Shown here piece after piece: positions 1 through 32,000 of a DNA stretch of 32,000 nucleotides (position 1 is the stretch's first letter; every line of letters begins with the position of its first letter). The notes beneath the pieces are model-generated. The model had not been told where the DNA came from, did not search any database, and worked only from the letters and a program-made list of their open reading frames with translations. A program made the translations under genes and the position numbers. The stretch spans positions 1,213 to 33,212 of the forward strand of contig NZ_NVQC01000040.1 of the NCBI RefSeq assembly GCF_003044035.1. The letters run 5' to 3'. Source of the stretch: Candidatus Methylomirabilis limnetica. Its GTDB lineage: Bacteria; Methylomirabilota; Methylomirabilia; Methylomirabilales; Methylomirabilaceae.

Positions 1-13
1 GAGAGACACGTGG

Positions 14-1084
14 ATGAGCGTGGTGGAGCAGTGGACGTTTGTGAGGGAAAAGTCAGGCGATTTACTGTCCCCAAGCGTCCAACATGCCCTGCGCGTGTTG
101 TTTCGTAACTACATGGACTCGCGGCTGGCGGTCTATAGTAAGCTGCCGGATCTGGACGCGGCCAGAGCGGAACTCGCCCGGTCCGAGGAGCTGCGACATA
201 AGATTTGGAGCCGGGCGGTGGCCGTCGCGCTCATTGGCGCGCTGGCTCTCGGAACGACCGTGGCCCATGCCGCTGACTTCTCGACTTCGCTTGGGGCGGA
301 CGCGCTGCCGACGCAGCCGGCATTGACCGCTGAGCGGGCCAGGGGCGTCCCCACGGGCGAAGAAGTGAACACGGGGCAGGATCCCACCCGGCCCGTCACC
401 CGAGTGGACGTGCGGTTCAAGTACCATGAGTCTGACCATAGGGCAGTGGACGGCGATTCGGTGCAGGTTCTGACCCTGCGGGCCGACTGGATGGTGCCGC
501 TTGGGGGCGGCTGGGTGCTGGGCCTGCGCGGCGATCTGCCTCTGTCGTGGGACGACACGCCGAGCCTCGACAACCCGCGGGGCGTGCGGCAGTTCGGACT
601 GTCGGACACCCTACTCCAGGGCTTCTTGATCACGCCGACGGCCGGCAAGTGGACCGCCGCCCTCGGCACCCAGGTGATCTTCCCCACGGCCCCCAAGGCC
701 CAGATGGGCACGGGCAAGTTCCAGCTCGTTCCTTCGGCGGCCGTCAAGTACGATTTGGGTGGCTGGATTCCGAGGGCCTGGACGGCGCTCATCGTACGCC
801 ACGCCGTGGACGTGGGGCAGGCACAGGCCAGCCGTCCCTCCATCAACCAGACCATCGTGCAGCCGTTCCTGAATTTTGATTTGCCGTGCGAGTGGTTCTT
901 GACCTTCTCACCCGAAATGCGGTACGACTGGCAGAGCGCTGACTGGCACATCCCGTTCAACGTGGAGGTGGGCACGATGGTGACCCGGCGGATCGTCATG
1001 TCCGTCGAATACAATGTGGCCATCGAGAAGAATCTGCCCTTGTATAAGCAGGCAGTGGAGTTCAGGGTAGGATACTTCTTTTGA
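14..1084 (+). CDS. Putative outer-membrane beta-barrel protein; best guess is the transporter / MetA-pathway phenol-degradation-like OMP family
   Basis: 356-aa ORF. A Sec-type signal (AVAVALIGALALGTTVAHA|ADF) lies at residues ~68-86, not at the N-terminus. The C-terminus VEFRVGYFF ends in aromatic F, typical of BAM-dependent OMPs. The frame is open to the window edge, so the true start is uncertain: ATG 113, CTG 191, or GTG 218 with GGAG 7 nt upstream. Confidence 0.55.
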   Translation: MSVVEQWTFVREKSGDLLSPSVQHALRVLFRNYMDSRLAVYSKLPDLDAARAELARSEELRHKIWSRAVAVALIGALALGTTVAHAADFSTSLGADALPTQPALTAERARGVPTGEEVNTGQDPTRPVTRVDVRFKYHESDHRAVDGDSVQVLTLRADWMVPLGGGWVLGLRGDLPLSWDDTPSLDNPRGVRQFGLSDTLLQGFLITPTAGKWTAALGTQVIFPTAPKAQMGTGKFQLVPSAAVKYDLGGWIPRAWTALIVRHAVDVGQAQASRPSINQTIVQPFLNFDLPCEWFLTFSPEMRYDWQSADWHIPFNVEVGTMVTRRIVMSVEYNVAIEKNLPLYKQAVEFRVGYFF

Positions 1085-1539
1085 CAGGCTGCCGAAAAAG
1101 GCCCCCATCGTTCGCCGCCTTGCATTTGGAACTTCCTGCCCCCTCCGGCGGGTTTGAGCAGCCTATGGGCCCAGACGCGTTTTTAGGCATCTTGTTGAGG
1201 CTGCGAGCCCGCAGGGGGCCGCTCGCAATGGAAGTACTGCCACGCGCTTCCCGGAGGCCGTGGGGCGTCTGTACGATCTCGGCGTCCGTGAGCAGCGCCT
1301 GACTCGGTGCCGGCGTGCGCGGCGGCGAAGCGAGGCTGGGTGGAGTAGGACAGGGGCCGGCAAGGCAGAGGAGACAGGGCAAAAGGATTTTTTGGCTGGA
1401 ATCGGGAAGGTGATTAGGGGGACCTGCGCGATCGCCGTGTTGAGGCGCACCTCTTCGAGCGCTGCTTCCTGGCCCGGACGGCCAGAAAAACACGGGTCAT
1501 AAAGAAATTGATTTCTTTACGGGCTTCTTGAAGAACTTC

Positions 1540-1920
1540 CTATTCAATTTTTTTAAACTTCTGCAGCTCATGTTCATCGTCTATCTCAGAAACCGGCCTG
1601 AGAAGACAAATCTTCTCGTTTACTTCAATGGCCTCTTGATACAGTTGCGCAAACTTTCTATAGTTTGCAACCTCCTTTTCGGTCTTCTCCAGTTCCGGCC
1701 CCATCCGAAGATTTTGAGCCCGACTCACCCCCTTTTGGGTCGTATTCCAAAGATACTGGGGCCCGTGTCCCGGGTGATCCGGTTGGAAGCAGGCGCAGTT
1801 CTTTTTCCCGCACCTGCGAAAGTTGACCGAAATCATCCCAGGACGAAAGTCGCCGACAGCCGACATCTGCAGGTAGATCTTGTCGCGGCGCTCTTCCAGT
1901 TGTTCAAGTGGTGTTGCCAT
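1540..1920 (-). CDS. Small conserved Cys-motif protein (resembles the DUF6788 family from memory); copy A of a repeated gene
   Basis: 126-aa ORF starting MATPLEQLEERR and containing RRCGKKNCACFQPDHPGHGP. AAGGAGG lies 5 nt upstream of the ATG. A second copy starts at 31966 on the + strand (MTTPLEQLEERR...) with a ~90% identical leader, which supports this strand over the antisense ORF 1528..1998. Confidence 0.75.
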   Translation of the reverse strand: MATPLEQLEERRDKIYLQMSAVGDFRPGMISVNFRRCGKKNCACFQPDHPGHGPQYLWNTTQKGVSRAQNLRMGPELEKTEKEVANYRKFAQLYQEAIEVNEKICLLRPVSEIDDEHELQKFKKIE

Positions 1921-1931
1921 AAGGCCTCCTT

Positions 1932-1986
1932 ATCTGATTGCTATGATAACAATCAGATTAGGAGGCCAAATAAAAGGGAAAGTCAA
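1932..1986 (-). promoter_or_regulatory. Leader of copy A: -35-like TTGACT and a 9-bp perfect inverted repeat between promoter and SD
   Basis: On the minus strand TTGACT is at + coordinates 1986-1981, followed by a degenerate -10 (CCTAAT or TAATCT). ATCTGATTG (1932-1940) and CAATCAGAT (1950-1958) are separated by a 9-nt spacer. The same palindrome with the same spacing is conserved in copy B. Confidence 0.5.
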
Positions 1987-2037
1987 GTTTACCGATAAAT
2001 TTGTCTTACACCCTTCAGCATGAAACTGAGAGATCAC

Positions 2038-2274
2038 TCAGACCATGGGTGGGTTCCCTGCCTCCAGGTCCTGGGGCATCGAGGTCTTGACGTTGTAACC
2101 ATAGGAGAAAGTGGCATATCGTTCCCAGACCTCTCCGAAGGTCAGGGTAATCCCCGGATCGCTTCCCTCTTATGGCAGGCCCTTCAAAAGCTTGTCCATC
2201 TCCTTGGCTGAGAAGGTCCGAAGAGTCTCAGTCCTGACATTCCTCAATGTCCCTTGGTGCGTCTGACTTATCAT
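2038..2274 (-). pseudogene. Short reading frame interrupted by one in-frame TAA; possible gene remnant
   Basis: Hand translation of the minus strand gives MISQTHQGTLRNVRTETLRTFSAKEMDKLLKGLP*EGSDPGITLTFGEVWERYATFSYGYNVKTSMPQDLEAGNPPMV*. I recognise no family. It lies in a visibly AT-richer patch next to the repeated cassette. Confidence 0.2.
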
Positions 2275-2429
2275 AGGGTGGTGAGGGCGTCAAGTTCATG
2301 CCCTCTCGCATATTTGGCCTTGAAGAACATGGCAAAACGTATAAGATGCTAAGGGAGTGGAATATTGGGAGGTCTTATGGCGGCACGTGGGGGTGGCAGT
2401 GCTCATTGGGCATAGCACAGGAGGTTGCC

Positions 2430-2861
2430 GTGGCAGACGAGAAACCAATTGTCGGACGCACGAAACATGGGGAGTTGACGCTTGACCAGATTGCCGAACT
2501 GCAACCTGGGTTAGGTCAGTTGATGCCGCTCATGAGCGAACGCTACTGGATTTGCTACTATGCCGCTAAAGGCGGTAATTGGGCGCTGGCCGCATACCAG
2601 CTCAATGGTCTGCGAAGCCTGTTCAAGAAGTCCAACACCACGCGGCCGAAGTACAAAGGGATGCTTGAGCGTTATGCCAAGGCAATCTTCGACCCGCTTG
2701 CGCAGTCCATAGAAGCCAAGAACTTCACCGAGTTCGAAGGGTGCTACCTGCAGGGTATTGAGCTGGCCAACGAGATGCACGTGACCACCCATCACCCTGA
2801 GATTATCTGGAAGCTCCCGTCCACTCCTCCGCAGCATCTGGAGATGGGGCCTTGTGTGTAG
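2430..2861 (+). CDS. Hypothetical protein, helical, no family recognised
   Basis: The ORF track gives 2298..2861. An internal GTG at 2430 has AGGAGG (2419-2424) 5 nt upstream and yields MADEKPIVGRTKHGELTLDQIAELQPG... The upstream 44 codons look non-genic. A palindromic hairpin follows at 2923-2943. Confidence 0.5.
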   Translation: MADEKPIVGRTKHGELTLDQIAELQPGLGQLMPLMSERYWICYYAAKGGNWALAAYQLNGLRSLFKKSNTTRPKYKGMLERYAKAIFDPLAQSIEAKNFTEFEGCYLQGIELANEMHVTTHHPEIIWKLPSTPPQHLEMGPCV

Positions 2862-2922
2862 CGCGGTGTTCCACAAGTCTTTCGACATATTCGATAGCTC
2901 AAGGCCATAAAATCCCCCCTAA

Positions 2923-2943
2923 CCCCCCTTTTGAAAAGGGGGG
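2923..2943 (+). terminator. Palindromic hairpin CCCCCCTTTT-G-AAAAGGGGGG
   Basis: Perfect 10-nt arms, read directly. It sits between the hypothetical gene and the M23 peptidase gene. There is no downstream U-tract, so terminator function is uncertain. Confidence 0.35.
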
Positions 2944-2961
2944 AAGTCGAACAGGATACTC

Positions 2962-3843
2962 ATGAAACGGTTGACCGCTCTTGCCGTAGTCCTGCTTGTT
3001 TGCATGACCCTCGATTCGGTGGCTCAAGCGGAGCCCATGGATGCGCTGACGCTCCGTCAAGGAGACGTGAGGATAGTGAAGCTTGCCGACGACGCGAAGG
3101 TTTCAGACCTTCAGGGTGTCATAGACACGGGCGGCGTGCCCTCCGCCATCCCGATGTTCAGCAAGGGGGGTGCGCTGTACGGAATTGTCGCGGTGGACTT
3201 GTACCAGCAACCCGGTGAATACCAGATGACGGTGTATGAGGCGGCAACCAAACGAGCGTTATCCGCGAAAGCACTCATCGTGAAACAAGGGGAATTCGAG
3301 AAGAGCATCAGCCCGAGCTGGAATGCACACGTCTTTACCAAACCTGAGCTAGAAAGGATCGCCAGCGAGAAACAGGCAATGGCTGAGGCCCTTCGTACCT
3401 CCTCGTCTCAGCCCCTTTGGCAGGATGGGACGATCTATCCGATTGAAAAAACCGATCATACCGGATTGATCACAACCCCCTTTGGCCAGATCCGGATGAA
3501 TCCAGCCCAAGACTGGTTTCGGTTTCACCGGGGAACCGATTTTCAGGCCCCCAAGGGCTTTCCGATACGAGCGATTGCCACCGGGAAGGTCGCGCACCTC
3601 GGCCATGATTATCTGTTGGAAGGCAATATCACGGTGATCGATCATGGCCTGGGGATCTTTTCTTCGTACCTGCATCAGTCGTCGTTTCTCGTGAAGATTG
3701 GGGATGAGGTCAAGAAAGGAGACGTCATCGGACGAGTCGGGAGCACCGGGAACAGTAACGCGCCCCACTTGCACCTTGCGCTCAAGATCGGCGGGGCAGT
3801 GGTCGATCCACTACAGTTTATTGAAGCGCTGCGAGGGCTATGA
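2962..3843 (+). CDS. M23 family (LytM-type) metallopeptidase, secreted
   Basis: Signal peptide MKRLTALAVVLLVCMTLDSVAQA. M23 motifs are present: HRGTDFQAP, GNITVIDHG, GSTGNSNAPHLHLAL. Confidence 0.9.
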   Translation: MKRLTALAVVLLVCMTLDSVAQAEPMDALTLRQGDVRIVKLADDAKVSDLQGVIDTGGVPSAIPMFSKGGALYGIVAVDLYQQPGEYQMTVYEAATKRALSAKALIVKQGEFEKSISPSWNAHVFTKPELERIASEKQAMAEALRTSSSQPLWQDGTIYPIEKTDHTGLITTPFGQIRMNPAQDWFRFHRGTDFQAPKGFPIRAIATGKVAHLGHDYLLEGNITVIDHGLGIFSSYLHQSSFLVKIGDEVKKGDVIGRVGSTGNSNAPHLHLALKIGGAVVDPLQFIEALRGL

Positions 3844-4280
3844 CCGCGATTATTCTCCCCGTCAAAGCTCTCCAGCACGAAATAGGCGCTGGAGGCGGGA
3901 AAAATCGATACATCCTTAATCGATTCTGTGTAAAAAGTTCCTACCTCCTCCTCACAGGTTCATGGACTACCTTACTGCCCCCAGGGTTCTAACCAGCGAC
4001 AGTGCTTCTACAGTACCCGACAACCGACCCGGGAGCCCGAAGAGTGGAGACCGTCTAAGAAAGCGTGTGCTGTCACTGTTTGGGCCTCTCTTGTCGCCGT
4101 TCGCCTGGACTGACCAGTCCATCAAATCCTTTTCCTCGCCTCTAAGTTTCGACAATTACGGGGACGGCGTGAGGCTGATCTGGGGGGGCCGCCGATTGGC
4201 AATGAACTTGCACGTAGTTTGCTGCGAACGGCTGTCCGAGTGGTTCGTTCCCTTTAACCTCTACCTGGAGGAGTGAAGCT

Positions 4281-4922
4281 ATGCGAGTGTTGCGAAGAGG
4301 GCTTCTAGCCACCACCATTTGTCTTGCTGTATCAGTCTTTCTGTCGGCTGGTGTGAGCCATGCCAAGAAAGGCGGTTCGAAAATCAAGGTAGAGGTTGAA
4401 GCAGAGCTAGAGCCTTGCGGCGCAGTCGCTGCAGCTACCTCTCCGTGTGCCCCGAGCGGCACGCCGCCTGAGTCCGACGCCGAAGGGAAGGCGGAGCACA
4501 AGAAAGAGACCCATAAGGGGGTAATCAAGAAGGATGAGTTTAAAGGAAAGGTCAAGATTCCGGTCGATCCTGCATCTGCTTTGGGGATCGTGGACGAGGA
4601 TGCGGCGGAGGGGGCTGACATCCGCCTGATCTTGAGCCACGCTGATGGTCCCGGTTCCTTCACCGACTTCGCCGAGTGCCGTCTTGCCTTCGATGAGATC
4701 GAGGAAGAGGATGACGATGATGAGGTCCAGGCAGAGTACAAGGTGGATGTTCGGATAAAGAAAGGGGCTGTGCAAGCGAAGAAGGGTGTGTGCCACATAA
4801 ATCTGGCAACTACCGCCGAGTTGGGTGTTCCTGATGCCCGGGCTGGCGATCTGGTAACAGCCACGCTTATTACAGGCGGCACTCGAACTGATTTCCTGCA
4901 GGGCACTTTCGATCTGGATTGA
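4281..4922 (+). CDS. Secreted hypothetical protein with an acidic EEEDDDDE tract
   Basis: GGAGGAG lies 7 nt upstream of the ATG. N-terminal signal peptide LLATTICLAVSVFLSAGVSHA. A strong hairpin follows the stop. The longer antisense ORF 4142..4978 is Ser-rich and low-complexity, so it is judged spurious. Confidence 0.55.
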   Translation: MRVLRRGLLATTICLAVSVFLSAGVSHAKKGGSKIKVEVEAELEPCGAVAAATSPCAPSGTPPESDAEGKAEHKKETHKGVIKKDEFKGKVKIPVDPASALGIVDEDAAEGADIRLILSHADGPGSFTDFAECRLAFDEIEEEDDDDEVQAEYKVDVRIKKGAVQAKKGVCHINLATTAELGVPDARAGDLVTATLITGGTRTDFLQGTFDLD

Positions 4923-4959
4923 ACATCCGATTCTCTGAAGCTCCCACTACTAGGCGTGG

Positions 4960-4991
4960 CAAGGGGGTCGGGTAACAAACCGGCCCCCTTG
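4960..4991 (+). terminator. Intrinsic terminator-like hairpin
   Basis: CAAGGGGGTCGG-gtaacaaa-CCGGCCCCCTTG forms a 12-bp stem with one G-U pair, followed by TGCCTTTTCC. Confidence 0.6.
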
Positions 4992-5071
4992 TGCCTTTTC
5001 CAGACCTCAATTCCTCTTTACAATCTTCGAGTTATTGTGTTATTTTCGCTTCGTGGCAAGGAGGCGAGGCT

Positions 5072-5821
5072 ATGTCTGGACATTCTAAGTGGTCGGGCAT
5101 CAAACACAAGAAGGCTAAGATAGATGCCATTCGCGGCCGTGCGTTTACCAAGCTGATCAGGGAGGTCACGGTGGCCGCCAGGGTGGGTGGCGGCGACCCG
5201 ATCGGGAATCCTCGTCTTCGATTGGCGATCGAGAGGGCCAAGGCTGTCAATATGCCCCAGGACAACATCCAGCGAGCCATCATGAAGGGTACGGGTGAGC
5301 TCCCCGGTGTATCCTACGAGGAGTATGTCTACGAAGGGTACGGGCCGGGAGGCGTCGCCGTCCTGCTTGAGGTGTTGACCGACAACAAAAATAGGACCGC
5401 CCCGGAGTTCCGCAAGGCATTTTCCAAGTACGGGGGAAACCTGGGTGAATCAGGATGCGTCGCGTGGCTGTTTGAAAAAAAGGGGCTGATTCAAGTGGAA
5501 GCGGCCACGGTTGATGAGGATCGGCTGCTTAGCGTTGCGCTGGAGGCAGGCGCCGAGGATGTTCTCCGGTCAGACGATACCTTCGAGATTATCACCGCGC
5601 CCAAAGACCTCGATCGGGTCAAAGAGTCTCTGGCGAAGGAAAAGATCGAGATCGCCGATGGAGAAGTGACTATGCTTCCGCAGACCACCGTCAAGCTGGA
5701 AGGGAAGCAGGCGCAGCACATGCTACAGTTGATGGAGGCGCTTGAAGATCACGACGATGTCCAGAATGTGTACGCGAACTTCGATATCCCCGAAGAGATC
5801 ATGGCGGCAGTGACCGGCTAG
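5072..5821 (+). CDS. yebC: YebC/PmpR family DNA-binding transcriptional regulator
   Basis: [22 protein letters not shown]... is the canonical YebC N-terminus. The ATG at 5072 is preceded by GGAGG. The ORF-track start at 4991 adds 27 implausible residues. Synteny with ruvC supports the call. Confidence 0.92.
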
Positions 5822-5878
5822 GCCTGTGGTGAGCTCTGTCGAACCATCGGGTCGCCAGATGATCCCGATGGAACTGCT

Positions 5879-6382
5879 GTGCTGGTCTTAGGGGTTGATC
5901 CAGGGGCCAGCGCCACCGGCTACGGAATAGTGGCTCGCAGTGATGACGGTGTATTGCGAGCCGTCGATTACGGTAGCGTCCGCACCACGCCTAGAGACCC
6001 ATTCCCTGTCCGCCTGCAACAGATCTTCAGCCGCCTGACCGAGCTAATCCGTTGTTATCAGCCGGAGTGCGCAGCGATCGAAAGCCTTATCTTCGCGAAA
6101 AATGTACAAAGCGCGTTTAAGCTAGGCCAGGCGAGAGGGGTCGCCCTTCTGGCTGCCGCACAAGGTGGCCTTAGCATCGCGGAGTATACCCCGCTGCAGG
6201 TGAAAAGCGCTGTGACCGGGTATGGCGCTGCTGGTAAAGGTCAGGTCCAGCAGATGGTCGGATCGCTCCTTGGTCTTAAAGAGCCGCTGCGTTCGACCGA
6301 CGCTGCCGATGCGCTGGCCGTGGCCATTTGTCACCACCATTCGGCCCGGCTCCTGCACCTGTCGAGAGGTAGAGGACGGTGA
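5879..6382 (+). CDS. ruvC: Crossover junction endodeoxyribonuclease RuvC
   Basis: GTG start. The sequence LVLGVDPGASATGYGIV ... AIESLIF ... ADALAVAICH is the typical RuvC fold signature. It overlaps the ruvA start (GTGA). Confidence 0.92.
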   Translation: MLVLGVDPGASATGYGIVARSDDGVLRAVDYGSVRTTPRDPFPVRLQQIFSRLTELIRCYQPECAAIESLIFAKNVQSAFKLGQARGVALLAAAQGGLSIAEYTPLQVKSAVTGYGAAGKGQVQQMVGSLLGLKEPLRSTDAADALAVAICHHHSARLLHLSRGRGR

Positions 6383-7005
6383 TCGCAGCGCTCCGCGGAC
6401 TGTTGACATCCAAGGATCCAGGGCATATCGTTATCGATGTAAACGGGGTCGGTTACCAGGTCTTTATCCCCCTTTCGACGTTCTATCAGCTCCCGGAGAT
6501 CCAACAGGAGGTACGCCTTCGCATCTACACGCATGTCCGCGAGGATGCCATCCAGCTTTACGGGTTTCATGCTCTCGAGGAAAAGATGATGTTCGAGTTG
6601 CTGACGGGAGTCTCCGGGATCGGGCCTCGCCTCGCATCCAACATCCTGTCAGGAATCTCGGTAGAAGAGTTTATCCCGGCCATTCTAGAGGGCGATATCG
6701 CAAGGCTCAAGGCGATTCCAGGGGTGGGTCGGAAAACGGCCGAGCGGATCATCTTGGAACTGAAGGATAAGGTCCTGGAGGTTCCTTGTGCGAGTCGAGC
6801 CGTGGTTGGCCACCAGCCGAGCCCGGAACGAGATCGCACGATCGAAGATGTCGTCTCTGCGCTGCTGAACTTAGGCTGCAGCCGCAAAGAAGCCTCGGCG
6901 GCGGCAGAGGCAGCGCATCAGGCCGTCGGCGATGAGGCGGACTTTGAACAGTTCGTCAAGCATGCGCTGAAAACCCTCTCCGAGAGGACAGGGAAACGGT
7001 TATGA
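6379..7005 (+). CDS. ruvA: Holliday junction branch migration complex subunit RuvA
   Basis: MIAALRGLL...[14 protein letters not shown], then HhH motifs [13 protein letters not shown] and [12 protein letters not shown]. It overlaps ruvB by 4 nt. Confidence 0.95.
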
Positions 7006-8057
7006 CATCGGAAAAACAGAAGAAGGAAAGCGGACCAGAACGGGTGGCGAACCGGCAGCTCCAGGACGAGGATCAGGATCTCGAGCTAAGCCTGCGCCCA
7101 AAAGCCTGGGATGACTACATTGGCCAGGAAAAGGTCAAGGCGAACCTCCAGGTCTTCGTACAGGGGGCCAAGGCGCGAAGAGAGCCTCTGGACCATCTGC
7201 TCTTCTACGGCCCGCCGGGGCTTGGCAAGACATCCCTCGCCTTTCTCATTGCCTCGGAGATGGGGGTGAGCATCCGGGTCACCTCCGGTCCAGTGATCGA
7301 ACGGCAGAAAGACCTGGCGGCAATCCTCTCCAGCCTCAGGGAACATGATGTCCTGTTCATTGACGAGATCCACCGGCTGAATCCCCTAGTCGAAGAGACC
7401 CTATACCCGGCAATGGAAGATTACCGGCTGGACCTGATCATCGGTCAGGGTCCGAGCGCACAGACCTACCGGCTGAAGCTGCCGCGTTTCACGTTGATCG
7501 GGGCTACGACTCGCGCCGGGCTTCTGTCCTCGCCTTTGCACAACCGGTTTGGTGTGGTCCAGCGCTTGGACTTTTACGATGCGACCAACCTCTTCAGGAT
7601 CGTCCTGCGGTCGGCAAAGATCCTGGGGGTATCGATCGTTGATGACGGCGCGTGGGAAATCGCGCGACGCTCCCGTGGAACGCCTCGCGTCGCCAATCGC
7701 CTGCTGCGGCGCGTCAGGGATTTCGCCCAGGTATTAGGCGATGGTATCATCACCAGTGAGGTTGCACAGGGAGCACTGGAACGGCTCGAGGTGGACACCA
7801 TCGGGTTCGACGAAATGGATCGGCGGATCCTGTACACCATCATCGAAAAGTTTGCCGGCGGGCCGGTGGGAATCGAGACGATCGCAGTCGCTGTAGGAGA
7901 GGAAAAAGAGACGATCGAGGACGTCTATGAGCCATTCTTGATCCAGCAAGGGTTTCTGGCCAGGACCCCAAGGGGCCGCACTGTCACTCCCCTTGCCTTT
8001 GATCATTTCAAGCTCCCCCGCCCGGCCGAGTCGCAGGGCGAGCTATGGCACGGGTAG
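7002..8057 (+). CDS. ruvB: Holliday junction DNA helicase RuvB
   Basis: Walker [10 protein letters not shown], Walker [10 protein letters not shown], and the [15 protein letters not shown] motif. Confidence 0.97.
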
Positions 8058-8060
8058 ATT

Positions 8061-8123
8061 GCGTCTATAGCGTATCTAGCGTATGACGCGACGACACAAT
8101 GGACGCAAAAGACGCAAATGCAG
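8061..8123. repeat. 9-nt tandem repeat block in two opposed orientations
   Basis: GCGTCTATA GCGTATCTA GCGTATGAC GCGACGACA CAATGGACG CAAAAGACG CAAATGCAG. The left units are roughly the reverse complement of the right units (GCGTCTAT vs ATAGACGC-like). The last unit contains the ATG at 8118. Confidence 0.7.
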
Positions 8124-8342
8124 GGGCTAGATTCACTCGCCAGGATGTTGATCCTATTCGGCCTCATTCTGGCCGTCGTAGGGGGACTCATCCTGTTCGT
8201 CGGAAAGGTCCCTTTCATTGGGAGGCTACCGGGGGATATCTACATCCAACGAAAGAACTTCTCCTTCTATTTCCCCCTTACCACCTCAATACTGTTGAGC
8301 GTCCTCCTGACCATACTCTTTTCATTGTTTCGTCGCCGGTGA
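8118..8342 (+). CDS. Small two-TM membrane protein, DUF2905-like
   Basis: LILFGLILAVVGGLILFVGKVPFIGRLPGDIYIQRKNFSFYFPLTTSILLSVLL matches my memory of DUF2905 proteins. The start could be 8118 or the ATG at 8145. Confidence 0.7.
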   Translation: MQGLDSLARMLILFGLILAVVGGLILFVGKVPFIGRLPGDIYIQRKNFSFYFPLTTSILLSVLLTILFSLFRRR

Positions 8343-8376
8343 GCGGCGCCGATGCCGCCAGGAGCTGACTCATCCC

Positions 8377-9516
8377 GTGTCTAATCCTCTGCGGACAGCC
8401 GACTTTGACTACATCCTGCCCCCCGATCTGATTGCCCAGGCGCCCGCTCCAGAGCGTGATCGCTCGCGGCTCCTGGTCCTTGATCGGAACACGGGCGTCC
8501 TGCAACATCGAATCTTCCGAGATCTTCCAGAATACCTCCTTCCAGGAGATCTGTTGGTCGTCAATGAGGCTAAAGTGATCCCCGCCAGGCTCTTTGGTCG
8601 ATCCGAGCGGCGACATCTCATCGAGGTATTGCTCCTGTGTGAAGTTGAAGCCGATCCCGACTTAAAGCGTGCCGGAACAAGCTGCTGGGAGGCTTTGGTC
8701 AAGCCATCCAGACAGGTTCGGACCGGCGACCGCCTTGCCCTGGCAGATGAAACGATCACGGCCGAGGTGATAGAGAAACGCGGTGAGGGACGCCACCTGC
8801 TCAAGCTCGCGTATGACGGAAAACTCGCCGACCTCCTGTGGCAATTCGGCCAGATGCCGGTTCCACCGTACATCAAAAGGCAGCGATCAGCGATCAGCAG
8901 TCAGCAGTCAGCAAAAGACGATCTGACTTCTCCATACCCTATACCCTATCCCCTAGACCCTGTTCTTTTGGATCGCGAGCGGTACCAAACGGTATACGCA
9001 AAGCATGAAGGGGCCATTGCGGCGCCTACGGCCGGCCTCCACTTCACACCGGAACTGATCGAAACGCTTACGCGGCAGGGCGTCGCCGTAGCCCCGATCA
9101 CCCTCTATGTCGGCCCTGGTACGTTTCGTCCTATTCGGGTGGAGGAGGTTTCTGCGCATCAGATGGAGTCGGAGCGTTACATTGTTCCGGAACAGACGGC
9201 CCTGGCGGTCAAAGCCGCAAAGAGAGAGGGGCGGAGGGTGATCGCGGTCGGGACTACGACCGTCCGGGCACTTGAGCACGCCGCAGTCGATGGCGACGTG
9301 AGGTCCGGGGCCGGTGCAACAGACCTCTTTATCTATCCGGGCTATCGCTATAGGTGCATCGACGCCCTGATCACCAACTTTCATCTTCCTCGCTCCACCC
9401 TCTTCATGCTGGTCTCAGCCTTCGCAGGCCGGGATGCCGTCCTGGCTGCGTATTGTGAGGCTATCGCCCTACGCTACCGTTTCTATTCCTACGGCGACGC
9501 GATGTTGATTGTATGA
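8377..9516 (+). CDS. queA: tRNA preQ1(34) S-adenosylmethionine ribosyltransferase-isomerase QueA, carrying a repeat-derived insertion
   Basis: GTG start. Motifs: DFDYILPPDLIAQAP, PPYIKR...YQTVYA, APTAGLHFT, AVGTTTVRALE, TNFHLPRSTL, FYSYGDAMLI. Confidence 0.95.
   Translation: MSNPLRTADFDYILPPDLIAQAPAPERDRSRLLVLDRNTGVLQHRIFRDLPEYLLPGDLLVVNEAKVIPARLFGRSERRHLIEVLLLCEVEADPDLKRAGTSCWEALVKPSRQVRTGDRLALADETITAEVIEKRGEGRHLLKLAYDGKLADLLWQFGQMPVPPYIKRQRSAISSQQSAKDDLTSPYPIPYPLDPVLLDRERYQTVYAKHEGAIAAPTAGLHFTPELIETLTRQGVAVAPITLYVGPGTFRPIRVEEVSAHQMESERYIVPEQTALAVKAAKREGRRVIAVGTTTVRALEHAAVDGDVRSGAGATDLFIYPGYRYRCIDALITNFHLPRSTLFMLVSAFAGRDAVLAAYCEAIALRYRFYSYGDAMLIV
8881..8968. repeat. Heptamer repeats inside queA: TCAGC-type run, 20-nt spacer, ACCCT-type run
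   Basis: CAGCGAT CAGCGAT CAGCAGT CAGCAGT CAGCA (8881-8913), then ATACCCT ATACCCT ATCCCCT AGACCCT GTTCTTT (8934-8968). Confidence 0.9.
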
Positions 9517-9553
9517 TAAGGTAGCCGGATGGCAATCAGCGGATTCTGACCTA

Positions 9554-10726
<1,173 letters not shown>

Positions 10727-10754
10727 CAGAAGAAAACCAAGAGGAGGTAAGAAA

Positions 10755-11084
10755 ATGGGAATGGCGTTTGCGCAGGATGCAACACCGGGAGGTCCACCTT
10801 CAGGCATGCTCGGGGCCCTCATCACTCCGATAGCAATATTCGTTGTCTTTTATTTCTTAATGATTCGCCCCCAGCAGAAGAAGTCGCGAGAGCAAAAGGA
10901 TATGCTCGAAAACCTGAAGACCGGCGATGAAATCATAAGCACTGGAGGATTGTACGGTACAATAGTCAAGTTTGGTGATAACGACCGGGTCAAGGTCAAG
11001 ATCGCCGAGAATGTCACGATTGAGATCGCCAGAAGCGCCCTCACCGGTAAGGTCACTACGACGACGGAGGTGGCGAAGAGTTAG
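10755..11084 (+). CDS. yajC: Preprotein translocase subunit YajC
   Basis: GAGGAGG upstream. One TM helix, then FLMIRPQQKKSREQKDMLENLKTGDEIISTGGLYGTIVKF. Confidence 0.9.
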   Translation: MGMAFAQDATPGGPPSGMLGALITPIAIFVVFYFLMIRPQQKKSREQKDMLENLKTGDEIISTGGLYGTIVKFGDNDRVKVKIAENVTIEIARSALTGKVTTTTEVAKS

Positions 11085-11429
11085 AGCGATTAAGCCTGTC
11101 CTCATATGCTTTATTACGGGGAGCATAAAATAGATTGCACTCTTGCACAACATCTCCAGCAACTTCCCCATTTGCTAAAGGGGGTAGGCTATTTTAGGCT
11201 CTGAGTAATAAGTGGGGAACTACACCTCCAGGGTAGTGCACTTCAGGTGCTGGCTCTCCCGGACGCTAAGCAAGATCTGGTGATCCTGAGCTTGGGTGCG
11301 TAGCTCGTTCAGTCGAAGGAAGCAATGGGTGGCAGGCACCCGCCTAGACGAGCATCTATTGGAAGAGCTCAACTGGTAGGTGGTAGGAGCAGCGTCCGTC
11401 CATGAGACGGCTTGTTGCAGACCTGACTG

Positions 11430-12503
11430 CTAACGGGCTACGGCTTTCTCCTCCCATGCCGCATAGTCTTCGGTGAAATATTTAAGCCGAACTTTTTTGA
11501 ATTCTCGCGTCGTCCACAGCATCGCGTAATCGCCGATACCCGTCTCTCGGCTGATCTCCGCTACCGTCTCCTCACAGGCTTCGCGGCTCTTCTGATGGAC
11601 CATCGTAAAGAGCGTAAACGGCCACTCCGGGTAGATAGGGCGCTGATAGCAGTGGCTCACCGCGCGAAACTGCGCCATTTGATGTCCTGTGACCTCTATC
11701 TTTTCTTCAGGTATAGGCCACGCCACCATCACGTTCCCGGTATAGCCGGCCTTACGGTGGTTGAGGATCGCGGCAAAGCGACGCATGATGTTTCGCCGTA
11801 AAAGTTCTTGGGCGCCGGCCAACAGTGCCTCAACTTCCAGTCCGCACTGCCGGGCGACCTCGCGAAACGGCTCCTCTGCGAGCGCCAGATCATGTTGCAG
11901 AACTCGTACGATCTGGCGCTCCGTAGGATTTAAGCAATACCCGGTAGCGTGGCCGTTACCCGCGAAGAAATTGCCCTTTTCCTTGCGCGTACCTGTACCT
12001 TCAGCGTCCATATCCAGGCGCACCCCGATCTTGAAGACTCTGAGCGTCGGAAAAAGCCGTACCGCGTCAGCGCCTGTATCTCGCGCTAAAACGGCTACGC
12101 TACCCTCAAGCCCGAGTTGGCTTTCAGACTCAACCGCGAGGGTAAACCATACATTATACGGAAAACACGCCTCAGGCGTGTAGCCGCTGGAGAATACGCA
12201 CGAACGCAGGTAGTTGTGGCTTACGCCCGGATGAGCGTTAATCCAGACGGCAGCCTGGTCAATACGCTCCTCACGCAATCGGAATCCGACCAGCGATGAC
12301 CGATAGCCAAGGCGCGACGTGTCGAAGATGGCGCCGATGTTCCGGATGAGGCTTTCGGCTTTGAGTCGGGCAACACGCCCGAGCACATCGCCTTCGGTCA
12401 GTCCCAGGCCTTCGCCGAGGGCACGGTAAGGGCGCTCCACAAGTGGGATACCGGCCTGTATAGCGTCCAACAATTTACCGTCAATTGTGTCTATCCCGAC
12501 CAC
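11430..12503 (-). CDS. nirDL: Fused two-module siroheme decarboxylase (NirD/NirL- or NirG/NirH-type, AhbA/B-like; heme d1 biosynthesis)
   Basis: 357 aa with two Lrp/AsnC-like modules. Module 1: DGKLLDAIQAGIPLVERPYRALGE...HPGVSHNY. Module 2: ERQIVRVLQHDLALAEEPFREVA...AVSHCYQR. It lies in the nirS/J/F context. Confidence 0.85.
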   Translation of the reverse strand: MVGIDTIDGKLLDAIQAGIPLVERPYRALGEGLGLTEGDVLGRVARLKAESLIRNIGAIFDTSRLGYRSSLVGFRLREERIDQAAVWINAHPGVSHNYLRSCVFSSGYTPEACFPYNVWFTLAVESESQLGLEGSVAVLARDTGADAVRLFPTLRVFKIGVRLDMDAEGTGTRKEKGNFFAGNGHATGYCLNPTERQIVRVLQHDLALAEEPFREVARQCGLEVEALLAGAQELLRRNIMRRFAAILNHRKAGYTGNVMVAWPIPEEKIEVTGHQMAQFRAVSHCYQRPIYPEWPFTLFTMVHQKSREACEETVAEISRETGIGDYAMLWTTREFKKVRLKYFTEDYAAWEEKAVAR

Positions 12504-12590
12504 TGGAATCCCTCACCTTTTGTCACCCGAACTTGCGCACTCGGGTGGCGATCATGACAGGGGAATACCCTCGACTTGCTTCGGATCCTT

Positions 12591-12926
12591 TTACTCTGGT
12601 CTCTTCTCTTCCTGAGACGGAACGGCCGGGAACGCCTTCACTGACAGGTCTTGGCCAATATGACATTGCAGGCAAAAATCATTACGCGTAGGATGTGGAG
12701 TGATTGGAGCCCCGATCATCCCGATTCCGTGGCATGCCAGGCACATTCCTTTCCTCGCTTCCGCATCGTGGGGGATCAAAGGCGGGGCGCCTTCATAGGC
12801 GCGAGGCAGTCTCTTGCTGCCTTGTTGGGGAGCAACCTGCTCGGAGAATGCGCTCCCACTCAGAGTAGTCAGTAAACCAAAGAGGAAAATCCAGAAGAAG
12901 ATTGTTTTGAGTGGCTTCATGATCAT
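12591..12926 (-). CDS. napB: Periplasmic nitrate reductase diheme cytochrome c subunit NapB
   Basis: Signal peptide, two CxxCH motifs (CLACH, CLQCH) and the PPLIPH motif. It starts 3 nt after the napA stop. Confidence 0.85.
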   Translation of the reverse strand: MIMKPLKTIFFWIFLFGLLTTLSGSAFSEQVAPQQGSKRLPRAYEGAPPLIPHDAEARKGMCLACHGIGMIGAPITPHPTRNDFCLQCHIGQDLSVKAFPAVPSQEEKRPE

Positions 12927-12929
12927 CCT

Positions 12930-15299
12930 CTACGCCTTCTCGATCCGAACCGCGCATTTCTTAAAGTCCGGCTGCTTGGAAATAGGATCGTAGGCATCAA
13001 GCGTCACCAAATTGATGAGGACATTTTCGTCGAAGAAAGGTACAAAGACCACGCCTTTCGGAACCGTGTTTCTTCCGTTCACCTGGGCCTTGGCGATGAC
13101 CTCTCCGCGACGCGATTGAACGCGGACCGGATCCCCGGTCTTGATTCCCAAGGCGCCCGCGTCCTCGGCGTTGATCCACACGGGAGCAAAGGGGGCGGCA
13201 CGGTGAAGCTCAAGAACTCTCCTTGTAATGGTCCCTGTATGCCAGTGCTCAAGGACGCGACCTGTCGTGAGCCACAAAGGATATTTCTCATCGGGCTGCT
13301 CGGCTGGTGGCTCATAGGGTCGTGCCCAGATCACGGCGCGACCATCAGGCTGGCCGTAAAAACGGACGCCCTCGCCTTTCTTGACGTACGGGTCGAAGCC
13401 CTCCCTGTAGCGCCACCGCGTTTCTTTTCCCTCGACAACCGGCCAGCGCAGTCCGCCACGGACCTTCGCGTATACATCATAGGGCGCAAGATCTTTTCCA
13501 GACCCCAGGCCGAATTTTCGATACTCCTCAAAGAGTGCTTTTTGCAGGGGCTCCTCGCCGTAGGCGAACAGGTGTCCCATATCAAGACGCTTAGCTAGTT
13601 CGACGATCTGCCAGAGATCGTCCTTCGCTTCGCCGGGTGGATCTACCATCTTAAACCAGTGCTGCGTGCGTCGCTCGGTGTTACCAAACATCCCCTCCTT
13701 TTCGACCCACATGGCCGATGGAAGGATGAGATCGGCATGCCGAGCGGTTTCGCTGGGATACACCTCGGAGACCACGATAAACCGCTCGCCTCCCTTTCGC
13801 GCACCCTTGCGATAGCGACCCACATGCGGGAGAGTCTGAAAGGGGTTGGTGGTGTTGATCCACATGACCTTAATATCGCCGCGATCCAGGGCGCGAAACA
13901 TCTCCATGGTGTGATAGCCGGGCCTGGGTGAAATCTTCTCAACCGGGACATTCCAAATTTGCGCTGTTTTTTTCCGATGCTCTGGATTCGCGACAAACAT
14001 ACCGCCAGGAAGCGTGTGGGAGAGTACACCTGCTTCTCGCGTGGTCCCGCATGCTGAAGGCTGCCCGGTCAGCGATAAGGGACTGTTGCCGGGCTCGGCG
14101 ATTTTGCCGGTCAGGAGGTGAAGGTTATATACAAGGTTGTTGATCCAGGTGCCGCGAACGTGTTGGTTAAAGCCCATCGTCCAACAGGACACGGCCTTCC
14201 GTTTGGGGTCGCCCAAGAGCCGGGCAATCTGACGAATCGTATCTGCCGGGAGGCCGGAAAGTTTTTCAGCATATTCCGGTGTGTAGGTTTCCAGGAATGT
14301 TTTGTACTCCTCGAAACTTATCGGTTGAGCCTTGTCGGTAAAAGGTTTGTAGGTTTTCCAACTGGTTTCAGAAGCGCCGCCATACTCAAAGTTATCCTCT
14401 ACGCCATAGCCGATCTCTGTCAGCCCCTTTTTGAAGGTGACATGCTTCTGAATAAATGCCTCGTTTATGAGCCCTTCTTTCACGATGACATGCGCCATGG
14501 CATTCGCGAGGGCGAGGTCTGAGTGGGGCTTGAAAATAGCCACGATATCTGCGGGCTGATCGCTGCTGCGGTTCAGAAAGGTTTGCAGGCTGACGATCTT
14601 GACGTTCGCATCCTGGTGCTTCCGCTCCATCATCCGCGAGTAGAGGATCGGATGCGCCTCAGCAAAGTTAGAGCCCCAAATAAAAAAGGTATCGGTGAGT
14701 TCAATATCGTCGTAACACCCCATGGGCTCATCCATGCCAAAGGTCGAGAAGAAACCGGCCACGGCCGAGGCCATGCAGAGGCGCGGATTGCCCTCAAGGT
14801 TGTTAGAGCCAATCCCTGCCTTCATCAGTTTATTGATGGCGTAGCCTTCAAAGACCGTGGTTTGACCAGAGAAGTATGCGGCAACTGACTCTGGGCCATG
14901 CGCTTGGATAGCCCCCTTAAACTTGGAGGCCATGATATCCAACGCCTGGCTCCAAGAGATCTCGACAAACTTGTTGCCCTGGCGAAGCAGCGGCACCTTA
15001 TAGCGGTCACGGCCATAGAGAATCTTGGGAAGACTATAGCCTTTGATGCAGAGGAGGCCACGATTGACGGGAACCTCCGGATCTCCCTTGACAGCCACCA
15101 CCTTACCTTTTCGAAGACCCACCAGCACGCCGCATCCGACGCCACAGAAGCGACAGGGGCTCTTCTCCCAGGACTCTGCCGCCGCCTCGGCAGCCTCCGC
15201 TTGACCCACAGATCCAGGGAGTATTGCGCCAGAGGCGGAGACGATTGCCGCACCTGCTCCCGCCAAGGTCTTTAAAAGCTCTCTACGAGAAAGTTTCAT
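12930..15299 (-). CDS. napA: Periplasmic nitrate reductase catalytic subunit NapA (Mo-bisMGD, 4Fe-4S)
   Basis: Tat signal LSRRELLK. Fe-S motif CRFCGVGCG...C. Also NRGLLCIKGY, NPRLCMASAV and TGRVLEHWHTGT. 789 aa. Confidence 0.93.
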   Translation of the reverse strand: MKLSRRELLKTLAGAGAAIVSASGAILPGSVGQAEAAEAAAESWEKSPCRFCGVGCGVLVGLRKGKVVAVKGDPEVPVNRGLLCIKGYSLPKILYGRDRYKVPLLRQGNKFVEISWSQALDIMASKFKGAIQAHGPESVAAYFSGQTTVFEGYAINKLMKAGIGSNNLEGNPRLCMASAVAGFFSTFGMDEPMGCYDDIELTDTFFIWGSNFAEAHPILYSRMMERKHQDANVKIVSLQTFLNRSSDQPADIVAIFKPHSDLALANAMAHVIVKEGLINEAFIQKHVTFKKGLTEIGYGVEDNFEYGGASETSWKTYKPFTDKAQPISFEEYKTFLETYTPEYAEKLSGLPADTIRQIARLLGDPKRKAVSCWTMGFNQHVRGTWINNLVYNLHLLTGKIAEPGNSPLSLTGQPSACGTTREAGVLSHTLPGGMFVANPEHRKKTAQIWNVPVEKISPRPGYHTMEMFRALDRGDIKVMWINTTNPFQTLPHVGRYRKGARKGGERFIVVSEVYPSETARHADLILPSAMWVEKEGMFGNTERRTQHWFKMVDPPGEAKDDLWQIVELAKRLDMGHLFAYGEEPLQKALFEEYRKFGLGSGKDLAPYDVYAKVRGGLRWPVVEGKETRWRYREGFDPYVKKGEGVRFYGQPDGRAVIWARPYEPPAEQPDEKYPLWLTTGRVLEHWHTGTITRRVLELHRAAPFAPVWINAEDAGALGIKTGDPVRVQSRRGEVIAKAQVNGRNTVPKGVVFVPFFDENVLINLVTLDAYDPISKQPDFKKCAVRIEKA

Positions 15300-15347
15300 A
15301 GTTGACCTCTGTTGTCCAGATTAGCCGAAAACCGGCACCGTAATCTC

Positions 15348-16592
15348 TCACATCCCGAACTTGTGTGCCCGATTGGTAAAAAAGATCCCGGAGGGATGAT
15401 CCGCCGGGAACTCCTTCAACACCGTAAAGGTCGCCGTATCGTAGACAACCACTTTGCCGCCGTCCATGAGAGAGACGTATGCAGCCTCTCCCTTGGGCGT
15501 GAACTGCGGGTGTGTGGCCCCTGGCCCGGGATTGAGCGTCTTGACAACCTTCATGCTGTCAACGTCAATGACATCGATCAGGTCCCCGTTTTTGCCAATA
15601 ATGTCCACCCAGACCTGCCGTCCGTCAGGCCGCACTACGGTGTACAGCGCGGTGCCGCTGATCGGTATGGGCGTAAGCGGCGTCCAGTCGAGCGATGAAT
15701 ACACCAAGGCAACCTCACGCTTGAGCGCAGGAAGAAAAGCCAGCCTTCCAGTAAGAGCCCAGCCTTTGAGGTGTGGAATCTTCCACAGCGGAACCTCGGG
15801 ACCTTTACCTTGCTCGGCAAGGATCGGAGCGACCCGCTCGAGCTTCCACGTGTCGAGGAGTCCCATCCAGTTCGAGTCCAAAAAACCCGCGAGGTAGTAG
15901 CGCCCGTCCGGACTTATCAGAGCGTCGTAGGGTGTCTTCCCAACATCGGTGAACTTGCGGATGACCGGAAACTCTTTTTTCCCCGCATCCACAACCCATA
16001 CACTGTTGGCGTCCATCAGGGAAAACACAAGCAGATTCCCTGGCGCGTCGACTAACCCCGCTACCCGTGACGGAACCTCCTTTCCGCTCGCATCCGTGTG
16101 CAGTGCCGGGATCGTCTTCACCAGCTCTAGCGTGCCGGCATCCAGAATGCGCACCTCGCCGGGAATGTAATTGCTGAGCGCCACGTACTTGCCATCCTGG
16201 CTGATGACGCCGCCGACGGACAATCCCCCTGCGTTCACCTGCTTGACGAGCTTGAGAGTCAAGAGGTCAATCTTCGATACCTGGGCCTCGCGACCGATGA
16301 CGTAGGCATAGCGTGCATCCGGGGAAAATTTCACCGTCGCATGGGTGAGGTTTCCGAGCCCGGAAATCCGCCCCAGAAGCTCGTGGCGGGAGGAGTCGAT
16401 GACAAGGACACTACCGGCCAGTCGCTCGACGACGACCACCAACGACGCCGTGCCCCAACGCGGGTCATTGGCGCTCGATTGTATAGCAAGCCGAGAGCAA
16501 CTCGATAGTAATGGCAAGCCGAGAATAAGGAGAAAGAGAAAGGCCTTAGTGGACCGAGGTGAGCGTGACGGCACGACCGTTCTCCTTTCCAT
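15348..16592 (-). CDS. nirF: Heme d1 biosynthesis protein NirF (cytochrome d1-type beta-propeller), predicted lipoprotein
   Basis: 414 aa with d1-domain-like propeller repeats. The signal peptide has the lipobox LLSS|C. It lies between nirJ and napA and overlaps the nirJ 3' end by 47 nt. Confidence 0.85.
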   Translation of the reverse strand: MERRTVVPSRSPRSTKAFLFLLILGLPLLSSCSRLAIQSSANDPRWGTASLVVVVERLAGSVLVIDSSRHELLGRISGLGNLTHATVKFSPDARYAYVIGREAQVSKIDLLTLKLVKQVNAGGLSVGGVISQDGKYVALSNYIPGEVRILDAGTLELVKTIPALHTDASGKEVPSRVAGLVDAPGNLLVFSLMDANSVWVVDAGKKEFPVIRKFTDVGKTPYDALISPDGRYYLAGFLDSNWMGLLDTWKLERVAPILAEQGKGPEVPLWKIPHLKGWALTGRLAFLPALKREVALVYSSLDWTPLTPIPISGTALYTVVRPDGRQVWVDIIGKNGDLIDVIDVDSMKVVKTLNPGPGATHPQFTPKGEAAYVSLMDGGKVVVYDTATFTVLKEFPADHPSGIFFTNRAHKFGM

Positions 16593-17760
16593 CTGATGAG
16601 ATCCCCAACTCCTCGTCGCTCAGGTAGCAGCCCGGATCGGAAGCCCACTGGTCCCCGGTCGTTGCCTCCGCTCTTACCCTTGAATTGCCACCGCAAAGCT
16701 CAAGATGCGGACAGCGAGCGCAGCGGCCCTTGAGGGCGCGGCTGCGATCTTTAAGCACACGCATTACCGGATCGGCGGTATCTTCCCAGATCGCCGCAAA
16801 ACTCCTCTCGCGGACATTGCCGAAGGAGTAATGGCTCCAAAAAGGATCAGCATGGACGTTTCCGAGGCTATCGATGTTTGCCAGCGAGGTGCCGGAACTA
16901 TTCCCTCCTTGACGTTTCAGGAGACGGAGAATCGATTGCGCCCGCACAGGATCGGACCGTCGCATCTTCAAGTAGACGTAGACGCCATCGGCATCGTTAT
17001 TGCCGGTGGTCACTTCGATCTTTACGCCGCGGCGATGAAAATCCACAGCCCTTTGCATGAGATAATCGAGCGCGCCTTGCTTTTCCTCAGGCAGAAGATC
17101 GTCATGGACGAGTCCTGCGCCCCGTCCCGCATAGACCAGGTGCGAAAAGTAGAGGCGGTCCAGTTTCTCATTCTCTGCCATGTCAAAGATCGCCGGAAGA
17201 TCGGGGAGTATCCGGCGGCAAAGAGCGGTCCGAATACCAACTTTTATCCCTTCATCGCGAGAGAGGCGTAGCCCTTGTAGTGCCAGAGCAAATGAGCCTT
17301 GCATTCCGCGAAAGCGATCGTGTACTTGCCCGATTCCATCCAGACTCACGCCAACGTAGGTAATGCCGGCAAGCCGCAGTCTCTTCGCCGCCGTGGCGTC
17401 TATCAATGTACCGTTCGTTGACAGCGCGCAACGCACCCCCAGATCTTGGGCGTACTCAGCGAGCGTGTAGAGATCTTCCCGATATAAAGGATCTCCGCCG
17501 GAAAGGACGACCACCGGAATCCTATAGCGACCCAGATCAGCAATCAGCCGCTTTCCTTCATCAGTCGTCAGCTCATCGGCGTAGGCGCGGTCCTGCGATT
17601 GGCTGTAGCAGTGCAAGCAATGCAGGTTACAGCGCCGCGTCATGTTCCAGATGACCACCGGATTTTGGGCAGAGGGCGTTAAAGACGACCCCTCTTTCTG
17701 CCTCGAGGGTGTCTCAGGGTCCTGATCCGACCCGCACAATAGTTCCGTGATCCTCAGCAT
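16546..17760 (-). CDS. nirJ: Radical SAM / SPASM heme d1 biosynthesis protein NirJ
   Basis: CNLHCLHCY (CxxxCxxC). C-terminal Cys cluster CARCPHLELCGGNSR. Adjacent to nirS and nirF. Confidence 0.9.
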   Translation of the reverse strand: MLRITELLCGSDQDPETPSRQKEGSSLTPSAQNPVVIWNMTRRCNLHCLHCYSQSQDRAYADELTTDEGKRLIADLGRYRIPVVVLSGGDPLYREDLYTLAEYAQDLGVRCALSTNGTLIDATAAKRLRLAGITYVGVSLDGIGQVHDRFRGMQGSFALALQGLRLSRDEGIKVGIRTALCRRILPDLPAIFDMAENEKLDRLYFSHLVYAGRGAGLVHDDLLPEEKQGALDYLMQRAVDFHRRGVKIEVTTGNNDADGVYVYLKMRRSDPVRAQSILRLLKRQGGNSSGTSLANIDSLGNVHADPFWSHYSFGNVRERSFAAIWEDTADPVMRVLKDRSRALKGRCARCPHLELCGGNSRVRAEATTGDQWASDPGCYLSDEELGISSDGKENGRAVTLTSVH

Positions 17761-17805
17761 CGTCGATGATCCAGAGCCTCAGCCCGCACCGTTGATCAAC
17801 CCAGA

Positions 17806-17966
17806 GGGTAACTACTCAGGTAGATAGGCTGAAGGCTTTTAGGGGTAAGCCATGCGTGATCATACAAAACTCCGAAAAGGTCTTGAGTGGCTCGATTCGT
17901 GCCTTGCGAGATAATTTAGAACCTTCAGTCTTCAGCCTTCAGTCTAAACACCTGAGTAGTTACCCC
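17806..17966. repeat. MITE/REP-like element: ~31-nt imperfect terminal inverted repeats flanking ~98 nt
   Basis: Left arm GGGTAACTACTCAGGTAGATAGGCTGAAGGC (17806-17836). The reverse complement of the right arm (17935-17966) is GGGGTAACTACTCAGGTGTTTAGACTGAAGGC, with 27 of 31 positions matching. The inner right side carries CTTCAGT CTTCAGC CTTCAGT heptamers (17923-17943). Confidence 0.7.
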
Positions 17967-17993
17967 GGAGGAAACATCATAACACGTAATAGA

Positions 17994-18027
17994 CTACGGG
18001 GCGAGCCTTGAAGGGCTCGCCCCGTAG
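17994..18027 (-). terminator. Perfect 14-bp GC-rich hairpin 28 nt downstream of the nirS stop
   Basis: CTACGGGGCGAGCC-ttgaag-GGCTCGCCCCGTAG. On the transcribed strand it is followed by TCTATTACGTGTTAT, a weak U-tract. It could act as a terminator, attenuator or 3' stabiliser. Confidence 0.55.
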
Positions 18028-18054
18028 GTCCTGCTCTCCGTGCATCAGCCCAGA

Positions 18055-19692
18055 TTAGTAAATATCGTGCACCGTATTGTAGACGTTAAACTTGCCTGTC
18101 GGCGTTACAATGCGCGGATCATCGATCCTCGCTACTTCTTGAAGCGTCTTATCATTATAGACGACGATCTCGCTCTTACCGTCTTTCTTCCCCCACACGC
18201 TTATCCATACCTCGTCCCCGGCCTTGTTGAACTCGAAATGGACCGCGCGCCCTTTGTCCGAAACCTTCCAGCACTTCGGATCTTTGTCCATGTTCGCTTT
18301 CTCGAAGACGCAGACTTGCTTTTGAATTGCCGGGTCACCGTTCAGGGCGTGGTCTACCCAGACATTTTTGCTCTTCGGGTGCGTCTTGATAAACAGGCCG
18401 CCGCCTCCCAGGGTCTTGAGCTCCCTCACCTTTTTCCAAGCAGACTCCTTGTGCTTGGCCGGATCGGTTCCGTAGACAGTGACCTTGCCTTCGCCGAGAT
18501 GCGGTGTGCCATTGACCGGACCGAATTTCGGATCGATCCAGTTGGCGCCACGCCCCGGATGAGGCTTGATTCCGGTTTCGAAGATCGCCTCCAGTTTTCC
18601 TTTCTCGACGTCGATCACGACCATCTTGTTCGCCATGTTAGCCGCTACCATGAAGTAGCGTTTGGTGCTGTCCCAGCCGCCGTCGTGCAGAAACTTCTCG
18701 CTTTCGATCTGGGTCATTTTGAGGTTCTTGAGATCCGAGTAATCGAAGAGCCAGACAAGCCCGGTCTCCTTGATGTTAATAACCCACTCGGGCTTGAAGT
18801 GCGACGCCACAATCGAGGCGACCCGAGGCTCGGGGTGGTACTCCTGGGCATCATAGGTGTTGCTCCGGCTGCTGACGACCTTCAATGGTTCCAGCGTCTG
18901 GCCGTCCAACACGATGATCTGCGGCGGCCAATAGCAGCCAATGACAGCGAGCTTGTCGGTGAAGTCACCGAGTTTTCCTTTATACTTGCTCGTGTCGATG
19001 GAGCGCGCATCGCTGCATGGCTTCACCTCCGCGATCTTATCCGGAACTTTCATCCACAGATCGATCATCGTCGCTCGGCCATCGCGGCCGATGGTGTACA
19101 TGTAGCGCCCTGAAAAGGAACTGCGCGAGATATGTACCGCATAGCCGGTCTTGACAATGTTGACGATCTCCTTGGTGTCGCCGTCGATTATCGCCACCTG
19201 GCCGGCATCACGGAGGGTCACGGCGAAAAAGTTCTTCCAGTCACGGTTATGTTCGGGCTTTGTGGGTCGCTGGTCTACCGGCACGGTCAGCTTCCAACTT
19301 TTCTTCATCTCCGCCATGCCGAGCTCGGGCGGTACGGGCGGGTCGTGCTGGATGTAGCGGGCCATCAGGTCGCTTTCGGCGTCCGAGAGAGTTCCTTGCC
19401 GACCCCAGTCCGGCATGCCGCCTCCCGTACCGTTCACGATGAACGCCTTCAGAACAGGAGTTGTTAAGGCACGGGTTTTCGCAGGCAGAAGGTTCGCGCC
19501 CGTCGCGCCTTTTCTTAAGACCCCGTGACAGCCCGCGCACCGATCAAAATAGATGCGCTTAGCCGTCTCAAGCTCACCCGCCGCCAGAGGTGGAAGCGGC
19601 GGAAGCTCCGGTGCCGCAGGTGCCTGCTGAGCCTGAGCCGGAACGATCCATAGCAACAGGGCTAATACCGCCAACATCGCCTTCCTCACCAT
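18055..19692 (-). CDS. nirS: Cytochrome cd1 nitrite reductase NirS
   Basis: Signal peptide MVRKAMLAVLALLLWIVPAQA, heme c motif CAGCHG, and a long d1 beta-propeller domain. The ATG at 19692 has AAGGAG 7 nt upstream. The ORF-track start at 19764 adds 24 unlikely residues. Confidence 0.93.
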   Translation of the reverse strand: MVRKAMLAVLALLLWIVPAQAQQAPAAPELPPLPPLAAGELETAKRIYFDRCAGCHGVLRKGATGANLLPAKTRALTTPVLKAFIVNGTGGGMPDWGRQGTLSDAESDLMARYIQHDPPVPPELGMAEMKKSWKLTVPVDQRPTKPEHNRDWKNFFAVTLRDAGQVAIIDGDTKEIVNIVKTGYAVHISRSSFSGRYMYTIGRDGRATMIDLWMKVPDKIAEVKPCSDARSIDTSKYKGKLGDFTDKLAVIGCYWPPQIIVLDGQTLEPLKVVSSRSNTYDAQEYHPEPRVASIVASHFKPEWVINIKETGLVWLFDYSDLKNLKMTQIESEKFLHDGGWDSTKRYFMVAANMANKMVVIDVEKGKLEAIFETGIKPHPGRGANWIDPKFGPVNGTPHLGEGKVTVYGTDPAKHKESAWKKVRELKTLGGGGLFIKTHPKSKNVWVDHALNGDPAIQKQVCVFEKANMDKDPKCWKVSDKGRAVHFEFNKAGDEVWISVWGKKDGKSEIVVYNDKTLQEVARIDDPRIVTPTGKFNVYNTVHDIY

Positions 19693-20084
19693 GTACTTCT
19701 CCTTTTGTTGAATGATGTCCCCGAGACTTTCATGGTTAGCGCTCTCTGATAAGGCATTAATCATGCTCTAGAGTCTACCGCCAGGCCTTTAGAATGCTAA
19801 GCAGTGCGTTTCGGTGTCTCATTATATCTCTCACCGCACTACCAAGCACGACGCGCGCTCTTGATGCGGGGCTATATCGCTTGCCACTATCGCTCGGCCT
19901 GCACCATCCTGTCAAGAGTTTTCTTCAGCCCCCCCGTGTCGTGCCACCCGAGCCTGGCGTGTACCGCGCAACGGGGCGTGTTGCACATTTCAGTTGAAGC
20001 GGCATCGGCGGCAATGGTAGTGTACTCGCAGGACGGCACGCCCACTTCGGGATGGCCGCATACGGATGAACGCGGAGAGACGAG

Positions 20085-21182
20085 ATGTTTCAGACCATTG
20101 AATGGACACCAGAGGGCGCCGTCCGGCTTCTGGATCAGCGTCGGTTGCCGGCGGAAGAGGTGTATGTCGAGTGTCGCGATGTGGCGGCCGTCGCACACGC
20201 GATCCGGACCATGCAGATCCGCGGGGCTCCGGCGATCGGCGTGGCCGGCGCGATGGGCCTGGCATTAGCGGCGCAGACCATTCGTGCGACGTGTTTTGAG
20301 GCATTCTACGCGGAGTTGTTGCGCCAGGGCGAGGTGCTGCACAGGACCCGCCCCACTGCCGTGAACCTGGCGTGGGGGATCGAGCGGATGCAGCGATGTG
20401 CGGCCGCACACAAGGCCCTCCCGGTGGCCGAGATCGTCCAGGCCCTCATCCGGGAGGCACAACAGATCCGGGAGGAGGACATCCTGGGCAACCGGGCGAT
20501 CGGCGCGTATGGCCGAGGACTCATCCCCGATGGCGCCACCGTGCTCACCCACTGTAACGCCGGCGCCTTGGCCACCGCGGGCTACGGGACCGCCCTGGGG
20601 GTCATCCGCGCGGCGCACGCGGCCGGCACCCGGCTGTCCGTGTGGGCCGGCGAGACGCGACCGTTTCTGCAGGGCGCCCGGCTGACCGCCTGGGAGTTGC
20701 AACAGGATGGCATTGCGGTCACGCTCATCACCGATAATATGACCGGCCACCTGATGCAGCGTGGGCAGATCGATCTCGTCATCGTTGGGGCCGACCGGAT
20801 CGCCCGCAATGGCGACGTGGCGAACAAGATCGGGACCTACACCCTGGCTGTCCTGGCGCAGGCACACGGGCTTCCGTTCTATGTCGCGGCCCCCCTGTCC
20901 ACCCTGGACCTATCGCTTGGCGACGGCATGGCGATCCCGATCGAGGAGCGCGATCCCGAGGAGGTAACCAGTTGGGCGGGCGTCAGGACTGCGCCGGTTG
21001 GGGTCCGGGCGCACAATCCCGTCTTCGACATGACGCCTCACCGGTACATCACCGCCATCATAACCGATCGGGGGGTGGTACGGCCCCCGTACGATACGGG
21101 CCTGGCCGCTCTGGCCGGCCAGAGCGTCGTAACATCTACAGCGTCATTGCGTGATAGCGTCAAATCCACACATACGCCATAG
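20085..21182 (+). CDS. mtnA: S-methyl-5-thioribose-1-phosphate isomerase
   Basis: [64 protein letters not shown]. Confidence 0.9.
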
Positions 21183-23474
21183 ATGTTGCATACAATAGAC
21201 GCAATAGACGCCGCCCGCAATGGACGCAATAGACGCCGCAGATGTACGCCTGCGGGCATGACGGTGATGCTGATGCTACTGCTGGCACCGCTGCACGCCA
21301 CCGCCTCGCCTGAAACGCCACCAACATCTCTGTGGCAGGAGGCGCTTACGCGCATCGGGACCCACGATTACCATGGCGCGGCGCCCCTGCTTGACGATCT
21401 GCGGCAACGCGATGGCTTCGCCAAAGCCCACGAGGCCAACTTCCTCCTGGGCGTGGTGCTGTACCGACAGAAGCAGTGGCAGGAGGCCGCCGACGCATTG
21501 GAGGTGGCCGCAACGCAGGTGCCTGTACTTGGGGATTATGCCCTGTACTACGCCGCATCAGCCTATCAGACCCTTGGCCTGAACTCTCGGGCGCTGGCTG
21601 TACTGTCGCGCCTGCTTCACGAGCATCCGGGGAGCCTGCTCACCGAGCGAGCTCGACAAGAGCGCGCACGGCTTTATTCCGACGCTAACCAACTCGCGCA
21701 GGCTGAGGAGGCGTACCGGGATTACCTGGCCCACGCCTCAGGCGAGGCGAGGCGACGGGAAGCGCAACTCGCGCTGGCAGAGATTGCCGTCAAGGCGGAT
21801 AAGCGCCGGGAGGCCGAAGCACTGCTACGCGAGCTGTGGCTCAAGTGGCCGGCGAGCCGGGAGGCGGCTCGAGCCGGCGAACTCCTGGCCTCAATGGCAG
21901 AAGTACCACCCTTCACCCTTGATGAGCAGTTCGATCGGGCGCTCAGTCTGTACCGTAGCAGCCAGTACGCCCAGGCAATTACCGCGTTCACACCCTTCTT
22001 GCCTGTCCCCGACCCCGATCGGGGAAGCGATGGCTCGCCCCCTCTCGACAGAGCGCGGGACAGGTTTGCCTCTCGCGCAAGGCTCTGGAGCGGCGTCAGT
22101 TACTTTCACCGCCGGGACTACAGCCGAGCCATCAGCCTCCTGTCGCCTCTGGGTCAGGACCACTCCCTTCATTCGGCGGAAGCGCTGTACTGGACCGGGC
22201 GAAGCCATGTCAGAGTTAACGACAGCGAAAAAGCCATCACAACGTGGACCCGCCTGGTCGACGCCTATCCGAATAGTCCCTTTAGCGCCGAGTCACTCTA
22301 CCTGATGGCGCTCCAGTACAGTGACGATGGCAAACCGAAACGGGCTGTACGGGCTCTCACCAGGCTCCTCAGGGACCACCCGTCTAGCCAGTTCGCCGAC
22401 GCCGCCCTCTGGACTCGGGCCTGGATCCATTATCGACAGTCGGCTCTTACGGAGGCACTTGCTGATCTGCAACGACTGCACGCGAGGGGTGCGTCAGCCT
22501 CGCGGTTTCAGGTGCAAGCTCTCTATTGGCAGGGCCGGGTCCTTGAAGGTCTGAAAAAGAGGGGGAAGGCTGTAGCGGCGTACCGAGGGCTACTCAGTAC
22601 CCACAAGAACGAGGACTATTACGTCGAACAGACGCGTCTGCGCCTGAAGACGCTGGAGCCACAGTCTGCGCGTGCCCTCGCGCTCGCCACGCCAAGCGAG
22701 CCTTCAGGGGTCAGTGGTCAGGGGTTAGCCGTTCCTGTACCCTGTACCCTATCCCCTCAACCCTGTTCTTCCGAGGTGGCCAAAGCCAGACTGCTCAAGG
22801 ATCTGAACCTGCGGGAGGAGGCATCAGAGGAGTTCTGGGCCCTCGCAGGGCGGTCTGCGGAAGACCGCGGACTCTTATACGAGGCCTGTAGCGCGTTGCT
22901 CGACTTGGGTTATCTCGATAAGAGTGTGGCGATCGCGAAGCGCCTCCTTCGTCCGCTGTATGCCCACAGTCGGCCCGCGGGGCCGGTGCCGAGATATTGG
23001 GAGTTCCTCTACCCGCTCGGATATTGGGATCTGGTACGGGGGCAGAGCGCGCAGTATACCCTTGATCCATACCTGGTTGTTGCGCTGATTCGGGAGGAGA
23101 GCGCGTTTAGCGAACGGGTAGTGTCGTCTTCCGGGGCTGTTGGGCTGATGCAACTGCTCCCCACAACCGCCAATTACATGGCCAATGCGAAAGGCAGCTC
23201 TGGGGATCCGACGAAGCTCGACACGCCGGCCAATAATATTGCGCTTGGCACTCGATACCTGGCGATGATGCTCGATGAGTTCAAGGGCAACTGGGCCAGG
23301 GCCTTAGCCGCATACAATGCTGGGCCAAACCAGGTGCGTCGCTGGTTGGGACGGTTGGGGGATCGCACTGATGACGAGTTCATTGAAGAGATCCCGTTCT
23401 CAGAGACGAGAGCGTATGTGAAGCGGGTCCTCGGAAGCTATTACCGCTATCGAGCGCAGTATAGTAAAGGATAG
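21183..23474 (+). CDS. slt: Soluble lytic murein transglycosylase (Slt70-like: TPR superhelix plus C-terminal SLT domain)
   Basis: SLT motifs LIREESAFS, GAVGLMQLLPTTA and AYNAGPNQV. The N-terminal half is TPR-like. The start is ambiguous: ATG 21183 directly abuts the mtnA stop and is built from 9-nt repeats, while ATG 21258 gives MTVMLMLLLAPLHATA. Confidence 0.88.
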   Translation: MLHTIDAIDAARNGRNRRRRCTPAGMTVMLMLLLAPLHATASPETPPTSLWQEALTRIGTHDYHGAAPLLDDLRQRDGFAKAHEANFLLGVVLYRQKQWQEAADALEVAATQVPVLGDYALYYAASAYQTLGLNSRALAVLSRLLHEHPGSLLTERARQERARLYSDANQLAQAEEAYRDYLAHASGEARRREAQLALAEIAVKADKRREAEALLRELWLKWPASREAARAGELLASMAEVPPFTLDEQFDRALSLYRSSQYAQAITAFTPFLPVPDPDRGSDGSPPLDRARDRFASRARLWSGVSYFHRRDYSRAISLLSPLGQDHSLHSAEALYWTGRSHVRVNDSEKAITTWTRLVDAYPNSPFSAESLYLMALQYSDDGKPKRAVRALTRLLRDHPSSQFADAALWTRAWIHYRQSALTEALADLQRLHARGASASRFQVQALYWQGRVLEGLKKRGKAVAAYRGLLSTHKNEDYYVEQTRLRLKTLEPQSARALALATPSEPSGVSGQGLAVPVPCTLSPQPCSSEVAKARLLKDLNLREEASEEFWALAGRSAEDRGLLYEACSALLDLGYLDKSVAIAKRLLRPLYAHSRPAGPVPRYWEFLYPLGYWDLVRGQSAQYTLDPYLVVALIREESAFSERVVSSSGAVGLMQLLPTTANYMANAKGSSGDPTKLDTPANNIALGTRYLAMMLDEFKGNWARALAAYNAGPNQVRRWLGRLGDRTDDEFIEEIPFSETRAYVKRVLGSYYRYRAQYSKG
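21193..21235. repeat. 9-nt tandem repeats at the mtnA/slt junction
   Basis: CAATAGACG CAATAGACG ccgcccg CAATGGACG CAATAGACG. These are the same units as at 8097-8114. Confidence 0.85.
22703..22772. repeat. Ten phased heptamer units inside slt (TCAGC-type followed by ACCCT-type)
   Basis: TTCAGGG GTCAGTG GTCAGGG GTTAGCC GTTCCTG TACCCTG TACCCTA TCCCCTC AACCCTG TTCTTCC. Confidence 0.85.
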
Positions 23475-23491
23475 GGTGGAGGGTGGAGGAA
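23471..23491. repeat. ACCCT-type heptamers (reverse orientation) at the slt/coaBC junction
   Basis: ATAGGGT GGAGGGT GGAGGAA. This block contains the slt stop TAG (23472-23474) and GGAGG Shine-Dalgarno-like motifs. Confidence 0.75.
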
Positions 23492-23494
23492 GGT

Positions 23495-24733
23495 GTGGAC
23501 AACGGGCAAATGACGCTACAGGGGAAACAGATCGTGCTGGGCGTGACCGGGAGTATCGCCGCCTATAAGGCCGTAGAGCTTGTGCGGGCGCTCACCACGG
23601 CGGGGGCCGGTGTTCGGGTCGTCATGACCGCCTCGGCCCAGCGCTTTGTGACCCCCCTGACGTTTGCCACCCTCTCGCGGCAGGCGGTAATGACCGACCG
23701 TGTGACCCTGGAGGACGAGACGACGATGCCGCACATCGCCACGGCGCATGAGGCCGACCTGCTCCTGGTCGCGCCTGCCACCGCCAATACCATCGCCAAG
23801 TTCGCTCAGGGGCTGGCCGACGATCTACTGAGCACCCTCTTCCTGGCGTGGACGCGGCCGGTTGTGCTTGCGCCCGCCATGGACGCGGCCATGTACCGCC
23901 ACCCCGCCGTTCAAGAGAATCTGGCGCGATTGCAGGGCTGGGGGGTGCGACTTGTGGGTCCGGCGACTGGTGAGCTGGCCTCGGGCGTGTGGGGTCCCGG
24001 CCGTCTGTCCGAGATCGGCGAGATCGTGCAGGCCGTGACCGAGACGCTCTGTCCCGTACGCGACCTGTGCGGCGAGGTGATCCTGATCACCGCCGGCCCG
24101 ACGCGTGAGCCGATCGATCCGGTACGCTACCTCAGTACCCGCGCCTCCGGCAAGATGGGGTACGCCCTGGCAGAGGAAGCGGTGGCGCGAGGCGCGCGTA
24201 CCATCCTGGTCAGTGGCCCGACCCACGTGAGCCCGCCTACGGGGGTCGAACTCATCCAGATCGAGACCGCCCTGCAGATGCGCACGGCTGTGCTGGACCG
24301 ATTGGCCGAGGCTACGGTGGTGATCAAAGCAGCCGCGGTCAGCGATTATCGTGTCGCGCAGCCGGCTGACGCCAAGCTCTCGAAAGGCGAGGCGCCCCTG
24401 ACGCTGGAACTGGTGCCTACTCCGGACATCCTTAAAGAGATTGGTGCTCAGAAGGGCGCACGGATTGTCGTCGGCTTCGCGGCCGAGACCGGCGAGGTTG
24501 TGCGGCGGGCTCACCATAAGCTGATGGCCAAGCAGCTCGACCTGATCGTGGCGAACGACGTGAGCCAGGCCGGGGCCGGGTTCGCGTGCGACACCAATCT
24601 GGTGATCCTACTCGATCCGGCAGGGGGGGCTGAAGAGCTCCCACTGCTTCCCAAACGGCAGGTGGCGCGTCACATCCTCGACCGCGTGGTGGGCCTCCGG
24701 CAGCAGAAAAACAGGGTAGAGGGTGGAGGGTAG
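23495..24733 (+). CDS. coaBC: Bifunctional phosphopantothenoylcysteine decarboxylase / phosphopantothenate-cysteine ligase
   Basis: [24 protein letters not shown] and [17 protein letters not shown]; the C-terminal CoaB half has [25 protein letters not shown]. Start candidates are GTG 23495 (GGAGG 5 nt upstream), ATG 23510 and GTG 23483. Confidence 0.92.
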
Positions 24734-24745
24734 AGGGTGGAGCTG
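24711..24745. repeat. ACCCT-type heptamers (reverse orientation) at the coaBC/udg junction
   Basis: ACAGGGT AGAGGGT GGAGGGT AGAGGGT GGAGCTG. This block encodes the last coaBC codons (RVEGGG), its TAG stop (24731-24733), and the GGAG located 5 nt upstream of the udg ATG. Confidence 0.85.
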
Positions 24746-24747
24746 AG

Positions 24748-25485
24748 ATGGACGAACTCCGGGAACTAATCGGCCAGGCGCGCGCCCACCTGCGTCGGCA
24801 GCAATTAATGGGGGTGGAACGCCTGCACGTTGCTTGGCCGGCACGTTCATGGGTGCGGCCTGCACCCTCCATACCCCCGAATGCCCTAATCGGGGGACTG
24901 CCACTCACCCAGGTACGGGAGGCGCTGGGGGAGTGCACGCGGTGTACGCTGCACCAGGGTCGAAAGAATATCGTCTTTGGGGTCGGGAGCCCGAAGGCAT
25001 GGCTCACCTTCGTGGGGGAGGCGCCCGGGGCGGACGAAGACCAACAGGGCGAGCCGTTCGTGGGAAGAGCGGGACAACTGCTCACCCGGATCATTGAGGC
25101 GATGAAGCTCACCCGCGAGCAGGTCTATATCTGTAACATCATCAAGTGCCGACCCCCGGCCAATCGTAACCCTGAGCCGGACGAGATCGCCGCGTGCGAG
25201 CCGTTCCTGGTCGCACAGCTTCAGGCCATCCAGCCGAAATTGATTTGCGCGCTGGGCACCTTTGCGGCCCAGACGCTCCTGCGCACCAAGGAGCCGATCT
25301 CAAAACTGCGTGGGCGGTTTCACGACTATCACGGGATTCCGGTTCTACCCACCTTCCATCCTGCGTACCTGCTGCGCAACCCGCACGAGAAAAAGACGGT
25401 GTGGGAGGACATGAAGCTCCTGATGCGAGAATACGAGAAGCTCACCAAATCACAACACATCGCCTCAGGTCCAGAATCCTCTTGA
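24748..25485 (+). CDS. udg: Family 4 uracil-DNA glycosylase (Fe-S type)
   Basis: CTRCTL...GEAPGADED...FVGRAG...[13 protein letters not shown]...CEPFL...[10 protein letters not shown]. Confidence 0.9.
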
Positions 25486-25565
25486 CGGTCTGGAGGGAGT
25501 CGGTGCAGGAGCTAACCAATTCCGGAAGAAGAACTTAGTAGCGCTAATGCGCAGGAGGCACGCTC

Positions 25566-26480
25566 ATGACGGAGATGAATGAGCAGCGAGGCATGGGGTG
25601 GTTGCCGGACTACCCGGACTTTCGGGATCACACGATCGAACTGGATGAGCTACCTCCACGACTCAAGGCGCTTGGCCAGCATGACTCGGTCAAGGTAATG
25701 CTGAAAAAGGTGGGGGCCGCGGTACCCCCAAAGACGCTGCCGGCCTCTGTTGATCTGAGGACCTGGTGCGCCCCTATTGAGGATCAGGGTGCCTTGGGCT
25801 CCTGCACGGCCAATGCGGGGGTGGGGGTGGTGGAGTACTTTGAGCGCCGGGCCTTCGGACATCATCTGGACGCTTCCCGCCTCTTTCTGTATAAGACGAC
25901 CAGGAACCTGATGCTTTCTACAGGGGATACGGGCGCCTTCCTCAGGAGTACGATGGGGGCCCTCGTGCTGTTCGGCGTTCCGCCAGAGGAGTACTGGCCG
26001 TATGCTATTGCCGACTTCGACAAGGAACCGAGCGCCTTCTGCTATGCCTTTGCCCAGAACTTTCAGGCGATTCAGTACTACCGGCTCGATCCGACCGGCA
26101 CCAGCAAACCGACCCTGCTCACCCGTATCAAGACCAATCTGGCGGCGGGGCTGCCGTCAATGTTCGGGTTTACAGTCTATACCTCGATCTCCCAGGCGGA
26201 CAAGACCGGCAAGATCCCCTGCCCTACCCTTGGGGAAAAGGTGTCAGGCGGGCATGCCATCGTGGCCGTGGGGTATGATAACGCCATGAAGACTAAGAAC
26301 ACGAACCCGGGAGGCGTCGAAACCGTAGGAGCCCTGCTCATCCGAAACTCCTGGGGAACAGTATGGGGCGACCACGGATATGGCTGGCTCCCTTACGACT
26401 ATATACTGAAAGGACTAGCCGAGGATTGGTGGTCACTCCTGAAAAATGAGTGGGTGGATACCGGGGCGTTCAAGCTTTAA
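25566..26480 (+). CDS. C1 family (papain-like) cysteine peptidase without a signal peptide
   Basis: AGGAGG upstream. The catalytic residues sit in their expected contexts: Gln/Cys in IEDQGALGSCTANA, His in GGHAIVAVGYD, Asn/Trp in IRNSWGTVWG. The N-terminus MTEMNEQRGMGWLPDYPDFRDH has no hydrophobic leader. Confidence 0.8.
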   Translation: MTEMNEQRGMGWLPDYPDFRDHTIELDELPPRLKALGQHDSVKVMLKKVGAAVPPKTLPASVDLRTWCAPIEDQGALGSCTANAGVGVVEYFERRAFGHHLDASRLFLYKTTRNLMLSTGDTGAFLRSTMGALVLFGVPPEEYWPYAIADFDKEPSAFCYAFAQNFQAIQYYRLDPTGTSKPTLLTRIKTNLAAGLPSMFGFTVYTSISQADKTGKIPCPTLGEKVSGGHAIVAVGYDNAMKTKNTNPGGVETVGALLIRNSWGTVWGDHGYGWLPYDYILKGLAEDWWSLLKNEWVDTGAFKL

Positions 26481-26630
26481 GGATTGCATCGGTCAACAAC
26501 GTCGTAGTGGCTGGACTACCGGAGGCAGAGTTGATCTGTCTTTCTAGAGGGCAAGCTTGGCGTTACGCCTCACGCCATGTAGGGAAAGGCGAAAAGTGAG
26601 CGGATTGAGAGACAATCAAGGAGGTAGTCC

Positions 26631-26960
26631 ATGCTGAAGATGGGGTGGCGCAAGCTCAGGTTCACTGGCGCTGGCATCGCACTCACGGCAACCCTGGCCT
26701 TCTTTGGGCCGATCCCTGCCGATGCCGGCTTGATATCCGGGCGCGTCAATGATACGAATGGGAAATTTCAAGCGGGGGGGACTTTCCGCGTGAAAGATTC
26801 TGCGGGCAAGGTCGTCAACGACCGTGTGAAGACGGATGAGCGCGGGGGGTATAGTATCTTCCTACCTCCTGGCAACTATACAGTGGAGTTTAGCGATGGC
26901 AGGAGCGCAGTGATCCAGAGCCATTCAGAACCGCTTCAGCAAAATATCTACCTCAAGTAA
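26631..26960 (+). CDS. Small secreted protein with a carboxypeptidase-regulatory-like (Ig-like beta-sandwich) domain
   Basis: AAGGAGG upstream. Signal peptide ending PIPADA. The sequence GRVNDTNGK...RVKTDERGGYSIFLPPGNYTVEF is the typical CarboxypepD_reg pattern. Confidence 0.55.
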   Translation: MLKMGWRKLRFTGAGIALTATLAFFGPIPADAGLISGRVNDTNGKFQAGGTFRVKDSAGKVVNDRVKTDERGGYSIFLPPGNYTVEFSDGRSAVIQSHSEPLQQNIYLK

Positions 26961-26963
26961 GGG

Positions 26964-27950
26964 ATGGAGCGAAGCATGCCAGGTAACCCGGAAGAAGGGT
27001 CGAGTTCACAGCCAGCCCCGGGGGAACCACATTCAGGGCGCATCCTGGATTGGATCAATGCAATTGCCAAGGTGTCCGTACCTGTTGTGGTTGCGGTCGC
27101 GACTTGGGTAGGGGCGTACTATGCGAACAAATTTCAGGGGCAAATGTCCAGCGCTACCTTACTCAGTGAGCGTGAAAAGGCCGAGAGTCAGCTCCGGGCT
27201 TCCATGTTCAGCAGCCTTATCGATCCGATCGCCGGACCGAGGCGAGGAGACGGTATGTCCGCCGACGGGGAACGACTGCTGGTGGAGCTGCTCGCCCTCA
27301 ATTTCCATGAGCATTTCGAGTTGAAGCCGTTGTTCGACCGGGTGGACAGGCGACTCGCCAACGAGGGGGCACAGGAAGCGCGCAGGTCGTTGAGATCGGT
27401 CGCTGATCGGATCATTGATCGGCAGATCGCCTCGCTGAGAAAGGAGGGGAGTGGCAATAGCTCTGATGGGGCAGGGGCCAGGGTTGACGTGCTGACCATC
27501 ACGGAGACGCCGCTGACCCCCTCACAGAAGGCGGTGTTTGATTCGCTCGTCGCCAATGAGCAACGGCCGTATCAGGTGGTGGCGAAACTGCAAGAGCCGA
27601 TTGGCGACTTAACCTCACCCGACGGGAAACACCGATTGACCGTTGTCGTAGACGAAGCCGACTGGGCCAATCATCGATTGAAGTTGCAGCTCGTCGCCAT
27701 CAGCACGAAAGGGGGGTCGCTGGACTCAAGCGTGGCGTTCACCCTCACCCACTTTGACTTCCCCCTTACCGACAATACCCTCTTCCCTGATGGCAACCGA
27801 ATCGCGCTCGCCCTCTCCAGCGTCCACACTGAGGGGGAACTAAAAAGCATAGCCCTCAAGCTTATCTGGTTCCCAAAGGACTATTTTACGCCTCGGGAAC
27901 GGCCCCTCGACAACAGTGAGTTCCTGAAGCTGGTGGGGAAGAAAACATAG
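26964..27950 (+). CDS. Hypothetical single-pass membrane protein
   Basis: It starts 3 nt after the preceding stop, suggesting translational coupling. One TM helix, ILDWINAIAKVSVPVVVAVATWVGAYY, is followed by a ~270-aa domain in which I recognise no motifs. Confidence 0.5.
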   Translation: MERSMPGNPEEGSSSQPAPGEPHSGRILDWINAIAKVSVPVVVAVATWVGAYYANKFQGQMSSATLLSEREKAESQLRASMFSSLIDPIAGPRRGDGMSADGERLLVELLALNFHEHFELKPLFDRVDRRLANEGAQEARRSLRSVADRIIDRQIASLRKEGSGNSSDGAGARVDVLTITETPLTPSQKAVFDSLVANEQRPYQVVAKLQEPIGDLTSPDGKHRLTVVVDEADWANHRLKLQLVAISTKGGSLDSSVAFTLTHFDFPLTDNTLFPDGNRIALALSSVHTEGELKSIALKLIWFPKDYFTPRERPLDNSEFLKLVGKKT

Positions 27951-27968
27951 GGTAAGGAGCCATCAAGT

Positions 27969-27977
27969 TGCTATAAT
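27969..27977 (+). promoter_or_regulatory. Extended -10 element TGCTATAAT
   Basis: Perfect TGnTATAAT in the 256-nt spacer upstream of the lipoprotein gene. There is no good -35, and it would imply a ~230-nt leader. Confidence 0.3.
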
Positions 27978-28206
27978 GGAGCCAGAAAGTGAAGTAGGTG
28001 GATCCTGACACGTCTCCTCTTTGAAAAGAAGGCGGGAGAGTAGAGGAAGGCGAACGTGTTGCGCGGGTAACGAAAGGCAGTGGGCAACATGCTCATCTTT
28101 TCAGCTCGGACTTGAGAAACCACTGAGCGCCTGTAAGCCGATCGCAAAGAAACAGATGAATACGTGACACCCAGGCGTGACTATGAGGGAAAGGGGGAGT
28201 AAAAGG

Positions 28207-28911
28207 ATGACCGGAAGGGTGACTGCCTTGATCTGTGTGGTGCTGAGTGTGGTCCTTGCTGCGGGATGCCGGAGCAGGAGCGAGCTCCGCCTCAAAGCCG
28301 TTAATACAAGCGCTTCAACCATTTACTGCCTCTTTGATCCATCCTGTACGGTGACCTTTACCGACAGTGGCACCACTCCTATCCCGGTGGCGGCTGGGGG
28401 AACGAGTTTCCTCCAGACTCGCACCTTCGTGGGCAAGTCAGGTACGCCGGCGAGCGGTCTGTATGGGTACGAGTACCGGATTGACCTCTCGAAGGCCGTT
28501 GAGACCATGGTTGATGTCGAGGATTTCGGTAAGGTCAAGTACATGCCCTGTCAGCTTTCTATAGCGCTTGAGTTCGGTCCCATCATCGACACCCTGGATT
28601 ATAATGGCGATGGGAAGACTGGAGATCTGGCCTATGTCGTCACGAGCGGCGGTCCTGGAAAGATAGGCCTCGATTCCTTTGAGCGATACCACAACATGCT
28701 CACGTTTCGCTTCGACTCTCCCGTCTGCGCCGGGCGCCTCGATAGCGAGGGCGATAGCACCTACTTCTTTGGTCTTGTCTCCGCACGACCGCCGCGGTCC
28801 ATCACAGCAACAATCAAGGAGACGGCCGGTATAGGCTCTGCGTCGCCAAAAATGAAGAAGAATATACGGCACAAAGTGCTGGTCAGCGCACCTCAGATAG
28901 GCAATGAGTGA
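28207..28911 (+). CDS. Hypothetical lipoprotein
   Basis: The ATG at 28207 has GGGGGAG 7 nt upstream. MTGRVTALICVVLSVVLAAG|C is a classical lipobox. No family is recognised for the mature part. The ORF-track start is 28177. Confidence 0.55.
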   Translation: MTGRVTALICVVLSVVLAAGCRSRSELRLKAVNTSASTIYCLFDPSCTVTFTDSGTTPIPVAAGGTSFLQTRTFVGKSGTPASGLYGYEYRIDLSKAVETMVDVEDFGKVKYMPCQLSIALEFGPIIDTLDYNGDGKTGDLAYVVTSGGPGKIGLDSFERYHNMLTFRFDSPVCAGRLDSEGDSTYFFGLVSARPPRSITATIKETAGIGSASPKMKKNIRHKVLVSAPQIGNE

Positions 28912-29054
28912 GCCGGATCATCCCCGAAAGTCTTTGACATCAATCCTGGGATTGTCAGAGTAGCCTGTGGCGATTTAGCGGAGGACCTGAGCCGGATCCT
29001 GCCGGTCCAAAGGACGGGGTAGGTAGCCTGGACGGACTAGCTTGAGTTCAATGA

Positions 29055-29082
29055 GATACCCCGCAGCAAGCTGCGGGGTATC
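29055..29082 (+). terminator. Intrinsic terminator-like hairpin
   Basis: GATACCCCGCAGC-AA-GCTGCGGGGTATC followed by GTCTTCTGTC. Confidence 0.5.
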
Positions 29083-29089
29083 GTCTTCT

Positions 29090-29207
29090 GTCATGACCCG
29101 TCATTCCGTGCTTGACACGGAATCCAGTCTGGCCCTCTGGATACCGGCTTCCGCCGGTATGACGAACTCGCGGCAAGCCGCAGAGTATCAACCATCAACG
29201 GAATGAC
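29090..29207. repeat. REP/MITE-like nested palindromic element
   Basis: Outer 10-bp inverted repeat GTCATTCCGT (29100-29109) / ACGGAATGAC (29198-29207). Inner hairpins are ATTCCGTG-cttga-CACGGAAT (29103-29123) and ATACCGGC-ttcc-GCCGGTAT (29141-29160), plus GCGGC-aa-GCCGC. The GGAATCCAG..CTGGAT flavour resembles repeat elements seen in many environmental genomes. Confidence 0.6.
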
Positions 29208-29302
29208 CATAGTCGGTCTTCGATCAAGAAGTCTTTTCTAGGCGACGTTCATCTTCGCCACGATCCTTTACAGGGGAGGGCCGCCTCGGCTATAGTCGGG
29301 AT

Positions 29303-31813
29303 ATGGCCACCGAACCTGACCATCTTCTCGTTGAAATCGCCCTGCCGGTTCCCCCACGAAGGGTCCTGACGTATACCATCCCGTCCGATTTACAGAAACA
29401 GGTTGAGGTCGGCAAGCGAGCCCTCGTGCCGCTTGGCCCTCGCCTGGTGACCGGGTATATTGTCGGTCTCCACACGTTCAGCGATCAGCCGTCAGCCGTC
29501 AGGCATCAGGCATCAGAACTCAAGCCGATTGACGCGATCCTGGACCCCGAGCCGCTGCTAGATCACCACATGCTGGAGCTCACACGCCTTATAGCGGACT
29601 ACTATCTGACGTCGTGGGGGCTGGTTATTCGGGCAGCTCTGCCCCCTGGGATCGATCGTAGGACGGCTCGGACTGTCGAGCTCATCGAGTCTCCGGACCT
29701 TTTCCCACATACGTTAAGCGGGGAGCGCCTCACCCAAGAGGCCGGCAAGCTTGGCCCCCTCCAGCAGCAGATGCTTGCCGCTCTGCAAGTGCAACGCCGG
29801 ATGCTGCTTTCATCCCTCAAACAGCGGTGGCCGGACGAGGAGGTCGATCGTCTCATCCGCATGCTTGTCAGACAGAACCTGGCGAGGGTGGAATACCGCG
29901 AATGCCTGCCATTGGTTCGGCCTGCCTATCGGTCCTTGCTCGGCCTGGCCGTCGACCGCGCCTCTGCGGAGGCCGAGTTGGCCGCTCTCCGACGACGGGC
30001 GCCGCGACAGGCCTCGTTACTCGATCGCCTGCTGCAATCAGGATCAACACTCACGTCTGTAGAGGCCACAGTCCTCGCTGGCGCCTCCGGGGTTCGCGGC
30101 CTCATCGCCAAAGGCTTCATCCGTCGAGTTACGGAGGTGGTTGAGCGGTCTCCCTGGGAAGAGCCCGTTGTTGCCACGGGCTCCTGGCCTGAGCCCAACT
30201 CAGCCCAACAAACAGCGATTGATGGGCTCCTGGCGGGACTACCCTCTCGCACATTTTTCCCGGCACTGCTCCATGGCGCAACGGGGAGCGGGAAAACCGA
30301 GGTCTATCTTCGAGTGATCGGCGAGGTGGTACGACAGGGAAGGCAGGCGCTCGTACTCGTTCCGGAAATCGCCTTGACCCCTGTTACTGCCGATCGATTC
30401 CGCTCCCGCTTCGGGGACCGGGTCGCACTACTGCACAGCGGCCTCTCGCCTGGCGAGCGGCTGGATCAGTGGTACCGCATCAAGCGCGGGATGGCCGATA
30501 TCGTCGTGGGTACGCGGTCCGCGGTCTTCGCCCCTCTCTCTCGCCTTAGCCTCATCGTGGTCGATGAAGAGCACGACGACTCTTATAAGCAGCAAGATGA
30601 GCCGCGCTACCACGCGAGGGATGTAGCCCTGGCCAGAGGGCAGATGCTTGGGATTGCAGTCCTCCTTGGTTCCGCGACCCCAGCCTTTGAAAGTATCCAT
30701 CGTGCCAAGGAAGGGGCCTACCGACTATTCCTGCTTCCAGAGCGGGTTGAAGCCAGGACACTGCCCTCGATGACACTGATAGATATGCGCGAAGAACGTG
30801 CGAAGTGCGAGGTGCGAGGCGCTCCGCTCATCTTCTCCCGACGGCTGGCGGACGCGATCAAGGAGACGCTGGCTAAAGGGGAGCAGGTCTTGCTGTTCTT
30901 GAATCGACGGGGTTACGCCAGAGTACTGCTCTGCCGTGACTGCGGTTTCGCCTTGCACTGCCCACATTGCAGCCTACCGCTCATCTACCATGCGGTGGAC
31001 GCCAGGATGCGCTGCCATTACTGCGATCATCGAGAACGCCCGCCCGCCCGCTGTCCCAAGTGCGGTGGGTTCGCGTTCGGATTCCTAGGGTATGGGACGC
31101 AGCAGGTAGAGGCCGCTGCTCGGCTCCTTGCGCCGGACGCGACCATGACCAGGATGGATCGTGACACCACGCGGCGACGGCGGGCGCACCAGCAGATACT
31201 AAAGGCCGTTGAGCAGGGACAGACGCAGGTCCTGATCGGAACGCAGATGGTTGGGAAGGGGCACGACTTCCCCGGGATTACCTTGGTCGGGGTCCTCTCT
31301 GCCGATGCCTCGATGGTGCTCCCCGATTTCAGGGCCGGGGAACGAACCTATGCCCTGCTCACACAGGTGGCCGGACGGGCCGGCCGTGGCGACCGGCCTG
31401 GTCAGGTGCTGGTTCAGACCTACAACCCGGATCACTATAGTATCCTCGCAGCCCGCAATCACGATTATGAAGCACTGTACCGAATCGAGCAGCCACTCAG
31501 AGAGAAGCGCGGCCTTCCTCCCTTCGGCTTCCTCGTCCTGCTCCTGGTCACCTCTTCAAAAGAGGGCCACGCGCAAGAGAAAGCCGAACGGCTCACCAGC
31601 CTTCTCCTGGAACGGGCCGTTTCGTCCCTTACTATCGAGGGACCGGCTCCGGCGCCGCTTTACCGGCTGAAAGGACGCTATCGCTGGCAGATCCTCGCCA
31701 AAGGTCCTGACCCGAGTACACTGCATCACTGGGTCAAGGAGACGATTGCGCTGCTCCCGCCGTCAGAACAAGTGGGCATCGAGGTCGATGTCGATCCCGT
31801 CAATCTGTGTTGA
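29303..31813 (+). CDS. priA: Primosomal protein N' (replication restart helicase PriA)
   Basis: Walker A GATGSGKTEVY, DEEHD, Zn-binding CRDCG..CPHCS..CHYCD..CPKCG, and GTQMVGKGHDFP. Confidence 0.95.
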   Translation: MATEPDHLLVEIALPVPPRRVLTYTIPSDLQKQVEVGKRALVPLGPRLVTGYIVGLHTFSDQPSAVRHQASELKPIDAILDPEPLLDHHMLELTRLIADYYLTSWGLVIRAALPPGIDRRTARTVELIESPDLFPHTLSGERLTQEAGKLGPLQQQMLAALQVQRRMLLSSLKQRWPDEEVDRLIRMLVRQNLARVEYRECLPLVRPAYRSLLGLAVDRASAEAELAALRRRAPRQASLLDRLLQSGSTLTSVEATVLAGASGVRGLIAKGFIRRVTEVVERSPWEEPVVATGSWPEPNSAQQTAIDGLLAGLPSRTFFPALLHGATGSGKTEVYLRVIGEVVRQGRQALVLVPEIALTPVTADRFRSRFGDRVALLHSGLSPGERLDQWYRIKRGMADIVVGTRSAVFAPLSRLSLIVVDEEHDDSYKQQDEPRYHARDVALARGQMLGIAVLLGSATPAFESIHRAKEGAYRLFLLPERVEARTLPSMTLIDMREERAKCEVRGAPLIFSRRLADAIKETLAKGEQVLLFLNRRGYARVLLCRDCGFALHCPHCSLPLIYHAVDARMRCHYCDHRERPPARCPKCGGFAFGFLGYGTQQVEAAARLLAPDATMTRMDRDTTRRRRAHQQILKAVEQGQTQVLIGTQMVGKGHDFPGITLVGVLSADASMVLPDFRAGERTYALLTQVAGRAGRGDRPGQVLVQTYNPDHYSILAARNHDYEALYRIEQPLREKRGLPPFGFLVLLLVTSSKEGHAQEKAERLTSLLLERAVSSLTIEGPAPAPLYRLKGRYRWQILAKGPDPSTLHHWVKETIALLPPSEQVGIEVDVDPVNLC
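29479..29520. repeat. Six in-phase heptamers (42 nt, 14 codons) inside priA
   Basis: CAGCGAT CAGCCGT CAGCCGT CAGGCAT CAGGCAT CAGAACT, translated as SDQPSAVRHQASEL. Confidence 0.9.
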
Positions 31814-31820
31814 ACGAGCA

Positions 31821-31872
31821 GCTATTAGCACTCAGCCGTCAGCGTTCAGCTTCTCTTGCTGACTGCTGAAGG
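31821..31872. repeat. TCAGC-type heptamers in opposed orientation forming an imperfect hairpin downstream of priA
   Basis: CTCAGCC GTCAGCG TTCAGCT TCTCTTG CTGACTG CTGAAGG. 31836-31850 pairs with 31858-31872 (12 Watson-Crick pairs plus 1 G-U out of 15, loop TTCTCTT). It may act as the priA terminator, but no U-tract follows. Confidence 0.6.
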
Positions 31873-31900
31873 CGGGTGTAAGACAAATTTATGGGTAATA

Positions 31901-31954
31901 TTGACTTTTCCCTTTTTTTGGCCTATCATCTGATTGTTAATTGAGCAATCAGAT
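31901..31954 (+). promoter_or_regulatory. Near-consensus sigma70-type promoter overlapping a 9-bp perfect inverted repeat (candidate operator)
   Basis: TTGACT (31901-31906), 17-nt spacer, TATCAT (31924-31929). ATCTGATTG (31928-31936), 9-nt spacer, CAATCAGAT (31946-31954). Then AAGGAGG and the ATG at 31966. Confidence 0.55.
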
Positions 31955-31965
31955 AAGGAGGCCTT

Positions 31966-32000
31966 ATGACAACACCACTTGAACAACTGGAAGAGCGCCG
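31966..32000 (+). CDS. 5' end of the second copy of the small Cys-motif (DUF6788-like) gene; partial
   Basis: MTTPLEQLEERR... matches the copy A N-terminus MATPLEQLEERR. It runs off the window. Confidence 0.7.
   Translation, partial: MTTPLEQLEER

Follow-up and report, generated by a model that had tools for sequence, protein, structure and literature searches.

The 34-nucleotide segment common to queA and slt in a 32-kb stretch of DNA from Candidatus Methylomirabilis limnetica (the window, 32,000 nucleotides in total) is probably the C-rich arm of a compound heptanucleotide simple-sequence-repeat tract of the STRR or G3N4 type, which is remodelled at the DNA level and tolerated in protein loops. 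A preliminary description of the window reported that 8934–8967 in queA and 22737–22770 in slt are identical at 30 of 34 positions but are read in different frames, and a recount agrees with the sequences and the coordinates. The queA copy starts at codon position 3 ((8934 − 8377) mod 3 = 2) and the slt copy at codon position 1 ((22737 − 21183) mod 3 = 0), and the peptides SPYPIPYPLDPVLL and VPCTLSPQPCSS are correct translations of the two copies. A degenerate form of the 34-mer occurs at exactly these two sites in the window and in 0 of 100 dinucleotide shuffles, and so chance is ruled out as the origin of the likeness. A discrete 34-nucleotide module does not survive the analysis: its limits are arbitrary, the segment consisting of four NNACCCT heptamers and a degenerate fifth unit of a family found in many phyla. 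Since 7 equals 1 modulo 3, each array passes through all three phases as it is translated, and so a +1 frame shift equals a shift in register by one unit. Copies one base apart in frame therefore produce register-shifted, superficially unrelated peptides. Thus, the difference in frame is inherent to the 7-nucleotide period, and the two peptides represent a single periodic translation in two registers.

In both genes, the 34 nucleotides form the right-hand half of an extended tract of two arrays (8880–8967 in queA and 22704–22770 in slt), in which about four G- or AG-type heptamers (NNNTCAG) are followed by a short spacer and then by a four-unit C-rich arm (C-arm). The queA open reading frame (8377–9516; Pfam Queuosine_synth, 9e-129) contains an insertion at 8884–8967 on the forward strand, which corresponds approximately to residues 170–197 and is composed of the left array, a 20-nucleotide spacer and the C-arm. 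The left arm, (CGATCAG)2(CAGTCAG)2 of the NNNTCAG or AG type at 8880–8913 (+), is detected by TRF (8881–8913, period 7, 100% matches) and by the periodicity and pattern scans. The C-arm at 8934–8967 (+; TRF 8934–8961) is made of ATACCCT, ATACCCT, ATCCCCT and AGACCCT followed by GTTCTT. In slt (21183–23474), which encodes SLT and TPR domains, the left arm at 22704–22733 (+) is made of TCAGGGG, TCAGTGG, TCAGGGG and TTAG; it is detected by TRF (22704–22725) and by the NNNTCAG pattern scan, is G-rich as well as NNNTCAG-type, and is a partial complement of the C-arm. The slt C-arm at 22737–22770 (+; TRF 22734–22766) is made of GTACCCT, GTACCCT, ATCCCCT and CAACCCT, again followed by GTTCTT. The antisense strand of both 34-mers is a four-tract G3N4 motif, GGGN4GGGGN3GGGN4GGG, the 24-nucleotide G-strands being GGGTCTAGGGGATAGGGTATAGGG and GGGTTGAGGGGATAGGGTACAGGG.

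Comparison with solved structures shows that the queA tract is an insertion of about 28 residues. Residues 170–199 have only 2 counterparts in Thermotoga maritima QueA (PDB code: 1VKY), and residues 170–196 have none in Bacillus subtilis QueA (PDB code: 1YY3). The tract is placed in a loop after PPYIKR and is a block hypervariable in both sequence and length across 36 orthologs; the AlphaFold model of QueA is poor overall, with a mean pLDDT of 53. Nine orthologous DNAs carry left arms of the TCAG, AGGGTAT, GTGCGAG or GAGGCAG type at this site, often as perfect runs of 3–4 units such as the homogenised (CGGTCAG)4, and the left-arm family switches between close relatives. Some of the nine have one arm only, one alternative in relatives is a different palindromic element, and the queA genes of L129, L212, L213 and L215 contain a complete hairpin of G-arm, loop and C-arm. 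The tract is always in frame, and the insert lengths of 48, 51, 90 and 93 nucleotides differ by multiples of 3. Distant queA orthologs show the same unit order, xxACCCT–ATCCCCT–AGACCCT, and the same VLL tail, and the C-arm is common to orthologs down to 72% protein identity. Synonymous sites of the C-arm are conserved somewhat more strongly than those of flanking codons (deviation of 2/35 compared with 21%, P ~0.013), although the sequences compared are not independent. The Asp, Leu and Pro codons of the C-arm are more fixed than those for the same amino acids elsewhere in queA.

The slt tract is placed in a variable loop, the inter-repeat linker. Its left arm is present in some close relatives and absent in others, and takes the form of a perfect (CAGCAGT)5 in L121. 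The L125 slt gene (77% protein identity) is a diverged copy of the window slt with the same unit order, and the tail CTGTTCTTC is found in slt of L121 and L127. The heptamers decay in L125 and L127, but the peptide is kept. Pro-518, Pro-520, Cys-521 and Cys-528 are invariant in five orthologs, and the PC...PC pattern with its two tract-encoded cysteines is conserved in about 35 orthologs despite synonymous change and heptamer decay. Absence of the segment from slt orthologs, raised in the preliminary description, is not seen within the clade, where orthologs carry it; only in a more distant clade is the segment replaced by an ordinary Pro-rich linker, similar in length and free of heptamers.

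Period-7 arrays of two families occupy about 12 sites in the window, within queA, slt and priA and in gene spacers. The periodicity scan assigns 42 positions to period 7 and 0–1 to the other periods from 3 to 12, with no other period enriched, and TRF detects period 7 at eight further sites besides the queA and slt arms. Across 189 kb of DNA from Methylomirabilis, the count for period 7 is 13 arrays versus 3. Pattern scans of the window give 6 for the NNACCCT family versus 0 in shuffles, and 15 for the NNNTCAG family versus 0.12 expected from shuffles; members of both families lie within genes as well as between them, and on either strand. An NNNTCAG array lies on the opposite strand in the queA–tgt spacer (9552–9580, −; TRF, periodicity and pattern scans), and the spacer downstream of nirS contains an inverted pair of TCAG-type arms (17806–17837 and 17921–17965, together 17806–17965; TRF 17923–17945), which form the inverted repeat I4 of 32 nucleotides with 88% complementarity. 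The G-strand of the NNACCCT family is represented by (AGGGTGG)2.4 at the slt stop and coaBC start (23473–23489, +; TRF), a spacer that holds a full G-arm/C-arm hairpin in L127, and by (AGGGTAG AGGGTGG)2 with four G-tracts at the coaBC stop and udg start (24709–24744, +; TRF and periodicity scan). In priA, an NNNTCAG array of about six units is in frame in a variable loop (29473–29522, +; TRF, periodicity and pattern scans), a (GTGCGAG)3 array is in frame at a second variable site (30794–30827, +; TRF and periodicity scan), and another NNNTCAG array directly follows the stop codon (31814–31849, +; repeats D1 and I3, pattern scan). Three housekeeping genes, queA, slt and priA, thus carry in-frame arrays in a single 32-kb window. 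At the site of (GTGCGAG)3, L121 priA has a longer composite element related to the L130 queA insert, with about 70% identity over about 75 nucleotides. An assembly artefact is excluded by the same tracts in independent assemblies (P0001 from Logan and L150 from JGI), and a phase-variable contingency locus by the open frame across the tract in nine queA DNAs and 65 Methylomirabilis-type Slt homologs.

Heptamer tracts are genome-wide in this Methylomirabilis (NC10) lineage and occur in many other bacteria. A genome-contig scan finds arrays of at least four NNACCCT units in many phyla among the matches listed; the (NNACCCT)4 scan is very general, with two Methylomirabilota loci among those matches. 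The 21-nucleotide core of the 34-mer is found in 79 metagenome stretches with a GC content of 0.39–0.73, mostly from other organisms, among which L150 contains the only recognisable ortholog (slt) of either gene. Hairpins of paired G- and C-arms are also present in spacers of Methylomirabilota (L015, L066 and L127) and of other phyla, and paired-arm hairpins run from 5′-G-arm to C-arm-3′ in 43 cases and in the reverse order in 0. The mean pairwise identity of (NNACCCT)4 arrays from unrelated genomes is 23/34, and about 4% of pairs reach 30/34; of 142 such arrays, 1 reaches this level when compared with the queA copy and 0 when compared with the slt copy. An unrelated Acidobacterium array also gives 30/34 and is as similar as the queA–slt pair. 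An identity of 30/34 is only moderately unusual once both copies are taken as (NNACCCT)4 arrays. The ATCCCCT unit and the GTTCTT tail are common to queA and slt, and the tail is absent from all 252 arrays of other loci. The queA–slt likeness is membership of one repeat family, which requires no recent exchange, and the members are probably old.

Heptanucleotide repeat tracts are the preferred explanation because period 7 alone is enriched and both families lie far above shuffles, because the queA tract is an insertion at a site where relatives carry other arms, because the slt left arm varies among relatives and the arrays span many phyla, because the family-level null already produces identities of this order, and because the class is already in the literature. 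The tracts belong to a described class of bacterial repeats, and the DNA-level phenomenon is real. They may arise and change by processes blind to the reading frame: slippage may act on the arrays, intra-array conversion may spread a mutated unit through an array, the inverted arm may be made by template switching, and some form of dispersal may also contribute. Within genes, the tracts persist only at sites where an additional Pro/Ser/Gln-rich loop can be accommodated by the protein (QueA, the Slt linker and two PriA loops), and they also need a stop-free orientation in all phases and a total length divisible by 3. However, one-unit slippage in a gene shifts the frame, and so (CGGTCAG)4 in queA needs conversion-like or three-unit changes. 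The two-arm plan in two unrelated genes resembles the spread of preformed elements more than growth in place, as does the composite element of L130 queA and L121 priA, and simple slippage does not predict the 43:0 polarity.

Among the long simple sequence repeats of prokaryotes, heptanucleotides are the most abundant, and a slippage hypothesis exists for them (Mrazek, Guo & Shah 2007, as cited in PMC4679880 and PMC4692102). As summarised in these papers, such repeats form scattered head-to-tail arrays of 3–6 units that are over-represented relative to other periods and that vary in unit number and sequence among relatives at one site. The arrays described here likewise have at least three head-to-tail 7-nucleotide units with a period-specific excess, and are polymorphic at the queA site (nine genomes), in the slt left arm and in the slt–coaBC spacer. 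The surveys, so summarised, stress intergenic placement and genic under-representation, whereas the present arrays include in-frame genic ones with paired G- and C-type arms. The quadruplex-forming G-rich heptamers GGGNATC and GGGGA(C/T)T of Xanthomonas and Nostoc prefer four units (Rehm et al. 2015, PMC4692102). Shared features are one G3–4 tract per 7-nucleotide unit, the four-unit preference, positions near ORF ends, inverted pairs, and marked variation in sequence and length among close relatives at one locus. Consistently, a tract of at least three Gs is found in every unit and four units in each arm in queA and slt orthologs. The units AGGGTAT, AGGGTAG, AGGGTGG and AGGGGAT match neither GGGNATC nor GGGGAYT, and the AGGGTNN/NNACCCT arrays differ further in their NC10 host, their location inside coding sequences and the C-rich strand as the sense strand. 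Within ORFs, the TAACTGA repeats of Beggiatoaceae, Cyanobacteria and Bacteroidetes are confined to the orientation free of stop codons (MacGregor 2015, PMC4679880). Their other strand, (TTATCAG)n, belongs to the NNNTCAG pattern, and the two sets of repeats share a distribution mostly just upstream of start codons, with a minority in ORFs at tolerant positions. In contrast to them, the three variable bases here differ (CGA, CAG, GGG, CCG and GCA), a second family is paired, and conserved enzymes are interrupted mid-sequence. Cyanobacterial STRR heptamers were reportedly described by Mazel and colleagues in 1990. In heterocystous cyanobacteria the STRR units are CCCCAGT, TTGGTCA or CAACAGT. None of these is found in the arrays of this NC10 host, the nearest being CAGCAGT, one base from CAACAGT.

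A small mobile palindromic element offers an unlikely alternative. An RPE-, MITE- or REP-like element of about 80–90 nucleotides (four AGGGTNN, a loop and four NNACCCT) would have been inserted independently into ancestral queA and slt and would then have decayed, periodicity being a property of the element and not of local slippage. The complete hairpins in four queA genes, the spacer hairpins in Methylomirabilota and other phyla, the second composite element and the strict polarity argue for it. The arms are inverted in some copies (L129 and slt). Rickettsia palindromic elements (RPEs), small in-frame palindromes at fold-compatible sites of unrelated housekeeping genes (Ogata et al. 2000, as cited in PMC10969869), provide a precedent, and in-frame, fold-tolerated insertion is shared with them as they are outlined there: the QueA insert is absent from 1VKY and 1YY3, and the Slt and PriA tracts lie in variable loops. 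However, RPEs as outlined in that source are about 100–150 bp long with a full-length consensus and a conserved one-frame peptide, neither of which is found among the present copies; these share only the heptamer core, their consensus is limited to the 7-nucleotide unit, their spacers are unrelated, their frames differ, and other heptamer families take the place of their arms. The copies lack a conserved loop and defined termini, and the 45-nucleotide queA indel between L129 and L131 shows no visible target-site duplication, with few empty sites for comparison. Moreover, the unit sequence of the arms varies between copies while each array is internally homogeneous, left-arm families differ among close relatives, no transposase or RAYT gene (RAYT being the cognate transposase of the tagged 20–40-nucleotide palindromes of REP/REPIN elements) is found among the window ORFs scanned, and the linker of the distant slt clade reaches a similar length with no heptamers in it.

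Selection on nucleic-acid structure, either a G-quadruplex or i-motif in DNA or a hairpin or G-quadruplex in the transcript, could tune replication, transcription or translation; it is compatible with heptanucleotide repeat tracts but is doubtful as the explanation. The exact four-tract G3N4 motif opposite each C-arm is consistent with it (of the window's 5 motifs of this kind, 3 are heptamer arrays), as are the recurrence of four-unit arms among queA and slt orthologs (compare the GGGNATC preference), the G-strand arrays just upstream of the coaBC and udg start codons, and the conservation of synonymous sites in the queA C-arm above background, itself a weak test. However, G-quadruplex motifs in the window are only mildly above shuffles (5 versus 1.8 ± 1.2), NNNTCAG arrays lack G-tracts, neither strand of the queA tract outdoes shuffled sequence in folding (z = −0.3), slt of L125 and L127 loses the heptamers and keeps the peptide, and the window has no Rfam match. 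An RNA structure or known RNA family common to both genes is rejected on the same Rfam and folding results, the slt tract (22696–22773) alone folding better than shuffles (−27.2 kcal/mol, z = −2.5). An intrinsic terminator with a hairpin and T-tail, suggested by GTTCTTTT, is rejected because the terminator scan flags neither locus and the unbiased genome-scan set shows no excess of T downstream of C-arms (0.24–0.28).

More speculatively, and with rather little likelihood, the hairpins might constitute a class of small DNA elements spread across phyla, with about four AGGGTNN, a loop and about four NNACCCT in strict polarity, the G-arm being 5′ on either strand. Such a class would imply an undescribed directional mechanism, such as synthesis at G-tract arrays by fold-back or template switching, or the action of an enzyme specific for hairpins, and would have settled in frame in essential genes, persisted through the Methylomirabilis radiation and become partly domesticated, as in the Slt cysteine pair.

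Ongoing gene conversion between queA and slt, proposed as an example in the preliminary description, is very improbable as the process that keeps the two 34-mers alike in this genome. The 30/34 identity with the common ATCCCCT unit and the rare tail would fit conversion, but the unit orders and tails recur in diverged slt and distant queA orthologs, suggesting that each copy is old in its own gene, and the Acidobacterium array matches equally well; conversion is not needed. Selection on Pro-rich linker peptides, with the nucleotide match as a by-product, is scarcely credible as the sole cause in spite of the invariant Slt residues, since queA and slt do not encode the same peptide, heptamers of this kind are also found outside genes and on the opposite strand, the loop of queA is hypervariable in sequence and length, and the Asp, Leu and Pro codons of the queA arm are more fixed than those for these residues elsewhere in the gene. 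The earlier claim of action on DNA or RNA and not on the peptide is upheld in part: it holds for the common nucleotide pattern, which recurs in intergenic spacers on either strand and is exchanged for other heptamer families in queA orthologs, but not for Slt, in which the peptide has some bearing.

The same DNA in two genes and two frames would thus be explained by a family of heptamer repeats that enters protein loops able to tolerate it, and the case illustrates clearly how coding sequence can accommodate non-triplet repeats in nature. For NC10 annotation, the low-complexity inserts in QueA, Slt and PriA are to be regarded as repeat-derived and not as domains, and the array sites are relevant as strain markers. 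Cross-phylum recurrence and fixed polarity could point to a mechanism for the long-noted excess of bacterial heptamer repeats. Small dispersed repeats of Nostoc, units of 21–27 nucleotides with fixed sequence, were reportedly described by Elhai and colleagues in 2008 as lying within genes, nested in one another and inside tandem heptameric repeats. In L130 queA, a CCCC..GGGG palindrome adjoins the heptamers, an arrangement that would parallel these Nostoc repeats.

The 34-nt sequences at 8934-8967 and 22737-22770 lie in the open reading frames of queA (8377-9516; Pfam Queuosine_synth, E 9e-129) and slt (21183-23474; SLT domain and TPR repeats), respectively. The host is a Candidatus Methylomirabilis (NC10), the best QueA, NirS and Slt matches (99%, 94% and 93%) being named Methylomirabilis or NC10 in their sources, and the window also carries a nirS/nirJ/nap cluster, ruvCAB, tgt, yajC, coaBC, udg and priA. 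The preliminary description had located and read both copies correctly: they share 30 of 34 bases; base 8934 falls in codon position 3 of queA and base 22737 in codon position 1 of slt; and the peptides SPYPIPYPLDPVLL and VPCTLSPQPCSS were translated correctly. A chance match is ruled out, a degenerate 34-mer covering both copies being found at two sites only in the window and in none of 100 dinucleotide-preserving shuffles. The 34-mer is not, however, the free-standing module that it had been taken for. It consists of four NNACCCT units, one of them ATCCCCT, followed by GTTCTT, which looks like a decayed fifth heptamer unit. Upstream of this C-arm by 8-20 nt, both genes have a left arm with about four heptamers of another family, in which the units end in TCAG (CGATCAG CGATCAG CAGTCAG CAGTCAG in queA; GGGTCAG TGGTCAG GGGTTAG in slt). 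Overall, the original observation is confirmed and its interpretation is partly supported.

Since 7 equals 1 modulo 3, three units (21 nt) run through all three codon phases, and so an array of at least three units is read in every phase. Moving by one unit within an array amounts to a +1 frame shift, and the peptides offset by one unit, IPYPLDPVLL in queA and VPCTLSPQPCSS in slt, have P, L and P from the ACCCT cores in common. The reading frames of the two copies do differ, as had been proposed, but the difference is an arithmetical result of the 7-nt period and not a separate clue. Arrays of CTGANNN, AGGGTAG or TAACTGA hit a stop codon in one phase, and therefore coding copies of at least three units are predicted to have only NNNTCAG or NNACCCT on the sense strand. 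The coding copies here sit in this stop-free orientation, and MacGregor has noted the same limit for TAACTGA repeats within ORFs (PMC4679880).

A sliding self-identity test of the window gives 42 positive positions at a lag of 7 and 0-1 at any other lag from 3 to 12. Three spaced CCCT cores occur six times in the window and never in shuffles, and for three spaced TCAG cores with up to one mismatch the count is 15, compared with 0.12 in shuffles. Tandem Repeats Finder, the lag test and the core scans together locate about twelve sites with heptamer arrays in the 32 kb. Two arrays each lie in frame in queA, slt and priA; others lie on the opposite strand in the queA-tgt spacer, as an inverted pair in the spacer 3' of nirS, and directly 3' of the priA stop codon. 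Arrays of the AGGGTGG/AGGGTAG family have their G-rich strand at the slt/coaBC (23473-23489) and coaBC/udg (24709-24744) junctions, where they overlap the upstream gene's stop codon, terminate 5-10 nt short of the following start codon and give coaBC and udg GGAGG/GGTGGAG Shine-Dalgarno-like strings. In 189 kb of related Methylomirabilis DNA, there are 13 period-7 arrays, compared with 3 for periods 5, 6, 8 and 9.

In many prokaryotes, no class of long simple sequence repeats (SSRs) is more abundant than heptanucleotide arrays, and slippage of the polymerase over a 7-nt contact has been proposed as the cause of this excess (Mrazek et al. 2007, as cited in PMC4679880 and PMC4692102). The G-rich heptamers described by Rehm et al. 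show a four-unit preference, seen in Xanthomonas and Nostoc, as well as inverted pairs, location at ORF ends and fast variation between close relatives (PMC4692102). The TAACTGA repeats described by MacGregor lie upstream of start codons and occasionally inside ORFs (PMC4679880), and in-frame palindromic insertions (Rickettsia palindromic elements, RPEs) are known from Rickettsia housekeeping genes (PMC10969869). TAACTGA reads TTATCAG on the other strand, a member of the NNNTCAG pattern found here. The Methylomirabilis tracts have the defining features of heptanucleotide SSRs, but their unit sequences differ from those of the named sub-families. Unlike RPEs, they have neither a full-length consensus nor a single frame, although they resemble RPEs in residing in frame in tolerant loops. 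The tracts are thus an ordinary though instructive instance of the already known heptanucleotide-repeat class; the cyanobacterial STRR heptamers have been known for longer still.

Alignments with orthologs show that the heptamer tracts are insertions at tolerant protein sites. QueA residues 170-199 stand opposite two residues in the Thermotoga maritima structure 1VKY, and residues 170-196 have no counterpart in Bacillus subtilis 1YY3. The insert block is the sole hypervariable part of QueA across 36 orthologs, the rest being 70-99% identical, and both priA arrays lie at sites of length and sequence variation among orthologs. The slt tract encodes a linker upstream of the conserved AKARLLK helix; close relatives have this left arm, another one or none, and the PxPC..PC motif encoded by the C-arm is retained in about 35 orthologs. 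A distant Slt clade (57-66% identity) has an ordinary, Cys-free PxPxP linker without heptamer periodicity in its DNA. The suggestion that slt orthologs might lack the segment therefore holds for deeper relatives but not within the clade.

The nucleotide sequences of the queA site in nine genomes show that the left arm varies widely. The window has (CGATCAG)2(CAGTCAG)2, and L214 has a perfect (CGGTCAG)4. In L129, L212, L213 and L215, the arm is (GGTATAG)2(GGTAGAG)2 or a variant of it, and is complementary to, and forms a hairpin with, the C-arm. L130 has GTGCGAG-type units and then an unrelated CCCC..TTTACAAAA..GGGG palindrome (10506-10600), L132 has GAGACAG(GAGGCAG)3 without a C-arm, and L131 lacks the arm. 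All inserts begin directly 3' of the same CAG/AAA codon, have units ending in AG and keep the frame, with lengths of 48, 51, 90 and 93 nt. The arm type is patchy with respect to QueA identity, TCAG units occurring in 99%, 95%, 89% and 72% relatives and AGGGTAT in 92% and 88% relatives, suggesting recombination between Methylomirabilis lineages or recurrent replacement (orthologs P0001-P0035). The slt left arm likewise varies: its units are GGGTCAG-type in the window, L121 has a perfect (CAGCAGT)5, and the arm is degenerate in L125 and missing from L127. In the slt-coaBC spacer, the window has two AGGGTGG units, L121 has CTGAAGG units and L127 has a complete hairpin of G-arm, loop and C-arm. 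Uniformity within an array together with difference between relatives is the signature of concerted, DNA-level remodelling, and the array patterns suggest that slippage, intra-array conversion and template switching may be the processes involved.

When one genome per species was scanned for ACCCTNNACCCTNNNCCCTNNACCCT, at least 120 stretches matched, those listed coming from Cyanobacteriota, Acidobacteriota, Planctomycetota, Bacteroidota, Chloroflexota, candidate phyla, Aliivibrio fischeri and others, and 79 metagenome stretches, of GC 0.39-0.73, contain the 21-nt core TACCCTATCCCCTNNACCCTG. For a family-level null, 142 arrays among the genome-scan matches listed were reduced to their final four units and six further bases. 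Among these, the mean identity to the queA or slt copy is 23/34, 4% of between-organism pairs reach 30/34, and one Acidobacterium array is 30/34 identical to the queA copy. The window pair is closer than typical family members, in the top few per cent; both copies have ATCCCCT at the same place, and their GTTCTT tail is found in 0 of 252 other arrays. A recent exchange between queA and slt is not required for the match, and in both genes the C-arm is probably of long standing. The slt arm of L125 differs from that in the window by point mutations, CTGTTCTTC is retained in L121 and L127, and the queA arm ..ACCCT ATCCCCT AGACCCT recurs in several orthologs; orthologs as distant as 72% identity still have its last unit AGACCCT.

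The preliminary description had placed selection or propagation on the DNA or RNA and not on the peptide. The DNA-level turnover agrees with this, and so, suggestively, does queA, where five C-arm codons for conserved Pro, Leu and Asp are off the majority codon in 2/35 cases compared with 21% for the same amino acids elsewhere (binomial P about 0.013, only suggestive with seven related sequences). The slt tract behaves in the opposite way: in L125 and L127, synonymous and other changes have erased the heptamer pattern while leaving PC....PC intact, indicating that the captured tract is now under peptide-level constraint in this periplasmic enzyme. Cys521 and Cys528 (22749-22769, in the region of codons 523-529) are conserved in about 35 orthologs despite heptamer decay in some. 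This suggests that the repeat-derived loop may have been domesticated, possibly as a disulfide. The antisense strand of each C-arm is a canonical four-tract G3N4 motif; the window has five such motifs, mildly above the 1.8 +/- 1.2 of shuffles, and three of the five are heptamer arrays. The four units of each arm match the number that the G-rich heptamers of Xanthomonas and Nostoc favour (PMC4692102). The slt tract folds better than random (z = -2.5), whereas the queA tract of the window shows no better-than-random fold. A structural role for the C-arm tracts is possible.

Among the matches listed, NNNCCCT arrays of at least three units have an inverted AGGGNNN arm within 90 nt upstream in 20/160 and 23/164 cases in two scans, compared with 0 downstream against these 43, and the mirror order, C-arm then G-arm, is never seen among them (L001-L120 and L133-L211, many phyla). 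The same G-arm-then-C-arm polarity is present in the slt tract of the window (22704-22770) and in the queA hairpins (e.g., L129, 10502-10590). Simple slippage does not predict this fixed polarity, which would fit an origin of the tracts from a mobile element or by directional synthesis and is worth a genome-wide check. A second composite element, GTGCGAG units plus the CCCC..TTTACAAAA..GGGG palindrome, points the same way. It is common to L130 queA and L121 priA, where it lies in the second variable loop (about residues 500-540 of the 867-residue PriA), and the two copies are about 70% alike over about 75 nt, encoding SPHxPFTKGGxGG. Therefore, preformed small elements do get into new genes in some way, but we consider such an origin of the tracts themselves unlikely. 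The composite element lies in the queA loop of some lineages, and related palindromes are present in the slt-coaBC spacer of L216 (5230-5400).

Another repeat family, with 8-9-nt units around ATAGACGC and inverted GCGTCnnn units upstream, lies at 8058-8118 in the ruvB/DUF2905 spacer and at 21140-21236 at the mtnA-like/slt junction. The annotated slt ATG at 21183 probably precedes the true start codon, since the orthologs start close to the signal peptide. A sequence of about 130 nt occurs twice in inverted orientation, with 86-88% identity (1886-2013 and 31874-32000). It comprises the first codons of a DUF6788 gene, its Shine-Dalgarno site and an upstream palindrome (ATCTGATTG...CAATCAGAT), and the second copy extends past the window end. 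There thus appear to be two DUF6788 paralogs about 30 kb apart with a common regulatory region.
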